Shown here: positions 1-39,148 of the stretch, one piece after another
Layout of the letters: the number at the start of each line of letters is the position of its first letter
How positions within the stretch are numbered: the first letter of the stretch is position 1
IMG/VR virus record: IMGVR_UViG_2534681836_000019
Source of the DNA: a virus
Lineage: Duplodnaviria > Heunggongvirae > Uroviricota > Caudoviricetes
Direction: 5' to 3' (one strand)
Length of the DNA: 39,148 bases
Notes under the pieces: generated by a model
What the model saw: only the letters and a program-made list of their open reading frames with translations
The model's database searches: none
What the model was told of the DNA's origin: nothing
Translations under genes and position numbers: made by a program

Positions 1-2447
1 CGACCACTGGCGGGTTTGCCCTTAATCGTCCAGCCACGCATATCAGGGATCACGCCTGACGGATAAGCCGCTGCAAGTTTCGGGTATGCAGATTTGTCAA
101 AAGCCTGCCCCTGCATCAGGGCATAACCAGACGGAACGGTATCTGATGGCCACGGGATTGGTGCGCCAGGCGGATAAAACTGCTCTGATGGCGTATAGAG
201 TGAATAAACTGTACCGTCCGTTAACCCTTCCGGCTTATTAGCAGAATATGCTGGTGACGTATGAATAGTCACGCTGGCATTACTGGTATAATCCCATTGA
301 ATATTTACACCAGTCGCATAATTTCCGATTGCAACGTAAATATCGTAAGTATCACCAGATGTATTGACCCAGGCAAAATTTGTAAACCCTGTCGATGTGC
401 GCTGCCATAAAGCACCAGTAATCCCCTTCGGATTACCATTACCTGCACGCAAAACAAGTTCAGATATACCTGCCTGTTGAGGTGACCCCACGTTAAATCC
501 CGCGCCACCAATCAACGTAATTGAAACAACAGAACTCGCCTGTGGCATGGTTACCGTTGCTAATTTGAACCAACCAGCACCACCGCTGAATGACATTGTT
601 GTTGAGTTAAGCGTACCAATATCTTTCGGCGTCAGTGTTATATCCGCTGAAAGCGCCTTACCATTCACCTTACGGGCAGAAGGTACCCGACCATTCGCAT
701 TATCATTAGCTGCTTTCACTGCTTTCGGTGTCGCGGCAAGCGTTTCAGATGCGCTGTTGGTTGCACTACTGAGCTGGACAATTCCTTTTTGTGCTGTCGT
801 AGCGTCCTGAGCGGTATATTTCCCGTTAGCAAGGTCATAGGCTGCCTTTACCGACTTTGGCGTTGCCGCCAGCATTTCAGATGTGCTGTTGGTCGCGCTG
901 CTGAGCTGAACGATCCCTTTCTGTGCTGTCGTTGCATCCTGTGCGGTGTATTTCCCGTTAGCCAGGTCATACGCGGCCTTAACTGCTTTTGGCGTTGCCG
1001 CCAGTGACTCGGAAGTGCTGTTAGTCGCACTGCTGAGCTGTACTATCCCCTTTTTCGTCGTGCTCGCATCCTCAAGCGCCACGGCGGATGCAATATCCTC
1101 TGCCCGTTTAGCTGCTGTCTCGGCGCGCGTTGCCGCGGATTCCGCCGTACTTTTGCTCTGAGCTGCCGCCGTCGCACTGCCAGCTGCCTCTGTCGCCTTC
1201 GTGGATGCCGTCGTGGCGCTGCTCTTCGCTGCTGACGCCTGTCTGGTCGCCTCATCTTTTGAAGCAGACGCCGATGATGCCGATGACGCCGCCGAACTGG
1301 CTGACGATGCGGCAGCCGTTTTTGAGGATTCTGCGCTGGTTTCCGACGCTTTCGCGTTCGTTTCGGATGTCTTCGCTGCGGAAGCAGACCTCGCTGCTGC
1401 GCTGGCCTGTTCAGTGGCTTCGCCAGCCTTCGTTGTGGCTGTTGAAGCGGATGATGCGGCGCTTTCTGCCGATTTTCCGGCGGCGGTGGCACTGGCTGAG
1501 GCCTGCCCGGCACTTGTTGACGCGGCACTGGCAGACGACGCAGCCGCTGTTTTTGAGCCTGCCGCAGCTGAGGCGCTCTGTCCCGCTGCCGTCTCAGAAG
1601 ACTTAGCGTTCGTCTCGGACGTTTTTGCCGCCTTCGCGGAATTTCCTGCCGCCGTTGCCGAGGAAGCGGCACTACTGGCGCTTGATGATGCGTTCGTTTC
1701 TGATGATTTTGCCGCTTCTTTTGAAGCCGACGCATCCCGGGCTGAGGTGGCAGCTTCTGACGCTTTCGTGGTCGCGGTGGATGCAGAAGTGGCTGCTGAT
1801 TGTTGTGACGCTGCCGCATTCGTTTCTGACGTTTTCGCCGCAGCGGCACTGGTGGCCGCCGCGCTTTTTGAGGACTCTGCAGCGGCAGCACTTTTTTCCG
1901 CTTCAGTGGCCTTTGCTGATGCCGTTCCTGCGCTGGAAGACGCTGACTGAGCCGACGACGCGGCCTGTCCGGCTGACGTGCTGGCTGCGCGTGCTGAGCC
2001 TGCAGCATCAGTCGCATGGGTTGCCGCCTCACGGGCTGATGTGCTGGCATCGCTGGCTGACTTCTTCGCGGCTGCCGTGTTCTGTGCCACCGCGGACGCG
2101 TTACGCGCCACCTCTTCCACCATCAGTTCAAAACGGCGCAGTGCCTCAGGACGGGCATCATCCTCCGTCATGGCACCGAGAAAATCATTCAGCGTACCGG
2201 GTCGGGAATCTTCATACACGGTGATGGTCCCGGCATGTGACGGCGGGAAGCCTTCCACCAACAGAATAACGCTGTACTGACCGTACTCAACGTCCATGCT
2301 GTAACGCCCGGCTTCATCCGGATTTTCTGAGGCCAGCGTGTTCACCACCACCGTGGTACTGTTACGTTTTGCTTTCAGCTGGATTGTGCAGTTCTGTACC
2401 GGTTTTCCTGTGCCGTCTTTCAGTACACCTGAAATCTTTACTGCCAT
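1..2447 (-). CDS. stf: Side tail fiber protein Stf (partial; C-terminus lies beyond window start)
   Basis: Manual minus-strand translation from ATG at 2447 stays open to position 1; Ala/Ser/Thr-rich N-terminal region, then three tandem ~44-aa repeats ([15 protein letters not shown]..[28 protein letters not shown]), then tail-fibre-like C-terminal region; sits downstream of lom as in lambda. Not in ORF track because no stop in window. Confidence 0.8.
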
Positions 2448-2455
2448 ATTCACCC

Positions 2456-2486
2456 CACAAAAAAGCCCGCCTGAACCGGCGGGCTG
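2456..2486 (-). terminator. Rho-independent terminator downstream of lom
   Basis: GC hairpin agcccgcc-tgaa-ccggcgggct followed on the minus strand by a T-run, directly after the lom stop and before the stf start codon. Confidence 0.6.
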
Positions 2487-2511
2487 TCATAACACTGTGT
2501 TACCTGGCTAA

Positions 2512-3111
2512 TCAGAACTTATAACCGACACCCACGATGAAACCGTCAGTGCGCCAGTCGCCACTGCCGGAGCCTTCATAAGCAATATCAATGGCCACGG
2601 ATTCGGTCGGGTTAAACTGCACGCCAGCTCCCCACGCCAGAGAGGTGTCGCTGTGGCGACCGTCATCACTTCCGGTCAGCACATCGTGCGTTTTCCCCTT
2701 GTTGTCAGTTACGCGAAGATAATCCCCGGAGAAAGTCGACACACGGCTGTAAGCCACACCCGCCATCGCATACGCGCTGAACCATTCATTCACGCGCACA
2801 GACGGCCCCGCCATCACGCTGAACCAGCGGTTACGCACGGAATCTTCATGCCAGCGGGTATCGCTGTAACGGGTCAGCTGGCGATTCTTGTCTCCTGCAT
2901 AGCTGAATGACGTCACCATTCCCAGAGTGTCCGTAAACTCATAACGGTATTTCACGTTAATCCCGTTCAGATCATCACTGCCAGGGACGTTCGTCGAGGC
3001 ATGAAGATACCCCGCGCTCAGCGTGGACTGATGTTCAGACGCCCATGCAGGCGCACCGGATACGGCCAGACAAATGGCTGCGGACAAAATTGCTGCACAA
3101 ACTTTACGCAT
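2512..3111 (-). CDS. lom: Outer membrane protein Lom (Ail/Lom family)
   Basis: 199-aa ORF with signal peptide (MRKVCAAILSAAICLAVSGAPAWA) and C-terminal beta-barrel ending YKF; position between J and stf as in lambda. Confidence 0.9.
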   Translation of the reverse strand: MRKVCAAILSAAICLAVSGAPAWASEHQSTLSAGYLHASTNVPGSDDLNGINVKYRYEFTDTLGMVTSFSYAGDKNRQLTRYSDTRWHEDSVRNRWFSVMAGPSVRVNEWFSAYAMAGVAYSRVSTFSGDYLRVTDNKGKTHDVLTGSDDGRHSDTSLAWGAGVQFNPTESVAIDIAYEGSGSGDWRTDGFIVGVGYKF

Positions 3112-3181
3112 AATTACCTCTCGCTTTTCTGCAATAAAAAAGGCGTCATTCCTGACGCCCTTTATTGGGGTTATAAATATT

Positions 3182-6597
<3,416 letters not shown>

Positions 6598-6654
6598 TCA
6601 CGCTCCATAAACGACAAAACCGCCCGGAGGCGGTTTCACATAAAACGTTTTTCA

Positions 6655-7302
6655 TCAGCGACCAATCACCACAACCTGACCACCATCCCCTTCGTCTGCC
6701 GTGCTGATCTCCTGAGAGACCACCCGCGACCCCACGCGCATTTCACCGTACAGAACGGGCAGAACATTGCCCTGGGCAACCATGTTATCCAGTGAGGAGA
6801 AATAGGTGTTCTGTTTGCCGTTATCTGTACTTGCTGCCGTGGGCGTCCTGGCTTTCGGTGCCAGCATCTGCGCCACTCCGCCCAGGATCATACTGGCCCC
6901 TGCCGCATACATGCCCGATACAGCCGCGGCACCCAGCCAGCCCACAGGGTTCCACCATGCCACCGCAATCAGCGCCGACCCCAGCACCACCTGAAACACA
7001 CCGCCACTTTTAGCTCCCGCCAGACGCGGCACGATGTGGATCACGGCACCATTTGCCAGCGGCTCATTAAGACGGGCAGACAATTCGGTTTCACCTGCAT
7101 CACGCCCGGCAATGCGTACCTGGTACCAGCCGTCGCTCAGTTTCTGACGAAACGCCGGGATCTGCATGGCCAGCGCCCGGATGGCTTCGGACCCCGTTTT
7201 CACTCGAAGGTCGATGCGGCGGCCAAATCGTTGTAAATCCCCGTAAAGGCAGATGCGTGCCATGCCCGGTGACGCCAGAGGGAGTGTGTGCGTCGCTGCC
7301 AT
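6655..7302 (-). CDS. I: Tail assembly protein I
   Basis: 215-aa ORF MAATHTLPLASPGMARICLYGDLQRFGRR... ending QVVVIGR, recognised as lambda I; overlaps K as in lambda. Confidence 0.9.
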   Translation of the reverse strand: MAATHTLPLASPGMARICLYGDLQRFGRRIDLRVKTGSEAIRALAMQIPAFRQKLSDGWYQVRIAGRDAGETELSARLNEPLANGAVIHIVPRLAGAKSGGVFQVVLGSALIAVAWWNPVGWLGAAAVSGMYAAGASMILGGVAQMLAPKARTPTAASTDNGKQNTYFSSLDNMVAQGNVLPVLYGEMRVGSRVVSQEISTADEGDGGQVVVIGR

Positions 7303-7952
7303 TTGTCGGTGTACCTCTCTCGTTTGCTCAGTTGTTCAGGAATATGGTGCAGCAGCTCGCTGTCACCACAGTAAATGGCGGCATGATTCGGCACCGATGA
7401 ACCAAAACAGCACAGCAGCACATCGCCCGGCTGCGCCGCTGACAACGGCACCTGATACAGCCCTGTGGCCTCCAGATTATCCAGATAGAGATTCTGACCG
7501 TGACGCCACCAGTCATCCTCGCGATGAAAATCCGGCATCTCAATCCCCGCCAGATGGTAAGCATCCCGGAACAGCGTGTAACAGTCCGTCACCCCGTGCT
7601 CAAAGCGCCGCCCGGAAAGATGTGGCACACAGCGGAACTTGTGAATCGCCCCCCGGCAAACCAGCCACCACGGCAAATCACTCTGCACCTGCAGCCGCCG
7701 GTCGGTCTCACTCAGCCAGGGCAGACCACCGGGGTGGCTGTGGACCAGCGCCACAATCTCACCCTGCATCTCTGCCCGCAGCCAGTCCTCCGGCGACATC
7801 CGGAAATACTCCTCCGGCTCACCGGAGATATTCACGCAGGGAAAATATCTTTCCCCCTCCGGTGTTCTCACCACGAAGCCGCACGACTCCGCTGGCGCAC
7901 ATCGCCGGGCGTGCGCCAGAATCGCTGATTCTGTCTCTGTCATGGGATTCAC
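7200..7952 (-). CDS. K: Tail assembly protein K (MPN/JAB plus NlpC/P60-like domains)
   Basis: 250-aa ORF with HSHP metal-binding motif (VALVHSHPGG) and a Cys/His region; position between L and I. Confidence 0.85.
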   Translation of the reverse strand: MNPMTETESAILAHARRCAPAESCGFVVRTPEGERYFPCVNISGEPEEYFRMSPEDWLRAEMQGEIVALVHSHPGGLPWLSETDRRLQVQSDLPWWLVCRGAIHKFRCVPHLSGRRFEHGVTDCYTLFRDAYHLAGIEMPDFHREDDWWRHGQNLYLDNLEATGLYQVPLSAAQPGDVLLCCFGSSVPNHAAIYCGDSELLHHIPEQLSKRERYTDKWQRRTHSLWRHRAWHASAFTGIYNDLAAASTFE

Positions 7953-8647
7953 TGCGAAAGTTTGTTAATGGAAAGGAAGCCGCCAAAGTTGCCGACGTTA
8001 TTGCGAAACTTACAGCCGCTCAGGCATTTGCTGCATTTATCCTTCGTGATATCGGAGGTCGGCTGGTCATATTCATCCGCGACCGCCGGACCGTGATAAC
8101 CGCACTCATCACCGCGATAGGTCCAGGTGCAGGTATTAGCCAGCATGATGCGCCCCGGAAAAACAGCGCCGTCCGTTTCCGTCGGCGTGGACAGTACAAA
8201 AGAGGCACTCACCGCGCTCAGTTCGCTGCACTGCTCGATGCGCCAGCGGCTGATCACCTCCTGCTCCGGATCGGCGTCACTGTTTCCGTTGACGAAGTTC
8301 ACCGCATCCAGAAAACGGGCGTAAACCTTACGCCGGACCACCGTTCCTCCGACCAGACTCTGCAGGTCTTCCGCCATCCCGGTGACCATGCCGTGCAGGT
8401 TAGAAACCGTCAGTGTCGGACGGGCAGCACTGCCTTTGCCGTTCAGTTCAAATCCCGTCCCCTGAATGGGATACGCCTGATACTGTCGCCCCTGCCAGGT
8501 GACCGGCTCACCTTTATCGTTCTGCTCATTACAGAAAAAATAACGTTCTCCACCGACCACTGTCAGATCGATTTCCCAGAGCACCACCAGGGCTGACTGA
8601 GTGAGGCGTGTCGTCTCATGATGTGTTTCCTGTGGAATATCCTGCAT
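7949..8647 (-). CDS. L: Minor tail protein L
   Basis: 232-aa ORF, same length as lambda L, with C-terminal Cys cluster (CSKCLSGCKF); position between M and K. Confidence 0.9.
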   Translation of the reverse strand: MQDIPQETHHETTRLTQSALVVLWEIDLTVVGGERYFFCNEQNDKGEPVTWQGRQYQAYPIQGTGFELNGKGSAARPTLTVSNLHGMVTGMAEDLQSLVGGTVVRRKVYARFLDAVNFVNGNSDADPEQEVISRWRIEQCSELSAVSASFVLSTPTETDGAVFPGRIMLANTCTWTYRGDECGYHGPAVADEYDQPTSDITKDKCSKCLSGCKFRNNVGNFGGFLSINKLSQ

Positions 8648-8656
8648 CAGAGACTC

Positions 8657-8986
8657 CTATGCCACGACCTGTTCAAAATCTGCCGTTATGGTTACCCACA
8701 ACGCCCCCACGCTTGCCGACCATTTACGACAAACCACCCTGATCGGCTTCCAGTCATAAGGTGGCGTCCACTGAAATGCGCGGACGCCACCGTGCCGTTC
8801 CAGAAAGGCTTTTAAAGATGGGTGTTCACATTTACGAACACGTATCGTCACGCTGTAAATCGACAACTGGTTATTCAGTCCCGCCGCACGACGCTGTTCA
8901 TAACCATCGCCCAGCTTCACTGTCACCACTTTCGGCTCTGATACCACATTCATATCCGGGCGCACTTTCCAGTGAAATGTCTCCAT
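8657..8986 (-). CDS. M: Minor tail protein M
   Basis: 109-aa ORF METFHWKVRPDMNVVSEPK..., same length as lambda M; position between H and L. Confidence 0.9.
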   Translation of the reverse strand: METFHWKVRPDMNVVSEPKVVTVKLGDGYEQRRAAGLNNQLSIYSVTIRVRKCEHPSLKAFLERHGGVRAFQWTPPYDWKPIRVVCRKWSASVGALWVTITADFEQVVA

Positions 8987-11900
8987 TACCGATATGCTCC
9001 ACTTAACCGACCACCATCACGGGCCTGCTGTTGCATAAAGTCCGCTGCCGCTTTTTTCCCAAGGTCATAAACCACCTTCAGGGCAGCCGGACCTATCTGC
9101 CCGTTCGTGCCATCGTTATTGATCTCGATGTTGTACTGCGGGGCAAACATCGCCATACCTGAACCACCAATATCCGCCACAACCCCCAGCTTACCGTCAG
9201 CACCACGACGCAGTGGCAGAATGGCTTCAGGTCCAGCTTCCCCCATCACACCCGCGCCTTTTGCAAAAGCAAAAAACGTCGGACGGTTAACCACCGTGCC
9301 ACTGTAACGACTCAAATCAGCAGACTGATAAATCCCCCCATTGGCATTCAGGGAAAGGCTGCTGAGATCAAATCCCAGTACACTGCCAATCCCTTTTATC
9401 GATTTCATCATGGTTGCCTGCGCCAGGATTTTCGCCATATCTGACAGCACCGAAGAGGTGAAGGATTTGAAGTTGAGTTTGCCGGTAGTGACAAAAGTTG
9501 CCAGGCCATTTCCCATGTTGCTGAAGGCTGATGAGAACACCTGTTCTGCTGTTCCTGCCGTATTGTCTGCATCCACGGTAAAATCCTGAAATGCACGCAG
9601 GACTCCGTTTTTCCAGTTACCCTGCACAACTTCAAGCTGTTGCCAGTAACGGCGATTCTCATTCAGTTGTCGGTTCAGGCTCTCCGTCAGCGCCTGCTCG
9701 GCCTTTCTGTAGTCATCCGTGTTATATGTCCCTTTCTGCTCACTATCCCGCCTCAACTGCTCCAGCTGTTGCTGGTATTTCTGGCGAAGACTCAGTTGTA
9801 CCTGATATCGCTGCCGCTGCTGATCACCCATACCCACCGTGGCGATATCCAGGTCATGTTGCTGACGCTGAGCGCGCTCTTCTTCAGCCAGTTGACTGGT
9901 CAGCTGAATTGTTTTTTTCTTCAGATCGTTGAGTGCCGTTTGTTTCTGAAGCTCCTGCTGTTTTACATCCAGCAGCGTCAGTGCCTGCATCAGTTCATCT
10001 TTACGGGCCAGCACACTCTTTTCATCTGCCGTCAGTTTTTTCCCGTCCAGATCGCTGATGCGCTGCTGCAGAGCCAGAAGCTGTTTATGCGCTTCTGTCA
10101 TCTTTTCAGTGGCAATGCCTGCTGACTGTCTTGCAGCAGCAATCTGTCCTTCCACCTGTGCCTGTTGCTGACTGTACTGCAGCAATAACCGGGTGGCCTC
10201 ATCATTACGGGTTTCGCGTGTTTTTTTCTTACCGGATGCCAGGGCTTTCTCGTAACGTTCATTTTCACGTTGTATCGCCGCATCCCTGACAGCCTGGTCG
10301 GCGTACTGCATGGCATTAATACGCGCAATTTCACGCTGATGTCGTGCTGCTTCCGTTTCATTCATCCGGTTCAGTGCAGCATTTTCAGCATTACGTCGTT
10401 TCTGTTGCTCCTGATAATTCCGCTCTGCCTGCTCTTTTGCATCCTGCAAATCCTTCTGGCGTTTTTTCTCCTGAAGATCGTTAAGACGCTGCTGATCGTA
10501 TTCAACCTGAGAAGATGATGCCGTCCAGGGGAGTCTTTTCGCCCGCGACACTTTCTCCTGTAAAGCGGTAATCTGTTCATCCAGCGAGTCTTCACGACCA
10601 ATATTCATGGCCGCATCCCAGAAACGACTCCACAAATCAGACAGATACTTCAGCGTACTGCCAAGCGCATTGAGGTTATTATCAATATCCGCAGTACGCC
10701 GACCGGTTTCCTCTGCCAGTGCAGACATGGCTATCCGTGCAGCATCACTGGACCGTCCCTGATCCCCAAGGACACGTATCTGCTCAAGCTGAGTGGCAGT
10801 AAGAAAATGCAGCTCATTGTCCAGAGCCTTCGCGGCATTTACAGGATCATCCTTCAGCCGCTTAAACTGATTTATGGTATCGCTGACCGACTGGCCAACC
10901 GATCGCTCCATCTGTGCGGCAGCTCTCGCCACCATACCGATATCGTTTCCACGAAATGCACCACTCCCCACCACCTGCGCCAGCGCACCGGCTGCAGCAT
11001 GTTGCGTGATACCATTCCCGGAAATAGCACGACTGAGCGTCCACAGCTGCCCGGCAGTGACTCCGGCATAATGCCCCGTCAGCGACAACTGGCGGTTAAA
11101 TTCTTCCCCCTCCTTCTGACCGTCATACCAGGCTTTACCCAGACCATAGACGGCCGCGGCAATACCGCCAATAACCCCGCCAAGCATCATGCCTTTCGGT
11201 GACATCAGTGTGTCTATCCATCCGGCACGGTTAGCCAGCGTTATCCCGGATCCCCTCAGCGCCCCTAAATTGCCGCGGGCCAGTTCACCTATCAGAACGC
11301 CTATCTCCTGGCGGGCTGCTGCACTTTTCAGACCCAGCGAATGCGTGGCTTTTCCTGCCTGCTCCATTTTGCGGATATACACTTCTGCAGCACTGCTTAC
11401 CCCCAGCTGGGCTGCCTTGGCACGAAGCAACTCAGAAGATGAAAGATTCTGGCGGGTTGCCTGCTCTTTAAGCTGACGGATAAACGCCACTTTCTGTCGG
11501 GTAGCCTCTTCCTCAGCCTGTGTAAGAACACGGGTTTTCGCAGTAACCTCAGAAATCAGCGCCAGATAATCCTGCTGACCAATCCCGCCACTGTTTCTGG
11601 CCTGTCGGATCTGCTGCTGAATACGCTGTAATTCCTGCAGCCCCGCACTGGCCTGTTTCACACTGTCAATCTGACGATAAAACGCAGCAGCCGCTTTATC
11701 CTGAGCCTCCGCCAGAGCCATGGCCTGCGCCTGTTCCTCGCACATTTTCTGGCTCAGCGCCTCCATGCGCTGGCGGGTTTTCTCCACCTCGCGGGCCATG
11801 CGTTCATGAGCCTGTGCGTTCTTCTCCACCGTCTGCGCATGGACGGATGCGGCTGTTGCAGCCGAAGAAGTCGCCTGCGTTGTCTGCCGGGCGGCCTGAG

Positions 11901-12081
11901 TCTGACGCTCCATAAAACGCTGCATACGGGCAGACGACCGTTCTGCATCGCTGGCGGCACCATTCAGAAGGTTTTTGATACGGGGAATTTCATTTTTAAA
12001 CTCTGCCGCATCAATCCCCAAATCAATGACCAGGTTGGCTATCTGGTCCATAACGCACACCTCCGGAAATACCTTCCCCAA
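8986..12081 (-). CDS. H: Tail tape measure protein H (start possibly at Met11, coordinate 12051)
   Basis: 1031-aa ORF, coiled-coil-rich (many Q/E/R/A), C-terminus INNDGTNGQIGPAALKVVYDL...GGRLSGAYR resembles the lambda H C-terminus; follows G/T. Confidence 0.9.
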   Translation of the reverse strand: MGKVFPEVCVMDQIANLVIDLGIDAAEFKNEIPRIKNLLNGAASDAERSSARMQRFMERQTQAARQTTQATSSAATAASVHAQTVEKNAQAHERMAREVEKTRQRMEALSQKMCEEQAQAMALAEAQDKAAAAFYRQIDSVKQASAGLQELQRIQQQIRQARNSGGIGQQDYLALISEVTAKTRVLTQAEEEATRQKVAFIRQLKEQATRQNLSSSELLRAKAAQLGVSSAAEVYIRKMEQAGKATHSLGLKSAAARQEIGVLIGELARGNLGALRGSGITLANRAGWIDTLMSPKGMMLGGVIGGIAAAVYGLGKAWYDGQKEGEEFNRQLSLTGHYAGVTAGQLWTLSRAISGNGITQHAAAGALAQVVGSGAFRGNDIGMVARAAAQMERSVGQSVSDTINQFKRLKDDPVNAAKALDNELHFLTATQLEQIRVLGDQGRSSDAARIAMSALAEETGRRTADIDNNLNALGSTLKYLSDLWSRFWDAAMNIGREDSLDEQITALQEKVSRAKRLPWTASSSQVEYDQQRLNDLQEKKRQKDLQDAKEQAERNYQEQQKRRNAENAALNRMNETEAARHQREIARINAMQYADQAVRDAAIQRENERYEKALASGKKKTRETRNDEATRLLLQYSQQQAQVEGQIAAARQSAGIATEKMTEAHKQLLALQQRISDLDGKKLTADEKSVLARKDELMQALTLLDVKQQELQKQTALNDLKKKTIQLTSQLAEEERAQRQQHDLDIATVGMGDQQRQRYQVQLSLRQKYQQQLEQLRRDSEQKGTYNTDDYRKAEQALTESLNRQLNENRRYWQQLEVVQGNWKNGVLRAFQDFTVDADNTAGTAEQVFSSAFSNMGNGLATFVTTGKLNFKSFTSSVLSDMAKILAQATMMKSIKGIGSVLGFDLSSLSLNANGGIYQSADLSRYSGTVVNRPTFFAFAKGAGVMGEAGPEAILPLRRGADGKLGVVADIGGSGMAMFAPQYNIEINNDGTNGQIGPAALKVVYDLGKKAAADFMQQQARDGGRLSGAYR

Positions 12082-12352
12082 GATGCATCAGTTCTTCGTC
12101 CGTTCGCTCCGGTATCCCGTTCTCTTCCGGTAAAAGGCTGAAATCAGCCACCGCAGCATCACTGCTGCCGGACACCATTCTCACGATCAATGCCTTCAGC
12201 GAGGCAAACTGCGCATCCATCCACACATCACTGAAGCTCTGCATCCGGAAATAATCGCCCCACTCACCAAGCTCAGTGGCCGACATTTCCGACAGCATCC
12301 GCCGCCAGTCTGCCCGCCGGAACTCCCGGGCAAGCCGCATGACAAACTGCAT
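12023..12352 (-). CDS. T: Tail assembly chaperone T frame (expressed as G-T fusion by -1 programmed frameshift)
   Basis: ORF in the -1 frame relative to G, open only from just upstream of the G stop; geometry matches lambda G/G-T. Confidence 0.8.
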   Translation of the reverse strand: MQFVMRLAREFRRADWRRMLSEMSATELGEWGDYFRMQSFSDVWMDAQFASLKALIVRMVSGSSDAAVADFSLLPEENGIPERTDEELMHLGEGISGGVRYGPDSQPGH

Positions 12353-12360
12353 TTCCCGCG

Positions 12361-12750
12361 TCAGGACTTTTCCGGCGTCAGCGCCTCATGCTCATCATCC
12401 CCGGCATTATCAATGGCCCCCATACCGCTCAGCGACAGAACCATCTCCGCCCCCGCCCCCAGGGCATCATACGACCATGTTGTAATAACGGATGCGCAAA
12501 GCGTCTCTACATCCTTAGACTGATCCGCATTCCACAGTGAGCGGGAAACCAGCCAGGCATTGATATCCATCCCCATCCGCAGAAAAGCAATCTGTCGTTC
12601 AGCCTCCGGCAGTTCTCCCTCCCCGGCATCAAACTTTGCCGTTCGCTGCTGAACAAACGCCAGATATTCAATTCTCTGCAGCCCGGACAGCTCACTGAGC
12701 ACCACGGACTGTTTTTCATAATTAAACGTGTCCTGTTTCAGAAACATCAT
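12361..12750 (-). CDS. G: Tail assembly chaperone G
   Basis: 129-aa ORF MMFLKQDTFNYEKQSVVLSELSGLQRIEYLAF..., resembles lambda G; directly downstream of V. Confidence 0.85.
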   Translation of the reverse strand: MMFLKQDTFNYEKQSVVLSELSGLQRIEYLAFVQQRTAKFDAGEGELPEAERQIAFLRMGMDINAWLVSRSLWNADQSKDVETLCASVITTWSYDALGAGAEMVLSLSGMGAIDNAGDDEHEALTPEKS

Positions 12751-12807
12751 GTTCTACACCTGCAAAAAAGCCCCGGATAACCGGGGCAAATGATGAGTAT
12801 CGTCCTG

Positions 12808-13551
12808 TTAACCTGCGGCGCTGACAGTCACCGCAGCCACAGCCACAAAATTCCCGTCAGCGGTCATGCCCACAATGCTGACGCTGCCCTGCTTCACGCC
12901 TTTCACCGTGGCCACAAGCCCGTTCAGGGTCACCGTGGCAGTCTGTGGATCTGACGAATGCACACTGATCGCTTTGTCACTGGCTCCGTCAGGTTTTACT
13001 GTAAAGGTCAGCGTGGTGGTTGCTCCCACATTGACACTGGCAGATGCCGGTGCCACCGTCAGCCCGGTAACGCCCACGATTTCAGTGCCTTCCTCTGCCA
13101 GATACGGACGCCCCACACCGCTGATTTTCACTGTGCGGGTCATCACGTCTTTTGAGGCAATGGTTTTACCCAGTGAACTCAGCCAGCCACGGAAAACATC
13201 AACAGTACCGTTGGGATATTTGATACGAAAAGCGCAGACTTCACCGGAGTCGAACAACTGAACCAGTTTTTTCTGCCCGCTGTCCCCCGGACGCCAGGCC
13301 AGCGTCGCCGAAGTATCACCGACTGATTTCTGCCCCTGGGTTGTCGTTTTCCAGTCTGCATCTTCATCATCGAGATAAGTGTCATCTTCTGCATCAGCGG
13401 TCATTTCGCCAGGTTGCAGATCCTTCACCATCGCAAGACGCAGCCAGTCAGTGTCCGATAAAGGGTTCGCAAACGCATCGCCCTTGCCGGTATACATCCA
13501 GAACGTCGTTCCCGCACCTTTCGTTTTTGCCAGTGGATTTGGTGTGGTCAT
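12808..13551 (-). CDS. V: Major tail protein V with C-terminal Ig-like domain (longest ORF starts at 13626; start at Met26 more likely)
   Basis: MTTPNPLAKTKGAGTTFWMY...LDDEDADW...FPNGTVDVFRGW matches lambda V as recalled; Ig-like C-terminal region. Confidence 0.9.
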   Translation of the reverse strand: MTTPNPLAKTKGAGTTFWMYTGKGDAFANPLSDTDWLRLAMVKDLQPGEMTADAEDDTYLDDEDADWKTTTQGQKSVGDTSATLAWRPGDSGQKKLVQLFDSGEVCAFRIKYPNGTVDVFRGWLSSLGKTIASKDVMTRTVKISGVGRPYLAEEGTEIVGVTGLTVAPASASVNVGATTTLTFTVKPDGASDKAISVHSSDPQTATVTLNGLVATVKGVKQGSVSIVGMTADGNFVAVAAVTVSAAG

Positions 13552-13561
13552 TACCACCTCC

Positions 13562-13963
13562 TTAATTCGTGTACGTGATCTGGTACGTGATTTCCGCCAT
13601 CGCCCAGGTGGCCATCTCATTATCACGTTGATAGTTAAAACCGAGTGGGATCAGGGTGTCGATGAGTCCGGAAAGTGCTGGTACATCATTCAGGGCCGGG
13701 AAAATGGTGCTCTCCATCCACATATCCAGCTCTGAATCCGGTGCCTGTGCCCGGATGAAGACAGCAATATGCAGAACAGCCTGCCAGTCATCTTCATCCG
13801 TCATTTTTCCGGTGTACTGAGCATCACTCAGCCACACCGCCACGGCAGGCAGTTCCTGCGCATCAACAAATGCCGGAAGCCCGTCAAAAAACGTGGCGCT
13901 GTCTCCACACTGTTCCCGAAGGCGTGCCAGTACGACCTGGCGGATTTGTGTATGTCGGTTCAT
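13562..13963 (-). CDS. U: Tail terminator protein U (longest ORF starts at 13975)
   Basis: GATFFDG..PAVAV...WQAVLHIAVF..AQAPDSELD.WMES motifs match lambda U as recalled; start at 13963 abuts the Z stop. Confidence 0.9.
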   Translation of the reverse strand: MNRHTQIRQVVLARLREQCGDSATFFDGLPAFVDAQELPAVAVWLSDAQYTGKMTDEDDWQAVLHIAVFIRAQAPDSELDMWMESTIFPALNDVPALSGLIDTLIPLGFNYQRDNEMATWAMAEITYQITYTN

Positions 13964-14538
13964 CGGGTCAGCCATAACCTCAGTTGTTGTTTCAGTGCAT
14001 ACCCCAGCTGTTTCGGCATTTCCGCAGCAATGATGCGGTCGCGGGCATCTTCAAATGCCTGTGTCAGCGGTCCGGACAGCGGGATTTTCACCACATCAAT
14101 GGGGTAACGATTTTTGCCATCAATACGCCGCATCACATGCCAGCGACCATTCGCCAGTTGCTGAATAAACGCATCCCGGAAAAGATATTTACCCACCTTC
14201 AGCACACTGCCACGGTACTGCAGTTTTCCACCACGCCGGGCCAGTCTGACCCGGGCTGTCCCCAGCTTAATGGCAGGCAGATTGCCCCGGTTAACGCGGA
14301 TCCTGGCCGTCATTTTTCCTGACGGACTGGCTTTAAACACCCGGACACGCTGACGTACCAGTTTCAGGGGGATCCCTTTCACCTGGTTATCTCCCGCAAC
14401 GGTATTCCCGGCAACCTGCCGGGTGGCAACCGAGACCGCTTTCTGTGCCACACGGTTTATCGCCCATGCGCTGGCCTGTGGCACCATACGGGTATCAAGG
14501 CTGTTCAGATTGCGGATGGCATTCTCAAGCCCCTTCAT
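13960..14538 (-). CDS. Z: Tail completion protein Z
   Basis: 192-aa ORF, same length as lambda Z; position upstream of U. Confidence 0.85.
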   Translation of the reverse strand: MKGLENAIRNLNSLDTRMVPQASAWAINRVAQKAVSVATRQVAGNTVAGDNQVKGIPLKLVRQRVRVFKASPSGKMTARIRVNRGNLPAIKLGTARVRLARRGGKLQYRGSVLKVGKYLFRDAFIQQLANGRWHVMRRIDGKNRYPIDVVKIPLSGPLTQAFEDARDRIIAAEMPKQLGYALKQQLRLWLTR

Positions 14539-14549
14539 CCCACACCTCT

Positions 14550-14825
14550 TTACTCAATAAAGATCATTGGCTTACCGTTAAAGCGTTCATGCCGTGTGAC
14601 CGTCCATTGTTGTCCGTCATAAACAACGCGATCCCCGCGCCGTGGGCGGTATCCCGAAGAAAACACCACCAGAGAGACCGCAGGTCCGGACAGAGCATTC
14701 AGCTCTGCCAGTGTTTCTCCCGGGATCACAGTCATATCGACATCATTAATCGAGGCTGTCTTTCCCATCTTTCTGACCGTGATAGCATCCATACGCGCTG
14801 CCAGCCGGGAAAAGGGATCAGACAT
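14550..14825 (-). CDS. Head-tail joining protein (FII-like)
   Basis: 91-aa ORF between the head and tail modules; pattern reminiscent of lambda FII (RxGDxV...W.V). Confidence 0.6.
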   Translation of the reverse strand: MSDPFSRLAARMDAITVRKMGKTASINDVDMTVIPGETLAELNALSGPAVSLVVFSSGYRPRRGDRVVYDGQQWTVTRHERFNGKPMIFIE

Positions 14826-15186
14826 TGAGTTTTACCGGCACTTCTTCTGCACTGGTTCCGGCATCTGCCCAGACAACCCCGACCAGCGGATCAGAGCCGC
14901 TGTTAGTCAGCTGAACTTTTCCGGACTTCAGATAAACCTTCTTACCCGTTTTCATGTCATCCGTTTTCAGCTTAGGCAGCATAAACACACCTTCGGTCAT
15001 GCCGTCGCCTGTTTCACCCTGTGGAATATCGGTCAGCGCCACCGCAAAAACATCGCCCACCTGCACCAGATCTCCGCTGCTGATGGCTGCACTGGCAACA
15101 ATCGCCACCGTTTTTCCTTCTTCTACAAAATTCTTTGCCATAACTGTCTCCGCACAGCCCCGTTCAGGGGCTGATTTCAGGTACAA
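14818..15186 (-). CDS. Small head-associated protein (DUF2190-like); start may be at Met16 (15141)
   Basis: 122-aa ORF immediately downstream of the protease/capsid fusion gene, a position typical of DUF2190 proteins in HK97-type head modules. Confidence 0.55.
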   Translation of the reverse strand: MYLKSAPERGCAETVMAKNFVEEGKTVAIVASAAISSGDLVQVGDVFAVALTDIPQGETGDGMTEGVFMLPKLKTDDMKTGKKVYLKSGKVQLTNSGSDPLVGVVWADAGTSAEEVPVKLNV

Positions 15187-15227
15187 AAAAAGCCCTTACG
15201 GGCCATCAGAGTTGTTGTCTGCGACGT

Positions 15228-17186
15228 TTACGCCGTACATTTCACCAGACCGCGGTGATCAACTGGCGCGACACCGGCGTCAATACGCACTTTCGTTGTC
15301 ACGCCATCCACACTGAAGCCCTCCATCTGATCAATATATGGCGTATCCACACCGTTGAGATAAGCCACTTCAATCGTATCGGAGCCTTTTGACGCAGCCA
15401 GGTAGAAGGTGGTCTGGCTGTTATCATCAAGACGAGGCTCTGCAATAACGGTCGCAAAATCTTTCACCGGGTTAATAATACCGGCGTTAATGTCAGCCCC
15501 CTTGACACTTGAGGAGCGAATGACCTGGTTAGCAACAGACTCCATCGCCGTCGGTACCAGTACGAACGCAGGACGAATATTCAGATGACGCTCCCCCTCT
15601 TTCTGAACGCGCATCAACTGGCGGGCTTTATCCAGCGATGCCACGTCCATTGCAGCGCTCTCCAGTACGTTTGCATGTTTCGCTTTATCGAACAGACTTA
15701 CATTATCTGTGGAGATTTTCGGGTTAGACGTCAGAATGGCATAAACCAGATCGGCAATAGTGGATTTCGCCGCACGGCCCAGTTTCATCGGGACATCGGT
15801 CAGCATATTCAGATCATCATTGATAATGGCCTGACGGGTGATACTGAACAGCTCGCCATAGGTCGCCAGTGCAATAGTGGCCTGTTTATCTCCGGTGGTG
15901 ACGTATTTATATTCCGCCCCTTCACGCACCTGACGCAGAGCACTGAAGCCCCCCATACCCACACGATGGGCAATTTTAAAATCAGACAACTGACCTTTCC
16001 GCGTCCACTGTTCATAGGTTTCAGGGGCATCTTCCCAGCCCTGCAGAATGGCTTTGTTCGCAACATCCAGCAGAATATTACCGAAGTCAGACGTACTGTG
16101 TGTGAACGCCGCACCGACCATCTGCATCGGGTTATAACCGGAAACCCCAATACCCCGTTCAGTTAGTGACATACGGGCATATTCACGCAGGGTCATCCCG
16201 TTGTAGACATTATCACGTTCGGTTTTTTCAAATCCGGCACGCGCCATCAGCGCCTGGCGAATCCCGTCCCCCACAAAATTACCGTTACCGGCATAAATAT
16301 GAGCCGGGGTATTTTTATTGGATGGCGTGGACTCGCGCCCCATCTCGTTCAACAGCTTTTCACGGGCCTGCTCCAGCGAACATTCAGGATCGGCAAGACA
16401 CTGAGCCTGCAGCGTCTGATAACGCCCGCCAAACATGGCAAACAGATCATTAATACCGTTTACACGCGCTTTTTGCTCTGCCAGTACCTGCGCACGGATG
16501 CTGTTTTCATCCACCACGGGTGCTGCTGCCTGCACTGGCGTCCAGGAGGCTTCAGATTCATTATCCTGTACGCGTGGAGCACTGTTGCGTGGCGGAGTAA
16601 TCATGTTTCGAATGGATTCCGGCATCTTTTTAAATTCCTCTGTACGTTTTGACTGAATACATGCCATTGCCTTAACGGCTGGCGTTACCTGATCAGCAAA
16701 TCCATGTGCCAGACATTCGGCACCGGACATCCAGGTCTCATCCGCCAGCATGGCAGCAATTTCATCGGTGGTTTTCCCGGTTTTCTGTGCATAAGCGGGT
16801 AACAGAACCGCCTCAACTTTATCGAGCAGGTCGGCATAGGTGCGCATGTCCTCCGCATCACCGCCCGTAAAGCCAAATGGTTTATGAATCATCATGAAGG
16901 TGTTTTCCGGCATAATGACCGGGTTTCCTACCATCGCAATGACCGACGCCATTGACGCCGCCACACCGTCGACATAAACGGTAATGGACGCACCATGTGT
17001 TTTCAGCGCATTAAAAATGGCGATGCCTTCAAAGACATCGCCACCCGGTGAATTAATATGGAGATTAATGTGGGTGATATCGCCCAGTGCATTCAGATCA
17101 CTGATAAACTGCTTCGCTGTAACACCCCAGAAACCAATCTCGTCATAAATATAAATATCCGCGTCACTCTGGTGACCAGCCTGCAT
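15228..17186 (-). CDS. Prohead protease (ClpP/S14-like) fused to HK97-fold major capsid protein (longest ORF starts at 17447)
   Basis: N-terminal region DADIYIYDEIGFWG...INSPGGDVFEGIAIFNAL is ClpP-like; long C-terminal region is capsid-like; chosen start is just after the portal stop. Confidence 0.85.
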   Translation of the reverse strand: MQAGHQSDADIYIYDEIGFWGVTAKQFISDLNALGDITHINLHINSPGGDVFEGIAIFNALKTHGASITVYVDGVAASMASVIAMVGNPVIMPENTFMMIHKPFGFTGGDAEDMRTYADLLDKVEAVLLPAYAQKTGKTTDEIAAMLADETWMSGAECLAHGFADQVTPAVKAMACIQSKRTEEFKKMPESIRNMITPPRNSAPRVQDNESEASWTPVQAAAPVVDENSIRAQVLAEQKARVNGINDLFAMFGGRYQTLQAQCLADPECSLEQAREKLLNEMGRESTPSNKNTPAHIYAGNGNFVGDGIRQALMARAGFEKTERDNVYNGMTLREYARMSLTERGIGVSGYNPMQMVGAAFTHSTSDFGNILLDVANKAILQGWEDAPETYEQWTRKGQLSDFKIAHRVGMGGFSALRQVREGAEYKYVTTGDKQATIALATYGELFSITRQAIINDDLNMLTDVPMKLGRAAKSTIADLVYAILTSNPKISTDNVSLFDKAKHANVLESAAMDVASLDKARQLMRVQKEGERHLNIRPAFVLVPTAMESVANQVIRSSSVKGADINAGIINPVKDFATVIAEPRLDDNSQTTFYLAASKGSDTIEVAYLNGVDTPYIDQMEGFSVDGVTTKVRIDAGVAPVDHRGLVKCTA

Positions 17187-17199
17187 CCTGAACCAGGAA

Positions 17200-18708
17200 T
17201 TATTCTTCGGACTGGTCGTCGGTGTGCTGCGGCTCCTGTCGTTTCGTTGCGGCACTACTGCCTCCTTTATCACTGGCCGGATCGGTATCAAATACCAGAT
17301 CCAGCTTGCGGTTTTCATCAATTTCGGCCTTGCGCCGACGTTTGACATCATCCGGATTACGACCACCAGCACGTACCCAGTCTGATTCTGTCGCCGCTCC
17401 ACCACGAATCTGGATTTTCCAGGCCTCAGCCTCCTTAACAGGGTCAATCCACGGCATCACTGGTCCGGAATACACCGCGGTATACAGTGAAGAACGGTCA
17501 AGATCGCGGGGTAGCCTGATAACACCGGATGCCACAGCCTGTTTCAGCCATGCACGATACATCGGGCGGGTGACGGCACCAATAAACCAGTCCTGCAGGA
17601 TCAGGTAGCCATCAGTGGATTCAACCAGCTCCTGACGCTGGGCGCTGTAAGTGCCGTTATAGTTGCGCGCTGTACTGGAAAAACTCAGACGACTGCCCGC
17701 CGCCACGGCACGCAACTGACCATTACGAAAAGTTTCAAGGTTAGGATTGGGGCGATCCGACTTCACCATTCCGATTTCTTCGCCGGGTTTCAGATCGTCG
17801 TAAATAATGCCCGGCTGAATGGTAAGCTCACGTTCATTCTCCTTTCTGCCATTACCATCCGGTTCATAGCTCTGCCCGTCGCCTTTCCGGATGTACATCC
17901 CCAGAGCAGCGGCGATCCTTGCTGCAGTCAGCTCAGAATCTTCATATTCTTTCAGGGCACTGAGGCGGATCAGCACACCGGACAACAAAGACGTCCCGCG
18001 CATCTGGTGCAGACGGCGAACAAATTTAAGATGCAGCATTCGCTCTGCATCCACTTCTTTGGTTTCCATCTGCCGTCCGGATACGGGACGGCTTTTATAC
18101 ACCAGATATTTTTCGGGACGCCCCCAGTCATCAACAAACACGCCCTGATTCAGCCTGTTGCTCTCATCACTAGTCATGGGAATAAAGTCCGGCTCGAGCG
18201 CCTCCAGCCAGAAATGAACACCGGCAGAAGGCGCCAGGCTGTTTATGCGCCCGGAAACCATCTGGGCAAACACCTCACCATCGCGCAGCCAGGTACGAAG
18301 CATCAGACGTTCCAGCATCGGACGGGTAAACTGCCCGGTGACTTCCGGGCTGACAGACCATTCACTCCATCGGGTGCGAATCTCCGCAGCCAGGTCACGG
18401 GCAATGGCCCCATTGCGTAATACCGGATGTGGCTCGACAATAATCCCGTTTTTCCCCACCACCCGTTCTTCCAGCTTGTCAAATACACCAATAACCAGAT
18501 CGTGGTTGTTATCAAGGTAACGGGCCTGCTCACGTAACGACACGGCCCCGTACTGGCTTAACTGGTCGGCAGTTCGGTTCTCCCGTCGGGCTTTGTGTGT
18601 CCGCGTCGTTTTTACGGCCTCATAAGCCTGGATCACCGCACGGGAACGCAGCCTTGCCGCTTTCCATCCTGGTGAAAAAACGCCAATCACATCATCAAGA
18701 ATTGCCAT
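17200..18708 (-). CDS. B: Portal protein (lambda B family); longest ORF starts at 18780
   Basis: About 500-aa ORF between W and the capsid gene; start at Met25 overlaps the W stop. Confidence 0.85.
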   Translation of the reverse strand: MAILDDVIGVFSPGWKAARLRSRAVIQAYEAVKTTRTHKARRENRTADQLSQYGAVSLREQARYLDNNHDLVIGVFDKLEERVVGKNGIIVEPHPVLRNGAIARDLAAEIRTRWSEWSVSPEVTGQFTRPMLERLMLRTWLRDGEVFAQMVSGRINSLAPSAGVHFWLEALEPDFIPMTSDESNRLNQGVFVDDWGRPEKYLVYKSRPVSGRQMETKEVDAERMLHLKFVRRLHQMRGTSLLSGVLIRLSALKEYEDSELTAARIAAALGMYIRKGDGQSYEPDGNGRKENERELTIQPGIIYDDLKPGEEIGMVKSDRPNPNLETFRNGQLRAVAAGSRLSFSSTARNYNGTYSAQRQELVESTDGYLILQDWFIGAVTRPMYRAWLKQAVASGVIRLPRDLDRSSLYTAVYSGPVMPWIDPVKEAEAWKIQIRGGAATESDWVRAGGRNPDDVKRRRKAEIDENRKLDLVFDTDPASDKGGSSAATKRQEPQHTDDQSEE

Positions 18709-18926
18709 CAGAACCTCGCCAGCCGGTACCCGGGATGCCCCCGTCGTCGTGTAATCAGAGCCGCAAGGCGGCGCTCCCACTCCTGCCGTCCCTGCCGGAT
18801 CTCAGATAAGTTTTCCATGGTCATCTGCTGACCATTAAAGGTGACGGATTTTCCGTCCAGCACCGCCATTTCAGCTTCCGTATAACGCTGAATCATGGCT
18901 TCGATATCATTCTGGTTCATAACCAT
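18708..18926 (-). CDS. W: Head-tail connector / DNA stabilisation protein W
   Basis: 72-aa ORF ending RRRGHPGYRLARF, compare lambda W C-terminus RRRGPAGFYV; located between terminase A and portal. Confidence 0.8.
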   Translation of the reverse strand: MVMNQNDIEAMIQRYTEAEMAVLDGKSVTFNGQQMTMENLSEIRQGRQEWERRLAALITRRRGHPGYRLARF

Positions 18927-21016
18927 CCTCCGGAAGTCAGCCAGGGGTTAACATCGTCAGTTACTGTTTTCTTCCGTTTTTGTTTTTTAACAGGCGTGGA
19001 TACCGGTTCCGGTGAGGATGACGGTTCGGTACTGTCCTGGACACACTCCAGCCAGGTCTCCCGGCTCGCCCACTCCGGTGCATCCGGCCAGCGGATCTTT
19101 TCGTATCCATGCAGAATGACCAGAGCCTCGGCATACACCATCAGGTCAAAAGCTTCGTTGGCACCGCGACCCGGCTTACTCCATTTCCCGTCACTGCTCC
19201 GCTCTTCATACGTCAGTTCGTCGTAAAACCAGCTCCCCAGCCAGTCAGGGAAATGCACATAGCCGGGACCTGGCGAGTCACGCCATAACGCGTTATTCAC
19301 CCGGTCTTTCAGGGCATCCGTCTGAAGAAGCCAGAGCGGCACATCACCTGCGGCCTGCGCCCGTCGGCCCGTTCGTCCGGTGTTATCAGGGAATGTACGG
19401 GTGATCAGTTTTGCGCGCCGGATGCTGTCGCCCTTAAACAGGTAAATACGTTTACCAAGGCCATCACGACGGCAACGACGCCAGAATTTATAGGCATTAT
19501 CAGTGACCCCGTCTTCACCGCCGGAGTCCACCGCCATTGCCATCAGTCGCATTTGTTGAGAAGGGTCGGAGGCCAGCGGCCAGCTTTTATGAAAAACATC
19601 CGTCAGCAGGACATCCCAGTCTTCCGGATAGCTGGCTGGATCAATTCGCTGGCTCTCCCCGTCGCTGTCACCGCGCAATGACTGCGTGATGTTGTAACGA
19701 TCAATAATCCAGCGTTCGCCACGGCTGCCATAGCCCGTTACCTGAACCACAAAACGGCGATGACGTCCCGCCTGCACATCCACTGTCGCCACAAGGAAAT
19801 TAACGCCATCCGGCACACTGCGGGAAGGAACTGGCTCTGCCCGCTGCTCAAGCAATTCACTTTTTCGTTGCTCCATGCTGGCACGAGGAAGATAAGGCAA
19901 TCCCCAGTCGGTGTTGATAACCGCCCTGAGTGTTTCTTCGCTTCCTGTCGCTTCATACTCCTGTTCTGCAGTCAGTAATTTGTAAACCAGTTGCGCCCAG
20001 GTCTGATACGCAGCAGCTGGCCCTTCCATCCAGAAACTGGCGATACGGGAGCGGCGCGGTTCACCGGAAACGTTGCCGTTACGATCAATGACCTGACCTT
20101 CACGCAACCAGACTCCTGCACTATTGAGCTCACGCTTTTTCTCCGCAGTGATAATGCCGCTGCAGTGCGGGCAAAGTAGATACGCCGCCTCACTGGCTTT
20201 AAAGGGATCCGGTTCATTACGGTAGCCGGTCATGGCATCCATGGCTGGCTGAAAATATTCACCGCAGTGCGGACATGACCAGTACCAGCGGCGGCGGTCA
20301 CCACGATTGTAAAGGGAAAGAATACCAGTCGTCGGTGGCGCTTCATGAGGCGACTTACGTCGCCATTTGCTGTCGCAGATGTCACGTCCCGGCGAGCTCT
20401 CCACCAGAGTCATCCCGGCGGACATAAATGTGGTGGTACGTTTTGAGGCCAGGGAGAAACCATCACCCTCGCTGTCGATATTCTCCGGAAAACGGTCGTA
20501 ATCGGTTAAGGCGACAAACCGGTAATCCGACGACGACATAATGTTGACCGAGGGCCAACCAATTTTAAGGAACGAGCCATCCCTGAACGTCTTATCATGG
20601 ACATTATTGTCGTTACGACGTGGACTCATTCTTTTCTTTACCGCCGCACTGCTTCTGAACGTTCTGTCGAGGCGCTTTTTAGAATGCTCGCGGGCCTTAT
20701 CTTCGGTCATCTGCACAACGAGCATGTCCGAAGGATCGCAAACGATGGTATAGACAATCCATCCATCGATCAGACCAATGGTCTTCCCTGTTCGCGCAGG
20801 ACCAACAAAAATCACCGCATCGTATTCACGCGATGCCAGGCAGTTCATGGGCTCAATGATGTAGGGTGTCAGTTCAGGATCCCATGGCACCGAGTTACCA
20901 GCCCCCTTGGGAACACGCATGAATTTTTTAACAGCCTCCGAAATCGGCATGCGACGTGGTGGGGAAAATCCTGCCGATATGTCCCTTCCCAAATTTCGGG
21001 CTGATGAAAAACCCAT
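18917..21016 (-). CDS. A: Terminase large subunit (lambda A family)
   Basis: 699-aa ORF with Walker A-like motif VGPARTGKT near the N-terminus; follows Nu1. Confidence 0.9.
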   Translation of the reverse strand: MGFSSARNLGRDISAGFSPPRRMPISEAVKKFMRVPKGAGNSVPWDPELTPYIIEPMNCLASREYDAVIFVGPARTGKTIGLIDGWIVYTIVCDPSDMLVVQMTEDKAREHSKKRLDRTFRSSAAVKKRMSPRRNDNNVHDKTFRDGSFLKIGWPSVNIMSSSDYRFVALTDYDRFPENIDSEGDGFSLASKRTTTFMSAGMTLVESSPGRDICDSKWRRKSPHEAPPTTGILSLYNRGDRRRWYWSCPHCGEYFQPAMDAMTGYRNEPDPFKASEAAYLLCPHCSGIITAEKKRELNSAGVWLREGQVIDRNGNVSGEPRRSRIASFWMEGPAAAYQTWAQLVYKLLTAEQEYEATGSEETLRAVINTDWGLPYLPRASMEQRKSELLEQRAEPVPSRSVPDGVNFLVATVDVQAGRHRRFVVQVTGYGSRGERWIIDRYNITQSLRGDSDGESQRIDPASYPEDWDVLLTDVFHKSWPLASDPSQQMRLMAMAVDSGGEDGVTDNAYKFWRRCRRDGLGKRIYLFKGDSIRRAKLITRTFPDNTGRTGRRAQAAGDVPLWLLQTDALKDRVNNALWRDSPGPGYVHFPDWLGSWFYDELTYEERSSDGKWSKPGRGANEAFDLMVYAEALVILHGYEKIRWPDAPEWASRETWLECVQDSTEPSSSPEPVSTPVKKQKRKKTVTDDVNPWLTSGGWL

Positions 21017-21024
21017 TATTCCTC

Positions 21025-21582
21025 CTAGAGACTCTCTCCTTCCTCATCAGGAATTAATTCAGCAGCACAAGCCTCGTAGGATTTTTCCTGAAGAGTGTAT
21101 CGCAGGTCATCAATGGCCTGCTGTACAACGCCGACGGCCTGAGGAGTCAGGGCGCAATCGCGTTCAAGAACATCCGGAATTGTCTCCAGAACCTGGACGA
21201 CAGCCTTTCTCATGGACGAATAGACGATGACTACTTCATCAACGGGGATGAGTTTTCGCTGCTCCTTTTCCAGCTTGATCCTTTCATTTTCAGACTGGTA
21301 CCAGTCCTTTCTCTCTTTCGGCTCCATACGGGATGGATCATGAACAGAGTCTGCTGCCTCATGCTTCACACTAAACAGGGCTGGCCCGACATGCTGCAGG
21401 GCGTAAACGGGGTTCCCCCTGACAGTCGCAGCCACAGGAGTGTTAGCCGCGAGGAGCCGTTTTTTTACTGTGTCCCGGTGAAGCCCAAAGGCCTCAGCGA
21501 TTTTAAAAACACTCCAGTAATAAGCATCACCGATCCCGCTCACATTTGACATAAGCAACTCCATCTGGCAGGTGAAAATCAT
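21025..21582 (-). CDS. nu1: Terminase small subunit (Nu1 / NohA-like); alternative starts at 21564 or 21552
   Basis: N-terminal HTH-like region YYWSVFKIAEAFGLHRDTVKKRL; immediately downstream of the cos site and upstream of A. Confidence 0.85.
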   Translation of the reverse strand: MIFTCQMELLMSNVSGIGDAYYWSVFKIAEAFGLHRDTVKKRLLAANTPVAATVRGNPVYALQHVGPALFSVKHEAADSVHDPSRMEPKERKDWYQSENERIKLEKEQRKLIPVDEVVIVYSSMRKAVVQVLETIPDVLERDCALTPQAVGVVQQAIDDLRYTLQEKSYEACAAELIPDEEGESL

Positions 21583-21699
21583 GTTTATTTATATATTTCA
21601 ATTAATTGCAAACTGGTCTAATGACAGGGAGAAAGAAATATTGTACAGGTGAAAAGAGAAATAACTTTTAATTATCAATAAATTACCAAACATGCTGCC

Positions 21700-21800
21700 G
21701 CCGCCATGGAAATGCAAAAACTAGCCTTTTTCCGCGACGCTCCCGCCCCGTGGCAGGGGCCCCCACCGGGAGGACCCGACAGCCTGACAGCCTGACAGCC
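21700..21800 (-). other. cos: Cohesive end site cos (cosN candidate at 21737-21748, minus-strand sequence GGGCGGGAGCGT)
   Basis: Minus-strand sequence CGGGTCCTCCCGGTG...ACG GGGCGGGAGCGT CGCGG aligns with lambda GGGTCCTTTCCGGTG...ACG GGGCGGCGACCT CGCGG; lies just upstream of Nu1. Confidence 0.75.
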
Positions 21801-21936
21801 GTGATGAGCATCTGATACAGCGCTTTACATAATGGCATAGGAATAATTCAGAAGGACATCACAGCATGCCCACACAAATTAGTGTGAGTGTCCTGTTTCT
21901 TCCTACGCACAGGACTGACGAGCATGAGGGGAAAAT

Positions 21937-22104
21937 ATGCGAACCATAAATGCCTCATCTTCAGCAATGCAACCGGCATCCGAACAGGACGATATTGTAA
22001 ATTCACCTAATTACGAGGACATTGCAGTAGTTGAATTGCAGCTCTGTATTAGCCTGACAGTGACAGAATGCGATATTGACTCTGTCACAGGTGAAATAGT
22101 TTGA
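21937..22104 (+). CDS. Hypothetical small protein (55 aa)
   Basis: ATG preceded by GAGGGG Shine-Dalgarno at good spacing; below the ORF-track length cut-off; no recognisable homology. Confidence 0.35.
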   Translation: MRTINASSSAMQPASEQDDIVNSPNYEDIAVVELQLCISLTVTECDIDSVTGEIV

Positions 22105-22124
22105 ATGATTAGCAGTTATGGTGC

Positions 22125-22331
22125 TCAGTCAACCACCAGGGAATAATCCTTCGAATTCTTATCGTGCTTCACCAACGCTGCCTCAATTGCCCTGAATGCT
22201 TCCAGAGACACCTGATGTTCTATACATGCAATTACAACATCCGGGTAACTCATAGAAATGGTGCTATTAAGCATATTTTTTACACGAATCAGATCCAACG
22301 AGACTTCATCAGCAGATTGTTCTTTATTCAT
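22125..22331 (-). CDS. Hypothetical small protein (68 aa)
   Basis: ORF in the accessory region between cos and ydfO-like gene; no recognised motif. Confidence 0.4.
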
Positions 22332-22631
22332 TTTGTCGCTCCATGCGTTTGCTCGTCATCTAGCGGTTAAAATATTACTTCAAATCTTACTGCATAAAAG
22401 AGGAAAAGTATGAAAGTTTGAGTACATCGACCTTACATACATCTGTCGGTTGCATATCCCTCCTGGATGCCAGCAAGGCTCAATTTTGTTACGCAATCAA
22501 CACTATTCATTAAAAACAGGCTTAATATTTGACATAAATCATCAACAAAACACAAAGAGGTCAGACCAGATTGAAACAATAAACACGATAATGCTAACTA
22601 CGCGCCATCGTATCACATGGAAGGTTTACCA

Positions 22632-23042
22632 ATGGCTCAGGCTGCCATTTTTAAAGAAATATTCGATCAAGTGCGTAAAGATTTAAACTGTGAATTATTT
22701 TATTCTGAGCTAAAACGTCACAATGTCTCACTTTATATTTACTATTTAGCCACAGATAATATTCACATTGTGTTAGAAAACGACAACATAGTGTTAGTAA
22801 AAGGACTCAAAAAGGTTGTAAATGTTAAATTCTCCAGAAACAAACATCTTATAGAGACCTCCTATAATAAGTTGAAATCAAAAGAAATCACATTTCAACA
22901 ATACAGGGAAAATCTTGCTAAAGCAGGAGTTTTCCGATGGGTTACAAATATCCAGGAACACCAAAGATATTACTATGCCTTTGATAACTCATTACTATTT
23001 ACTGAAAGCATCCAGAAAACTACACAGATCTTACCACGCTAA
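22632..23042 (+). CDS. ydfO: YdfO-like protein (136 aa from second Met; longest ORF starts at 22617)
   Basis: Synteny with Qin (nohQ, ydfO, gnsB, cspI); a possible hairpin follows the stop. Confidence 0.55.
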
Positions 23043-23193
23043 ACCATAACGTCCGGCTTCTCTCACTCCTGAGCCGGACTGCATTGGTTTAATAAAAACC
23101 ATCAACAATTGTGATTTAGATATTCGGAACCATTCAAATATAACAAAACCCCGTAAAAACGAGGTTTATGGATAAATTTTATTATTGAATACA

Positions 23194-23366
23194 TCAGATT
23201 AAATTAATCTTGACATCATAGCTTTCAAGACCCGTCATTTTTTCCCGTGCGGTAAACTGAATACTGGTAACTTCTTTCCCGGTCTTTTTCTTAAGTTCAA
23301 TAATTTTTTTGTTATATATTCAGAAATATCTGCTTCTGCTTTTGTTTTTAAGTTTTCAATATTCAT
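23194..23366 (-). pseudogene. gnsB: gnsB-like small protein gene, reading frame broken by a 1-nt deficit in a homopolymer
   Basis: Frame 1 gives MNIENLKTKAEADISEYITKK then stops early; one extra A in the 7-T run at 23304-23310 (plus strand) would give ...IIELKKKTGKEVTSIQFTAREKMTGLESYDVKINLI*, close to GnsA/GnsB as recalled. Confidence 0.6.
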
Positions 23367-23537
23367 CATTTCCTCTTTTAGTCTGTTATGACTTTCCAGT
23401 TACACAGTAAGTCGATTATATGGTGCAAACGTGTAAAAGATAAGATGAAACATCGCAATAATCAACATACGATAGTCTAAATTTTACACAAACAGACAAA
23501 GAAAATTTTCCTGAATTATCAATACAATAGCATCAAA

Positions 23538-23729
23538 TCAACTCAAGAGCCTTATTGCTGCTTCCAGAATTTCTTCTGAAGTAACATGTCGATCCGCGGC
23601 TACATAAATGACTTTATGATCTCCGGTCAGAGATGGAAACCCTGCGGCCATTACAGTAAGGTGTGTTTTTTCGCCATTTGGATATTCACGCATGATGGTG
23701 TTAACTCCAGTCATCGCTGGCACTACCAC
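23538..23729 (-). CDS. Hypothetical small protein (63 aa)
   Basis: ORF between the gnsB-like gene and cspI-like gene; function unknown. Confidence 0.35.
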   Translation of the reverse strand: MVVPAMTGVNTIMREYPNGEKTHLTVMAAGFPSLTGDHKVIYVAADRHVTSEEILEAAIRLLS

Positions 23730-24037
23730 TGCTGGTTCAGAGTTAAAAAAACTATGATTTTTTCATGATGTTACCGTAGTATGTGAGTATCCATCGAATA
23801 GATACCAAGCAAAAAAGCTCCCGAAGGAGCCTTCATTTTCACTTTTTTAAATCCAACGACAGACGGCTGGCATTTAAGTATTGTGAAATATTATCAAATG
23901 TAATCATCATTGATTTACAAAAGATACATTTTGCCCCGAAAGGATTCATGTCAGAAACATCAAAAGATGATGTTCTATACTGGGAACCATGACAACACGG
24001 GCATCTAAAGTGAATATGGTTTGTAATATTGTCTACC

Positions 24038-24250
24038 TCAAAGCGCCACTACATGAACAGCGGCAGGACCTTTAGGTCCGTTCTCAATACCAAATTCAAC
24101 TTCCTGATTCTCAGTTAATGTTTTGAAATCGTTGCTCTGAATTGCTGAGAAATGGACAAACACATCTTTGCTGCCATCTTTCGGCGTGATGAAACCAAAA
24201 CCTTTTTCAGGGTTAAACCATTTCACTAAACCAGTCATTTTGTTAGACAT
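24038..24250 (-). CDS. cspI: Cold shock protein, CspI-like
   Basis: 70-aa [41 protein letters not shown]... with RNP1/RNP2 cold-shock-domain motifs. Confidence 0.9.
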
Positions 24251-24612
24251 AATTATTACCTTTTGAAGAAATTAGCCCTTGGGCAGAATGGTCCGAAAAA
24301 AAATATCAGAGAGAAAAACCAACAAGGAAATCTCAAGAGGTACAAATAATAAAATTATAACAATGACTGCTTCAGATAAATTTGTAACAAACCAGAACAC
24401 CATTAACGCATGATTAACCACCCATAGCAAGGATTACTTTTGTAAAGAAAAACACAGCAATGAAAGAATAGCTTTATTTATTAATAAAACGTGTCATTCT
24501 GATTAAGACCTTTTATCTTACCCTTAAGATTTCAGGAATTTTGGCTCATGGAAGAGTCCTTTTTATTTAAATTTTACATTCCGCGATGTAAATGTTCCGA
24601 TTTAATATTACC

Positions 24613-25636
<1,024 letters not shown>

Positions 25637-25640
<4 letters not shown>

Positions 25641-25948
25641 ATATATTTATGATGAGGACGCTCGTGCTTATTGGCAGGATTTTCAATCTTAAAGGAGTAC
25701 TGATGCTGCAGATAAGACTCAACTTTTTCTGACAATTTTTCTGCTACTTCCAGGAAGACTTGCCGGACGCTCCTTCTGGCTGCTGCCTCATAAAACTCCA
25801 GCGCAGCTCCTTCAACACGGTCCATGGCGACATCCAGGTCAAAAATTTCACCGTCAAAGCGTTCCTTGTCCTGTAAGGCTACAGTTACCGTAACTTTATT
25901 CTCAAAATTACGGACTCCTTTCACAACCAGTTCATAGTCTTGAGTCAT
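25637..25948 (-). CDS. ydfR: YdfR-like protein (103 aa), inserted between holin and endolysin
   Basis: ORF tightly coupled between holin stop and endolysin start; same position and size as ydfR in Qin. Confidence 0.6.
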
Positions 25949-25952
25949 TGGA

Positions 25953-26168
25953 TTACTCTCCTCTCGCAGCCTTACGCCTGTCTTCTTTAATCTTGAAATA
26001 AAGATTTGTCAGATACGTCAGCAGGCCAAAAACCAGGCTACCCAGCACACCGATTGCAGCCCACTGTGACGGAGTTACTTTATCGAGTAACTGTAATGCC
26101 CAGAAACCAGCATTACCCGCCGATGTGCCATAGGCAACACCTGTTGTTAACTTATCCATTGATTTCAT
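25953..26168 (-). CDS. S: Pinholin (phage 21 S-like class II holin) with dual-start motif MKSMDK; longest ORF starts at 26246
   Basis: [71 protein letters not shown]: two transmembrane segments, charged C-terminus, Met1/Met4 dual start. Confidence 0.9.
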
Positions 26169-26387
26169 ATCCTCACCCCGATGTACACGGATGGTGCAAT
26201 ATGTTTGAAAAAGATCGGAGTCTACGGGGTAGTTTTGACAGCACACGTTGTTCTCAACGGCGCTAAAGAAACATACACATTAAAAATGTGAGTAATTATT
26301 TTGAAAGAAAGTCATATATAAAATAATAATACGAGAAATGTTTTCATATTTAGTGTACTGTATACGGCCATTATACAGGAAAAGCCT

Positions 26388-26558
26388 ATGTCAGAACGTA
26401 AAGACTCAAAATCACGCCGTAATTATCTCGTTAAATGTTCCTGCCCAAACTGCACCCAAGAGTCAGAACACAGTTTTTCAAGAGTACAAAAAGGTGCCCT
26501 TTTGATCTGCCCTCATTGCAACAAAGTATTCCAGACAAATCTTAAAGCTGTAGCCTGA
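26388..26558 (+). CDS. Small zinc-ribbon protein (56 aa, CxxC...CxxC), possibly YnfU-like
   Basis: MSERKDSKSRRNYLVKCSCPNCTQESEHSFSRVQKGALLICPHCNKVFQTNLKAVA; below ORF-track cut-off; AT-rich promoter-like region upstream, hairpin downstream. Confidence 0.55.
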   Translation: MSERKDSKSRRNYLVKCSCPNCTQESEHSFSRVQKGALLICPHCNKVFQTNLKAVA

Positions 26559-26620
26559 TTGATTTTATTAGTAACAAGTATTTTTTATATTTTAATAATA
26601 TATTTAAAGCAGATAATAAA

Positions 26621-26640
26621 AAACCCGCCTGAGCGGGTTT
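26621..26640. terminator. Hairpin terminator (possibly bidirectional)
   Basis: aaacccgc-ctga-gcgggttt stem-loop, A/T-rich on both flanks; 62 nt downstream of the zinc-ribbon ORF. Confidence 0.5.
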
Positions 26641-26921
26641 GAGATTGTGGTGCTTTTTGTGGGAGTCATCCACTTACGCACTTTGTTTTGCGATGCCAGC
26701 AGTTAGCTTCTGCTGTGAAACTATTCATGCAGCAAACCTGCACTTCACCACAATGGTTAGCATACTTTTCCTGATTAAGATTTTGCCAAATATGCTAGCC
26801 ATTGTTTCATGTATTGGACCTCCTTACTTTTTATTAAAGAGATCCAATATTCACTACTCTGTCCGTATCTCTACTCAGGCATCAGCCTTCTTCGTTATCG
26901 TATACAGACGAGCGATGAATT

Positions 26922-27137
26922 TTAATCAGTAATGATGACATTTGCTGCTGCAGGACCTTTAGCACCTCTCTCTATAGAGAAGGTAACCTTTTGACCTTCA
27001 AATAAGGTTCGATAATTATCATTCTGAATCGCAGAAAAATGCACAAACACATCTTTACTACCATCAACAGGAGAAATAAAGCCGAAACCTTTATCAGCGT
27101 TAAACCATTTTACTAAACCAGTCATTTTATTTGACAT
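26922..27137 (-). CDS. cspB: Cold shock protein, CspB-like
   Basis: 71-aa [41 protein letters not shown]... with cold-shock-domain motifs. Confidence 0.9.
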
Positions 27138-27435
27138 TCTACATTCCTTAACTTGAGCCTTTCGGCATAAATGGTTTGCATAACAGAAACGACTTCGTAC
27201 TTAATTGGAGAGACTCAAAGAAGGAATAAGTGAATAACACCTGAAATGAGAACTGCTTTAGTAAACTACTTCGTATATCGTCTGTTCTTCAAACCGACGC
27301 AGTCATTAACTCATAGTTGAACATATGAAGCAATGTTTATTTTAGACATCCAGCCACCTTCAATCCTATCAAAAAAGTAGTTTTCTCCAGGAACGTGTGT
27401 ATGGTGCACCAGGTTATCAGTATTAAGGAGTTTTT

Positions 27436-27690
27436 CTGTCCCCTAAAATGACAGGAATTGTCAAAAACTTTGACTACAAAAGCAGCAAAGGTCTTATATT
27501 CCCATCCGATGGCGTATCGATGCCCAGCTTCACGTTTCAGCTCTCAATCTTCGAGATGCAGAAGAAATTACCACAGGATTACGCGTGGAATTTTGCTGGA
27601 TAAATGGTTCGCGTGGACCTTCAACTGCCAATGTTTATCCCGGGATGAGATTCAATATCTCTATTGCCCCATTTAAAGCACAAAAACCCG
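27436..27690 (+). pseudogene. cspF: cspF/cspH-like cold-shock gene, apparently frameshifted and lacking an in-frame stop before the terminator
   Basis: Frame X gives (CTG)[25 protein letters not shown]; the X-1 frame continues [42 protein letters not shown], matching the CspF/CspH family as recalled; junction near 27513. Confidence 0.55.
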
Positions 27691-27706
27691 CTTATAAGCG
27701 GGTTTT
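27683..27706. terminator. Bidirectional rho-independent terminator between cspF-like gene and Q (candidate tR-prime for the late transcript)
   Basis: aaaacccgc-ttat-aagcgggtttt perfect stem-loop with T-run on the plus strand and A/T tract on the other side. Confidence 0.65.
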
Positions 27707-27812
27707 CTACTTTTTTCTAAACGTCGGATACACAAAGCCCATCGTTGAGAAAATCTTATCCATATTTTTTGAAAAATGCAAACATCATGTCGCCATCTTC
27801 AGCAAAAATCAT

Positions 27813-28565
27813 TTATCTCGTCACCTTCCTCAATTGCGCTTCCGCGTATGCTTCTTCCTGCCAGCACTTTGTTACCAGTTTACCAATGACGTCCGCATAC
27901 CCCTTATACCACTGATAATCGGTCAGGTCTGGTACCAGCTTCTGGACATGACGTCGTGCCAGCGTGGTCGGTAAACGACTAAACCGGTTTCCATTACAAC
28001 GCCCACAAATCTTATATACCGGTACGCCATGAAACCGGGTTCTTTTTTCATCCAGAACAATCCCTTTACCCTTACACCCTCTGCACGCTGTGCTGACTTC
28101 GCCCTTACCATGGCAATGCTGACATAGTTCCTTCACCCATTCTTCCTTGATTACAGATTCCCCGCGTCTGTAGTGTTTCACCACTTCGCGCAATACATTA
28201 TAAAATCCCGTACCTGAACAATGCTCACAGCGAGCCTTACTTGCCGCAGACCTGGAGTAATCAGCAAAGGCAAAATTCACGAGGTAAGGAATAATCTGTA
28301 ACCGGATTTCTTCACTCAATTTGTTCAATGTCGGGTTATCCAGTGCCATCGCGTAATTTAGCAGGCCTTCAATCGCAAACTGAGCGTCCTGAACACCAAC
28401 TTTTGCCAGAAATAAGGCCAACCCAAGTGGTGCTTTCGACTGCACCATCCCCTGCGCTGCCATTACATCCGTAATTGTTAAACAACCGGTGCCTGTCGCT
28501 GGAGCGTCATCGCTCAATTTTGGAGATTTTGGGGAGTAATATTTTGGTAAGGCTTCAAGGTTCAT
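27813..28565 (-). CDS. Q: Late antiterminator Q (QuuQ-like, zinc-finger type); longest ORF starts at 28595
   Basis: 250 aa from Met11; Cys/His clusters [30 protein letters not shown]; position upstream of the lysis genes. Confidence 0.85.
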
Positions 28566-28578
28566 GCTCGTTCTCCAC

Positions 28579-29667
28579 TTACGCCAGTACGCCAATTGCC
28601 AGCGCGCGATCGATAAAACGAAATATCAGCTCCAGTTGGGAGCCATACTTCTCTTCAAATGCCACTGTATCCGTATGCAGCTCGTTGTGATGCTTTCTGC
28701 ACAAAGGCAACACAAAGAGATCATGTGCTTTTGTTCCCATTCCGCCCTGCCCGTGACCAATCAGATGATGCGGATCGTCGGCTGGCATACCGCAGCAAGC
28801 ACACGGCTGTGTCTTAACCCAACGTGTGTATTTCTCCTTAACCCAGCGGCGACGTTTAGGCAGCTTCATGAAAGATTCCGGAGACTCTGGATCAACGGTG
28901 ATGCTTACCACCGCCTTTTCCTGTGGTGTTTTTTGTTGCTGGTGGGCGTAAGGCAACGGTGCAAGATTTTTTGTGCGTTGTTTCAATATGCTGGTGGCGG
29001 TCTGCTCTCCCGGTACGATGTCGCTTTCGCGGTACACCGAGCAGATTTTTTCCGCTGGTAATCCCAGCGAACGACGCGATACAGCCTCAGGTAGTGCATC
29101 CACCACCTGATTGCAGACCGCCCACCAGGATAATTCAGCCAAAGATAATTCCCGCTCCTGCGTACCGCTTATTGCGTGACGGATGACGTCAATCACCCAT
29201 GCTGTCAGATTTTGTTGAGCAAGCAGCTCCAGTGATTCCGATGTCTGGTCACGCAGTTGGTTGTCGCAGTGCCAACACAACACCATTGCGCCGGTACCAT
29301 AACGGTGAATGACTGTTTCAGAGTGATGGTAATCGCCATTAGGCCACTGGCAGGATGTAACATGACGTAATAGCCAGTCAGACAATGCGCCAACACCGCC
29401 AGCAGCACGAATCACCCGTTCGTTACTAAAAAACGGCAGCAATGTTTTGTCTTCCGCCAGCGACTGGCGAACGGCAGGAACGACTCCGGATGGCAGATTA
29501 CGCATGCTTTTTGGTTCCGGTTCCACCAGCACTCGAGGATTATGAAATATCTGTATGGATTCACGGCCCGGCTTAAGGACCACCAGCCCAAGCTCAGGCA
29601 CCAGAACAGGTCTAAGTAATACCCGCACGTTACCTCCAGATCCGTTGCTGGAAAGTGCGGGACGCAC
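28579..29667 (-). CDS. ydfU: DUF968-like protein (YdfU-like) with C-terminal HNH/zinc-finger-like motif; true start uncertain
   Basis: C-terminal CACCGMPADDPHHLIGHGQGG...CRKHHNELH motif; position immediately upstream of Q as in Qin. Confidence 0.65.
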   Translation of the reverse strand: MRPALSSNGSGGNVRVLLRPVLVPELGLVVLKPGRESIQIFHNPRVLVEPEPKSMRNLPSGVVPAVRQSLAEDKTLLPFFSNERVIRAAGGVGALSDWLLRHVTSCQWPNGDYHHSETVIHRYGTGAMVLCWHCDNQLRDQTSESLELLAQQNLTAWVIDVIRHAISGTQERELSLAELSWWAVCNQVVDALPEAVSRRSLGLPAEKICSVYRESDIVPGEQTATSILKQRTKNLAPLPYAHQQQKTPQEKAVVSITVDPESPESFMKLPKRRRWVKEKYTRWVKTQPCACCGMPADDPHHLIGHGQGGMGTKAHDLFVLPLCRKHHNELHTDTVAFEEKYGSQLELIFRFIDRALAIGVLA

Positions 29668-29908
29668 GTGGTGGGCGTTCGGAGTAAGGCAATCTGACTG
29701 AGATTATCCAGTGACGGTAGTCGAGGCTAAGGGCTTTCTTAACCTCGTATCCGCGCCTGCGGTAACACTGAATTATCCATTCAGCCTGCTCTTCAGTGCA
29801 TGGAGGGTGTTGGAACCATTCAGACTTGAATGCGTGAGAATACCGCTCGTGCGTGCAGACAAGAACGGGCGAATTATCAGAATTGTAATATTTTACGTTG
29901 CGTGCCAT
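29630..29908 (-). CDS. Hypothetical protein (92 aa)
   Basis: ORF upstream of and slightly overlapping the ydfU-like ORF; could be a separate gene or a displaced N-terminal part. Confidence 0.35.
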   Translation of the reverse strand: MARNVKYYNSDNSPVLVCTHERYSHAFKSEWFQHPPCTEEQAEWIIQCYRRRGYEVKKALSLDYRHWIISVRLPYSERPPRASRTFQQRIWR

Positions 29909-29974
29909 CGGTTTTCTCCGGTGGCACGGTGTTACTCAGCGGGAGTTCAGCCCCGCGCAAGATTGTAGATGAGT

Positions 29975-30226
29975 TTATTCTTCTGCAAAAGCTGAAAAGC
30001 CTGCTTTTATTCCGATCTCTTTCAGTGCCTGTAATGAAGTGACAAACTCACCTTCGCGCAAGATAAATCCGTCTGTCACTCGACCATCCACAAAATTAAT
30101 TAACGCAGCCCCATTCTTTCGCAAACACATAATGCGGTAATGACTAACAAAATTTCCATTTTCAACGCACACAGCATAGAGGCCATCTTCACAAAAAATT
30201 TTACGCAGTTCTTCGATGTTCATCAT
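29975..30226 (-). CDS. rem: Rem-like hypothetical protein (83 aa)
   Basis: 83-aa ORF between ydfU-like gene and hokD, same size and position as rem in Qin. Confidence 0.55.
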   Translation of the reverse strand: MMNIEELRKIFCEDGLYAVCVENGNFVSHYRIMCLRKNGAALINFVDGRVTDGFILREGEFVTSLQALKEIGIKAGFSAFAEE

Positions 30227-30345
30227 CAGAATCCTTCCGGATAATTAGCTCTCCCCTTTAAGGGACCATCCCTCTTATCCCTGCGCGCTACTTAAGTATT
30301 TTTGATTCTATTCCGGCACCGTCCAGAACTTCAAACGCGTTGAAA

Positions 30346-30374
30346 ATAAAAACAAAAACCCGCCGAAGCGGGTT
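30346..30374 (-). terminator. Rho-independent terminator of the relB-relE-hokD operon
   Basis: aacccgc-cgaa-gcgggtt hairpin followed on the minus strand by TTTTTGTTTTT, about 70 nt downstream of the hokD stop. Confidence 0.65.
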
Positions 30375-30442
30375 AAGTGCGGGTGCGTTGAGGATGCCTG
30401 CCACATCAGAGGTGGCGAGGGATTTCTCCCTCGCCGGGTTTC

Positions 30443-30598
30443 TTACTCCTCAGGTTCGTAAGCTGTGAAGACAGCGACCTCCGTCTGGCCGGTTCGGATT
30501 CGTACCTCGCAGAGGTCTTTCCTCGTTACCAGTGCCGTCACTATGACGGTTAAACAGATGACGATCAGGGCGATTAACATCGCCTTTTGCTGCTTCAT
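30443..30598 (-). CDS. hokD: Hok-family membrane toxin HokD (RelF)
   Basis: Manual translation: MKQQKAMLIALIVICLTVIVTALVTRKDLCEVRIRTGQTEVAVFTAYEPEE (51 aa); below ORF-track cut-off. Confidence 0.9.
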   Translation of the reverse strand: MKQQKAMLIALIVICLTVIVTALVTRKDLCEVRIRTGQTEVAVFTAYEPEE

Positions 30599-30669
30599 AG
30601 CCTGCTTCTCCTGTCAACGCAAAGCAGAAGTGTCACCTTCGGTGCGAAACAGAGATGTCATGCTTTGGT

Positions 30670-30957
30670 TCAGAGAATGCGTTTGACCGCCTCGCTATAT
30701 ACTTCCGAGCGTTCTCTTTTCCCAACAGAAATCACGAAAACGACAACTTTCTCGTCTATAACCTGGTATACAAGGCGATAGCCTGAAGACCGGAGCTTAA
30801 TCTTGTAACAATCAGGCATACCACGGAGCTTGTTTGCTTCAATCCGGGGTGACTCAAGTACTTCAACCAGCTTCTTTTTCAACTGTTCACGTACCGTCGA
30901 GCCCAGCTTTCGCCATTCCTTTAGTGCCCGCTCGTCAAAATCCAGAAAATACGCCAT
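30670..30957 (-). CDS. relE: mRNA interferase toxin RelE
   Basis: 95-aa ORF MAYFLDFDERALKEWRKLGSTVREQLKKKL..., recognised as E. coli RelE. Confidence 0.95.
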   Translation of the reverse strand: MAYFLDFDERALKEWRKLGSTVREQLKKKLVEVLESPRIEANKLRGMPDCYKIKLRSSGYRLVYQVIDEKVVVFVISVGKRERSEVYSEAVKRIL

Positions 30958-31196
30958 CAGAGTTCATCCAGCGTCACACGTACTGGCTTAGGATTACGAA
31001 GCCGTTCTTTCACTATCTCCACAAGTTCAGCATCTTCATCACTCAGGAGTGTCTGTTTGAACGGCAAGCGTTCATTGTCAGCGATATACTCGAGCATGAG
31101 ACGAAGCGCTTCAGAAGGAGTTACACCCATTTTTTCAAGCGCGGCGTAAGAACGCGCTTTAAGTTCATCGTCAATACGCAGGTTAATGCTACCCAT
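30957..31196 (-). CDS. relB: Antitoxin RelB
   Basis: 79-aa ORF MGSINLRIDDELKARSYAALEKMGVTPSEALRLM..., recognised as RelB; stop overlaps relE start. Confidence 0.95.
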   Translation of the reverse strand: MGSINLRIDDELKARSYAALEKMGVTPSEALRLMLEYIADNERLPFKQTLLSDEDAELVEIVKERLRNPKPVRVTLDEL

Positions 31197-31204
31197 GTCT
31201 TACA

Positions 31205-31265
31205 CCTCTTGTAATTACAAATGTCATTACAAGTATCGCACTACAACATGCTTAGGGCAAGTCAC
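31205..31265 (-). promoter_or_regulatory. relBE promoter/operator region (relO-like inverted repeats)
   Basis: Minus-strand CTTGTAATGACATTTGTAATTACAAG (31208-31233) contains inverted TTGTAAT repeats just upstream of the relB start. Confidence 0.6.
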
Positions 31266-31526
31266 GAAGGAAGTCAGAAAGTAGTCGTAAGAACGGTGAT
31301 CACTGTCCGCTTTGTGCCAGGAGCAGCCATTGCTAAGTCCATCCTGTATTGTGCAGGTCAGCTCGTTTTTAAAGAGTCCGGCCATCATCTTACTGGTACA
31401 GACACCATATACTTTGTGACGGTCAGGCTACATATGCACAACTCAACTTATTCATCTATTTTTTGCTTTAGCATGTCAGTGTTGCTTTCTCGTCGGCGGG
31501 TGAGCGGTGACCTGACCTGTCGATAA
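31221..31526 (+). CDS. Hypothetical ORF (101 aa) in the relB-flxA divergent intergenic region; may be non-coding
   Basis: ORF only; its ATG lies inside the rel operator; no RBS or motif support. Confidence 0.2.
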   Translation: MSLQVSHYNMLRASHEGSQKVVVRTVITVRFVPGAAIAKSILYCAGQLVFKESGHHLTGTDTIYFVTVRLHMHNSTYSSIFCFSMSVLLSRRRVSGDLTCR

Positions 31527-31680
31527 AGGAACGTAGCACGTTTTATGCAACACCCGCATGCGGCAGAAAATTATTGCCGAACGTTTACCCCTGTCAACAA
31601 GCTTTACTTTCTGAGGCGCGCCAGCCCGCGAGGAAAACAATCTGAACATCAAACAATTAATGACACAAGAAATACGATTA

Positions 31681-31707
31681 AAGATTTTTTTGTGCATGCC
31701 GATAGTG
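31681..31707 (+). promoter_or_regulatory. Sigma-28 (FliA)-type promoter for flxA
   Basis: TAAAGATT (31681-31688), 11-nt spacer, GCCGATAG (31700-31707), close to consensus TAAAGTTT-N11-GCCGATAA; about 20 nt upstream of the flxA start. Confidence 0.6.
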
Positions 31708-31728
31708 CTTTTTTAAAAGGAGAAATCT

Positions 31729-32060
31729 ATGTCTGTCACAATTCAGGGAAATACCTCAACCGTTATTTCAAACAACTCCGCCCCGGAAGGAACATCAGAA
31801 ATAGCCAAAATCACAAGACAAATTCAGGTGCTGACTGAAAAGCTTGGGAAAATCTCATCGGAAGAGGGGATGACGACACAGCAGAAAAAAGAATGGCTGC
31901 ATTGGTACAGAAGCAAATTGAAAGCCTCTGGGCTCAACTGGAGCAGTTGTTAAGGCAGCAGGCAGAGAAAAAGAATGAAGACGCGACAGTTCAGCCTGAT
32001 AAAAAAGAAGAGAAAAAAGACGATACAAATACCGCTGGCACCATTGATATTTACGTCTAA
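31729..32060 (+). pseudogene. flxA: flxA, reading frame interrupted by a 1-nt deficit in an A6 run (intact ORF is 31729-31953, 74 aa)
   Basis: Frame 1 MSVTIQGNTSTVISNN...TTQQKKE then shifts; the -1 frame continues MAALVQKQIESLWAQLEQLLRQQAEKKNEDATVQPDKKEEKKDDTNTAGTIDIYV* to 32060; one extra A at 31885-31890 restores a 110-aa product. Confidence 0.65.
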
Positions 32061-32075
32061 GTGACAGCCGTATTG

Positions 32076-32100
32076 TGGCCCTCATCGGGCCACTTTTCGC
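32076..32100 (+). terminator. Candidate rho-independent terminator downstream of flxA
   Basis: gtggccc-tcatc-gggccac hairpin followed by TTTTCGCC. Confidence 0.45.
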
Positions 32101-32444
32101 CATCAGCCTTTTCTTTAAAGACATATTATCTTTGTATCATTTCTGATAGTTAACATTACAAGATATAAGTAATGGACGCACTCCCAATTAGTCTATTTAA
32201 ATCGCCACGAGTTTAACTGACAACCCATGATCAATTATGAATTGCAACTATTTCTGTAGTCACTTTTGTGGGGACAGTCCACAAAACTGCCAACTTCCGC
32301 TTCTTGCTCTTAGCGGACATTAGCATAGGCTATTTGCCATAACGCCTCATTACGCGCACCGCCCAGACTGACTCAGCGCGTTTCTGGCATATCCCCGGTA
32401 AAACAAGTAACAAACCACCCGAAAATGAACACCAGAAACGCGAC

Positions 32445-33840
32445 TTAAGAATCTACCCTATGAATGGATATGCACTCAACCGAATCGATCTTGGTTTCAA
32501 TCTTTTTTATCGGGATCAGGCTTCTTTTTAGGTAACTTCGGGGGCTTAACTTGCTGATGACTTTGCGTTCGGCGCGTAAGCCAGGGATGGTCAGCTTTAG
32601 GTTTAACATAGTATTTTGAGCGTAAATCAATACGGGCATTATCCACTCGTTCATGGACACTCTTTTCATCATCCAGTGGTATAGGCTCCGGGCCATCAAC
32701 ATACTTTTCCCAGCCCAGCGCTTTCCCGTCATACAGAACGTTAATTTCACCGTCAAAGTTCTCGCATACAGTAACAACCGAATGCCTAAGTCGATATCCC
32801 CGGCCCTCACTGCGTACCTGAAACGCACTGCTTTTGTACTGGAAAGTGAGATTTTTAGACAGAACGCGCTTCGCCTGTAGGCTGAAGATATAACCCAGTT
32901 CCTCTTCAGAATGGTGCACATCAAGATGAGCATTATCAGTAGTACGAGGCGACGTAGCGAACCGGTTGTTATAGGCTTCAATAAAGGTCGGCAACCATGC
33001 ATTTGCTGTTTCAATATCACTGATATTCTGAAGCCGCATTTCTTTGACCAGCCTGTCCTGTAGTGTCTGATTGGCGCGCTCTACCCGCCCTTTTGCCTGC
33101 GGGCTGTTGGCATGGATTGGCTCGATGCCCAGTGTCTTTATCGCACGAGTGAACTGGGTACAGCTCACCTTCCCGCTCTGGGTTATTTACCCTGAATATA
33201 CTGTGTCTATCAGAGTAGAGAGCGAGCGGTACGCCATGATCATTAAGGTAACCCCGGAGGGTTTCCATGTAAGCCCGGGTTGTTTCAGCAGGCACAAAAC
33301 GCAACGCCATCAACGCACTGGTGGCATCATCAATGAAAACGATCAGTGTACATCTGGGGCCTCGATTTTCAAACCAGTCATGAGGTGAGCCATCAATCTG
33401 GATCAGTTCACCGTAAGATGGTCGTCGCATGCGGCGTTGATATATACGGGCAATTTTACGACGGCGTTCACGCCATACCCCCTCTTCTATCATCCACTTT
33501 CTGAGAGTTTCAACGGATAAAGATAAACCGTGTATCTCACGCAATTTTTCGCACGCAAACGTAGGTCCAAAATCAGCGTAACGGCCTTTGAGGAGTGAAA
33601 TTACTGTTGCTCTGAATTCAGTAGAAAAGGAATTATTAGGACGCTTTCCACGTCGGGGGGAAACCAGACCAGAAGGCCCTTCATTTCTATACCGTTGCAC
33701 CAGACGTTTAACCTGCCGAATAGAAATGCCAATGCGTGCCGCAGCTTGTTCCTGAGTAATATGTCGATTAATTGACTCCTGAATAATCTGAAGTCGGTGG
33801 AGTCCTTATGACTCATCGTAACAGTCTCTTTGATCATGAA
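32445..33840 (-). mobile_element. IS-like element remnant: HTH plus rve-type (DDE integrase core) transposase gene, split across at least two frames
   Basis: Minus-strand ORFs 33017-33700 (HTH-like IGISIRQVKRLVQRY, then IQIDGSPHDW...YSDRHSIF) and 32497-33168 (GRVERANQTLQD); frame break near 33150-33170 inside the catalytic core; N-terminal start also out of frame; ends not defined. Confidence 0.7.
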
Positions 33841-34206
33841 AAATCCCCCAGAGAATTGTCTGGGGACATTTTAGAATGGTTCAAAGGGGACATTACAGCT
33901 TGGTGTTAACACATCATAGCCCCTCCATTGCCTTCCGGCGGTTATCGGGCTACTATAATGTTGTCTAGGCATTACAGTGGAGCCCTTGGTTGATTGATAA
34001 AAAAATCTCCAGGGGCTTTCTGCTGTATACCGTCCACAAAACGCTTTCGGCATACAGCCTCAAGCGCCCGCAGCTATTCCAACGACTTTCGTATCTGCAA
34101 CAATCCTTTTATTCGCACGGCTAATTCCTCTGGTTAGCTCTTATCGCCTGCAAATAAATTTTTAACCTTTCCGTTTGATTTAAATTCCAGAAATGGAGAC
34201 TTTGTC

Positions 34207-35415
34207 ATGTCTTACAATCGACAGCCTGTCGCAGAAGATCCTATGCAGATATGGGGCGCTGTTGGTGTCCTTCTTATCCTGCTGCTATTCGTTATATGGT
34301 TATTCTTGCCGGAAGTGGTTTACGCCAGCTGCCTGATTCTTCATACCTTATGGGGACTGGTTGACTGGGGACCATTTCATAACTATGCAGCACCACGATA
34401 CAACCTGCTTGCCATGACCGGTAACAACGCCGCCAACATAAGCTATAGCCAGTGGGTTAACGTCATGGAGCAGACCATAGGTATTCTGTGGATGTACCTC
34501 TTACCTGTGACACTCTGGTGTTTGTGGGAGTGGTATCAACATCCGGGACAAAGTCGTTTCACCCGCAGACCAGTAGATATTACCCGACTGCCACACATCT
34601 TTGCTTCGTTGTCCCCTGCTATCGCCCCTGTACTGGCAGATGGTGATCCGGAAAAACTCTTTCATGGTGGCAAACGACCTGAACGGCGGGTTGCTCTCAC
34701 CCCGGAAGCATTTGTCGAGCAGCATACTCTCATCACCAATATGCAGCTCGATGTTGCAGCTGCAAGACGATGTTTCATGGCCCAGTTGGGTAAACCTTTA
34801 ACGTCCTGGAAAGACATGGCACCACATGAAAAAGCGCTCTTTGCCATATTTGGTCTTCAGTATTTCCTGGATGATCGTAAGGCAGCATTAAAGCTCATGG
34901 ATACACTGAACCTCTCATGCAGAATTAAAAGCAAACGGGACAGTGGGAAATTCTGTACCCCTGTTTATTCACTGGCCAAATCAGCTTTCCAGAGAGTGAT
35001 TAAAAGCAACGGAGCACAGCAATGGCTGAAACAACATCGCTACGTCCGCAGTGGGCTGGTCTGGCTGTATGCACATGACCTGCGGCTTACGCCACCCAAC
35101 TGGATTTGGCTGAAAGGCGTGGACAGGACGCTGTTTTATGCATTACACCGCGCCAATACCACGAAAGGATTTATTGAAGGCGCTGGCGTGGTGGCCGTTG
35201 CACGTGCAGAGGCCGAAGCCATGCGTTTTGGTCTTCCCTGCCCTGAACCCTGTGTTGATGAAGCGGTGGAAGGCTTACGGCGGGATATGCTCAGTCTCGG
35301 TCTTATCTGGGATGAACCACAACCAGATCGCGACCGGAAACGCCGCATCCTGACCAACTGGTCCCTCACCGACGACATCCTACCCCGCACACCTGCTACA
35401 GACAACGAATTCTGA
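34207..35415 (+). CDS. trbA: TrbA-like inner membrane protein (DotM/IcmP-like type IVB coupling complex component)
   Basis: 402-aa ORF with N-terminal transmembrane helices; first of three translationally coupled genes whose sizes (402/356/763 aa) match R64 trbABC as recalled. Confidence 0.6.
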   Translation: MSYNRQPVAEDPMQIWGAVGVLLILLLFVIWLFLPEVVYASCLILHTLWGLVDWGPFHNYAAPRYNLLAMTGNNAANISYSQWVNVMEQTIGILWMYLLPVTLWCLWEWYQHPGQSRFTRRPVDITRLPHIFASLSPAIAPVLADGDPEKLFHGGKRPERRVALTPEAFVEQHTLITNMQLDVAAARRCFMAQLGKPLTSWKDMAPHEKALFAIFGLQYFLDDRKAALKLMDTLNLSCRIKSKRDSGKFCTPVYSLAKSAFQRVIKSNGAQQWLKQHRYVRSGLVWLYAHDLRLTPPNWIWLKGVDRTLFYALHRANTTKGFIEGAGVVAVARAEAEAMRFGLPCPEPCVDEAVEGLRRDMLSLGLIWDEPQPDRDRKRRILTNWSLTDDILPRTPATDNEF

Positions 35416-35433
35416 TTATCCGGAGAACTGAAA

Positions 35434-36504
35434 ATGACAATCGAGTACTTTGCAACACGCATTGCAAAACATATTTCCGTGCAGGCAATCTGGCCGGATG
35501 GCAGGACAGAAATTATTGCCGTCCTTCCACGGGATGCCCTGTCAGGGCTGGTAACACGAAATAATCAACTGATTCATATAGCCTTTGACGCCATGGGCAC
35601 CCGTAACAGAGAAACCGTCCTGATTGATAAACAGGAGCATAACGCTGACCAGATACTTACAGCTATTGATTCCTGCCTGCGCCTTGAATATCTGATGGAA
35701 CGCCGCTTCAGCAGAACACCTTTGTTCCGTGGCATAATCGCCAGCGTTGTGCTGTTCGTAATGGCAACGATTGGCTTCTCTCTGTTCCGCTATGTTGATC
35801 GTGTATTCTGGGATGATACAACGCCTGAAGCAGTACAGACAGCAGGTGAGCCACGACTGCTTCCCCCTCACCTGAATCACACTGTGCCATTAAATGAAGG
35901 CATTCAACTCCCGGTTCCCCCGAAAAAAGACGTCCAGGTACCGGAGAAAACAATCACAAGCAAAAATCCGGAAGCCGCAGCTGCGCGACATAATCTGGCT
36001 ACTGTTCTGAAGCGGAACGCCGATCGGGGCATGTTTACCATCAACCTGTCATCCGGTCATGAACGAACCCTGTTCGCATTTCTCGATCCTGCCTGTCCTA
36101 ACTGCAGACTTCTGGAGCCGGCCTTAAAACGCCTGGCCAGCGACTTCAATGTCGTTATCTACCCGGTTTCAGTTATTGGTGGAGAGGAATCCACCGACCG
36201 TGTGGCACCACTGCTGTGTGAAAAAGATGCTCAGAAACGTGCTGCCAGCTGGCACCGACTGTATTCCGCAGATAACGGAATGATGACGCCATCAGAAGAA
36301 ACAACGCCTGCAGATGAAACATGCCTGAAAGCAGCCAGAGCTGCGATTGATGTTAACAATGTCGCCTTCCGTAAGTTCGGATTTGCCGGTACCCCATGGG
36401 TGCTGTCCGACACGGGCTGGCATCTGCCTACTGGAATTCTGCAGGAAACTGGCACGCTTAATTTATTCCTGAAAACCACCGACAGCGAGTCTGGCCATGA
36501 GTGA
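35434..36504 (+). CDS. trbB: TrbB-like thioredoxin-fold protein (DsbC-like thiol:disulfide interchange)
   Basis: 356-aa ORF with central transmembrane segment and CxxC active-site motif (FLDPACPNC); stop overlaps trbC start. Confidence 0.65.
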   Translation: MTIEYFATRIAKHISVQAIWPDGRTEIIAVLPRDALSGLVTRNNQLIHIAFDAMGTRNRETVLIDKQEHNADQILTAIDSCLRLEYLMERRFSRTPLFRGIIASVVLFVMATIGFSLFRYVDRVFWDDTTPEAVQTAGEPRLLPPHLNHTVPLNEGIQLPVPPKKDVQVPEKTITSKNPEAAAARHNLATVLKRNADRGMFTINLSSGHERTLFAFLDPACPNCRLLEPALKRLASDFNVVIYPVSVIGGEESTDRVAPLLCEKDAQKRAASWHRLYSADNGMMTPSEETTPADETCLKAARAAIDVNNVAFRKFGFAGTPWVLSDTGWHLPTGILQETGTLNLFLKTTDSESGHE

Positions 36505-38788
36505 ACATCGCGTTAACCCCGAGCTTTTACACCGTACAGCCTGGGGAAATCCTGTCTGGAATGCACTCCAGAGTCTCAATATCTATGGCTTTTACCTGGT
36601 GGCAAGTCTTGTGGCCAGTTTTATCTGGCCACTTGCATTACCGGCATGTCTGTTGTTCACACTGATAACGATGCTGGTATTTAGTCTGCAGCGATGGCGC
36701 TGCCCTCTTCGTATGCCCATGACGCTGGAATGTGCTGACCCGTCACAGGACAGAATGATTAAAAGAAGTCTTTTCAGCTTCTGGCCAACCCTGTTCCAGT
36801 ATGAGGTCATTCTGGAATCACCGGCCAGCGGCATATTCTATGTTGGTTATCAACGCGTCAGGGATATTGGCAGGGAGTTATGGCTGAGTATGGACGATCT
36901 GACCCGCCATATAATGTTTTTCGCCACCACCGGTGGCGGTAAAACGGAAACCATCTTTGCCTGGGCGATTAACCCACTTTGCTGGGCAAGAGGATTCACC
37001 CTTGTCGATGGCAAGGCACAGAATGATACGGCAAGAACGATCTGGTATCTGGCCAGACGCTTTGGACGTGAAGACGATGTGGAAGTCATTAACTTCATGA
37101 ACGGAGGAAAATCCCGCAGTGAAATCATTCTGAGTGGTGAAAAAACGCGTCCTCAGTCAAATACCTGGAATCCCTTCTGTTACAGCACTGAGGCATTCAC
37201 AGCGGAGACAATGCAGTCAATGCTGCCCCAGAACGTCCAGGGGGGCGAGTGGCAGTCCCGGGCCATTGCCATGAATAAGGCACTGGTATTTGGTACTAAA
37301 TTCTGGTGTGTGCGCGAAGGCAAAACAATGTCGCTGCAGATGCTCCGTGAACATATGACTCTCGAAGGGATGGCCAAACTTTACTGTCGTGGCCTCGATG
37401 ATCAGTGGCCGGAAGAAGCTATCGCACCGTTACGTAACTACCTTCAGGACGTTCCCGGTTTCGACCTGTCGCTGGTCAGGACACCATCAGCCTGGACGGA
37501 AGAACCCAGAAAACAACATGCTTATCTCTCCGGGCAGTTTTCTGAAACTTTCAGCACATTCACGGAAGCATTCGGGGATATTTTTGCTGAAGATTCCGGT
37601 GATATCGATATCCGTGACAGCATTCACAGCGACAGGATTCTGATGGTAATGATCCCCGCTCTGGATACATCAGCGCATACAACGTCTGCTCTTGGACGAA
37701 TGTTTATCACCCAGAAAAGTATGATTCTCGCCCGTGATTTGGGCTACCGCCTCGAAGGAACTGATTCCGATGCACTGGAAGTCAAAAAATATAAGGGGCG
37801 TTTCCCTTATCTGTGTTTCCTTGATGAAGTGGGGGCATACTATACGGACCGTATTGCTGTGGAAGCCACTCAGGTGCGTTCACTGGATTTTGCTCTGATT
37901 TTGATGGCACAGGACCAGGAACGTATAGAAGGACAGACAACAGCCACGAATACTGCAACACTGATGCAGAACACGGGGACAAAATTTGCCGGCAGGATTG
38001 TCAGCGAGGGTAGTACAGCCAGAACGCTGAAAAGCGCCGCCGGTGAAGAAGCCAGGGCGAGAATGAACAACCTACAGCGTCAGGACGGCATATTTGGTGA
38101 ATCATGGATTGACAGCCCACAAATCAGCATCCTAATGGAAAGCAAGATAAATGTTCAGGAGTTGATTGAACTTCATCCTGGCGAGTTCTTTTCTATTTTC
38201 CGGGGAGAAACCGTACCATCAGCATCATTCTTCATCCCTGACGATGAGAAAAGCTGCAGCAGCGATCCCGTGGTTATAAACAGGTATATCAGCGTGGATG
38301 CGCCACGCCTGGACCGTCTCCGCCGTCTTGTTCCCCGTACTACTCAACGTCGAATACCGTCACCGGAAAATGTCAGTGCCATCATTGGCGTCCTGACTGC
38401 AAAACCCTCCAGAAAAAGACGAAAAATTCGCACAGAGCCGCACACGATCGTGGATACATTCCAGCAACGCATTGCAGGACGTCAGGCGGCTATGGCAATG
38501 CTGGAAGAGTACGACACGGATATCAACGCACGTGAAAGTGCCTTGTGGGAAACAGCGGTGAATACGCTAAAAACGACCACACGGGAAGATCGACGAATTC
38601 GCTATATCACGCTGAACAGACCAGAACTACCTGAAACAAAAGAGGAAAATCAGATATCAGTGAGAGCAGAAAGAGCAGGTATAAACCTGTTAACGCTTCC
38701 ACAGGACAATAACCACCCGACAGGGCGTCCTGTAAACGGGTTTCATCATAAAAAAACCAACCGTCCGGACTGGGACGGAATGTACTGA
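36497..38788 (+). CDS. trbC: TrbC-like type IV coupling protein ATPase (DotL/IcmO, VirD4/TraG family)
   Basis: 763-aa ORF; N-terminal transmembrane helices, Walker A FFATTGGGKTE, Walker B-like LCFLDEVG. Confidence 0.7.
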   Translation: MSEHRVNPELLHRTAWGNPVWNALQSLNIYGFYLVASLVASFIWPLALPACLLFTLITMLVFSLQRWRCPLRMPMTLECADPSQDRMIKRSLFSFWPTLFQYEVILESPASGIFYVGYQRVRDIGRELWLSMDDLTRHIMFFATTGGGKTETIFAWAINPLCWARGFTLVDGKAQNDTARTIWYLARRFGREDDVEVINFMNGGKSRSEIILSGEKTRPQSNTWNPFCYSTEAFTAETMQSMLPQNVQGGEWQSRAIAMNKALVFGTKFWCVREGKTMSLQMLREHMTLEGMAKLYCRGLDDQWPEEAIAPLRNYLQDVPGFDLSLVRTPSAWTEEPRKQHAYLSGQFSETFSTFTEAFGDIFAEDSGDIDIRDSIHSDRILMVMIPALDTSAHTTSALGRMFITQKSMILARDLGYRLEGTDSDALEVKKYKGRFPYLCFLDEVGAYYTDRIAVEATQVRSLDFALILMAQDQERIEGQTTATNTATLMQNTGTKFAGRIVSEGSTARTLKSAAGEEARARMNNLQRQDGIFGESWIDSPQISILMESKINVQELIELHPGEFFSIFRGETVPSASFFIPDDEKSCSSDPVVINRYISVDAPRLDRLRRLVPRTTQRRIPSPENVSAIIGVLTAKPSRKRRKIRTEPHTIVDTFQQRIAGRQAAMAMLEEYDTDINARESALWETAVNTLKTTTREDRRIRYITLNRPELPETKEENQISVRAERAGINLLTLPQDNNHPTGRPVNGFHHKKTNRPDWDGMY

Positions 38789-38858
38789 ACAGTGGCCGCG
38801 CCGGATTCGAACAAACGCAACTATTGCACAGTTCTAAACCTGACTGCCCCTTAGCCAG

Positions 38859-39148
38859 TAGACTGGCCCCCTGAATCTCCAGACAACCAGTATCACTTAT
38901 TTAAGTGATAGTCTTAATACTAGTTTTTAGACTAGTCATTGGAGAGCAGATGATTGATGTCTTAGGACCGGAGAAACGCAGACGGCGTACCACACAGGAA
39001 AAGATCGCAATTGTTCAGCAGAGCTTTGAACCAGGGATGACGGTCTCCCTCGTTGCCCGGCAACATGGTGTAGCAGCCAGCCAGTTATTTCTCTGGCGTA
39101 AGCAATACCAGGAAGGAAGTCTTACTGCTGTCGCCGCCGGAGAACAGG
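38859..39148 (+). mobile_element. IS2 left end (partial; continues beyond window end)
   Basis: TAGACTGGCCCCCTGAATCTCCAGACAACC... matches the IS2 terminal inverted repeat region as recalled, followed by the insC start. Confidence 0.85.
38950..39148 (+). CDS. insC: IS2 transposase OrfA (InsC), partial
   Basis: [66 protein letters not shown], truncated by window end. Confidence 0.85.

What the first reader, a model, noticed from the sequence alone, without database searches (positions are those of the whole stretch)
12352..12380. G/G-T programmed frameshift window with a non-canonical slippery heptamer
The T frame is -1 relative to G and opens only 25 nt before the G stop, so the shift must occur within GGCGCTGACGCCGGAAAAGTCC. 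The only slippery candidate is G GAA AAG (12367-12373), not lambda's G GGA AAG. After the shift the P-site tRNA-Glu would pair with GGA, a middle-position mismatch. This is either a weaker or mechanistically different slip site, or a point difference.
Basis: partly seen in the sequence, partly recalled or inferred. Interest (0 to 1): 0.45.

Follow-up and report, generated by a model that had tools for sequence, protein, structure and literature searches.

The report
Ordinary lambda-family G/G-T frameshift site
This is the usual place where a lambda-like prophage makes a small share of ribosomes slip back one base to fuse two tail-assembly proteins, and its "odd" slip sequence G GAA AAG turns out to be the commonest one in this gene family, so the finding is real but ordinary.

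Summary
On the minus strand, gene G (12750-12361) ends ...CCG GAA AAG TCC TGA. The T frame is -1 and is open only from 12385, so both frames are open over 22 nt. The only slip-prone string there is G_GAA_AAG (12373-12367).

It is not a sequence error or a point deviation from lambda. The heptamer is unchanged in all 85 close relatives first sampled, and this overlap occurs in 1824 of 5426 complete E. coli genomes. It is also present in Gifsy-1, Gifsy-2, Fels-1, N15, phi80 and HK225. In 44 non-redundant lambda-type G/T clusters, 33 use GGAAAAG and only 3 use lambda's GGGAAAG, which sits nested inside GGAAAAG lineages. The N15 GenBank record already labels GGAAAAG as the slippery sequence.

Heptamer base 1 is a synonymous site. 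It matches the first base of the P-site codon in 43/44 clusters, against 8-16/44 at control codon junctions. That argues for lambda-like two-tRNA slippage, with tRNA-Glu re-pairing on GGA through a central G·U pair. I found no downstream structure or convincing upstream SD-like stimulator. Efficiency is unmeasured.

Verdict: already known; low interest.

The parts
12361..12750 (-). Gene G, the tail assembly chaperone (129 aa from the first ATG; RefSeq starts it at 12747). Stop TGA at 12363-12361.
   Evidence: ORF list. Pfam PF06894 Phage_TAC_2, E=2.8e-40. NCBIfam TIGR01674 phage_lambda_G equivalog, E=8e-56.
12367..12373 (-). Slip site G_GAA_AAG. Zero frame: GAA (12372-12370) and AAG (12369-12367). 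-1 frame: GGA (12373-12371) and AAA (12370-12368).
   Evidence: Sequence read. Homologous position to lambda G_GGA_AAG and N15 G_GAA_AAG. Invariant across 33 of 44 clusters.
12364..12385 (-). The only stretch where both the G frame and the T frame are open (22 nt). The shift must happen here.
   Evidence: Three-frame translations; script.
12386..12388 (-). TGA that closes the -1 (T) frame upstream of the overlap.
12023..12367 (-). T-frame segment read after the shift: 114 codons from GUC at 12367-12365, then the stop at 12025-12023. With G codons 1-128 it gives a 242-aa G-T fusion with the junction ...TPEK|VLTREMQF...
   Evidence: Translation. Pfam PF06223 Phage_tail_T. NCBIfam TIGR01715 phage_lam_T equivalog, E=4e-40. 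Two-piece tblastn matches of the fusion to phage genomes.
8986..12051 (-). Context: tape measure gene H, overlapping the end of T.
   Evidence: TMP_2, Tape_meas_lam_C.
12808..13551 (-). Context: major tail tube gene V with a C-terminal Big_2 domain, upstream of G.
12770..12787 (-). Context: terminator-like G+C hairpin followed by T6, between V and G.
   Evidence: The same place is annotated as a rho-independent terminator in mEp460, Ayreon and N15.

Best explanation
This is the programmed -1 ribosomal frameshift site of a lambda-type tail assembly chaperone pair, G and G-T. Most ribosomes read CCG GAA AAG UCC and stop at UGA, giving G. A small fraction slips back one base on G_GAA_AAG, with tRNA-Glu in the P site and tRNA-Lys in the A site. 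tRNA-Lys (anticodon mnm5s2UUU) moves from AAG to a fully cognate AAA. tRNA-Glu (anticodon mnm5s2UUC) moves from GAA to GGA, keeping the first and third pairs and forming G·U in the middle. Reading continues at GUC CUG ACG..., giving the 242-aa G-T fusion. By homology with lambda, its T part would recruit the tail tube protein to the G-coated tape measure.

Shown here: the geometry, the homology, the conservation of the heptamer including its synonymous first base, the absence of a conserved T start codon, and the absence of a conserved RNA stimulator.

Inferred: that the fusion is made, that the slip involves both tRNAs, and that the frequency is low (a few per cent or less).
For: Gene identities:
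- G and T are equivalog-level matches to lambda G and T and lie between V and H.

Position and conservation of the heptamer:
- T is open in the -1 frame only from 22 nt before the last G sense codon.
- The heptamer is at the position homologous to lambda's proven site.
- GGAAAAG occurs in 33 of 44 non-redundant clusters across Enterobacterales, while flanking third codon positions vary freely.
- Heptamer base 1 is the wobble base of GCG, CCG, CTG, TTG, ACG or GTG. It is G in 41 of 42 clusters whose P-site codon starts with G, against an expected 0.36 from the same genes. Base 1 equals base 2 in 43/44 clusters, against 8-16/44 at control codon junctions.

No independent start for T:
- The ATG that annotators use as the T start (12352) is present in only 2 of 44 clusters; most have CTG there (column 21).

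Prior annotation and literature:
- The N15 GenBank record marks GGAAAAG as 'slippery sequence for -1 translational frameshift'. The Gifsy-1 and Gifsy-2 records describe T as made by frameshifting.
- A_AAG is the most shift-prone tetramer in E. coli (PMC4066793).
- G_GA-type P-site motifs are recognised intermediates between hexamer and heptamer sites (PMC5009743).
- Lambda needs only about 4% G-T (PMC3296357).
Against: - No protein evidence for G-T from any phage with this heptamer was found.
- In a purified E. coli system AUG GAA AAG gave mainly 0-frame product at all EF-G concentrations and was used as the 'less slippery' control (PMC6924986).
- No stimulator was found that might compensate. 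Downstream folding is no better than shuffles (z = -0.15). The consensus structure of 13 relatives is only -4 kcal/mol. The upstream GAGG is unremarkable: -5.6 kcal/mol, and 30% of same-size windows through the same G gene pair with the anti-SD at least as well.
- Even G_GGA_AAG gave only 0.28% in a reporter without stimulators (PMC4066793, Table S3), so native context matters in ways not captured here.
- The clusters are related, so the binomial P value overstates their independence.
Confidence: 0.8

Rival explanations
1. Single-tRNA slippage. Only tRNA-Lys slips on A_AAG, either in the A site or in the P site with UCC in the A site. GAA merely supplies the A, as in the NNA_AAG 'hexanucleotide' sites of IS elements. 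tRNA-Glu does not re-pair.
For: A_AAG is the best tetramer in E. coli: 5.6% with the IS3 pseudoknot (PMC4066793). Hexanucleotide NNA_AAG sites are known (PMC5009743). Peng et al. treat tRNA-Glu on GGA as non-cognate. One cluster (Morganella, A_GAA_AAG TAA) lacks the G at base 1, and there the stop codon follows the heptamer directly.
Against: Base 1 would then be free to vary, but it is G in 41/42 clusters against 0.36 expected, across six different preceding codons. Without a stimulator, tetramers are at background, about 0.15%, and no stimulator was found here.
Confidence: 0.15
2. T is translated on its own from ATG 12352, as drawn in RefSeq and in the mEp460 record, so no frameshift is needed.
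For: An ATG exists at 12352, and PGAP and GenBank annotate a 109-aa 'tail assembly protein T' from it.
Against: That ATG is present in only 2 of 44 clusters; Gifsy-1, Fels-1 and most others have CTG there (column 21). The only SD-like bases (GGGA) lie 2 nt from the ATG. The T frame stays open upstream exactly as far as the heptamer in every relative, and the T-frame residues between the heptamer and that ATG are conserved. In lambda, gpGT is made by frameshifting at the homologous site (Levin et al. 1993, as cited in PMC3296357); that T is never made as a free protein is from my memory of Levin et al.
Confidence: 0.03
3. The heptamer is a sequencing error or a decayed site in a defective prophage, and G-T is no longer made.
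For: A few IMG/VR relatives (L006-L008) do carry indels in G or T.
Against: The window is 100% identical over 801 nt to a finished chromosome. The heptamer is unchanged in all 85 relatives first sampled, and the same overlap is 97.8-99.5% identical in the isolated phages mEp460, Tritos, HannyBb, Ayreon, phi458 and the PhiR phages. 1824 of 5426 complete E. coli genomes hold this overlap at 95% identity or more.
Confidence: 0.01
4. RNA polymerase slips on the A run and produces a -1 mRNA.
For: None specific.
Against: The run is only four A's. Known bacterial transcriptional slippage needs much longer homopolymers (my recollection of the literature reviewed in PMC5009743; not checked in the passages read). 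The conserved G at base 1 and G at base 7 have no role in that model.
Confidence: 0.01

Closest known systems
Phage lambda G / G-T -1 frameshift (Levin, Hendrix & Casjens 1993; Xu, Hendrix & Duda 2004, 2013, 2014; as cited in PMC5009743 and PMC3296357)
   Same: Homologous G and T genes in the same V-G-T-H order. T is in the -1 frame. The slip site is at the homologous codon pair, with Lys AAG in the A site. No evident RNA stimulator. The role expected is to set a high G:G-T ratio.
   Different: The P-site codon is GAA (Glu) rather than GGA (Gly), so re-pairing gives a central G·U pair rather than a third-position G·U pair. The G stop lies one codon after the heptamer rather than five. T lacks lambda's C-terminal extension (114 vs about 140 residues).
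Phage N15 genes 14/15 (NC_001901, misc_feature 10027..10033 'slippery sequence for -1 translational frameshift'); also phi80, HK225 and mEp213
   Same: Identical heptamer G_GAA_AAG at the same position in homologous genes.
   Different: About 35% protein identity to the window's G-T. The preceding codon is GCG rather than CCG. The stop is five codons downstream, as in lambda.
Gifsy-1, Gifsy-2 and Fels-1 prophages of Salmonella
   Same: Closest diverged relatives (54-62% aa identity). Same CCG GAA AAG xCC TGA arrangement. The Gifsy records note expression by translational frameshifting.
   Different: The overlap is 28 nt rather than 22. There is no ATG at the position annotated as the T start in E. 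coli.
G_GA-type shift sites of eukaryotic RNA viruses (insect-specific flaviviruses, dianthoviruses, umbraviruses, mesoniviruses), listed in PMC5009743
   Same: X_XX is G_GA, so the P-site tRNA re-pairs on GGA with the central position not Watson-Crick.
   Different: Different P-site and A-site codons, eukaryotic ribosomes, and usually strong downstream RNA structures.
A_AAG tetramer and NNA_AAG hexamer sites of IS3-family elements (Sekine 1994; Licznar 2003; Sharma 2014, PMC4066793)
   Same: They rely on the shiftiness of E. coli tRNA-Lys on A_AAG.
   Different: Those sites depend on pseudoknot or hairpin stimulators. Here none was found, and the base 5' of the P-site codon is under selection.

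Membership tests
Lambda-type tail assembly chaperone G/G-T with programmed -1 frameshift | The upstream ORF is a gpG homologue lying between the major tail gene and the tape measure gene. | tested here: met
   PF06894 and TIGR01674 equivalog matches. Gene order is V (12808-13551), G, T, H (8986-12051), all on the minus strand.
Lambda-type tail assembly chaperone G/G-T with programmed -1 frameshift | The downstream ORF is a gpT homologue in the -1 frame, overlapping the 3' end of G, with no conserved start codon of its own. | tested here: met
   PF06223 and TIGR01715 matches. The overlap is 22 nt. The annotated ATG is present in only 2 of 44 clusters.
Lambda-type tail assembly chaperone G/G-T with programmed -1 frameshift | A slip-prone sequence lies in the overlap, at the position of lambda's G_GGA_AAG. 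| tested here: met
   G_GAA_AAG at 12373-12367. The Lys is invariant in the alignment. Ten T-frame codons separate it from the LARE motif, as in lambda.
Lambda-type tail assembly chaperone G/G-T with programmed -1 frameshift | A G-T fusion protein is made at a few per cent of G and is required for tail assembly. | not testable with these tools
   Needs a protein or reporter assay. No published measurement for a GGAAAAG phage was found.
Canonical X_XXY_YYZ slippery heptamer | The first three bases are identical, so the P-site tRNA keeps its two non-wobble pairs after the shift. | tested here: not met
   The bases are G, G, A. tRNA-Glu on GGA has G·U at the second position (sequence; anticodon from established knowledge, as stated in PMC6924986).
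Canonical X_XXY_YYZ slippery heptamer | Bases 4-6 are identical, so the A-site tRNA re-pairs in the -1 frame. | tested here: met
   A_AAG: tRNA-Lys moves from AAG to AAA. These columns are invariant in 44/44 clusters.
Single-tRNA A_AAG tetramer / NNA_AAG hexamer sites | The base 5' of the P-site codon is irrelevant, because the P-site tRNA does not re-pair. | tested here: not met
   Base 1 is G in 41/42 clusters against 0.36 expected. Base 1 equals base 2 in 43/44 clusters against 8-16/44 at control junctions.
Stimulated bacterial -1 frameshift sites (dnaX, IS911, IS3 type) | A downstream hairpin or pseudoknot lies a few nt 3' of the slip site. | tested here: not met
   MFE -29.6 kcal/mol against a shuffle mean of -29.2 (z = -0.15). 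RNAalifold of 13 relatives gives -3.96 kcal/mol with negligible covariation. No Rfam match.
Stimulated bacterial -1 frameshift sites (dnaX, IS911, IS3 type) | An SD-like sequence lies about 6-17 nt upstream of the slip site. | tested here: inconclusive
   GAGG lies 10 nt upstream in the window (-5.6 kcal/mol to the anti-SD), but 30% of same-size windows through the same G gene pair with the anti-SD at least as well. N15 and phi80 have nothing there. Median percentile over GGAAAAG clusters is 0.26.

The most novel reading that the evidence does not exclude
G_GAA_AAG, not lambda's textbook G_GGA_AAG, may be the ancestral and preferred slip site of lambda-type G/G-T genes. It would work as a true two-tRNA site through a central G·U pair in the P site, without RNA stimulators. 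Both slipping tRNAs (Glu and Lys) carry mnm5s2U34. The G:G-T ratio of these very common prophages would therefore be tied to the host's 2-thiouridine (Tus/MnmA/IscS) state through both tRNAs rather than only tRNA-Lys as in lambda. That would give them a different set point and a different host dependence from lambda.
Probability: 0.3. Interest if true: 0.4.

Novelty: already known. Interest (0 to 1): 0.18.

Why it matters
For annotation: in this prophage type, which is present in about a third of complete E. coli genomes, T should be drawn as a ribosomal-slippage join with G at 12367, not as a separate gene from ATG 12352. For frameshifting biology the value is modest. The survey shows that the lambda family mostly uses a heptamer that in vitro work treats as a poor-slippage control. 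The synonymous first base is nevertheless under strong selection. A reporter measurement of G_GAA_AAG in its native context would be a cheap test of how much a central G·U pair in the P site costs.

Tried and rejected
- Sequence error or pseudogene: rejected.
- Independent T initiation: rejected on non-conservation of the ATG.
- Downstream stimulatory structure: looked for by single-sequence folding with shuffles, by RNAalifold on 13 diverged relatives with the stop one codon after the heptamer, and by Rfam. Nothing was found.
- Upstream SD-like stimulator: scored against the anti-SD and against the background of each G gene. It is not distinctive for the window and not shared by N15 or phi80, although it is strong in a few lineages (Pantoea, Symbiopectobacterium, Sodalis).
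- Heptamer abundance in the window: 13 observed against 6.7 expected. Uninformative by itself.
- Literature: four full-text searches for GGAAAAG or G GAA AAG with frameshift, slippery or phage terms and two for Gifsy, N15 or phi80 tail-chaperone frameshifting. They found only Peng et al. 2019 on this heptamer and no phage paper.
- Papers not held: Xu et al. 2004, Levin et al. 1993 and Licznar et al. 2003. What I say about their content beyond citations in held reviews is from memory.
- A second IMG/VR scan with the alignment returned only close relatives.

Full report
**1. What is in the sequence**

All genes around the finding are on the minus strand. The ORF at 12750..12361 (129 aa) matches Pfam Phage_TAC_2 (E=2.8e-40) and the NCBIfam equivalog phage_lambda_G (E=8e-56). 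The -1 frame downstream matches Phage_tail_T and the equivalog phage_lam_T (E=4e-40). Upstream lies a lambda-type tail tube gene V with a Big_2 domain (12808-13551). Downstream lies a 1021-aa tape measure gene H (8986-12051). This is the V-G-T-H block of a lambdoid prophage.

In the G frame the end reads GAG GCG CTG ACG CCG GAA AAG TCC TGA. The -1 frame is closed by TGA at 12388-12386 and then runs open to 12023. Both frames are therefore open only over 12385-12364, which is 22 nt, or 25 nt with the stop. Reading G to Lys128 and continuing at GUC (12367-12365) gives a 242-aa fusion with the junction ...EALTPEK|VLTREMQFVMRLAREF...

**2. Not an error and not a rarity**

- The 801-nt G-T region is 100% identical to a finished E. 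coli chromosome, and 1846 of 5426 complete E. coli genomes have a close match.
- A 51-nt probe centred on the overlap finds 1824 genomes at 95% identity or more.
- The region is 97.8-99.5% identical in the isolated phages mEp460, Tritos, HannyBb, Ayreon, phi458, cdtI and several PhiR phages.
- In the 85 related loci first fetched, the string CCGGAAAAG was present without exception. The only variants lay outside the heptamer.

**3. The heptamer in diverged relatives**

Gifsy-1, Fels-1 and Gifsy-2 share 54-62% protein identity and about 70% DNA identity with the window. All three read CCG GAA AAG xCC TGA, although their surrounding codons differ.

More distant homologues (33-38% identity) were compared at the same aligned codon pair:
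- N15, HK225, phi80 and mEp213 have GCG GAA AAG.
- Providencia phage PSTCR8lys has CTG GAA AAG TAG.
- Lambda and PhiR5_1 have GCG GGA AAG.
- Stx phages have TCA AAA AAG.

The Lys is invariant in the protein alignment. In both lambda and the window, ten T-frame codons separate it from the conserved [KR]LARE motif. The sites are therefore positional homologues.

The N15 GenBank record carries a misc_feature, 'slippery sequence for -1 translational frameshift', whose seven bases are GGAAAAG. The Gifsy-1 and Gifsy-2 records describe T as made by translational frameshifting.

**4. Survey**

I scanned one genome per GTDB species with an alignment of ten G-T fusions. After adding the phage loci I had 245 usable loci. 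These fell into 46 clusters at about 85% protein identity, or 44 after dropping two near-duplicates of the window clade.

| Heptamer at the homologous position | Clusters | Where |
|---|---|---|
| GGAAAAG | 33 | Escherichia, Salmonella, Citrobacter, Klebsiella, Enterobacter, Kluyvera, Kosakonia, Serratia, Proteus, Providencia, Sodalis and others |
| GGGAAAG | 3 | lambda; PhiR5_1 / E. albertii; Edwardsiella |
| AAAAAAG | 2 | Stx phages |
| GGCAAAA | 2 | Kluyvera genomosp. 1, Ewingella |
| GGTAAAG | 2 | Pantoea |
| GGGAAAA | 1 | Providencia rustigianii |
| AGAAAAG | 1 | Morganella |

In a neighbour-joining tree of the fusions, GGAAAAG is spread over the whole tree. The lambda and Stx group is nested inside GGAAAAG lineages. 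Lambda's textbook heptamer is thus a derived minority state, and the window carries the family's usual one.

**5. What the conservation says about mechanism**

Anchored on the heptamer, columns 4-6 (AAA) are invariant in 44/44 clusters. Column 7 is G in 41/44. Column 1 is G in 41/44, and two of the three exceptions are the A of A_AAA_AAG. The 0-frame third positions of upstream codons show no preference.

Column 1 is the synonymous third base of the preceding codon: GCG 14, CCG 9, CTG 6, TTG 2, ACG 1, GTG 1 and GCA 1 in the GAA_AAG group. In the same genes those codon families end in G only 28-54% of the time. The mean expectation is 0.36, against 41 of 42 observed. The naive binomial P is 1e-17, which ignores relatedness. 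A more cautious count is ten of eleven distinct codon/heptamer contexts.

Base 1 equals base 2 in 43/44 clusters, against 8-16/44 at seven control codon junctions. Selection on base 1 makes sense only if the P-site tRNA re-pairs in the -1 frame. For E. coli tRNA-Glu (anticodon mnm5s2U-U-C; established knowledge, and the pairing problem is stated in PMC6924986), the move from GAA to GGA keeps G-C at position 1 and A-U at position 3 and puts G·U at position 2. I therefore favour the same tandem slip as in lambda over a single tRNA-Lys slip.

The one cluster that breaks the rule (Morganella, GCA GAA AAG TAA) has the stop codon directly after the heptamer. There a P-site tRNA-Lys slip opposite a slow stop codon is plausible. 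That is one case and no more than a hint.

**6. T has no start of its own**

RefSeq and the mEp460 record draw T as a separate 109-aa gene from ATG 12352. In the anchored alignment that column is A in only 2 of 44 clusters; most have CTG (column 21). The only SD-like bases lie 2 nt from the ATG. The separate-gene drawing is an annotation convenience.

**7. Stimulators**

- The 77 nt downstream of the heptamer fold no better than shuffles (-29.6 against -29.2 kcal/mol, z = -0.15).
- RNAalifold over 13 diverged relatives gives -3.96 kcal/mol with negligible covariation.
- Rfam gives nothing above noise.
- Upstream, GAGG lies 10 nt from the heptamer. Its pairing to the anti-SD is -5.6 kcal/mol, and 30% of same-size windows through the same G gene pair at least as well. 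N15 and phi80 have no SD-like sequence there.

So, as I recall for lambda (Levin et al. 1993, not held here), the site appears to act without a dedicated RNA stimulator.

**8. How strong is it?**

This is unknown.
- In a purified E. coli system, AUG GAA AAG gave mainly 0-frame product at all EF-G concentrations. It served as the 'less slippery' comparison to G GGA AAG, and it did shift with EF-G domain-4 mutants (PMC6924986).
- In vivo, the A_AAG tetramer is at background without a stimulator and reaches 5.6% with the IS3 pseudoknot (PMC4066793).
- G_GGA_AAG gives 0.28%, 3.8% and 43% with no stimulator, the IS911 stimulators and the IS3 stimulator respectively (Table S3).
- Lambda makes about 4% G-T, and the ratio matters for phage yield (PMC3296357; PMC5009743).

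A site somewhat weaker than lambda's is thus compatible with the biology. The breadth of conservation shows that it is sufficient.

**9. Relation to what is known**

- The system is a member of the lambda G/G-T family on every feature I could test. Only production of the fusion protein could not be tested.
- The heptamer fails the strict X_XXY_YYZ definition at base 3. It belongs to the recognised class of intermediates in which X_XX is G_GA, listed for several eukaryotic virus groups in PMC5009743.
- The identical heptamer is annotated in N15.
- I found no open paper that measures G_GAA_AAG in a phage context, and I could not read Xu et al. 2004.

**10. Verdict**

It is the frameshift site, and the middle-position pairing issue is real. 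The 'point difference' option is refuted. The site is the family norm rather than a deviation, and a different mechanism is not indicated.
- Novelty: already known.
- Interest is low. The residual open point is quantitative: the in vivo efficiency of G_GAA_AAG, and its dependence on tRNA 2-thiolation, given that both slipping tRNAs (Glu and Lys) belong to the mnm5s2U34 group (PMC3296357).

Noticed in passing
window 12770-12787 (-), between V stop (12808) and G start (12750): Terminator-like hairpin GCCCCGG-TTAT-CCGGGGC followed by TTTTTT. The same spot is annotated as a rho-independent terminator in mEp460, Ayreon and N15. It probably lowers transcription of G, T and H relative to the abundant tube protein V.
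   Followed up: partly
window 12350-12352 (-), ATG annotated as the T start: RefSeq/PGAP and the mEp460 and Ayreon records annotate T as a free-standing gene. None of the closest records uses a ribosomal-slippage join. The ATG is present in only 2 of 44 clusters.
   Followed up: yes
L144 and L163 (Pantoea latae and P. piersonii prophages), around locus position 900-960: These homologues use G_GTA_AAG, where the P-site tRNA-Val would have a central G·A mismatch. They carry a strong SD-like GGGGAGGA within 20 nt upstream of the heptamer (-11 kcal/mol to the anti-SD, below every background window of the same G gene). This may be a stimulator compensating for a poorer P-site re-pairing.
   Followed up: partly
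L107 and L108 (Morganella psychrotolerans prophages): This is the only cluster where heptamer base 1 differs from base 2 (GCA GAA AAG TAA). The stop codon follows the heptamer directly, as in the Proteus and Providencia group (G_GAA_AAG TAG/TAA).
   Followed up: partly
L149-L161 and L170-L174: Assemblies labelled Neobacillus, Oceanobacillus, Kitasatospora, Chromatium, Shewanella, Pseudomonas, Leeuwenhoekiella, Paenibacillus, Enterococcus, Marinifilum, Pseudoxanthomonas and Psychrobacter hold the same 64-nt G/T overlap sequence as lambda, many on contigs whose names give about 1x coverage. This looks like lambda DNA contamination. E. coli- and phi80-type prophage contigs also sit in MAGs labelled Bacillota (L096) and Geobacteraceae (L139).
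   Followed up: no
L006, L007, L008 (IMG/VR relatives): Single-base indels inside G or T break the frames outside the overlap. These are either draft-assembly errors or decaying prophages. The heptamer itself is intact in all three.
   Followed up: no
window 12385-12387 and 12377 (-); alignment columns -14 to -12 and -4: A Glu codon GA[GA] five codons before the Lys is kept in about 40 of 44 clusters. The second base of the codon two before the P-site codon is C in 38 of 44 clusters. These could reflect a protein-level constraint on the G tail, a weak SD-like element, or a nascent-peptide effect; I did not resolve which.
   Followed up: no
window, both strands: GGAAAAG occurs 13 times in the window against 6.7 expected from shuffles; only 1 of 100 shuffles reached 13. 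I did not check which copies are in the G_GAA_AAG frame of a gene, apart from the copy at 11349-11355 in H, which by hand calculation is not in that frame.
   Followed up: partly

Follow-up and report, generated by a model that had tools for sequence, protein, structure and literature searches.

A probable cspF pseudogene with three lesions in a lambdoid prophage

Genes at the cspF locus and their prophage setting

The window (the whole 39148-nucleotide stretch analysed here, IMG/VR record IMGVR_UViG_2534681836_000019) represents a larger lambdoid prophage, in which the terminase and portal genes resemble those of phage cdtI and the Q/lysis region resembles those of phages PhiR42_1 and Tritos. 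The genetic context of a disrupted cold-shock gene on the plus strand (27436–27637) was examined. On one side it is flanked by a divergent cspB gene on the minus strand (CDS at 26922–27137, from the open reading frame list and PGAP), which has a 5' untranslated region of the cspA thermoregulator type (26906–27298; Rfam RF01766, 161.6 bits). On the other side lies a convergent Q antiterminator gene, ydfT/quuQ, also on the minus strand (27813–28565; annotated by PGAP and matching Pfam Antiterm, PF03589, with 181 bits).

The gene cspF is a non-cold-inducible cold-shock-domain moron gene of Qin-like lambdoid prophages of E. coli. The CspF and CspH proteins have a low aromatic content and form a clade restricted to Enterobacteriaceae, and their function is unknown (PMC6719143). 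When a 501-nt query around the site was used to search 5,426 complete E. coli genomes, matches were found in 2,181, and the feature at the matching position was always named cspF. At loci with 100% identical DNA, in strains DEC9B and ATCC 25922, the genes are arranged as rzpQ-rrrQ-ydfR-essD-ynfU-cspB-cspF-ydfT-ydfU-rem-hokD, the moron region from Q to lysis of a Qin-like lambdoid prophage. The order is the same in K-12, and the remnant occupies the position expected of a cspF orthologue, between the divergent cspB and the convergent Q gene. The K-12 cspF gene (b1558), which is located in the cryptic prophage Qin and encodes a 70-aa protein of the CspF/CspH clade, shares not only the locus and neighbours but also the position of the Shine-Dalgarno sequence and a downstream hairpin. 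The DNA of the remnant aligns with K-12 cspF from end to end, and the best protein matches to the repaired allele are all named CspF. On the combined basis of synteny and sequence, the segment at 27436–27637 is identified as cspF specifically. The chromosomal paralogue cspH (b0989) belongs to the same CspF/CspH clade and shares ~81–83% DNA identity with K-12 cspF over ~205 nt, but it is found at another locus, beside appA in many genomes, and is not the gene in the window; it was present in nearly all E. coli (about 5,390 genomes of the set). The initial annotation, which described a disrupted gene of cspF/cspH type, was thus borne out, with the cspB-cspF-ydfT(Q)-ydfU synteny and the PGAP label pointing to cspF.

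The remnant retains codons 1–67 and two bases of codon 68 of the original 70, with one base missing. Once repaired in frame, the 68-aa sequence matched the Pfam cold-shock domain (CSD, PF00313) with 60.7 bits (E = 1.3e-16; gathering cutoff 27). The fragment in the second frame on its own scored 30.9 bits (E = 2.5e-7; profile positions 25–64), again above the cutoff of 27, whereas the 22 in-frame residues of the N-terminus fall short of the length needed for a Pfam score of their own and were assigned through base-for-base alignment with K-12 cspF. The CSD profile is therefore matched, but the uninterrupted reading frame of ~65–70 codons needed for the whole five-strand domain is absent, as the longest frame from the N-terminus encodes 51 aa and contributes just 22 CSD residues.

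Further features were observed elsewhere in the prophage. A second cspA-type thermoregulator (minus strand, 24011–24396; Rfam RF01766, 112.8 bits) precedes a 70-aa CspI-like gene (CDS at 24038–24250), indicating that the prophage carries two csp morons of the cold-inducible type, a cspI-like gene and cspB, in addition to what is very probably a dead cspF. A sok antitoxin RNA (minus strand, 33912–34069; Rfam RF01794, 133.5 bits) presumably belongs to hokD, a type I toxin-antitoxin module located downstream of rem in related loci. At the far side of the prophage (34207–38788, plus strand), three co-directional reading frames encode proteins of 402, 356 and 763 aa. The 402-aa protein matched the DotM C-terminal domain (168.9 bits), the 356-aa protein gave a weak, sub-threshold thioredoxin-like match, and the 763-aa protein matched mad8, a PADLOC candidate-defence model (58.4 bits). 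These may form an anti-phage or accessory cassette that replaces the relBE/flxA region of K-12 Qin.

Start region, reading frame and 3' end of the remnant

A Shine-Dalgarno-like AAGGAG (27425–27430) lies 5 nt before a CTG (27436–27438) and 17 nt before an ATG (27448–27450), consistent with the earlier view that the motif is spaced for the former and not for the latter. The K-12 counterpart, AAGGAA, is also located 5 nt before the annotated TTG start. As the CTG aligns with this TTG, it corresponds to the position of the genuine start, which makes the ATG at 27448 the fifth codon of cspF (MSRKM... in K-12). The 5' end of the PGAP pseudogene is placed at this CTG, and PGAP starts the intact allele of the type found in strain MB46 (WP_024172454.1, a 70-aa CspF) at the same CTG, in agreement with the possible CTG start that had been raised. 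Non-ATG starts are annotated even in intact alleles, TTG in K-12 (retrieved locus 2356–2568) and CTG in the MB46 type (retrieved locus 1537–1749). In E. coli, CTG is a very poor initiator. No sigma-70-like promoter was found upstream of cspF in a promoter scan at the threshold of the tool, and a comparison with Rfam gave no match on the strand of cspF, the cspA thermoregulator hits belonging to cspB and the cspI-like gene.

Alignment with K-12 identified a 1-bp deletion after codon 26 (27512/27513; GAT GGT CGT in K-12 and GAT GG- CGT in the window), at a site outside any homopolymer run. Because of this deletion, the cold-shock domain is divided between two frames, and three-frame translation agreed with the initial annotation in placing the N-terminal motif and the rest of the domain in different frames. 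No single continuous Csp reading frame was found, the domain being split at 27512/27513, and Csp similarity was present in the second frame, with the CSD score given above. The frame left by the deletion (27448–27603, plus strand) encodes 51 aa, of which 22 are CspF residues and 29 are out of frame, and ends at a TAA (27601–27603); it had no Pfam match. The tail of the frame that carries the end of the domain forms a mechanical 129-aa reading frame (27585–27974, plus strand), which runs through a hairpin into the antisense strand of the Q gene and in which only the residues homologous to CspF 27–68 match the CSD. It is not a gene.

The abnormal 3' end that had been noted, with the domain-end frame passing through the hairpin into Q antisense, was confirmed, as no stop codon is present in this frame until 27974. 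It could be traced to a 258-bp deletion with its junction at 27637/27638, located by alignment to K-12 and MB46. The deletion takes away the whole of ynfS, the spacer and, from the end of cspF, CTT TCA TGA (Leu-Ser-stop) plus the final base of the TAC codon before it, such that the stop codon that follows ...NVYLS is absent. In K-12 Qin, ynfS is a 29-codon gene located directly after intact cspF, and YnfS is a detected 29-aa protein (PMC6001520). With the end of cspF and ynfS both removed, the remnant now abuts the hairpin, which is 45 nt away. Computation showed no microhomology at the junction. A CATGAG direct repeat nearby was considered as a cause of the deletion, but it does not explain the endpoints observed.

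The hairpin (27683–27706) is flanked by an A-run and, on the opposite side, by a T-run, and was recognised as intrinsic-terminator-like on both strands by a terminator scan and by folding. It consists of 10 pairs, 5 of them G-C, with a 4-nt loop and a plus-strand tail of CTACTTTTTT. The plus-strand fold has a free energy of −14.5 kcal/mol (z = −3.3; 0 of 200 shuffled sequences folded as well) and the minus-strand fold −21.4 kcal/mol (z = −4.3), with the tail UUUUUGUGCUUU. These properties are those of a predicted intrinsic (Rho-independent) terminator. The hairpin is retained in K-12, where it lies downstream of ynfS, as well as in MB46 and Tritos. A weak promoter-like sequence, TTGCAT-17-TAAGAT, was also seen on the minus strand (27779–27751) between the Q stop codon and the hairpin. 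This site and the hairpin (27671–27779, minus strand) could represent the late promoter and Q-antiterminated terminator of the prophage, analogous to PR'/tR', so that the main role of the "cspF terminator" may lie in the phage late operon.

Distribution of the lesions and history of the allele

The three lesions were sought in the 5,426 complete E. coli genomes using diagnostic queries of 54–55 nt, in which every 28-mer seed spans the lesion. The frameshift state was found in 214 genomes, the deletion junction in 212 and the CTG context in 255, and the ~40 extra genomes with the CTG context carry mostly the intact, MB46-type allele. The intact K-12-type arrangement of cspF and ynfS was found in 1,410 genomes. 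The frameshift site with the missing base restored as T (GGT), the one restoration covered by the DNA search, was found in none of the 5,426. Several independent assemblies of ATCC 25922 agree at the locus, and the same frameshift and the same 258-bp deletion are present in phage Tritos. Tritos, a prophage of strain LF82, is induced spontaneously and forms plaques, and the lysogen expresses its cspI, cspB and hokD morons (PMC9928086). The presence of the same lesions in a plaque-forming phage indicates that the dead cspF travels on active as well as cryptic phages.

The pseudogene status of this cspF is already known, as the RefSeq/PGAP label is in place. At loci with 100% identical DNA, PGAP records a cspF pseudogene that is "frameshifted; incomplete; missing C-terminus" and maps to 27436–27638 of the window. 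The pseudogenes KIM47_RS13430 (DEC9B) and DR76_RS17085 (ATCC 25922) are 100% identical at the DNA level and carry the same three lesions, as does ECE24377A_RS10390 (E24377A), which is ~99% identical. The PGAP note on such features also includes "partial in the middle of a contig", and further near-identical loci bear the pseudogene label as well. A literature search for this particular cspF pseudogene found nothing. In strain MB53 (retrieved locus 788–1485), an IS1A was observed immediately upstream of the same cspF remnant, and cspB, ynfU and the lysis genes are absent from their usual place between cspI and cspF, an arrangement that indicates further decay of the region.

Over the 67 codons aligned, the allele in the window differs from K-12 cspF at 20 nucleotides. 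In addition to CTG in place of TTG, the 1-bp deletion and the loss of codons 69–70 and the stop codon, there are nine amino acid replacements relative to K-12 CspF (R3P, T11N, G14Y, G17S, T22F, V30A, R55W, L59S and A64T). Of these, Tyr14, Ser17 and Trp55 are also found in an intact CspF from E. albertii and Ala30 in an intact E. coli allele. For the comparison with K-12, dS was 0.21 and dN 0.08. As the resulting dN/dS ratio of 0.40 is not 1, most of the divergence arose while the gene was still constrained, or the allele was imported by recombination. Upstream of about 27358, the flanks share 98–99% identity with K-12. The allele thus appears to come from a lineage, either old or imported, on which some constraint still acted before the gene was broken. 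Among seven loci of the pseudogene clade that were compared, three variants were found in the coding remnant: 27597 T/C, 27627 G/C and one at 27457–8. All are nonsynonymous, which, allowing for the small numbers, is consistent with relaxed constraint and drift after inactivation. At 27597, the window has TGG (Trp55), whereas E24377A, Tritos and others have CGG (Arg55).

The intact allele of the MB46 type, found in about 38 genomes, matches the window exactly in its 5' region as far as about codon 13, with the CTG, Pro3 and Asn11 shared. From about codon 14 it is K-12-like and in frame, with a stop codon, the 258 bp and ynfS. It looks like a mosaic or recombinant of two allele lineages.

A single apparently intact copy of the window allele was found. 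When 5.8 billion protein clusters were searched, a single protein with 100% identity was recovered (encoded on GenBank accession number CP123276.1), the next best match being 88% identical. In CP123276.1, the cspF gene (retrieved locus 3001–3213) appears intact and encodes a 70-aa CspF that shares 100% identity with the window allele after repair. Across 5 kb, this sequence has the window state at 81 SNPs and the K-12 state at 2, but of six indel events it has the K-12 state at five. The 258-bp block is 100% identical to K-12, and window-type SNPs resume 14 nt and 18 nt outside its ends; the flanking 250-nt bins have 26 and 19 differences from K-12 (about 8–10%). The CP123276.1 genome is 4,641,690 bp in length, within 38 bp of MG1655 (4,641,652 bp), and it is absent from the RefSeq complete-genome set. 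The intact CspF is probably an artefact of reference-guided assembly, and hence a protein that does not exist. As one indel follows the window, this reading is probable and not proven. If the copy is genuine, an intact ancestor of the allele still exists, which would show nothing about whether the copy in the window works.

Interpretation of the locus

It is very likely that the segment at 27436–27637 is a non-functional cspF pseudogene with three independent lesions that has been transmitted both vertically and by phage. The CTG at the start position, which is TTG in K-12, would weaken initiation. Whether initiated at the CTG or at the ATG, translation would yield ~22–26 CspF residues followed by 29 unrelated ones and would end at the TAA at 27601–27603, after 51–55 codons. 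Owing to the 258-bp deletion, even a frame corrected for the shift would reach the terminator without a stop codon. Non-stop mRNAs are substrates for tmRNA rescue, and reading of any transcript in the domain frame would produce such an mRNA. From the sequence of the locus, we infer that no functional CspF is made. Loss of cspF would be tolerated because it belongs to the accessory genes of the prophage and nearly all E. coli carry the paralogue cspH.

The disruption would be illusory if the indel and the missing 3' end were sequencing or assembly errors in a gene that is really intact. Single-base indels are the commonest assembly error, and the same allele appears intact in CP123276.1. However, the identical 1-bp deletion and the identical junction in 214 and 212 complete genomes from many laboratories and hosts, together with their occurrence in Tritos, indicate that the lesions are not a sequencing error. 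The agreement among the independent ATCC 25922 assemblies and the separate deposition of Tritos argue in the same direction, as does the location of the deleted base outside a homopolymer run, and CP123276.1 itself looks like a reference-guided fill-in. An error of this kind is scarcely credible. A real shift in frame could alternatively be overcome in expression, by a programmed −1 ribosomal frameshift or by transcriptional slippage near 27512 that restores the domain, and in favour of such recoding each half of the domain can still be recognised and the Shine-Dalgarno sequence has been preserved. Against it, no slippery heptamer of the form X XXY YYZ was found at the shift site (CCA TCC GAT GGC GTA TCG), where C CGA TGG CGT is non-slippery, and no A/T run that could support polymerase slippage was found around 27512. 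After a shift there would still be no stop before the hairpin, the frame running on to 27974, and the start position is a CTG. As the intact alleles of K-12 and MB46 are read in a single frame and need no shift, the frameshift is a derived lesion and not a conserved feature, and a recoded functional gene is extremely improbable.

The direction of the change at the 3' end could also be reversed, with the state of the window ancestral and K-12 carrying a 258-bp insertion that brought in ynfS. The junction offers no microhomology as a sign of a simple deletion mechanism, but the segment that is missing starts within the coding sequence of cspF, and the undeleted state is in the majority (1,410 genomes against 212). 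As every full-length CspF retrieved, from K-12, MB46 and other E. coli and E. albertii proteins, ends in ...NV(Y/W)LS followed by a stop, the state of the window is a derived deletion, and there is next to no likelihood that K-12 holds the insertion. The remaining alternative accepts the lesions and supposes that their outcome has been put to use, either with the 51–55-aa frame (from 27436 or 27448 to 27603) encoding a new small protein or with the 258-bp deletion selected for the loss of ynfS or for a shorter antisense leader of the late transcript. In its favour, a viable phage that forms plaques and about 4% of complete E. coli genomes carry the allele, the ATG and the Shine-Dalgarno sequence have both been preserved, and the deletion lies just downstream, in the direction of late transcription, of a hairpin able to end transcripts from the Q side. 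Co-option of this kind, if true, would explain why precisely this allele is retained in Tritos and in ~4% of E. coli genomes. However, prophage hitch-hiking accounts equally well for the frequency, the out-of-frame tail has no family match, the three variants among seven loci are nonsynonymous and scattered over both frames, and the copies, at least 98.9% identical, are too alike for a test of selection. Co-option is therefore considered very unlikely, and inactivation of cspF, with decay of the remnant, is preferred.

As the remnant is cspF by synteny and sequence and has neither an uninterrupted reading frame nor a stop codon of its own, "cspF pseudogene" is the correct label. The locus should be annotated as one pseudogene and not as two hypothetical reading frames, and the 129-aa read-through frame antisense to Q should not be annotated as a gene. 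Though of little import beyond correct annotation, the cspF remnant provides a clean case of the decay of an accessory moron in a lambdoid prophage.

What the first reader, a model, noticed from the sequence alone, without database searches (positions are those of the whole stretch)
30346..31265. Complete relB-relE-hokD toxin-antitoxin operon carried inside the prophage
Intact RelB (79 aa), RelE (95 aa) and the 51-aa Hok-family toxin HokD, with an operator-like inverted repeat upstream and a strong terminator downstream. A type II and a type I toxin are co-transcribed. Unlike neighbouring small genes, this module shows no frameshifts, suggesting it is maintained.
Basis: partly seen in the sequence, partly recalled or inferred. 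Interest (0 to 1): 0.4.

Follow-up and report, generated by a model that had tools for sequence, protein, structure and literature searches.

The report
Known relB-relE-hokD operon of Qin prophage
This is the long-known relB-relE-hokD (relBEF) operon of the E. coli Qin prophage, with proteins identical to K-12's; it is ordinary, except that its hokD gene lacks the antisense-RNA control region of a complete hok/sok system.

Summary
relB (30957-31196), relE (30670-30957) and hokD (30443-30598) are intact on the minus strand. Their proteins are 100% identical to E. coli K-12 RelB, RelE and HokD. The relO operator matches the published sequence exactly, and a terminator follows hokD. Published northern blots show one relBEF transcript.

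"Complete" is wrong for the type I part. Similarity to full hok loci stops 14 nt upstream of the hokD ATG (window 30612). The 5' leader, which carries tac, mok, the Sok target and the Sok gene, is absent. Only the SD, the ORF and the 3' fbi/terminator region remain. This agrees with the literature's view of hokD as a rearranged hok locus.

Intactness is not distinctive either: 13 of 15 neighbouring genes compared are also intact.

One side observation may be new. relBE behaves as a ~715-bp unit with fixed ends. It occurs on at least 670 plasmids and in many genera, between unrelated flanks. Its right end is joined again and again to the SD of different leaderless hok genes.

Verdict: already known, low interest.

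The parts
31255..31260 (-). -35 hexamer TTGCCC of the relBEF promoter
   Evidence: Sequence match with a 17-nt spacer to GATACT. This fits relO covering -10 to +17 (PMC2812701). The assignment is inferred; the simple promoter scan did not reach its threshold here.
31232..31237 (-). -10 hexamer GATACT, overlapped by the operator
   Evidence: PMC2812701 states that the operator overlaps the -10 box.
31209..31232 (-). relO operator: half-sites TTGTAATGACAT (31221-31232) and TTGTAATTACAA (31209-31220), four [A/T]TGT[A/C]A hexads
   Evidence: Repeat finder D1/I1. Exact match to the published half-sites.
30957..31196 (-). relB, RHH antitoxin and autorepressor, 79 aa
   Evidence: 100% identical to K-12. 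Pfam RelB 1e-32. Full-length match to PDB 4FXE_A.
30670..30957 (-). relE, ribosome-dependent mRNA endonuclease, 95 aa. Its start overlaps the relB stop (TGATG).
   Evidence: 100% identical to K-12. Full-length matches to PDB 4V7K and 4FXE. K52, K54, R61, R81, R83 and Y87 are present.
30612..30669 (-). 3' tail of the relBE unit, ending in ...CTGCTTTGCGTTGACA. It forms most of the relE-hokD spacer.
   Evidence: Conserved up to this exact end in 26 loci with 17 different right flanks. Plasmid matches stop at 30612.
30596..30616 (-). Junction region TGACAGGAGAAGCAGGCTATG: in-frame TGA 15 nt before the ATG, hokD SD AGGAG (30608-30612), and the start codon
   Evidence: Homology to full hok loci begins at 30612. 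Coordinates.
30443..30598 (-). hokD (relF), Hok-family membrane toxin, 51 aa
   Evidence: 100% identical to K-12 HokD. Pfam HOK_GEF 1e-23.
30458..30460 (-). Tyr47 codon TAC in a TACG context: the site where low-level A-to-I editing of hokD mRNA (Tyr to Cys) has been reported
   Evidence: Sequence. Editing reported in PMC12214031.
30414..30435 (-). 9-bp GC-rich hairpin just after the stop codon
   Evidence: The 30431 difference from K-12 turns a G-U pair into A-U.
30381..30393 (-). fbi element CCUCAACGCACCC, retained without its 5' partner tac
   Evidence: In intact loci L002 and L003 this motif pairs with the 5' GGGUGCUUGAGG in the MFE fold. It is conserved between hokC and hokD.
30346..30374 (-). 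Intrinsic terminator: stem 30357-30374 plus a U-run
31311..31326 (-). Left boundary of the conserved relBE unit (GCTGCTCCTG|GCACAAAGCGGAC), about 115-130 nt upstream of relB
   Evidence: Flank divergence in 25 loci with 14 left flanks. Plasmid matches start at 31324-31326.

Best explanation
This is the canonical relBEF operon of the Qin-type prophage.

Shown here or in cited papers: a sigma-70 promoter is overlapped by relO. RelB dimers, tightened by RelE as co-repressor, bind the four hexads and repress transcription. Lon degrades RelB under starvation, which frees RelE, and excess RelE derepresses the operon. RelE cleaves mRNA in the ribosomal A site. relE translation is coupled to relB through the TGATG overlap. 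Transcription reads on through a 71-nt spacer into hokD and stops at the terminator at 30346-30374, so hokD is the 3' cistron of the same mRNA.

hokD is the 3' two-thirds of a prophage hok/sok locus. It keeps the SD, the ORF, the fbi element and the terminator. It has lost the whole 5' leader: tac, ucb, the mok start, the Sok target and the Sok gene. An in-frame TGA sits at -15.

Inferred: with no Sok and no mok coupling, hokD output depends only on relBEF transcription and on how accessible its own SD is. In the predicted fold the start region is buried, so hokD is probably transcribed but translated poorly. It behaves as a passenger toxin gene, not as a self-contained type I system.
For: Protein identity to K-12 is 100%. 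Annotated relB/relE/hokD lie under the match in 1162 E. coli genomes. Pfam and PDB agree, the catalytic residues are present, and relO is exact. Co-transcription, and the relF part as the most abundant and stable fragment, are reported in PMC3598666. For the leader loss: the breakpoint is at 30612; there is no RF01794 match next to hokD, against 104-122 bits in L002-L004. The literature calls hokD inactivated by rearrangement and lacking canonical components (PMC12214031). For the buried start: the MFE fold pairs 30589-30613 with 30451-30475, and the spacer 8-mer pairs with fbi at probability 0.58-0.84.
Against: No tool here measures hokD translation, and the fold is only a prediction. The relE-hokD spacer on its own is no more structured than shuffles (z = +0.6). 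HokD is toxic when its coding sequence is overexpressed (bioRxiv 10.1101/2025.08.07.668861). The hokD mRNA fragment accumulates under stress. So some regulated expression cannot be excluded.
Confidence: 0.9

Rival explanations
1. hokD is a working third component. The relBE promoter and RelB/RelE autoregulation have replaced Sok as the control of the Hok toxin. Stress that derepresses relBEF, together with endonucleolytic processing that leaves a stable hokD fragment, would then deliver a membrane toxin along with RelE.
For: The relF fragment accumulates as the most abundant part of the relBEF mRNA after toxin induction. The relBE unit is joined at the same point to at least 6 different leaderless hok alleles in unrelated contexts, and most of those ORFs are intact. 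The hokD allele has an 8-nt spacer-fbi complementarity that mimics tac-fbi closure; 25 of 5000 shuffles reach it.
Against: The spacer-fbi pairing is not conserved in the other fusions. The relBE unit also occurs with many non-hok right flanks and with a truncated hok (L016). A leaderless hok persists without relBE (L086). The literature regards hokD as inactivated. No expression data for HokD protein were found.
Confidence: 0.2
2. The locus is a fully complete pair of systems: a type II relBE plus a self-sufficient type I hokD with its own antisense RNA.
For: The Hok ORF is intact and a Hok-type 3' UTR is present. A full-length RF01794 match exists elsewhere in the window, at 33912-34069.
Against: There is no leader or sok next to hokD, and homology stops at -14. 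The match at 33912-34069 belongs to a different paralogue, the IncI1 pnd-type locus next to trbA, cut by ISEsa1. Sok acts by pairing with the leader, and the hokD mRNA has no leader.
Confidence: 0.02

Closest known systems
E. coli K-12 relBEF (relB-relE-hokD/relF) operon in the Qin prophage
   Same: The three proteins are identical, relO is identical, and the gene order and neighbours are the same (ydfV and flxA on one side; rem, ydfU and ydfT on the other). DNA identity is 99.8% over 1151 bp.
   Different: Two substitutions in the hokD 3' UTR (30440, 30431). In this window flxA and cspF are frameshifted, and the dicA/dicC side is replaced by ISEsa1 plus IncI1-plasmid DNA.
hok/sok of plasmid R1 and the full hokD-type loci of lambdoid prophages (e.g. 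L002, L003 from O157:H7)
   Same: The Hok-family ORF, its SD, the 3' hairpin, the fbi element and the terminator. The hokD segment is 98-100% identical to prophage copies.
   Different: The ~160-nt 5' leader is missing: tac, ucb, the mok start, the Sok target and the Sok promoter and gene. It is replaced by the relBE unit from position -14.
relBE-hok fusions on large Enterobacteriaceae plasmids (e.g. L006 Enterobacter pECC3473_01, L011 Klebsiella michiganensis)
   Same: The relBE unit is the same (RelE 100% identical) and ends at the same ...GCGTTGACA, followed directly by a hok SD and ATG.
   Different: The hok alleles are only 28-44% identical to HokD, with unrelated DNA beyond hok. Their predicted folds lack the spacer-fbi pairing.

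Membership tests
RelBE type II toxin-antitoxin system | RelB-family ribbon-helix-helix antitoxin encoded first | tested here: met
   Pfam PF04221 at 1e-32 over 1-79. Full-length match to PDB 4FXE_A, and the N-terminal domain matches 2K29.
RelBE type II toxin-antitoxin system | RelE/ParE-fold toxin carrying the RelE catalytic residues | tested here: met
   PF05016 at 2e-13. Full-length matches to PDB 4V7K and 4FXE. K52, K54, R61, R81, R83 and Y87 are present. That these residues are the catalytic ones comes from my own knowledge of the RelE-ribosome structures; R81 and R83 as toxicity residues are also in PMC3598666.
RelBE type II toxin-antitoxin system | Overlapping antitoxin-toxin genes behind an autoregulated promoter with a RelB operator | tested here: met
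   TGATG overlap at 30955-30959. relO is exact at 31209-31232.
RelBE type II toxin-antitoxin system | Toxin activity neutralised by the antitoxin | not testable with these tools
   Inferred from 100% identity to the experimentally characterised proteins.
[quoted passage not shown] | Hok/Gef-family small membrane toxin ORF | tested here: met
   PF01848 at 1.2e-23. Identical to K-12 HokD.
[quoted passage not shown] | Sok antisense RNA gene and its target in a 5' leader directly upstream of hok | tested here: not met
   No RF01794 match in 30200-31400 at E<=10. Positive controls L002, L003 and L004 score 104-122 bits.
[quoted passage not shown] | mok reading frame starting upstream and running into hok | tested here: not met
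   In-frame TGA 15 nt upstream of the hokD ATG, at the junction. In L002 the same frame stays open over the aligned codons just upstream of the ATG.
[quoted passage not shown] | 5' tac element pairing with the 3' fbi element (mRNA end-pairing) | tested here: not met
   fbi is present at 30381-30393, but GGGUGCUUGAGG is absent. tac-fbi pairing was verified in L002 and L003. There is only a non-homologous 8-mer complement in the relBE tail.
Qin-type lambdoid prophage | Synteny with Qin late-region and moron genes | tested here: met
   rem, ydfU, ydfT, cspF, cspB, essD, ydfR, rrrQ, rzpQ, ydfV, flxA and ydfW were found in K-12 order.

The most novel reading that the evidence does not exclude
relBE is a discrete ~715-bp unit (window 30612 to ~31326) with fixed ends. 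It sits in many unrelated plasmid, prophage and chromosomal contexts. Its right end has been joined repeatedly, at the same nucleotide just 5' of the hok SD, to at least six different hok alleles that have all lost their Sok/mok leader. That would make 'hok placed under RelBE transcriptional control' a recurrent and possibly selected hybrid type II/type I architecture. Alternatively, it would reveal a specific recombination hot spot between the relBE tail and the hok SD. Under either reading, hokD in Qin would not be a one-off accident.
Probability: 0.3. Interest if true: 0.45.

Novelty: already known. Interest (0 to 1): 0.12.

Why it matters
The locus itself adds nothing new. relBE is the model RelE-family system, and hokD/relF has been known since the 1980s. 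Two points are still useful. First, annotation should not count hokD as a complete type I toxin-antitoxin system. Second, the fixed-ended relBE unit and its repeated fusion to leaderless hok genes suggest a tractable question: how are toxin modules reshuffled, and can a type I toxin be re-wired under type II control?

Tried and rejected
1. Is the RF01794 leader at 33912-34069 the severed 5' half of hokD? Rejected. It is a more diverged paralogue. It runs through to its own ATG before the break, and it is the IncI1 pnd-type locus next to trbA, cut by ISEsa1.

2. Is the spacer-fbi pairing a conserved surrogate for tac? It is not conserved. In L006, L008, L014 and L018 the tail folds locally, and in L011 and L033 it pairs only partly.

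3. Is the relE-hokD spacer a structured element by itself? No; z = +0.6.

4. Is there an empty site for the relBE unit in E. coli? None was found. The flxA/ydfV flank travels with relBE in 1174 of 1282 genomes, and the apparent exception, H130, is an IS insertion.

5. Is the unit a transposon-like cassette? The repeat finder gave only one 13-nt, 85% inverted repeat at the two junctions (I4). By eye I saw no target-site duplication. Unresolved.

6. Is the relBE tail derived from a hok leader? Unlikely. Pantoea chromosomal relBE copies with no hok carry a diverged version of the tail.

7. Bech et al. 1985 (PMC554300) is not held in the paper library. I know Pedersen & Gerdes 1999 only through citations of it.

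Full report
OBSERVATION

Pfam assigns them to RelB (1e-32), the ParE/RelE toxin fold (2e-13) and Hok/Gef (1e-23). A megablast of 30250-31400 against complete E. coli genomes finds the whole stretch in 1162 of 5426 genomes, annotated relB, relE, hokD and ydfV. Against K-12 MG1655 the 1151 bases differ at two positions, 30440 and 30431. Both are in the hokD 3' UTR. All three proteins are 100% identical to K-12's. RelE and RelB match the solved structures 4V7K, 4FXE and 2K29 over their full length. RelE keeps K52, K54, R61, R81, R83 and Y87. The surrounding genes are those of the Qin-type lambdoid prophage: rem, ydfU, ydfT, cspF, cspB, essD, rrrQ and rzpQ on one side, ydfV, flxA and ydfW on the other.

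CONTROL ELEMENTS

The upstream inverted repeat is two adjacent 12-nt units. They are letter for letter the published relO half-sites: TTGTAATGACAT (31221-31232) and TTGTAATTACAA (31209-31220). These hold four [A/T]TGT[A/C]A hexads bound by RelB dimers, with RelE as co-repressor (PMC2812701; coordinates). A -35 TTGCCC (31255-31260) and a -10 GATACT (31232-31237), 17 nt apart, fit the statement that relO overlaps the -10 box. That assignment is my inference. relB and relE overlap as TGATG. Downstream of hokD the 3' UTR forms a 9-bp hairpin (30414-30435) and then a terminator (stem 30357-30374 plus a U-run). The fold energy is -39 kcal/mol, z = -3.9.

CO-TRANSCRIPTION

Co-transcription is established in the literature. 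Probes for relB, relE and relF detect one full-length relBEF mRNA. After toxin induction, the relF part accumulates as the most abundant fragment (PMC3598666).

WHY "COMPLETE" IS WRONG FOR hokD

I searched with the hokD segment alone. In thousands of E. coli genomes a copy 97-100% identical matches only from query position 89, which is window 30612, 14 nt upstream of the ATG. Those copies have no relBE. Plasmids show the same pattern. In three such loci (L002, L003 from O157:H7, and hokC in L004) the Rfam model RF01794 scores 104-122 bits on the hok-sense strand directly upstream of hok. RF01794 is labelled "sok", but in practice it covers the ~157-nt hok leader that is also the Sok template. 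In the window, nothing matches next to hokD even at E<=10. The alignment shows identity starting at AGGAGAAGCAGGCTATG and unrelated sequence before it. Folding the intact loci pairs the 5' GGGUGCUUGAGG (tac) with the 3' CCUCAACGCACCC (fbi). The window keeps fbi (30381-30393) but has no tac. An in-frame TGA at -15 closes the frame that stays open upstream of the ATG in L002, which is the mok-type extension. So hokD here has the SD, the ORF and the 3' UTR of a hok locus. It lacks Sok, mok and the 5' regulatory elements. This agrees with the published view that hokD was inactivated by a rearrangement that removed canonical components (PMC12214031, citing Pedersen & Gerdes 1999).

THE "MAINTAINED" ARGUMENT

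The argument that the module is maintained because it lacks frameshifts is weak. Of 15 K-12 neighbours compared, only flxA and cspF are frameshifted in the window. The hokD segment is also 100% identical in DNA to a leader-bearing prophage copy (H42).

LIKELY MECHANISM

The relBE part works as described for K-12. This is shown for identical proteins and an identical operator, not re-measured here. hokD is transcribed by read-through.

In the predicted fold of the relE-stop-to-terminator RNA, the hokD start region (30589-30613) pairs with 30451-30475. An 8-mer in the spacer, UGCGUUGA (30614-30621), pairs with the fbi core at probability 0.58-0.84. This complementarity is reached in 25 of 5000 shuffles against fbi, and in 281 of 5000 against the whole UTR. 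It is absent or only partial in the other relBE-hok fusions, and the spacer alone is unstructured. I therefore treat it as suggestive only.

My best reading is that hokD is a poorly translated passenger. The rival reading, that it is a Hok toxin re-wired under RelBE control, cannot be excluded.

THE relBE UNIT (SIDE FINDING)

I scanned one genome per species for RelE relatives. In 26 loci from Kluyvera, Enterobacter, Klebsiella, Citrobacter, Pantoea-like and other genera, the DNA is conserved from ...GCACAAAGCGGAC (window ~31311-31326) to exactly ...CTGCTTTGCGTTGACA (window 30612), a span of 694-707 bp. It lies between 14 distinct left flanks and 17 distinct right flanks. At least 670 plasmids carry it, and the matches end at the same coordinates.

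Six right flanks are different hok alleles, 28-44% identical to HokD by tblastn. All are joined just 5' of the SD. A seventh locus (L029) holds a hok 70% identical at the same distance, but its junction was not examined. The DNA beyond hok is unrelated between these loci, and none of the fused hok genes has a leader.

Three further loci fit the picture. In L015 a complete leader abuts the unit in inverted orientation. L016 has a truncated hok. L086 is a leaderless hok that retains only ~30 nt of the relBE tail and has no relBE. Pantoea chromosomal copies have a diverged tail and no hok, so the tail belongs to relBE and not to hok.

I found no empty site. The only terminal repeat reported is a 13-nt imperfect inverted repeat at the two junctions. 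The mechanism of these joins is unresolved. The recent Hok survey analysed coding sequences only, and I found no paper describing this pattern.

VERDICT

This is a correct identification of a textbook locus. One over-statement ("complete") is refuted by test, and one weak inference ("maintained") does not stand. Novelty: already known. Interest: low.

Noticed in passing
window 30612-31326; loci L005-L039: relBE is a ~715-bp unit with fixed ends. It is found between 14 different left and 17 different right flanks across genera, and on at least 670 plasmids. Its right end is joined repeatedly to the SD of different leaderless hok alleles.
   Followed up: partly
window 33912-34069 (-): An orphan hok-family leader (RF01794, 133.5 bits) whose toxin ORF is cut right after the ATG by an ISEsa1-type IS. 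It is the IncI1-plasmid pnd-type locus next to trbA (ORF 34207-35415). So IncI1 plasmid DNA abuts the prophage here.
   Followed up: partly
window 30614-30621 and 30384-30391: The 8-nt spacer motif UGCGUUGA is perfectly complementary to the fbi core of the hokD 3' UTR. The predicted pairing probability is 0.58-0.84, and 25 of 5000 shuffles reach this complementarity. It is not conserved in the other relBE-hok fusions.
   Followed up: yes
window 31729-32060 (+) and 27436-27638 (+): flxA and cspF are each split over two reading frames relative to K-12, so they are frameshift pseudogenes. The other 13 neighbours compared are intact.
   Followed up: yes
window 31221-31526 (+): The annotated ydfV ORF starts inside relO, on the strand opposite the relBEF promoter. 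It crosses the left boundary of the relBE unit and has no Pfam match. It is probably a chance or chimeric ORF.
   Followed up: partly
window 30431 and 30440: These are the only two differences from K-12 in 1151 bp. The change at 30431 converts a G-U pair of the stop-proximal hairpin into A-U.
   Followed up: yes
L086 1190-1400 (Klebsiella plasmid pC706_1): A leaderless hok preceded by only ~30 nt of the relBE tail, with no relBE. It lies next to a divergently oriented GNAT/DUF1778 gene pair. It looks like a deletion derivative of a relBE-hok fusion.
   Followed up: partly
window 24011-24396 and 26906-27298 (-): Two cspA-type thermoregulator 5' UTR matches (Rfam RF01766). The second covers cspB. 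The first covers a csp-family gene that I take to be cspI from the Qin gene order. Both are expected for Qin.
   Followed up: no

What the first reader, a model, noticed from the sequence alone, without database searches (positions are those of the whole stretch)
31681..32060. flxA with a sigma-28-type promoter but a frameshifted coding region
The promoter elements TAAAGATT-N11-GCCGATAG closely match the FliA consensus, so the gene is probably flagellar-regulon controlled. The ORF shifts frame in an A6 run after codon 56; the downstream frame carries a coherent continuation (MAALVQKQIESLWAQLEQLL...) ending at 32060. One extra A gives 110 aa.
Basis: partly seen in the sequence, partly recalled or inferred. 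Interest (0 to 1): 0.4.

Follow-up and report, generated by a model that had tools for sequence, protein, structure and literature searches.

The report
flxA frameshift, probably a draft-assembly error
This is the well-known E. coli gene flxA with its already mapped flagellar (sigma-28) promoter, and the one-base frameshift in it is most likely one of many single-base errors in this 2012 draft contig rather than biology.

Summary
The window is contig AIGM01000026.1 of the E. coli DEC9C draft genome. The region 31679-32097 is flxA, a gene first described in the Qin prophage. Its promoter, ribosome-binding site, start codon and terminator hairpin are base-for-base identical to K-12. The promoter 28-mer equals the FliA ChIP-seq site published for K-12 flxA.

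The A6 run (31885-31890) is the normal state. The missing base is one A of GAA-ATG (codons 55/56; window 31892-31893). Restoring it gives K-12 FlxA exactly (110 aa, ...KKEMAAL..., not ...KKRMAAL...).

None of 1,197 complete E. coli records that carry this stretch has the window's version. The 74-aa product is on record from this contig only.

Against the complete genome of the sister strain DEC9B, the contig shows 23 substitutions but 9 single-base indels over 35.6 kb. These also break gpJ, gnsB, ynfN and an IS transposase. Four of them shorten homopolymers of 6-8 bases.

I rate a sequencing or assembly artefact at about 0.7, a genuine private pseudogene at about 0.27, and recoding at about 0.02. 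Interest is low.

The parts
31679..31686 (+). -35-type element of the FliA (sigma-28) promoter, TAAAGATT
   Evidence: Identical to K-12 and to the published FliA ChIP-seq motif for flxA (PMC4183435).
31698..31705 (+). -10-type element of the FliA promoter, GCCGATAG, 11 nt after the first element
31717..31722 (+). Shine-Dalgarno sequence AAGGAG, 6 nt before the ATG
   Evidence: Read directly from the sequence. Identical in K-12.
31729..31953 (+). flxA 5' part as it reads in the contig: 55 native FlxA residues plus 19 out-of-frame residues and a stop (74 aa; GenBank EHW47324.1)
   Evidence: Pfam PF14282 profile positions 2-48, 28.3 bits.
31885..31890 (+). A6 run (Lys53-Lys54). This is the normal length, not the lesion, although it varies (A5 or A7) in some other assemblies
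31892..31893 (+). Site of the one-base deletion: AA here, AAA (GAA-ATG) in K-12, O26:H11 11368, KV7, pDEC9B-1 and all other copies examined
   Evidence: 0 of 1,197 complete-genome records have the window's version.
31893..32060 (+). flxA 3' part (residues 56-110 of FlxA plus the stop) in the -1 frame
   Evidence: Pfam PF14282 profile positions 52-96.
32075..32097 (+). GC-rich hairpin GTGGCCC-TCATC-GGGCCAC followed by TTTT, the likely intrinsic terminator of flxA
   Evidence: Seen by eye. The consensus scan did not list it because it has only four Ts. This part is inferred.

Best explanation
The locus is flxA, a small gene of unknown function first described in the Qin cryptic prophage of K-12.

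How it works:
- RNA polymerase carrying the flagellar sigma factor FliA (sigma-28) recognises TAAAGATT-N11-GCCGATAG. It transcribes a monocistronic mRNA with a strong AAGGAG ribosome-binding site, ending at a hairpin-TTTT about 15 nt after the stop codon.
- The gene is therefore switched on with the late flagellar genes. It is reported to have no obvious role in flagellar synthesis or motility.

The apparent frameshift is the loss of one A from GAA-ATG at codons 55/56. It is most probably a base-calling or consensus error of the DEC9C draft assembly, and the organism most likely encodes the ordinary 110-aa FlxA.

What is shown and what is inferred:
- Shown: the gene identity, the identity of all signals to K-12, the position of the missing base, its uniqueness, and the excess of single-base indels in this contig.
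- Inferred: that this particular indel is one of the errors.
For: Identity of the locus:
- The window equals AIGM01000026.1 of the E. coli DEC9C draft GCA_000249935.2.
- The 411 bases 31660-32070 differ from K-12 by a single gap and nothing else.
- The promoter 28-mer equals the published FliA site of flxA, whose expression is fliA-dependent (PMC4183435; a 28-fold drop in a sigma-F deletion in PMC1935009).

Uniqueness of the deletion:
- 0 of 1,197 complete-genome records that hold the 81-nt stretch match the window exactly. All have one more base.
- The exact 74-aa product is on record from one contig only, this one.

Quality of the contig, measured against the complete genome of sister strain DEC9B:
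- Window 3251-30612 against the chromosome: 21 mismatches and 4 gaps. All 4 gaps are one-base shortenings of T6, T8, A8 and T7 runs in the window.
- Window 30608-38858 against plasmid pDEC9B-1: 2 mismatches but 5 single-base indels, the flxA one among them.
- flxA is intact on pDEC9B-1 (WP_001301033.1).
- These indels also truncate gpJ, gnsB and ynfN and split the ISEsa1 transposase.
- No complete genome out of 2,144 reproduces window 23250-23800.
- Nine indels against 23 substitutions is far above what closely related genomes normally show.
- Another draft in the adjacent accession series (AIGE01000015.1; I did not verify the strain or the project) also has flxA broken, by a homopolymer change A6 to A5.
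Against: - The missing base lies in a run of only three As, whereas homopolymer miscalls are most typical of longer runs. However, four other indels of this contig are also outside long runs.
- Genuine null alleles of flxA exist. Q51* and Q52* nonsense changes, IS insertions and an A5 allele were each seen in several independent assemblies, including a complete genome (IS1 in H1). A real private mutation in a strain isolated in 1952 is therefore plausible.
- I could not see reads or coverage, and I could not verify the sequencing platform. The genome announcement (PMC3370608) is not held.
Confidence: 0.7

Rival explanations
1. The deletion is genuine: DEC9C carries a private flxA pseudogene. 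The FliA promoter still fires. The mRNA gives a 74-aa product (55 FlxA residues plus 19 unrelated ones). The C-terminal half is not made, because the internal ATG at 31893 has no ribosome-binding site.
For: [quoted passage not shown]
- It is present in only 1,204 of 5,426 complete genomes.
- It is independently inactivated elsewhere: Q51* in L003 and L010-L012, Q52* in L024, IS insertions in H1, L017 and L026, and an A5 allele in four assemblies including the complete genome CP051349.1.
- The sister strain DEC9B has lost the chromosomal copy altogether.
Against: - The change is private to one draft contig.
- That contig has nine single-base indels against 23 substitutions relative to its sister strain. 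Every indel I tested is the odd one out against all other genomes.
- I estimate, as an assumption and not as a tool result, that only about one or two of nine such indels would be real at normal indel-to-substitution ratios.
Confidence: 0.27
2. Recoding: a -1 ribosomal slip, or insertion of an A by RNA polymerase, on the A6 run just upstream restores the frame. Full-length protein (with Arg in place of Glu55) is then made from the frameshifted gene.
For: - The downstream frame is -1 relative to the upstream one, and an A6-G tract lies 1 nt before the lesion.
- A purine-rich GAGGGG lies about 15 nt upstream of the tract.
Against: - In the zero frame the tract reads G-AAA-AAA-G, so the classical A-AAA-AAG heptamer is out of register (read directly from the sequence).
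- The 81 nt from the tract onward fold no better than shuffled sequence (z = 0.12).
- The arrangement is not conserved. 0 of 1,197 other copies need a frameshift.
- Six As are short for efficient transcriptional slippage (general knowledge).
Confidence: 0.02

Closest known systems
flxA (b1566) of the Qin cryptic prophage, E. coli K-12
   Same: Promoter, ribosome-binding site, coding sequence and 3' hairpin are identical base for base over 411 nt apart from one gap. The neighbours are the same: hokD-relE-relB-ydfV-flxA-ydfW. The FliA site is the same as in the K-12 ChIP-seq data.
   Different: One A fewer at codons 55/56. K-12 has ydfX-dicC downstream, where the window has an ISEsa1-type element followed by IncI1 trbABC.
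flxA on IncI1 plasmid pDEC9B-1 (NZ_CP074761.1) of sister strain DEC9B
   Same: Window 30608-38858 matches relE-relB-ydfV-flxA-ydfW-ISEsa1-trbA-trbB-trbC of the plasmid with only 2 substitutions. It shares the substitutions at 32336, 33478 and 33539 that are absent from the 12 other loci compared.
   Different: The plasmid copy is intact (110 aa, WP_001301033.1). The window differs from it by 5 single-base indels. To the left of relE the window continues into chromosomal prophage (hokD), not into the plasmid's own hok gene.
dnaX-type programmed -1 frameshift site (A-AAA-AAG with an upstream Shine-Dalgarno-like element and a downstream hairpin)
   Same: An A6-G tract sits just before a point where the -1 frame carries the rest of the protein.
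   Different: The heptamer is out of register, there is no stimulatory structure, and homologues have no frameshift. It does not work like one and is not a member.

Membership tests
FlxA-like protein family (Pfam PF14282) | Match to the family profile above the curated cut-off (26.3 bits) | tested here: met
   The restored 110-aa protein scores 53.8 bits over profile positions 2-96. The 74-aa piece scores 28.3 bits (positions 2-48). The 55-aa piece scores 24.1 bits (positions 52-96), just under the cut-off on its own.
FlxA-like protein family (Pfam PF14282) | Orthology to K-12 FlxA: sequence identity and conserved gene neighbourhood | tested here: met
   100% nucleotide identity apart from one gap. 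The relE-relB-ydfV-flxA-ydfW order is as in K-12.
FlxA-like protein family (Pfam PF14282) | Uninterrupted reading frame of about 110 codons | tested here: not met
   The frame is broken after codon 55 in the contig as deposited. Whether it is broken in the organism cannot be tested here.
FliA (sigma-28) dependent promoter | Two-block match to TAAAGTTT-N11-GCCGATAA with an 11-nt spacer, suitably placed upstream of the gene | tested here: met
   14 of 16 positions match with an 11-nt spacer, and the block ends 23 nt before the ATG. It is the only match in the window at up to 3 mismatches (chance expectation 0.26; 23 of 100 shuffles gave at least one).
FliA (sigma-28) dependent promoter | Experimental FliA binding and fliA-dependent expression | not testable with these tools
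   Shown for the identical K-12 sequence: a ChIP-seq peak, and expression 280 versus 2 in a fliA deletion (PMC4183435); -28.4-fold in a deletion and +8.2-fold on induction (PMC1935009). Not measured in DEC9C.
Programmed -1 ribosomal frameshift site | Slippery heptamer X-XXY-YYZ in the zero frame | tested here: not met
   The zero frame reads CAG-AAA-AAA-GAA, so A-AAA-AAG is one register off (and the frame).
Programmed -1 ribosomal frameshift site | Stimulatory downstream RNA structure | tested here: not met
   MFE -19.2 kcal/mol against a shuffle mean of -19.5; z = 0.12.
Programmed -1 ribosomal frameshift site | The frameshifted arrangement is conserved among homologues | tested here: not met
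   0 of 1,197 complete-genome copies share it. All 18 plasmid records that cover at least 80% of the relE-flxA query score 99.7-99.9% with a 1,452-base match in the 12 listed.
Genuine pseudogene | The inactivating change is supported by reads or by an independent assembly of the same strain | not testable with these tools
   No reads are available. The 74-aa product is on record from this contig only.

The most novel reading that the evidence does not exclude
The one-base deletion is real, so DEC9C carries a private null allele of a sigma-28-regulon gene, possibly slightly leaky through -1 slippage on the adjacent A6 tract. Taken with the other independent knock-outs seen here (A5, A7, Q51*, Q52*, IS insertions) and with carriage of the relBE-ydfV-flxA module on conjugative plasmids, this would mark flxA as a mobile, repeatedly lost passenger of the flagellar regulon.
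Probability: 0.25. Interest if true: 0.2.

Novelty: already known. Interest (0 to 1): 0.07.

Why it matters
It matters little biologically. flxA and its FliA promoter have been characterised since the 1990s, and a single private frameshift in a dispensable gene would be a routine pseudogene even if it were real.

The practical value is as a caution. This contig carries about one single-base indel per 4 kb. Frameshifts called from it (flxA, gpJ, gnsB, ynfN, the ISEsa1 transposase) should not be read as gene decay without read support.

Tried and rejected
- The KKR junction protein: not present among about 15 billion proteins.
- Programmed frameshift or transcriptional slippage: rejected on register, lack of structure and lack of conservation.
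- Independent translation of the 55-aa C-terminal ORF: no Shine-Dalgarno sequence before ATG 31893, and the ORF lies inside the upstream ORF, so I consider it unlikely.
- Sequencing platform of the DEC drafts: the genome announcement (doi 10.1128/JB.00426-12, PMC3370608) is not held and a text search for it with '454' gave nothing useful. The platform remains unverified.
- O26:H11 11368 and KV7 as close references: both are only about 99% identical and too distant to judge errors. The complete genome of the sister strain DEC9B, found by chance, was the useful comparator.
- The terminator scan did not list the hairpin after flxA because it has only four Ts. I report it from the sequence only.

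Full report
**What is in the sequence**

- TAAAGATT at 31679-31686, an 11-nt spacer, and GCCGATAG at 31698-31705.
- AAGGAG at 31717-31722, followed by an ATG at 31729.
- An ORF of 74 codons ending at 31953.
- An overlapping ORF of 55 codons (MAALVQKQIESLW...) from 31893 to 32060 in the -1 frame.
- An A6 run at 31885-31890.
- By eye, a GC-rich hairpin (GTGGCCC-TCATC-GGGCCAC) followed by TTTT at 32075-32097. The consensus scan did not list it because it has only four Ts.

**Origin of the window**

An exact look-up of the 74-aa product finds one protein, EHW47324.1, 'hypothetical protein ECDEC9C_1876 [Escherichia coli DEC9C]', on one contig of 39,148 bases. That contig is AIGM01000026.1 of assembly GCA_000249935.2, so the window is that draft contig. 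DEC9C is an stx-negative O26:H11 ST29 strain isolated in Switzerland in 1952, and its genome is one of the DEC collection drafts (PMC5592225).

**Identity of the gene and promoter**

- The surrounding genes are hokD, relE, relB and ydfV, then this gene, as in the Qin prophage of K-12, where the gene is annotated flxA.
- Aligned with K-12, the 411 bases 31660-32070 are identical except for one gap.
- The K-12 gene translates to 110 aa...QQKKEMAALVQKQ....
- The restored protein matches Pfam PF14282 (FlxA-like) at 53.8 bits. The two window ORFs match the first half (profile positions 2-48) and the second half (52-96) of the profile. The downstream frame is therefore FlxA.
- The 28-mer TAAAGATTTTTTTGTGCATGCCGATAGT is printed in Table 2 of Fitzgerald et al. 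2014 as the FliA ChIP-seq motif upstream of flxA, with expression 280 in wild type and 2 in a fliA deletion (PMC4183435).
- Zhao et al. 2007 list flxA as falling 28.4-fold in a sigma-F deletion and rising 8.2-fold on induction (PMC1935009).
- In the window, the sigma-28 consensus with up to three mismatches matches only here. The chance expectation is 0.26 and 23 of 100 shuffles gave at least one match, so the count alone is not significant; identity to the K-12 site carries the argument.
- The promoter call is right, but it is established knowledge.

**Where the frameshift really is**

- K-12 also has A6 at this position.
- The missing base is one A of G-AAA-TG, which reads G-AA-TG in the window at 31892-31893. 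Codon 55 (GAA, Glu) is still read. Nineteen out-of-frame codons follow it.
- The same placement follows from comparison with O26:H11 11368, KV7, pDEC9B-1 and ten further loci.
That 110-aa sequence does not occur among about 15 billion proteins.

**How common the window's version is**

- flxA is present in 1,204 of 5,426 complete E. coli genomes.
- With an 81-nt query across the site, all 1,197 matching records fall in the 95-99% identity band and none is identical. The listed matches span 82 bases.
- All 18 plasmid records that cover at least 80% of the relE-flxA query score 99.7-99.9% with a 1,452-base match in the 12 listed.
- The change is private to this contig.

**Real or artefact**

The decisive comparator turned up by chance. 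The complete genome of DEC9B, a sister strain of the same DEC9 clone, is in RefSeq.

| Window segment | DEC9B replicon | Identity | Mismatches | Gaps |
|---|---|---|---|---|
| 3251-30612 | chromosomal prophage | 99.909% | 21 | 4 |
| 30608-38858 | IncI1 plasmid pDEC9B-1 | 99.915% | 2 | 5 |

- All four chromosomal gaps are one-base shortenings in the window of long homopolymers: T6 at 3572, T8 at 23304, A8 at 23745 and T7 at 23758.
- The five plasmid-segment indels are at 30611, 31892 (flxA), 33160, 33802 and 34112.
- flxA is intact on pDEC9B-1 (WP_001301033.1, the K-12 protein).
- The indels truncate gpJ (1,045 aa against 1,137), gnsB (44 aa with a foreign tail against 57-58) and ynfN (63 against 76 or more) (with 42). 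They also split the ISEsa1 transposase.
- Where I tested it, the window is the odd one out. No complete genome of 2,144 reproduces 23250-23800. The insertion at 33160 is absent from nine other copies.
- Nine single-base indels against 23 substitutions between sister strains, with every tested one private to the draft, is what sequencing or consensus errors look like. Natural divergence would be expected to give perhaps one or two (my estimate, not a tool result).
- A draft in the adjacent accession series (AIGE01000015.1; I did not verify the strain or the project) also has flxA broken, by A6 to A5.
- My recollection is that these drafts involved pyrosequencing. I could not verify this, because the announcement is not in the library.

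**Arguments for a real mutation**

- The affected run is only three As.
- flxA clearly tolerates loss. Other assemblies carry Q51* (L003, L010-L012), Q52* (L024), IS insertions (H1, L017, L026), A5 (four assemblies including the complete genome CP051349.1) and A7 (mostly long-read drafts).
- DEC9B has lost the chromosomal copy.
- I therefore keep about 0.27 for a genuine private pseudogene.

**Recoding**

The downstream frame is -1 and an A6-G tract precedes the lesion, so I checked for recoding.
- In the zero frame the tract reads G-AAA-AAA-G, so the classical A-AAA-AAG heptamer is out of register.
- The downstream 81 nt fold no better than shuffles (z = 0.12).
- No homologue needs a frameshift.
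- I give this about 0.02.

**Verdict**

The gene and promoter are correct and already known. Interest is low. The only decisive test is read support, or Sanger sequencing, at 31891-31896.

Noticed in passing
window 30608-39148 (junctions near 30610, 33939 and 38859): The contig is a composite. 3251-30612 matches the DEC9B chromosome (a lambdoid, Qin-like prophage). 30608-38858 matches IncI1 plasmid pDEC9B-1 (relE-relB-ydfV-flxA-ydfW-ISEsa1-trbA-trbB-trbC). 38859-39148 is an IS2 end. The hokD-relE junction is the ancestral Qin order, while the ISEsa1-trbA junction is plasmid-type. DEC9C therefore has either a plasmid-chromosome cointegrate or a contig joined wrongly through the IS.
   Followed up: partly
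window 3572, 23304, 23745, 23758, 30611, 33160, 33802, 34112: Eight further single-base indels relative to sister strain DEC9B. They truncate gpJ, gnsB and ynfN and split the ISEsa1 transposase. Four are shortenings of homopolymers of 6-8 bases. They are probably draft errors.
   Followed up: yes
L003-L012 and L017-L026 (flxA in other assemblies): flxA is broken in many other public assemblies in different ways: A6 to A5, A6 to A7, a +G insertion, the nonsense changes Q51* and Q52*, and IS insertions. Some are seen in several independent assemblies and are probably real. Others, in long-read drafts, are probably errors.
   Followed up: partly
window 30650-32100; plasmid hits H91-H102: The complete relE-relB-ydfV-flxA module is carried by 18 plasmids in PLSDB at 99.7% identity or more, in Escherichia, Salmonella, Enterobacter and Edwardsiella. 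A FliA-promoter gene therefore travels on plasmids between genera. Six plasmid places were also found in complete E. coli genomes.
   Followed up: partly
L015 27197-29304 (DEC9B chromosome): In DEC9B the chromosomal prophage lacks relBE-ydfV-flxA. After hokD come about 620 bases with no match to the window or to pDEC9B-1, then IS2 and a DUF4209 gene. The module sits on the plasmid next to the plasmid's own hok gene.
   Followed up: partly
window 31570-31597, minus strand: A near-consensus sigma-70-type promoter (TTGACA, 16 nt, AATAAT; 11 of 12) lies between ydfV and flxA. It points leftward, antisense to ydfV and towards relB.
   Followed up: no
PMC5592225 versus NZ_CP074761.1: [quoted passage not shown] The complete DEC9B genome has a 161-kb IncI1 plasmid, and this DEC9C contig contains 8 kb of nearly identical plasmid sequence.
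   Followed up: partly

Follow-up and report, generated by a model that had tools for sequence, protein, structure and literature searches.

An ISEsa1-like unit with a preference for hok leaders at a probable IncI1 plasmid-chromosome junction in Escherichia coli O26:H11 DEC9C

The window analysed here (39,148 bp) is a complete draft contig, AIGM01000026.1, of E. coli O26:H11 DEC9C, on which a chromosomal cryptic prophage is followed by a 3.3-kb mobile element, three IncI1 transfer genes and IS2. We propose, with a probability of roughly 58%, that this order reflects a real fusion of an IncI1 plasmid with the DEC9C chromosome, made by the mobile element (hereafter E) and later interrupted or truncated at IS2. 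Judged by the sequences of its insertion sites, E inserts specifically where translation of hok-family toxin genes is initiated. Established directly were the identity of every part; for E, its ends, inverted repeats, target preference and the duplications beside it; which sites are empty and which occupied; and the hybrid flanks described below.

The left part of the contig (1..30611) is a Qin-type lambdoid prophage of chromosomal origin. It matches the chromosome of the finished sibling DEC9B at 99.9% over positions 4000-30611 and the prophage of O26:H11 11368 at 98.8% identity, and carries a run of tail fibre (at the contig end), tail, head and lysis genes and csp, then ydfT, ydfU, rem and hokD. 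The last of these (30443..30598, minus strand) encodes a Hok/Gef toxin of 51 aa (Pfam HOK_GEF, 1.2e-23) and is annotated as hokD in DEC9B and O26. The match to the DEC9B chromosome ends exactly at 30611/30612, the first base of E. The original prediction had the phage genes stopping after flxA; the last base of prophage DNA is in fact 30611, within the leader of hokD, and relE, relB, ydfV, flxA and the transposase gene form one 3.3-kb mobile unit. As to the contig itself, its left end falls within a multi-copy tail-fibre gene, its right end lies 290 bp into IS2, and its private 1-bp indels are of the homopolymer type, 454-like, in a draft of 2012.

E (30612..33911) is an ISEsa1-like transposition unit of the IS1202 family, with TGT...ACA ends and imperfect terminal inverted repeats (21 of 28 positions matching). 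Its cargo consists of a type II toxin-antitoxin pair, relE (the toxin; 30670-30957, minus strand; Pfam ParE_toxin, 2.2e-13) and relB (30957-31196, minus strand; Pfam RelB, 1e-32), together with ydfV (31221-31526, plus strand) and flxA (31729-32060, plus strand), which is split by a private 1-bp deletion in the A-run at 31891. The relE-relB pair reads out of E towards hokD, and the annotation of sibling records agrees. Hundreds of plasmids, among them those of Enterobacter and Klebsiella, carry the IS proper (32292..33911, 1620 bp) without the cargo, at 99.4% identity. The ISEsa1-family transposase gene of this IS (32497..33837, minus strand) is read as three ORFs in the window, and 'ydfW' is the C-terminal tail of this transposase. 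A degenerate transposase had been predicted about 400 bp after flxA; the position is right, since the gene lies 436 bp past flxA, but the degeneracy is not, as two private 1-bp indels (an A gained at 33160 and a T lost at 33802) disrupt a gene that is intact in other copies. The same ORF is unbroken over 446 codons in pDEC9B-1, in a pig plasmid and in the O26 chromosome, and at four loci the intact 446-aa product scores 463 bits on NF033594 (cutoff 250). The mobile unit behind the junction, formed by the supposedly degenerate transposase together with relBE-ydfV-flxA, had escaped the earlier reading.

The TGT...ACA ends of E are shared with IS1202, ISEsa1 and the 'transporter IS' (tIS), as are imperfect inverted repeats some 25 bp long (Harmer and Hall 2023, PMC10132070). 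With the IS1202 family E has in common a TnsB-like transposase that is large, at 440-450 aa; its long duplications resemble those of the IS1202 subgroup and its passenger genes recall the tIS (PMC10132070). For ISEsa1 neither a duplication nor a target was found (PMC10132070), whereas E makes 14-16-bp duplications, always at a hok start codon/SD. It also differs from ISEsa1 and the tIS in that its 1.68-kb cargo (relBE, ydfV, flxA) has an outer IR as its boundary; where cargo and IS meet, nothing comparable to that IR can be seen. In K-12, the relBEF locus of the Qin prophage (relB-relE-hokD) agrees with the window in its left junction and in the sequence relE-relB-ydfV-flxA-ydfW, with a 99.9% match between K-12 strains and positions 1-2070 of the unit. 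The K-12 unit is cut short on the transposase side, so that its mobile nature is not obvious, whereas that of the window is complete and, on the contig, joins two replicons.

The left end of E adjoins the chromosomal target ATAGCCTGCTTCTCC (30597..30611), which extends from the hokD start codon through the SD and is present in one copy at the empty DEC9B site and on both sides of E in O26 11368. At the right end lies the plasmid-type target CATCATAGCCCCTCCA (33912..33927), extending from the pndA start codon through the SD; it flanks E on both sides in pDEC9B-1 and four other contigs, and ordinary IncI1 plasmids have one copy at the empty site. From the same position runs the IncI1 pnd leader region together with its Sok-type antisense RNA, both complete (33912..34069, minus strand; Rfam RF01794 sok, 133.5 bits for a gathering score of 59, model positions 1-157 of 157); in the window they are parted from the toxin gene pndA. 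In all copies E is inserted just upstream of a hok toxin gene, and the independent copies all share one position in a hok-family leader, with duplications of 14-16 bp. These are each target's own sequence, namely 15 bp in chromosomal hokD, 15 or 16 bp in IncI pnd and 14 or 15 bp in Enterobacter IncF hok, and represent no fewer than three independent transpositions into that position. Of 5426 complete E. coli genomes, 760 carry the whole of E at 99.4-99.9%, and so do 16 PLSDB plasmids, which come from three genera.

Beyond the pnd leader lie trbA (34207..35415), trbB (35434..36504) and trbC (36497..38788), all on the plus strand. Their prediction as trbA-trbB-trbC was correct, the products being the IncI1 (R64-type) proteins, and so were the DotM-like, CxxC and DotL-like assignments. 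TrbA is a DotM/IcmP-like membrane protein (Pfam DotM_C, 1.6e-49), TrbB has a thioredoxin-like region with a CPNC motif (a weak thioredoxin-like match), and TrbC is a DotL/IcmO-like type IV coupling ATPase (NCBIfam NF041447, TrbC_conju, 1042 bits, cutoff 800). A PDB sequence search aligned about 500 residues of TrbC with Legionella DotL/IcmO (6sz9_A, 2.3e-61) and matched TrbA to Legionella DotM/IcmP (2e-8), the score of TrbA on the DotM/IcmP equivalog model being 75 bits, below the cutoff of 230. TrbC thus resembles DotL, and TrbA resembles DotM including its cytoplasmic DotM_C domain, in the Legionella Dot/Icm type IVB coupling complex; however, the two proteins are only distant homologues, the window holds no DotN, IcmS, IcmW or LvgA partners, and the IncI1 system is conjugative whereas that of Legionella secretes effectors. 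The block had been described as translationally coupled; trbB and trbC do overlap, by 8 nt, but trbA and trbB are 18 nt apart with an SD sequence inside the gap.

At the DNA level, trbABC (34207-38788) is 99.6% identical to trbABC of about 1400 IncI-type plasmids and resembles the R64/ColIb-P9 operon in this identity, in gene order and in the upstream pnd leader/Sok-type RNA. The exact TrbB protein occurs in 441 index blocks, with a plasmid context in 26 of the 26 contigs read. These comparisons support a plasmid origin for the trbABC that here adjoins a chromosomal lambdoid prophage. Unlike the R64/ColIb-P9 operon, the window copy adjoins the chromosome at left and IS2 at right, and within the contig it is split from pndA, traA-Y, pil, nikAB/oriT and rep. 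The statement that no other T4SS genes are present is true of the window, but this is a contig-end effect: trbABC is all that is seen of the T4SS because the contig breaks inside IS2, and in IncI1 backbones nikB-nikA-oriT come directly after trbC. The captured remnant of the original prediction is accordingly no more than one possible reading of the block. By itself trbABC cannot suffice for conjugation. In R64, trbA and trbC are needed for transfer and trbB for its full efficiency.

The right end is the left 290 bp of IS2 (38859..39148, plus strand), starting with the terminal repeat TAGACTGGCCCCC at 70 bp past the trbC stop, just as predicted; identity to pDEC9B-1 ends at 38858. These 290 bp match one DEC9B IS2 copy at 100%. 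Another copy lies 618 bp from hokD in DEC9B, in the same orientation, and differs from the window at 6 of 290 bp, so that a deletion between the two gains no support, with the caveat that contig ends inside repeats are consensus-like.

In the O26:H11 ST29 lineage, E is carried on an IncI1-hly plasmid of about 161 kb, at the pndA start codon, and in the 161-kb pDEC9B-1 it is inserted in pnd just upstream of trbA. Between the window (30612-38858) and pDEC9B-1 there are no substitutions inside E and two in the trbA upstream region. In the fusion that we propose, plasmid-borne E would have attacked the hokD leader, the homologous target supplied by the chromosomal Qin-type prophage, by copy-in (replicative) transposition; equivalently, the plasmid copy of E may have recombined with a chromosomal one. 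Either route would give chromosome-hokD, E, then pnd leader-trbABC and the remaining plasmid. Subsequently, at 70 bp past trbC, IS2 would have interrupted the integrated plasmid or caused the loss of its remainder, through IS2 insertion, adjacent deletion or recombination with the hokD-adjacent IS2. The flanks of E in the window are hybrid, chromosomal target at left and plasmid target at right, as a replicative cointegrate or inter-copy recombination yields. The intact transposase of the sibling plasmid counts for a fusion made by E, as does the TnsB-like nature of IS1202-family transposases, for which no TnsA-type partner is encoded (PMC10132070). As in Hfr-type integration, a mobile element forms the joint with one flank from each replicon. 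Known replicon fusions include those of F via IS2, IS3 or gamma-delta and the cointegrates of Tn3- and IS6-type elements; the present case differs in that the unit is of the IS1202 family and its target is fixed (the hok leader), the plasmid is IncI1 and the site lies inside a cryptic prophage.

Against the existence of the join in the cell, which we infer, stands its dependence on one 2012 draft contig with 454-like indel errors. Neither the hokD-E-trbABC nor the trbC-IS2 junction was found in the 5426 complete E. coli genomes or in the 26 contigs with exact TrbB, and two copies of E in DEC9C, in chromosomal hokD and in pnd of a free IncI1 plasmid, could have let the 2012 assembler misbridge the 3.3-kb repeat, which exceeds the read lengths of that era. 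In that case trbABC would be part of an ordinary complete plasmid with an IS2 insertion after trbC. The E-bearing plasmid of the sibling strains and the frequency of E in chromosomal hokD of other E. coli lend this some weight. Yet the assembler broke at IS2 (1.3 kb) and at the tail-fibre repeat while crossing E, which suggests that E and trbABC were single-copy in the assembly. The left junction, identical base for base to the occupied-site junction of O26 11368, is not an overlap artefact of an empty chromosomal site and a plasmid, and would be real even if the contig were chimeric. Moreover, the hokD site is empty in the nearest finished relatives, DEC9B and 7_33_46A, so that any chromosomal E of DEC9C would presuppose a new transposition. 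We regard a chimera as unlikely, and as less probable than a real fusion. To an Hfr-like fusion in which the plasmid copy recombined, by a RecA-dependent homologous route, with an E already resident in the chromosome, dispensing with transposition into hokD, we give the same low credence: hybrid flanks are equally its signature, the 760 genomes provide such copies, and an E. kobei plasmid copy likewise has mismatched flanks, but the closest relatives have no chromosomal E, and the absence of substitutions relative to pDEC9B-1 leaves no chromosomal-type segment visible, although a hypothetical chromosomal copy could be identical.

That prophage and trbABC share one extrachromosomal replicon, a phage-plasmid or a plasmid carrying a whole prophage, is highly improbable despite the presence of conjugation and phage genes on one contig, and this suggestion of the original prediction is contradicted by the finished siblings. 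In DEC9B, 7_33_46A and O26 11368 the equivalent prophage is chromosomal: it occupies the Qin site between ydfJ and rspB, its int/xis adjoining rspB. The siblings have trbABC on the separate 161-kb IncI1 plasmid. PHASTER flagged 'phage-related sequences' on IncI1 plasmids of the DEC9C clone (PMC5592225), but these are plausibly the relBE-flxA patch of E. Phage structural genes are absent from the plasmids, which have just the 3.3-kb unit. Equally remote is the capture of trbABC by a composite transposon that moved into the prophage. The segment is indeed IS-bounded, as had been noted, but no composite transposon follows from this: the left IS, of the IS1202/ISNCY family, is unrelated to IS2, of the IS3 family, and is itself part of E, whose duplications and target already explain the junction, and the segment is found nowhere else as a unit.

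While trbABC is well known and fusions of this sort are commonplace, what is new here is the strict target choice of E, which was previously undescribed.

The stretch corresponds to all 39,148 bp of contig AIGM01000026.1 (assembly GCA_000249935.2) from E. coli DEC9C, an O26:H11, ST29, stx-negative strain (Switzerland, 1952) known from a 2012 draft (PMC5592225). On the left it is cut off within a prophage tail-fibre gene, of which related genomes have several copies, and on the right it stops 290 bp into an IS2. Positions 1-4100 (tail fibre, lom and the start of gpJ) share only 98.3% identity with the cognate region of the finished sibling strain DEC9B, and the first 1.4 kb is closer to another prophage of a further relative, 7_33_46A (99.7%), as is typical of repeat-driven contig ends. 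The tail-tip gene gpJ shows 20 substitutions relative to DEC9B at 5113-6207, while the next 24 kb shows only one; this cluster reflects either inter-prophage recombination or the collapsed-repeat consensus of a draft.

Beside the prophage, the window carries on the + strand the ORFs trbA (34207-35415), trbB (35434-36504) and trbC (36497-38788), as originally described. Region 34100-38850 shares 99.6% DNA identity, in the same gene order, with trbA-trbB-trbC of about 1400 IncI-type plasmids, hosted by Escherichia, Salmonella, Shigella and Klebsiella, confirming the presence of plasmid-type T4BSS coupling genes next to phage genes. The comparison of the proteins with T4SS coupling components led to matches with models or structures of DotL, DotM and IncI1 TrbC. 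TrbC scores 1042 bits against NF041447 (TrbC_conju, NCBIfam), which is above the equivalog cutoff of 800, and a search against solved structures aligned it with Legionella DotL/IcmO (6sz9_A, 2.3e-61). TrbA contains a Pfam DotM_C domain (1.6e-49) and matches DotM/IcmP structures (6exe and 6sz9_B, about 1e-8 to 2e-8); since it obtains 75 bits with the DotM/IcmP equivalog model NF033890, below the cutoff of 230, it is a DotM/IcmP homologue and not an equivalog. The DotM-like and DotL-like assignments thus hold. TrbB possesses a CPNC motif surrounded by a weak thioredoxin-like match (Thioredoxin_2, 21.7 bits for a cutoff of 27), and falls far under the cutoffs of the DsbG and TrbB(F) models. Within the block originally described as translationally coupled, trbB and trbC overlap by 8 nt, but trbA and trbB are 18 nt apart, with an SD sequence in the gap. 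Judged by sequence, these are ordinary, textbook IncI1 (R64-type) genes, already known, and the three proteins by themselves cannot mediate transfer. No tra or pil genes, nikAB or oriT were found within the window, which ends in IS2, 70 bp after trbC. In IncI1 backbones, trbC is directly followed by nikB-nikA-oriT. Because the contig breaks inside IS2, where nikB normally follows, the lack of other T4SS genes says nothing about the DEC9C genome, which may hold a remnant, as originally proposed, or a whole integrated plasmid.

Comparison with finished genomes indicates that the window has two parents. From 4000 to 30611, it differs from the DEC9B chromosome by about one SNP outside the recombinant gpJ patch and by three homopolymer indels, and this match stops exactly at 30611/30612. 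From 30612 to 38858, it differs from pDEC9B-1, the 161-kb IncI1-hly plasmid of DEC9B, by 2 substitutions and four or five 1-bp indels. The ST29-like strain 7_33_46A gives the same picture. Both strains carry the integrated prophage, with int/xis of its own, at the Qin site, which is flanked by ydfJ and rspB; their trbABC genes belong to a distinct and complete IncI1 plasmid (traH-Y, pil, excA, pnd, trbABC, nikBA, rep). This separation of the two replicons in sibling and reference genomes rules out the phage-plasmid that had been considered for this locus. Phage genes had also been thought to end after flxA; the chromosomal match ends before relBE-ydfV-flxA, and these genes belong to the mobile unit described below. 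IncI1 plasmids of 132-163 kb, flagged for "phage-related sequences" and most of them listed with hlyA, AidA-I and lda, were reported in ST29 O26:H11 strains of the "new French clone" (PMC5592225, Table 4). They are probably the same pDEC9B-1-type plasmid, and the flag probably corresponds to the relBE-flxA unit.

The plasmid-type part begins with a 3300-bp transposition unit, hereafter E (30612-33911), which starts with TGTCAACGC and ends with GGTGTTAACA. These TGT...ACA ends form imperfect terminal inverted repeats (21 of 28 positions matching), and the unit contains relE, relB, ydfV, flxA and a 1620-bp IS (32292-33911). At the boundary between cargo and IS (around 32292), no inner inverted repeat reached 14/28 matches. 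Other copies of E are found in comparison loci L003 (24675-27975), L001 (18552-21852) and L009-L012 (1501-4801). Without the cargo, the IS is widespread: hundreds of plasmids from Enterobacter and Klebsiella have it at 99.4% identity. Two such lone copies, from Enterobacter and Klebsiella plasmids (L013 and L014, 1501-3120), lie beside the nickel-resistance genes ncrC-ncrY and share their left flank but not their right flank, so that they must have been rearranged; one right flank leads to psiA-psiB, the region where IncF hok loci lie.

The transposase of E is a 446-aa protein, named "IS1202-like element ISEsa1 family" by NCBI, and its ORF is uninterrupted in several plasmids (pDEC9B-1, a pig IncI1 plasmid, and others from Salmonella and Enterobacter) as well as in the O26 chromosome. 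The intact pDEC9B-1 protein reaches 463 bits with the ISNCY_2 model (cutoff 250), the window fragments 238 and 175 bits. In the window, 1-bp indels at 33160 and 33802 split the gene and a third one, at 31891, splits flxA; all indels of 30612-38858 are missing from five or more independent sequences. Since these indels are private and look like errors of pyrosequencing type, the "degenerate transposase" noticed at first is most likely an artefact of draft quality. Of the products of private frameshifts, the 227-aa transposase fragment is absent from the records, and the 74-aa FlxA fragment led to contig AIGM01000026.1 as the source. Overall, seven private 1-bp indels separate the window from its finished siblings (23303, 23744, 23757, 31891, 33160, 33802 and 34112), mostly in homopolymer runs, and they are probably sequencing errors making false frameshifts in flxA, the transposase gene and the cspF region. 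The gene called "ydfW" is the C-terminal tail of this transposase. For E. coli (L001 20438-21778, L003 and L002), RefSeq treats the transposase as a pseudogene with the comment "incomplete, missing C-terminus"; yet the 446-codon ORF is intact there, and its product is within 1-4 aa of the copies that are considered functional in the annotation of Salmonella and Enterobacter plasmids.

According to the family description (Harmer and Hall 2023, PMC10132070), IS1202-family elements have TGT/ACA ends, imperfect inverted repeats and TnsB-like transposases; one subgroup makes long duplications, and the "tIS" forms carry passenger genes. E resembles them by its ends, its repeats, its passenger genes and its ISNCY_2-scoring transposase. 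It differs from ISEsa1 as published, for which neither duplication nor target was found (PMC10132070), by 14-16-bp duplications and by a target located in hok leaders. In the open-access literature searched for ISEsa1 and for hokD/relBE/IS, we found no description of E or of its hok targeting.

On the chromosome of the O26:H11 reference 11368, E is flanked by a 15-bp direct repeat, ATAGCCTGCTTCTCC, spanning the start codon through the SD of hokD, the hok-family toxin gene of the prophage. The chromosomes of DEC9B and 7_33_46A present the empty site, with a single ATAGCCTGCTTCTCC followed by an intact hok leader. On pDEC9B-1 and four other contigs, E lies at the start codon of pndA, the hok-family toxin gene of IncI1 plasmids, between 16-bp repeats of CATCATAGCCCCTCCA; the pig IncI1 plasmid and a Salmonella IncI-gamma/K1 plasmid have a 15-bp repeat at this start codon, and ordinary IncI1 plasmids have a single copy of the target in an empty pnd locus. 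In Enterobacter IncF-type plasmids, the homologous position of the plasmid's own hok gene is duplicated, as (A)TGGCCTTCTTCTCC (14 or 15 bp). Three different hok-family loci thus show duplications of 14-16 bp with matching empty sites and, because each duplication derives from the local target sequence, at least three independent transpositions occurred at the same position. A homologous double crossover was rejected as the source of the plasmid copies, both duplicated flanks being of plasmid type. These comparisons point to a strict target, the hok start codon/SD, in three replicon types and three genera, with relBE as cargo. The complete unit occurs in 760 of the 5426 complete E. coli genomes and the empty site in about 1350 genomes, and K-12 strains keep positions 1-2070 of E at the same hokD junction. 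In the E. kobei plasmid pDW108-119542 (L012, 1501-4801), the flanks of E do not match (left ...CATGGTTTACTCCTCC, right ATAGCTGACTTCTCC...), which suggests another recombination or a cointegrate between two hok loci.

In the window, E has the chromosomal target ATAGCCTGCTTCTCC beside hokD on its left and the plasmid target CATCATAGCCCCTCCA on its right, the latter followed by a complete pnd Sok-type RNA/leader (Rfam sok, 133.5 bits, 33912-34069) and then by trbA. On the - strand, 33912-34069 holds a full-length Sok-type RNA and a pnd leader without its toxin gene, and on the other side of E hokD has lost its own leader. Insertion of E rewires both type I toxin-antitoxin loci, relBE then reading into hok. 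At the left junction, every base agrees with the occupied site of 11368, indicating a genuine transposition-type joint rather than a false overlap of the plasmid with an empty site.

A single copy of E with one flank from each replicon is the product of either a replicative cointegrate or homologous recombination between two copies. In the former case, a plasmid-borne E would attack hokD by replicative transposition, giving a cointegrate with a second joint (pndA|E|hok leader) to be expected on another contig, unless it was deleted; the flanks of the one joint on the contig fit such a product. The alternative, in which two copies of E, one on each replicon, recombined, is slightly less favoured, since the closest finished relatives, DEC9B and 7_33_46A, have an empty chromosomal hokD site. 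By analogy with Tn7, copy-in is the expected mode of action when a TnsB-like transposase has no TnsA partner, and this expectation would also slightly favour transposition. The unit itself is uninformative, as it shows no substitution relative to pDEC9B-1 and therefore no SNP switch point between chromosomal and plasmid halves.

Whichever the route, we consider the contig to represent a real plasmid-chromosome fusion with a probability of about 0.58. A mis-join, in which DEC9C would carry two copies of E (on the chromosome and on a free plasmid) and the 3.3-kb repeat would have been bridged wrongly, is the less probable alternative. It would account for an arrangement, hokD-E-trbABC, that was not found in 5426 complete E. 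coli genomes, and the source is an error-prone draft. However, the assembly was interrupted by IS2 (1.3 kb) and the tail-fibre repeat yet continued through E and trbABC, suggesting that the latter two are single-copy, and E is likewise spanned in each of the 26 other contigs read with an exact TrbB, its flanks there being of plasmid type throughout. A composite transposon was rejected, as the flanking IS belong to different families, the segment has no second copy and its far end is beyond the contig.

On the right side, the match to pDEC9B-1 breaks off cleanly after 38858, and the next base (38859) opens the terminal repeat of IS2, TAGACTGGCCCCC; as originally noticed, the stop codon of trbC lies 70 bp before this IS2. 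The 290 bp of IS2 encode an orfA-type HTH_Tnp_1 fragment, and the trbC-IS2 junction occurs in no other genome among the 5426. On the DEC9B chromosome (L005, 27235-28570), an IS2 oriented like that of the window lies 618 bp to the right of the empty hokD site and is followed by a DUF4209 gene; 7_33_46A has no IS2 there. The remainder of an integrated plasmid, with the second copy of E, could have been lost by recombination between IS2 copies or by an adjacent deletion, which would leave hokD-E-trbABC-IS2-DUF4209 and would fit both a single-copy E and the small size of the DEC9C assembly (5.19 Mb, PMC5592225). The IS2 sequence brings no support to this deletion: the window end has 6 mismatches to the hokD-adjacent copy and is 100% identical to the DEC9B copy in a tailspike gene, a comparison that is not decisive since contig ends inside repeats are consensus-like. 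An additional 10-bp match to the tailspike copy was dismissed as chance similarity.

Mobile elements are already known to join plasmids to chromosomes. The new part is modest, and consists of a hok-leader-specific, relBE-carrying ISEsa1-like unit explaining the joint. Quite tentatively, and at less than even odds, E could be an active autonomous IS1202-family unit that recognizes hok translation-initiation regions, moves relBE among chromosomes and IncI/IncF plasmids of several genera, created the relB-relE-hokD operon of K-12 and, by copy-in transposition into cryptic prophages, fuses conjugative plasmids with chromosomes, DEC9C being a caught intermediate or a remnant. For annotation, the relBE-flxA "phage genes" of plasmids and the "pseudogene" transposases belong to a mobile unit and, for genome scanning, one draft contig can mimic a phage-plasmid hybrid while being a single element-mediated junction. 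The targeting of E predicts hot spots for the fusion of IncI/IncF plasmids with cryptic prophages, and insertion of the unit would provide a simple explanation of how the relBEF arrangement of E. coli K-12, the subject of many studies, arose.

Follow-up and report, generated by a model that had tools for sequence, protein, structure and literature searches.

A relBE-carrying, probably hok-homing transposon of the IS1202 family at the apparent junction of prophage and IncI1 plasmid DNA in an Escherichia coli DEC9C draft contig

The DNA analysed here (the window, 39,148 nucleotides) is the complete draft contig AIGM01000026.1 of E. coli DEC9C, and the analysis covers this one contig of that strain. 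We conclude with good confidence that positions 30613-33911 of the window are a transposon, that the contig is a hybrid, and that the early region of its prophage lies off the contig. Three sources account for the contig, in that 1-30612 matches the DEC9B chromosome, 30608-38858 matches the plasmid pDEC9B-1, and 38859-39148 matches IS2, and the change from chromosome to IncI1 plasmid falls within the 3.3-kb transposon. The flanks of the transposon are mismatched: the left flank is chromosomal, whereas the right flank is the sok/trbA region of an IncI1 plasmid.

A first-pass annotation of the window had proposed that the early and immunity region of the prophage was lost after flxA, leaving the prophage truncated. 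The prophage sequence does stop here and never resumes on the contig; however, the proposed cause does not follow from this, as the replicon changes inside the transposon. Because the transposon flanks are mismatched and pass from chromosomal to IncI1 DNA, the break is not a deletion scar. As the window is the complete contig, "not in the window" equals only "not on the contig", and because the contig ends in repeats on both sides (a tail-fibre repeat at one end and an IS2 copy at the other), the absence of early genes from the window is uninformative about the DEC9C genome. A prophage that ends at a mobile element in a draft contig cannot be called truncated, and the present contig changes replicon at that point.

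The 3.3-kb unit and its cargo

The unit is bounded by imperfect terminal repeats, with matches at 19 of 26 positions between 30612-30637 and the reverse complement of 33886-33911. Its features are as follows.

30613-33911, minus strand: IS1202-family transposon (transporter IS), 3.3 kb, consisting of terminal repeat, relE, relB, ydfV, flxA, transposase and terminal repeat
30612-30637, plus strand: terminal inverted repeat at the relE end (TGTCAACGCAAAGCAGAAGTGTCACC)
30670-30957, minus strand: relE (NCBIfam RelE_StbE, 1.1e-14, 54.7 bits, cutoff 27.9)
30957-31196, minus strand: relB (NCBIfam PRK11235 RelB, 3.1e-39, 133 bits, cutoff 96)
31221-31526, plus strand: ydfV, cargo; an ORF annotated as YdfV in all 3.3-kb copies
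31729-32060, plus strand: flxA, cargo; disrupted by the loss of one base from an A-run at 31891
32075-32097, plus strand: hairpin GUGGCCC-UCAUC-GGGCCAC, then UUUU (7-bp, G+C-rich; dG -18.3 kcal/mol, z = -3.0)
32296-33911, minus strand: IS core of 1,616 bp, common to all cargo variants, with the boundary to the exchangeable cargo at 32296
32497-33837, minus strand: IS1202-family (ISEsa1-like) DDE transposase gene, split into three ORFs in the window
33886-33911, minus strand: terminal inverted repeat at the transposase end (TGTTAACACCAAGCTGTAATGTCCCC on the minus strand)

The relBE type II toxin-antitoxin operon reads outward to hokD, and its protein accessions are identical to K-12-type RelB and RelE in all copies of the unit. 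The product of ydfV has no Pfam or NCBIfam match. In the window, flxA is read as two overlapping ORFs (31729-31953 and 31893-32060), and the intact FlxA of 110 aa is present in pDEC9B-1 (Pfam FlxA, 2.3e-14). The hairpin at 32075-32097 is probably the flxA terminator, in line with the terminator annotated earlier after this gene; it is unlisted in a consensus terminator scan, which missed it because its tail has only four U.

Between the stop of flxA (32060) and the stop of the transposase ORF (32497), 436 bp contain no credible gene and no Rfam match, a length close to the "about 380 bp" of non-coding DNA counted previously, and the boundary between core and cargo at 32296 falls inside this gap. 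The element that follows had been described as an IS remnant. Instead, a full-length transposase gene is present, its only interruptions being two private single-base indels, +A at 33160 and -T at 33802. The transposase of pDEC9B-1 is a single 446-aa ORF with HTH_28 (1.2e-12), HTH_32, HTH_23, HTH_29 and rve_3 (1.7e-6) domains; it is also intact at 446 aa in the reference copies, with the RefSeq name "IS1202-like element ISEsa1 family transposase". Besides the 3.3-kb unit, variants of 4.15 and 4.6 kb occur. The IS core shares 91.4% identity with the 4.6-kb variant of Citrobacter across precisely the span 32296-33911, and the relBE arm (30613-31324) is 99.0% conserved among the cargo variants. 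Even with as many as 8 mismatches allowed in 26, no internal terminal repeat marks an old end of the 1.6-kb core.

Members of the IS1202 family have a transposase of approximately 390-510 aa with HTH and DDE (rve-type) domains, imperfect repeats of approximately 22-28 bp, and target duplications of 5, 16-17 or 27-28 bp; they are 1.3-2.5 kb long and contain no gene besides that for the transposase. The reference copies of the unit have a transposase with HTH domains, terminal repeats and 16-17-bp duplications; however, the unit is 3.3 kb long with four or more cargo genes, and only its 1,616-bp core is IS-sized. The unit therefore differs from a compact single-gene IS and is better called a transporter IS or a unit transposon. 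Like the IS1202 family and its ISEsa1 subgroup (PMC10132070), it has a DDE transposase of approximately 440 aa, which PGAP names ISEsa1-family, and it shares imperfect terminal repeats of approximately 25 bp with the family and 16-17-bp duplications with one subgroup. The likeness of the 1.6-kb core to ISEsa1, which is listed as 1,609 bp, is one of annotation name and size. Unlike ISEsa1, reportedly without a detectable target duplication (PMC10132070), the unit duplicates its target, and its cargo of relBE and exchangeable genes makes it twice the size. Some members of this family have a specific target, as do the relatives of ISAjo2, which go to dif/pdif (PMC10132070), and the target of the present unit is the translation-initiation region of hok.

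Insertion sites at hok in other replicons

Eleven other copies of the unit are found across five genera, one in a chromosome and the others on IncI, IncK and IncF plasmids (IncI1, IncIgamma-K1, IncK2-Z, IncF and IncFIB-HI1B in detail), and their insertion point is identical in every case, 14 bp upstream of the hok start codon. These occupied sites comprise six different target sequences and three cargo versions. The local 16-17-bp sequence is perfectly duplicated at 10 of the 11 sites, with a single-base difference at the remaining one, and the length of 16 or 17 bp varies even at otherwise identical targets. Empty sites, with the 16-17-mer present once, are found in 757 plasmids and in 771 of 5,426 E. 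coli genomes. Only the copy in the window is without matching flanks; it has no target duplication because the flanks come from different replicons. The features at its two ends are as follows.

30443-30598, minus strand: hokD coding sequence, type I toxin (Pfam HOK_GEF, 1.2e-23; NCBIfam Hok family), with start codon and Shine-Dalgarno sequence retained
30597-30612, no strand: left target copy ATAGCCTGCTTCTCCT, chromosomal hokD type, overlapping part of the hok start codon and Shine-Dalgarno sequence
33912-33928, no strand: right target copy CATCATAGCCCCTCCAT, IncI1 plasmid hok/pnd type, differing from the left copy
33912-34069, minus strand: sok-type antisense-RNA/leader half of a plasmid hok (pnd-like) locus (Rfam RF01794 sok), its own hok gene absent

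The left 16-mer occurs at both ends of the unit in the MB30 chromosome and once in the empty site of DEC9B, and has no right-end partner in the window, whereas the right 17-mer occurs at both ends of the unit in pDEC9B-1 and singly in ordinary IncI1 plasmids. The hokD allele of the window is of the chromosomal type and identical to those of DEC9B and MB30; after a simple insertion, the chromosomal hokD leader ATAGCCTGCTTCTCCTTGCCTTTCGG would be expected at the right end of the unit. A scan of 30000-34400 against Rfam returns the sok match alone (133.5 bits, gathering score 59, model positions 1-157 of 157), which starts exactly at the transposon boundary. The hok ORF and the sok match are 3.3 kb apart and come from different replicons, and the regulated hok/sok unit appears to be disrupted at this locus. 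A join within the hok/sok homology was considered and rejected, since the breakpoints coincide exactly with the ends of the transposon and the right flank cannot be aligned with the leader of chromosomal hokD. A right flank that is a mosaic of chromosome and plasmid was also rejected, as its two substitutions are private and are not chromosomal alleles.

These observations suggest that flxA, the non-coding stretch and the supposed IS remnant form the interior of an IS1202-family transposon with relBE, ydfV and flxA as cargo, which would insert specifically 14 bp upstream of hok start codons and duplicate 16-17 bp of the target. The insertion would sever hok from its own promoter, mok and the sok region, and hok would end up downstream of relBE; this gives the gene order relB-relE-hokD(relF) that is classical for Qin. 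The integration of relBE at hokD is noticed in a passage of PMC6379469 that cites Ramisetty and Santhosh (2016), and the co-transcription of relBE and hokD (Gotfredsen and Gerdes, 1998) is cited in a passage of PMC5120126. The textbook relBE(-hokD) locus of K-12 appears to be the cargo of a hok-homing transposon. If so, the transposon would provide a concrete mechanism for the spread of a type II toxin-antitoxin system between plasmids and prophages in several genera, in which one addiction module is delivered into another and disables the regulation of the latter.

Prophage and plasmid parts of the contig

The features on the two sides of the transposon are as follows.

1-30443, minus strand: late region of a Qin-like lambdoid prophage (tail fibre, J, tape measure, head, portal, terminase, lysis, Q, ydfU, rem; DEC9B annotation)
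27813-28595, minus strand: Q/ydfT-like gene
28579-29667, minus strand: ydfU/DUF968
29975-30226, minus strand: rem
34207-35415, plus strand: trbA (pDEC9B-1 annotation; DotM_C domain)
35434-36504, plus strand: trbB (pDEC9B-1 annotation)
36497-38788, plus strand: trbC (pDEC9B-1 annotation)
38859-39148, plus strand: left end of IS2 (IS3 family), starting TAGACTGGCCCCCTGAA; 97-99% to IS2 copies, with the contig ending inside it

Positions 1-30612 are 99.69% identical to the chromosomal prophage of DEC9B, and 92 of the 96 differences lie within the first 7 kb, with only 4 within 7000-30612. By homology to DEC9B, the late genes (Q, lysis, terminase, head, tail) are present in 1-29667. The gene order to the right of Q reported in the first-pass annotation (ydfU, rem, hokD, relE, relB, flxA) is confirmed, except that ydfV had been omitted. 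Its statement that repressor, cro, replication, N and integrase genes are missing to the right also holds within the contig, as judged from ORFs and homology: to the right of flxA lie instead the transposase gene (32497-33837), the sok-type RNA, trbA/trbB/trbC of IncI1, and the first 290 bp of IS2.

In the DEC9B prophage, hokD is followed by DUF977, replication genes, YdaT, Cro, repressor, DicB, exonuclease, Xis, and Int beside rspB. This early set is complete and lies downstream of an IS2 at this position, with a DUF4209 protein next after the IS2. That the DEC9B prophage is near-identical over 7000-30612 and yet has a full early region counts against a loss in DEC9C. An IS2 is also found in this region of OkiPb01717, where the matching early genes are kept, at least from DUF4209 through exonuclease (to the end of the stretch compared), and the DUF4209-type early arrangement is widespread among genomes. 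The prophage copy of 7_33_46A is truly truncated, with an IS903B-associated loss of cro through int, and this sister strain shows that truncation occurs within the lineage. The chromosomal hokD site is empty in all three of the closest finished relatives (DEC9B, 7_33_46A and OkiPb01717).

The Qin prophage of K-12 (ydfT-ydfU-rem-hokD-relE-relB-ydfV-flxA-ydfW-ydfX-dicC-dicA) has the same gene order and the same left junction between hokD and the unit as the window, with 98.8% identity from 27638 to 32681. In K-12, however, 4.83 kb are deleted between a point within the transposase and a ydaT-like gene, which leaves dicC/dicA 0.9 kb past flxA, whereas the window contains the full-length unit and then plasmid DNA in place of the phage early genes. 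YdfW corresponds to transposase residues 398-446, the last 49 codons being the "ydfW" of K-12. The K-12 genes may thus be reread, with ydfW as the transposase tail, ydfX as what looks like a ydaT-like remnant, and hokD as a decapitated hok. The MB30 prophage at rspB contains hokD, the unit and the hokD leader with a perfect 16-bp duplication, followed by replication genes, dicC/dicA, dicB, exo, xis and int. The DEC9B prophage, also at rspB, has a left arm near-identical to the window and an empty hokD site, its unit being on pDEC9B-1. In contrast to MB30 and DEC9B, the right flank of the unit in the window is plasmid and not phage.

Positions 30608-38858 are 99.915% identical to pDEC9B-1, the right junction of the unit included. 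The transposon of the window has 0 substitutions relative to the pDEC9B-1 copy and 5-10 relative to eight other copies, and two sister strains carry the plasmid copy exactly as in pDEC9B-1. Ordinary IncI1 plasmids have an uninterrupted hok-trbA site and the standard trbABC neighbourhood. The IncI1 backbone on the contig consists of trbABC and the sok half; nikB, excA and the tra genes are absent from it. Compared with IncI1 plasmids of the pDEC9B-1 type, the window has the chromosomal hokD and 30 kb of prophage replacing the plasmid hok, excA and tra side, and it has an IS2 after trbC. This IS2 starts 70 bp past the trbC stop, where the sister plasmids are without IS2, and the trbC-IS2 junction is absent from 5,426 complete E. 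coli genomes. The arrangement hokD-transposon-trbA is likewise found in none of the 5,426 finished E. coli genomes.

Explanations for the join of chromosome and plasmid

The junction between hokD and the transposon probably arose in the DEC9C lineage by transposition from an IncI1 plasmid copy, as suggested by the three relatives with an empty hokD site and by the 0 substitutions relative to the plasmid copy of a sister strain. Regarding the change of replicon, we lean towards a join that is real, either as a cointegrate-type replicon fusion or as a deletion remnant ending at IS2. At a cointegrate junction, a transposon copy has the target replicon on one side and the donor replicon on the other. 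The window copy is cointegrate-like, with chromosomal hokD to the left and IncI1 sok/trbA to the right; a full cointegrate would, however, have two such junction pairs, of which the contig contains only one, and the second, directly repeated copy with reciprocal flanks and the other half of the target duplication would lie on other DEC9C contigs. Cointegrate formation by IS1202-family elements is an assumption here, and homologous recombination of one copy with another, or a mis-assembly, produces the same flank picture. A real join is favoured because assemblers normally break at a two-copy 3.3-kb repeat rather than misthread it. It is nevertheless quite possible, if not what we expect, that the unit was simply inserted at the chromosomal hokD while a second identical copy resided on a free IncI1 plasmid, and that the assembler of the 2012 draft crossed the repeat, entering it from the chromosome and leaving on the plasmid side; the prophage would then be uninterrupted by plasmid DNA and, as in DEC9B, probably complete. 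Most IS families usually give simple insertions, the hybrid arrangement occurs in no finished genome, and the exact plasmid copy in two sister strains together with the lack of substitutions makes two indistinguishable copies plausible. Such a mis-join would also fit the excess of 1-bp indels inside the repeat (3 in the 3.3-kb transposon stretch, with 0 substitutions, versus 5 in the remaining 35.8 kb), which resembles a low-quality consensus and might point to a stretch that was assembled with difficulty. However, a 39-kb contig that runs through the unit suggests a single copy or mate-pair support, and the plasmid side is not simply pDEC9B-1, since the IS2 after trbC is missing from the sister plasmids. 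A look-up with the DUF4209 protein that follows IS2 in DEC9B gave matches only in genomes other than DEC9C, and a TrbA look-up for further DEC9C contigs gave only ordinary IncI1 contexts among 45,546 blocks; the frameshifted FlxA fragment led to the present contig alone.

A true loss of the early region, in which a trapped plasmid fragment took the place of the sequence right of the transposon and an IS2-associated deletion removed the rest, would leave a cryptic, non-inducible remnant, and we consider it unlikely. The plasmid fragment does end at IS2 on a contig without early genes, IS remodelling is seen in the relatives (IS2 in DEC9B and OkiPb01717, and the IS903B-associated loss in 7_33_46A), and the deletion of K-12 Qin begins inside the same transposase. 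However, the contig merely ends, with no sign in it of an early-gene deletion, and the early genes are retained downstream of IS2 in DEC9B and, at least from DUF4209 through exonuclease, in OkiPb01717, in an arrangement that is widespread. It is highly improbable that the 3.3-kb block is a cassette that moves among hok loci only by homologous recombination, the apparent duplications being part of the conserved target. Every insertion lies in a homologous locus, which possibly offers flanking homology; recombination would, however, bring in donor sequence, whereas both flanks carry the local variant of the 16-17-mer. The empty sites with a single 16-17-mer, the duplication length that varies at otherwise identical targets, the inverted repeats and the intact DDE transposase also argue against this explanation, and spread solely by homologous recombination was rejected as largely refuted by the duplications of local sequence.

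In its widest form, the proposal is that the relB-relE-ydfV-flxA-"ydfW" block is an active transposon specific for the hok ribosome-binding site, which decapitates hok/sok, places hok under relBE control and swaps its cargo, and that the DEC9C contig captures an IncI1 plasmid fusing into a prophage as an Hfr-like cointegrate that splits the prophage; this combined claim is rather doubtful as a whole. With a real join, no less than 8.2 kb of foreign DNA, or a whole plasmid in the case of a cointegrate, lies between the late and the early half of the prophage, and the prophage could be disabled, although by a cause other than the one proposed in the first-pass annotation. A real join would also mean that identical copies of the element offer a route for the integration of IncI1 plasmids into chromosomes.

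Composition of the contig

The window comprises all 39,148 bases of contig AIGM01000026.1 from the draft assembly GCA_000249935.2, so absence from the window means only absence from this contig. The AIGM prefix denotes E. coli DEC9C, an stx-negative O26:H11 strain of ST29 (Switzerland, 1952; PMC5592225, Table 1). The left end of the contig lies within a tail-fibre gene and the right end lies 290 bp into an IS2 copy, and both sequences are multi-copy in the DEC9C lineage. Alignment to the finished genome of the sister strain DEC9B reveals three parts.

Parts of the window and their matches in the finished DEC9B genome
1-30612, chromosomal Qin-like prophage, 99.69% identity
30608-38858, IncI1 plasmid pDEC9B-1, 99.915% identity
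38859-39148, IS2, 97.9% identity

There are 96 differences between the window and the DEC9B chromosome, 92 of which fall in the tail-fibre/J region (1-7 kb); the stretch 7000-30612 contains the other four, three of them homopolymer indels. Those 92 sit at the left end of the contig (1-7000), in the tail fibre, lom and the C-terminal part of J, and either lambdoid tail-gene recombination or a consensus collapsed from several prophages could account for them. Neither the prophage-unit-plasmid arrangement nor the trbC-IS2 junction is present in any of the 5,426 complete E. coli genomes searched.

The gene order Q, ydfU, rem, hokD, relE, relB, flxA reported in the first-pass annotation is borne out, with the addition of ydfV before flxA. 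In the contig, a single A is missing from the A-run at 31891, which splits flxA, and a 7-bp G+C-rich hairpin followed by UUUU is located past it at 32075-32097. The 436 bp between the flxA and transposase stop codons contain no credible gene and no Rfam match. The observation that no phage early gene follows flxA also holds on the contig, where this gap is followed by a transposase gene, a sok-type RNA, the IncI1 genes trbA, trbB and trbC, and the start of IS2. These features are explained by a hybrid contig that crosses an IS1202-family transposon carrying relBE and targeting hok; taken by itself, the question about the prophage is ordinary.

A relBE-carrying unit inserted at hok

Comparison of occupied and empty sites places the boundaries of the 3.3-kb unit at 30613-33911. 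In the chromosome of E. coli MB30, the unit is flanked on each side by ATAGCCTGCTTCTCCT, a 16-mer that occurs once in the DEC9B chromosome, where the unit is absent; the pDEC9B-1 copy lies between two copies of the plasmid sequence CATCATAGCCCCTCCAT. Nine more copies were compared, from Salmonella IncIgamma/K1 and E. coli IncK2/Z plasmids, IncF-type plasmids of Enterobacter roggenkampii, E. cloacae, E. asburiae, Citrobacter freundii and Citrobacter sp., and a Klebsiella pneumoniae IncFIB/HI1B plasmid. Leaving the window copy aside, perfect 16- or 17-bp direct duplications of local sequence, representing six different sequences, are present at 10 of the 11 occupied sites, and the remaining site has the same duplication apart from a single base. 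Two controls show the empty site: the plasmid flanks with a single 17-mer are contiguous in 757 plasmids (99.6% among the best matches listed), and 771 of the 5,426 complete E. coli genomes have an uninterrupted hokD locus in the chromosome. The unit ends are imperfect inverted repeats (19/26). Together with an intact DDE transposase, the local duplications, inverted repeats and abundant empty sites identify the unit as a transposable element and not a recombination cassette. Two short GGGGACAT-like motifs lie close to each end (33862-33911 and 30612-30662), inverted between the ends, and two more lie in direct orientation near the cargo/core boundary (32270-32325); these may be transposase-binding sites.

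The gene previously described as an IS remnant is a single 446-aa open reading frame in pDEC9B-1, with helix-turn-helix and rve_3 integrase core domains, and several plasmids annotate the full-length gene as "IS1202-like element ISEsa1 family transposase". Two private 1-bp indels alone interrupt it in the window. Only two segments are common to two cargo variants.

Segments shared between cargo variants
30613-31324, arm: terminal repeat, relE, and relB with its promoter region, 99.0% identity
32296-33911, core (1,616 bp): transposase and other terminal repeat, 91.4% identity

ISEsa1 is listed at 1,609 bp (PMC10132070), close to the length of the core. Since the variants share only these segments, the supposed non-coding DNA contains the cargo/core boundary, at 32296. 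The cargo consists of ydfV and flxA in the window version, a CDF transporter and cytochrome b in the 4.6-kb versions (4,599 bp; Citrobacter, Klebsiella), and hypothetical and DUF2158 genes in the 4.15-kb version (4,154 bp; Citrobacter freundii), and all keep the arm and core.

All insertions are at one position, 14 bp upstream of the start codon of the type I toxin gene hok, and the target duplication spans part of this codon and the Shine-Dalgarno sequence. A full-length match to the antisense RNA sok (Rfam, 133.5 bits) starts exactly at the right boundary; the unit therefore splits the hok coding sequence from the sok/mok/promoter half. After insertion, hok lies 71 bp beyond relE, in the downstream direction, and keeps its own ribosome-binding site. 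In K-12, relB-relE-hokD are co-transcribed (Gotfredsen and Gerdes 1998, as cited in PMC5120126), and relBE integration at hokD was noted earlier (PMC6379469, citing Ramisetty and Santhosh 2016). In the literature searched, which includes Ramisetty and Santhosh 2016 only through the citing paper, neither the transposase nor the repeats, the duplications or the specificity for hok are described; as far as checked, the transposon is new as a hok-targeting, relBE-carrying IS1202-family form.

The chromosome-plasmid join

The window copy is the only one whose two flanks do not match, with the hokD 16-mer of the chromosome at its left end and the 17-mer of IncI1 at its right; the contig therefore switches replicon inside the unit. 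This copy shows no substitutions when compared with that of pDEC9B-1, and 5-10 when compared with eight others. The chromosomal hokD site is empty in all three closest finished relatives (DEC9B, 7_33_46A and OkiPb01717), two of which carry the unit on an IncI1 plasmid. Given the plasmid-copy identity and the empty sites, the simplest reading is that the plasmid copy transposed in the DEC9C lineage and so created the hokD-unit junction. Two substitutions, at 33979 and 34080 in the sok/leader region cut off from hok, are found in this contig alone (A and T, respectively, in all 13 sampled IncI-type plasmids aligning there), and the 4.7 kb that come next show no difference from pDEC9B-1. Four private 1-bp indels lie within 2.3 kb (31891, 33160, 33802 and 34112), breaking flxA once and the transposase twice; that the transposon matches the sister plasmid without a single substitution suggests draft consensus errors and not true pseudogenes.

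The contig could represent a cointegrate, produced by replicative transposition or by recombination between two copies, a fusion remnant trimmed by IS2-associated deletion, or a simple insertion and a free plasmid mis-joined by the assembler. A real join is somewhat favoured because assemblers usually halt at a two-copy 3.3-kb repeat and because the plasmid side bears an IS2 that is absent from the sister plasmids. A mis-join, against which the same two points weigh, is a less probable but plausible source of the contig; in its favour, no finished genome has the hybrid arrangement, and the unit shows an excess of 1-bp indels without substitutions (3 in 3.3 kb versus 5 in the other 35.8 kb; P ~ 0.01, a rough Poisson estimate). 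In another strain, CP149415.1 contains a complete-looking IncI1 tra/exc/hok/trb/nik segment (3313713-3334921) within a record of 5.02 Mb, suggesting that an IncI1 plasmid has integrated into that chromosome.

The early region in relatives and in K-12 Qin

Past hokD, the DEC9B prophage continues with IS2, DUF4209, DUF977, replication genes, YdaT, Cro, repressor and ydfA, followed by dicB, ydfD, exonuclease, Xis and Int, up to rspB. OkiPb01717 is similar up to the exonuclease, where the stretch examined ends, and the same arrangement without IS2 is widespread. IS2 inserted independently between hokD and DUF4209 in DEC9B and OkiPb01717, at different positions and in opposite orientations (DEC9B locus 33319-34650; OkiPb01717 locus 7450-8678), which makes this short interval a candidate hot spot for IS2. 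The DEC9C contig likewise terminates in IS2. The early region is truly lost in 7_33_46A (NZ_CP074819.1 2942500-2953500, ~6104-8086), where hokD with its empty site is followed by DUF4209, DUF977, a cut-short replication gene, IS903B and rspA, and the locus lacks cro, repressor, dicB, exonuclease, xis, int and rspB altogether.

The first-pass annotation had proposed a truncated prophage, a reading that is partly supported. The prophage does stop and the contig carries no early genes, but the contig switches replicon and then ends, so it says nothing about early genes elsewhere in DEC9C, and the proposed loss is a less likely reading. Should the join be real, foreign DNA would lie between the late half of the prophage and the early half and might disable it, by a route other than that loss.

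In the cryptic prophage Qin of K-12, the unit is truncated: it matches the window up to 32681, after which a 4.83-kb deletion reaches a ydaT-like gene immediately before dicC. The annotated K-12 YdfW corresponds exactly to the last 49 residues of the transposase, and "ydfX" of MG1655 (both within 6175-6637 of the MG1655 locus) starts where the deletion fuses the transposase remnant to the ydaT-like gene upstream of dicC.

Follow-up and report, generated by a model that had tools for sequence, protein, structure and literature searches.

A 3.3-kb IS1202-family transposon with relBE cargo, probably directed at hok loci, at a junction of Qin-like prophage and IncI1 plasmid DNA

The window considered here is the whole of a 39,148-nucleotide stretch of DNA registered as a virus of the Caudoviricetes (IMGVR_UViG_2534681836_000019). 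Positions 30612-33911 of the window form a probable mobile unit of 3300 bp, whose parts stand in the following order: a transposase-proximal terminal inverted repeat (IRL), the transposase gene (tnp), a terminator-like hairpin, flxA, ydfV, relB, relE, and a distal terminal inverted repeat (IRR). The transposase gene lies on the minus strand (32497..33816), and its translation, the profile NF033594, Pfam, and its identity to WP_004196353.1 all place it in the IS1202 family (ISNCY, ISEsa1 type). An earlier sequence-only reading of this locus had recognized an rve-type transposase, and a DDE/rve gene on the minus strand is confirmed by translation, Pfam, and NF033594; the lower coordinate given there, 32445, came from a spurious overlapping open reading frame (ORF), and the transposase stop is at 32497.

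When two single-base indels are corrected, the gene encodes a protein of 439 aa from 33816, or of 446 aa from an upstream ATG at 33837. NF033594 (ISNCY_2) matches the corrected protein with 463 bits against a cut-off of 250, over model positions 1-365 of 368, and Pfam finds HTH_28, HTH_32, and rve_3; in other words, the size and domains are those of the IS1202 family (a DDE transposase of the rve fold, of about 394-507 aa, with an N-terminal helix-turn-helix). The putative catalytic triad, D142, D203, and E246, is assigned from motifs, not from a structure. The corrected protein is identical at 444 of 446 positions to WP_004196353.1, which PGAP names a complete ISEsa1-family transposase, and an intact ORF of 439/446 aa is found in about 790 Escherichia coli copies. 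The same reading had called the gene degenerate, whereas the 1651 bases from 32300 to 33950 differ only by the two indels from plasmid pDEC9B-1, in which the ORF is uninterrupted. Taken on its own, the gene is an ordinary one: it belongs to a known family of transposases and has two single-base lesions, which may be errors; as written in the window, it cannot produce an active enzyme.

The cargo consists of relB (30957..31196, minus strand; Pfam RelB, 112 bits), relE (30670..30957, minus strand; Pfam ParE_toxin family, 51 bits), ydfV (31221..31526, plus strand; identified by translation, with no Pfam match), and flxA (31729..32060, plus strand), which is frameshifted by one A fewer in the A run at 31892. 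A RelB gene followed by a gene for a toxin of the RelE/ParE fold is the arrangement of a type II RelBE module, and both genes have 100% nucleotide identity to the chromosomal relB and relE of one related locus (L073). The relE gene reads outward over IRR toward hokD. In related copies, the 1610-bp tnp module and the relBE-plus-IRR block recur around differing cargo: the blocks q501-2110 and q3088-3800 are common to L005-L011, L015, L020, and L022, where 1-4 kb of other cargo separates them, and the 731-bp relBE and IRR block is about 99% identical in elements from other genera. The exchangeable cargo includes flxA-ydfV, cytochrome b561 with a CDF transporter, LysR with TauE, and ncr nickel resistance, and it usually finishes with a toxin-antitoxin module adjoining IRR. 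Cargo-free relatives of 1364-1449 bp also exist. Within the flanks compared, no distal end was found for the ncr-carrying L151 and L152 or for L004, L013, L016-18, and L021.

The two ends of the unit are well defined. IRL occupies 33886..33911 on the minus strand (inward from 33911, TGTTAACACCAAGCTGTAATGTCCCC), and its start is the exact start of homology with all related loci. IRR occupies 30612..30637 on the plus strand (inward from 30612, TGTCAACGCAAAGCAGAAGTGTCACC), matches IRL at 19 of 26 positions, better than any other place in the element, and is kept at the far end of elements with differing cargo. The tips of the element read TGTTAAC... and ...GTTGACA (TGT...ACA). A subterminal copy of the repeat lies 5 bp inward of IRL (33862..33880, minus strand; 15/19 match) and another 6 bp inward of IRR (30644..30662, plus strand; 13/19 match), at offsets of 31 and 32, respectively; at least 13 of 19 matches occur only 12 times in 78 kb when both strands are counted. 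Tips of TGT/ACA, imperfect inverted repeats of about 24-29 bp, and subterminal sites are traits of the IS1202 family (Harmer & Hall 2023, PMC10132070), and the unit has imperfect repeats with such tips and the subterminal second copy. A search for inverted repeats confined to 31900-34250 gave nothing convincing because the partner repeat sits at 30612, and the sequence-only reading, which had seen no terminal inverted repeats, had likewise examined a stretch that leaves out the pair at 33886-33911 and 30612-30637. An intact ORF recovered after two corrections, together with defined inverted repeats, overturns its picture of a degenerate transposase. It should be mentioned that BLAST extents had placed the distal end at 30593; this was off by 19 bp because hok-type flanks resemble one another, and exact repeat matching gives 30612. 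With 3300 bp in the window and 4.3-7.3 kb in its relatives, the unit exceeds the sizes of IS1202-family simple insertion sequences (1.3-1.75 kb) and of tIS (up to about 2.5 kb); transposon or tIS is a better name for it than simple IS.

The DNA on the two sides of the unit is of two different kinds. On the left lies the toxin gene hokD (30443..30598, minus strand; Pfam HOK_GEF, 83 bits), which the insertion has parted from its own leader and left downstream of relBE; between it and the element is a hokD-type copy of a 15-bp target duplication (30597..30611, minus strand; GGAGAAGCAGGCTAT on the hok strand) that spans the hokD ribosome-binding site and start codon. On the right lies a pnd-type flank (33912..33927, minus strand; TGGAGGGGCTATGATG on the hok strand), which is the IncI1 copy of the target duplication. 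It belongs to the complete sok/hok-leader RNA of the IncI1 pnd locus (33912..34069, minus strand; Rfam RF01794, 133.5 bits, model 1-157 of 157), whose end coincides with the element junction; in the window, no toxin ORF adjoins it.

In the window, the two flanks do not match, the left one being of hokD type and the right one of IncI1 pnd type. In relatives, the unit is bordered on both sides by a direct target duplication of 13-16 bp, in most cases 15-16 bp. These lengths are near the 16-17 bp class among the IS1202-family subgroups (3-5, 16-17, or 27-28 bp). In pDEC9B-1, TGGAGGGGCTATGATG stands on both sides of the element, and an empty IncI1 site (L003) has a single copy. The chromosomal copies of E. 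coli and Shigella have the GGAGAAGCAGGCTAT duplication; this 15-mer flanks both ends in L002, in L014, and in viral contigs. The duplication is GGAGAAGAAGGCCAT in L005 and GGAGAAGAAGCCATG in L008, shorter repeats occur in L011 (14 bp) and L022 (13 bp), and the flanks of one viral contig (L106) have only 6 bp in common. Repeats of 15-16 bp are also seen at non-hok sites (L007, L015, and L035), and perfect or near-perfect duplications of 15-16 bp accompany all six copies of the simple 1449-bp relatives in Hahella.

Six of the Enterobacteriaceae insertions for which both ends were read lie at the ribosome-binding site and start codon of a hok-family toxin gene. Their orientation is always the same, with IRL beside the sok/hok leader and relE-IRR beside the hok ORF, and a GGCA(A) motif in the hok leader immediately precedes the duplication. 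Six different downstream ORFs match Pfam HOK_GEF, and an Rfam sok match (RF01794) ends exactly at IRL in L011 and L014 (104 bits each) as in the window; in L005 the match ending at IRL is weaker (32 bits) and below the family cut-off. A Hok/Gef ORF preceded by a sok/mok leader RNA, the make-up of a hok locus, is present at these sites. Upstream of IRL in the E. coli chromosome L002, Rfam gave no match to a sok leader, which is present in Shigella L014; most E. coli chromosomes have only about 30 bp of hok leader left at this place.

These features suggest how such an insertion may proceed. The DDE transposase (D142, D203, E246) would bind the repeats and cut the target with a stagger of 15-16 bp. 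With the hok ribosome-binding site and ATG contained in the duplication, the toxin ORF would keep its translation signals, lose sok/mok control, and become the third gene behind relBE, giving a relBEF operon.

The Qin prophage of E. coli K-12 offers a familiar example. Its relBEF operon (relB-relE-hokD) and ydfW are the same DNA as the element, with IRR and the duplication sitting between relE and hokD; the difference is that IRL and most of tnp have gone through a 2.8-kb deletion, so that the transposase is retained only up to the equivalent of window position 32681. The K-12 gene ydfW ("intK") is the last 49 transposase codons (window 32497-32646). In the literature searched, relBE is seen as an insert that hokD gained by horizontal transfer, and the vehicle is left unnamed (PMC6379469, PMC5120126). 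As far as sequence comparison can tell, insertion at a hok site explains both the K-12 relB-relE-hokD operon and ydfW, and it would account for a hokD that is without its sok/mok control region and co-transcribed with relBE. As a separate observation, annotations recurrently divide the intact transposase ORF into a "partial transposase" and "YdfW".

The best explanation, and a very probable one, is that the unit is an IS1202-family (ISEsa1-type) transposon of 3300 bp that targets hok and that has been recombined in the window. A broader statement, which joins several claims, is one toward which we lean on balance: that ISEsa1-type elements are cargo-bearing IS1202 transposons that home in one orientation to hok ribosome-binding sites with duplications of 15-16 bp, created relB-relE-hokD, and moved relBE to IncI1 plasmids. 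It would provide a concrete vehicle and mechanism for the entry of the model relBE module into the Qin prophage and IncI1 plasmids; in the literature searched, we found no description of an ISEsa1-type, hok-targeting relBE transposon. Nearly every E. coli carrier has a single copy of the element, passed on with the prophage, and the main argument for recent activity is therefore the chromosome/IncI1 pair, in which the two copies are 1 SNP apart.

The same pair is central to the origin of the window. In ordinary chromosomes, the element lies inside a Qin-like prophage, between hokD and the early genes DUF977/ydaT/dicC, and a second, nearly identical 3.3-kb copy is found in IncI1 plasmids beside trbA. 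The two copies therefore offer 3.3 kb of homology as a substrate for a homologous join. Prophage homology in the window ends at 33911, beyond which IncI1 DNA (the pnd/sok leader and trbABC) takes the place of the early genes. Because the flanks differ, the window copy is the product of a homologous exchange between the chromosomal (Qin-like prophage) copy and the IncI1 copy, made either in a cell or by an assembler. The sole informative SNP within the element, at 33478, has the plasmid allele, and the crossover can be placed only to the left of it. A 28-bp overlap of chromosomal and plasmid homology was also considered as an IS1202-style duplication of 27-28 bp and was rejected; it is just the similarity of two hok ribosome-binding regions. 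The sequence-only reading was right to place the transposase at the prophage boundary, but it took this point for the likely site of the recombination that removed the early region; the element acted here as the substrate of a homologous join, and is not the endpoint of a transposase-mediated deletion.

Whether this join took place in a cell is an evenly balanced question. It may be an assembly artefact, in which contigs were merged through the 3.3-kb repeat and the indels are consensus errors from mixed reads. Among complete E. coli genomes, none has the junction; within the repeat, the window differs from the plasmid copy by no substitution and by three one-base indels; homopolymer indels elsewhere suggest a noisy assembly; and the window terminates in IS2, another repeat. 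On the other side, it is biologically ordinary for a conjugative plasmid to integrate by homology through a 3.3-kb element present on both partners (Hfr-like), the majority of 41 prophage genes examined are intact, and the sequence itself fits a real join and a chimera equally. In either case, a shared transposon of 3.3 kb can fuse prophage and conjugative-plasmid DNA, or mislead assemblers in the same way.

A related question concerns the two frame breaks in the transposase gene. At the first (33803..33804, minus strand), one base is absent at codon 5: the coding strand reads AAGGAACTCC in relatives and AAGGACTCC in the window, which on the plus strand is a T absent after 33803 (GAGTTCC in relatives, GAGTCC in the window). 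A 60-mer spanning this break has no 100% match in any of about 792 E. coli records. At the second (33160, minus strand), an extra base is found at about codon 220, between the putative catalytic residues D203 and E246: the coding strand reads GAGCTGACCC in relatives and GAGCTGTACCC in the window, an additional A at 33160 (GGGTCAGC in relatives, GGGTACAGC in the window), and this break is found in 0 of 792 records. The -1 and +1 shifts cancel, and only residues from about 5 to 219 are out of frame. Of the earlier claims about this gene, that of at least two frame breaks is borne out, with exactly two found, and the break near 33160 does lie outside any long homopolymer when compared with the relatives; that three frames all differ is incorrect, as the start-codon frame is also that of the GRVERANQ segment. 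Programmed frameshifting was considered and ruled out, one continuous ORF being present in all relatives.

The two breaks are somewhat more likely than not to be sequencing or assembly errors. Over 8.25 kb, the window differs from pDEC9B-1 by two substitutions and four one-base indels, and J, gnsB, and flxA in the window are broken by homopolymer indels; the error reading is weakened because neither tnp indel sits in a long homopolymer. It is possible, though we consider it the less probable course, that both are real and recent inactivating mutations, a true pseudogenization of the window copy. In its favor are the same absence of long homopolymers, the lack of obvious selection on single-copy transposases in cryptic prophages, and the existence of other transposase copies that are truncated or interrupted by insertion sequences. 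The main objections are that neither indel is present in the roughly 790 other copies and that three frame-breaking indels with no substitution in 3.3 kb make an odd natural pattern.

The extent of the mobile unit needs to be weighed against the record of ISEsa1, an element of the IS1202 group of ISNCY that Harmer & Hall (2023) put in the IS1202 family (PMC10132070). The likeness to ISEsa1 is close: both have an ORF of 439 aa, the recorded 1609 bp compares with a conserved tnp module of 1610 bp here, and PGAP gives the ISEsa1-family name to the 446-aa protein identical at 444 positions; on these three grounds, our element appears to be of the same type as the ISEsa1 type copy. In ISfinder, however, ISEsa1 is an element of 1609 bp that has 15/22 inverted repeats and lacks a target duplication, and the window element does not have this form, its distal end lying past relBE (at 3.3 kb, and at 4.3-7.3 kb elsewhere) with mostly 15-16 bp duplications in its relatives. 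It could be argued from this record that only the 1.6-kb ISEsa1 is mobile, that flxA-ydfV-relBE is neighboring DNA, and that the repeats come from recombination between hok loci, an exchange that is conceivable since these loci are mutually homologous. We regard this as very unlikely. No IRL-like sequence was detected at about 1609 bp, where the best match is 14/26 as against 19/26 at 3300, and the 1610-bp point is merely where different cargos part, after the hairpin. The duplications are of the local type, plasmid or chromosomal, on both sides, which hok-hok recombination would not yield, and those of 15-16 bp at the non-hok sites surround whole cargo-bearing units. Furthermore, IRR carries the subterminal repeat of the IS1202 family, and cargo-free relatives (L030, L031, and Hahella) end in an IRR-like sequence right after tnp. 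A unit of 3.3 kb with a distant distal end probably accounts for the reported absence of duplication in ISEsa1, and the context of the element corrects the delimitation of the catalogued ISEsa1.

Hardly credible, finally, is a decayed insertion-sequence remnant marking a transposase-mediated deletion or rearrangement that removed the early genes of the prophage. Two frame breaks speak for it, as do the end of prophage homology at 33911, with the early genes missing from the window, and the K-12 deletion, which truly begins inside the transposase gene. However, positions 32300-33950 are identical, save for two private 1-bp indels, to a copy with an intact ORF, and the DNA past IRL is the exact IncI1 junction already present in plasmids with its own target duplication, so that an exchange between two copies, and not a deletion, explains the break in synteny.

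The hok-targeting transposon can also be set beside other members of its family. The dif/pdif-targeting elements of the ISAjo2/ISAba32 type have the same transposase family, TGT...ACA tips, imperfect repeats of about 26 bp, a subterminal site, and a strict preference for site and orientation (PMC10132070). They are cargo-free elements of 1.5 kb that produce duplications of 5 bp and insert at a distance of 5 bp from a XerC site, whereas the element described here has cargo, duplications of 15-16 bp, and a hok ribosome-binding site as its target. The translation-initiation regions of hok genes would be a second type of site-specific target for the IS1202 family, which is known for dif sites. Long target duplications of similar length, 16-17 bp, are made by ISTde1, ISCARN, ISShha1, and ISVbsp4 (Table 7, PMC10132070). 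The published tree sets ISEsa1 and ISCARN112 apart as a subgroup described as lacking duplications, and the ISEsa1 subgroup is the sole IS1202-family branch so reported (PMC10132070); in contrast, the copies from Hahella, Chromatiales, and Enterobacteriaceae have duplications of 15-16 bp. The tIS of this family (ISKpn21, ISKpn65, and ISRel10) resemble the element in having additional ORFs placed between tnp and the distal end (PMC10132070), but there it is a single ORF of unknown function, and here it is several exchangeable cargo genes, usually with a toxin-antitoxin module by IRR.

By sequence comparison, the interval 30612-33911 of the window is a cargo-carrying transposon of the IS1202 family, with defined ends and target duplications of 15-16 bp, that strongly favours the translation-initiation regions of hok genes. 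Its limits emerged when boundary contexts were compared between two IncI1 plasmids, one with the region (pDEC9B-1, locus L001) and one lacking it (L003), and two E. coli chromosomes (L002 and L073): the block that is carried or missing as a whole is 30612-33911. The sequence-only reading had seen no terminal inverted repeats, and an inverted-repeat search restricted to the surroundings of the transposase gene (tnp) found none; this was wrong for the element as a whole, which has a pair at 33886-33911 and 30612-30637. Read inward, the tnp-side repeat (IRL, 33911 to 33886) is TGTTAACACCAAGCTGTAATGTCCCC and the distal, relE-side repeat (IRR, 30612 to 30637) is TGTCAACGCAAAGCAGAAGTGTCACC; they agree at 19 of 26 positions, and no better IRL-like match occurs within the element. 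A subterminal copy of the inner 19 bp stands 5-6 bp further in at both IRL (33880-33862, 15/19) and IRR (30644-30662, 13/19), and only 12 equally good matches occur in the window on both strands. The element is like the IS1202 family described by Harmer & Hall (PMC10132070) in its TGT...ACA tips, repeats of ~26 bp and subterminal second site. Its cargo consists of relB (31196-30957) and relE (30957-30670) on the minus strand, and ydfV (31221-31526) and flxA (31729-32060) on the plus strand.

The tnp gene occupies 33816-32497 on the minus strand as three ORF pieces, with an additional in-frame ATG at 33837; the lower coordinate proposed earlier, 32445, is part of a spurious overlapping ORF, and the stop is at 32497. 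In translation, the N-terminus MSHK is in frame 0; a second frame, which extends to ...NPEREGEL, encodes the helix-turn-helix region together with the first and second catalytic aspartates, and frame 0 resumes with TQFTRAIK...GRVERANQ...PDPDKKD and the stop codon. The frame breaks, previously put at two or more, number exactly two, and because they cancel, the start frame and the GRVERANQ frame, which had been said to differ, are one and the same. Megablast finds 32300-33950 in 1455 of 5426 complete E. coli genomes, with at least 80% coverage in 788 of the 1455, mostly at ≥99% identity; the gene is annotated there as "IS1202-like element ISEsa1 family transposase", with "YdfW" after it. Over the 1651 bases of this interval, the sole differences between the window and pDEC9B-1 are two single-base indels: one base is missing at codon 5 (AAGGAACTCC read as AAGGACTCC; on the plus strand, T absent after 33803), and one is extra at about codon 220 (GAGCTGACCC read as GAGCTGTACCC; on the plus strand, an extra A at 33160). 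The pDEC9B-1 ORF has no breaks and encodes 439 aa, or 446 aa when started at the upstream ATG. Its product matches NCBIfam NF033594, "ISNCY family transposase" (463 bits, model positions 1-365 of 368), contains the Pfam domains HTH_28/HTH_32 and rve_3, and is identical at 444 of 446 residues to WP_004196353.1, a PGAP-complete ISEsa1-family transposase of Klebsiella and Enterobacter plasmids. When 60-mers spanning each indel were searched, ~792 E. coli records matched, every one with a one-base difference and none identically. The gene, earlier supposed to be degenerate, is not so, because both lesions are private to the window sequence and the ORF is otherwise of the intact type. Taken alone, this feature is ordinary: a known transposase family with two single-base lesions of uncertain reality.

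Between 30608 and 38858, comparison with pDEC9B-1 shows 2 substitutions and 4 genuine one-base indels (at 31892 in flxA, 33160, 33803 and 34112) in the window; inside the element the counts are 0 and 3, and all 3 indels break a reading frame. Outside it, one-base length changes in T/A runs disrupt gnsB (23304) and, at 3572, the tail gene J, and the others are intergenic; of 41 prophage genes checked, the majority are intact. Compared with close relatives, the A/T-run changes at 31892, 3572 and 23304 frameshift flxA, J (~130 C-terminal residues) and gnsB, a pattern that looks like homopolymer sequencing error. The two tnp indels are probably sequencing or consensus errors as well, since the indel-to-substitution ratio exceeds 1 and the one-base changes are biased to homopolymers; the presence of the 3.3-kb element on two replicons strengthens this reading. 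Against it, neither indel lies within a long homopolymer, as had correctly been observed for the break near 33150-33170, and the two may quite possibly be real, recent mutations.

In pDEC9B-1, TGGAGGGGCTATGATG flanks the unit at both ends and is present in a single copy at the empty IncI1 site, and GGAGAAGCAGGCTAT stands at both ends in E. coli and Shigella chromosomes and in more than 30 IMG/VR prophage contigs. A survey of relatives, scanning one genome per species, returned 69 loci. In many Enterobacteriaceae, homology to the window forms two blocks separated by 1-4 kb of unrelated cargo, in units of 4.3-7.3 kb: a 1610-bp tnp module that starts exactly at IRL (~91% identity), and a relBE block of 731 bp, terminated by IRR and a hok-type flank (~99% identity). 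The flanking direct repeats are GGAGAAGAAGGCCAT at L005, L006, L009 and L010, GGAGAAGAAGCCATG at L008 and L020, GATATGCTGACAAA at L011, GATGTTAGCCATG at L022, CCAGGCGGTACAGTAT at L007, TACCAAAACAAGCCCC at L015 and CATTAAGCTGCAAAT at L035. Cargo-free relatives of 1449 bp in Hahella (62% amino-acid identity) and 1364/1437 bp in Chromatiales MAGs also have 15-16 bp duplications, found in 6/6 Hahella copies examined. Exchange between homologous hok loci is ruled out as the source of these repeats because they have, without exception, the local sequence type; we read them as transposition footprints.

In six cases with both ends read (the hok-family toxin genes hokD and pndA, L005, L008, L011 and L022), a Pfam Hok/Gef ORF begins within the IRR-side duplication or immediately beyond it, and in four more, in which only IRL was reached (L004, L013, L036 and L151/152), the hok-leader signature ...TAGCCTCTT...GCCG.AAGGCAAGGAG lies upstream of IRL. 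The Rfam sok model matches at full length and ends exactly at IRL in L011 (104 bits), in the Shigella locus L014 (104) and in the window, where the sok/hok-leader RNA of the IncI1 pnd locus occupies 33912-34069 on the minus strand (RF01794, 133.5 bits); the match in L005 is weak (32.5). The orientation is invariant, with IRL adjoining the leader and relE-IRR adjoining the hok ORF, and the duplication starts directly 3' of GGCA(A/T), including at the three non-hok sites. In L014 and many viral contigs, a complete sokD leader lies 3.3 kb from hokD, across the element; in most E. coli chromosomes only ~30 bp of leader is left, abutting a DUF977 gene.

The window itself is composite. Its homology to chromosomal Qin-like prophage runs over 1606-33939, through late genes, lysis, Q, ydfU, rem and hokD to the element, and IncI1 plasmids match up to 38858, from 30608 with the element or from 33912 for the backbone only. 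It can be divided into the late half of a Qin-like lambdoid prophage (1-30611), the element, IncI1 backbone with the pnd leader, trbA, trbB and trbC (33912-38858) and the start of IS2 (38859-39148). The element has a hokD-type left flank and a pnd-type right flank. The pnd leader, with trbA, trbB and trbC beyond, has no pndA toxin ORF next to it, since what adjoins it is the element, followed by chromosomal DNA. This arrangement is absent from every complete E. coli genome of the collection. Between the chromosomal and IncI1 copies of the element there is 1 SNP, and the simplest reading of the join is homologous exchange between them, either through integration of a plasmid into the prophage or through misassembly of a contig across the repeat. 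The earlier idea of a recombination point at the prophage boundary survives in spirit, with two-copy homology as the likely mechanism instead of a transposase-made deletion.

In K-12 MG1655, IRR and the duplication lie within the 71-bp relE-hokD spacer, and the element is retained to the equivalent of window position 32681, beyond which a 2.8-kb deletion has taken most of tnp, IRL and neighbouring early genes. It follows that ydfW is the transposase C-terminus and that the IRR-side junction of the transposon constitutes the relB-relE-hokD ("relBEF") operon, in which hokD lacks sok/mok because the insertion separated them. The integration of relBE into hokD has been attributed to horizontal transfer, with no vehicle named (PMC6379469, PMC5120126), and IncI1 papers give relBE as an addiction module without comment; the transposon would account for this textbook operon. 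In E. coli, PGAP splits the intact 439/446-aa ORF (L001, 6135-7454; L002, 5102-6442; L073, 33553-34893) into an "incomplete, missing C-terminus" product and a separate 49-aa "protein YdfW"; the ORF of Klebsiella and Enterobacter plasmids, 99.6% identical, carries a complete annotation. The split of an intact gene appears to stem from a legacy K-12 gene name.

The anatomy of the transposon also appears to correct a catalogue entry. Harmer & Hall (PMC10132070) record ISEsa1 as 1609 bp with 15/22 repeats, a 439-aa transposase and "no TSD detected", and place it with ISCARN112 in a separate subgroup, whereas the element here measures 3.3 kb between its repeats and its relatives have 15-16 bp duplications. 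The module common to copies with different cargo is exactly 1610 bp, and no IRL-like sequence occurs at the 1610-bp point; the recorded right end is probably the point of cargo divergence, and its misplacement would explain the missing duplication. A hairpin with a 7-bp stem (32296-32318; GTCCGCT...AGCGGAC on the tnp strand), which may be a terminator, ends the conserved module immediately before this divergence point and coincides with the recorded end.

Several loci depart from the standard arrangement. An IMG/VR contig, L106 (around 1344-4645), carries a 3301-bp copy at a non-hokD site with only CGCCTT common to its flanks in place of a 15-16 bp duplication, and may have arisen by recombination between two copies or by an adjacent deletion. 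In the IMG/VR contigs L104 and L112, IRR is fused directly to mid-hokD (CTGCGAGGTACGAATC...), the deletion beginning exactly at the element end and taking the 5' half of hokD. The flank upstream of IRL in L018 (around 5890-5906) is the reverse complement of the hok ribosome-binding site and ATG (CATGGCCTTCTTCTCC), which normally adjoins IRR; this suggests inversion, or exchange between two copies in opposite orientation. One hok site in Leclercia (L019, 2612-8912) has two family members head to tail, with 86% and 72% identity to the window tnp module; the second IRL directly follows the IRR of the first plus 10 bp of hok ribosome-binding-site sequence, which suggests repeated hits on the same target. 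Hahella sp. SMD15-11 (L023-L034, L048) has at least 10 copies of the 1449-bp relative in a single genome, including two in tandem 1466 bp apart (L024), and because of these copies this branch seems clearly active as a simple IS.

The cargo of related elements lies between tnp and the relBE-IRR block. It comprises cytochrome b561 and a cation-diffusion-facilitator transporter in L015, this pair plus nested insertions of IS110 or IS30 type in L005, L007 and L020, LysR, TauE and a thioesterase in L019, membrane proteins and LysR in L022, an acetyltransferase and a GNAT/RHH toxin-antitoxin pair replacing relBE in L035, and ncrABCY nickel resistance with further genes in L151 and L152.
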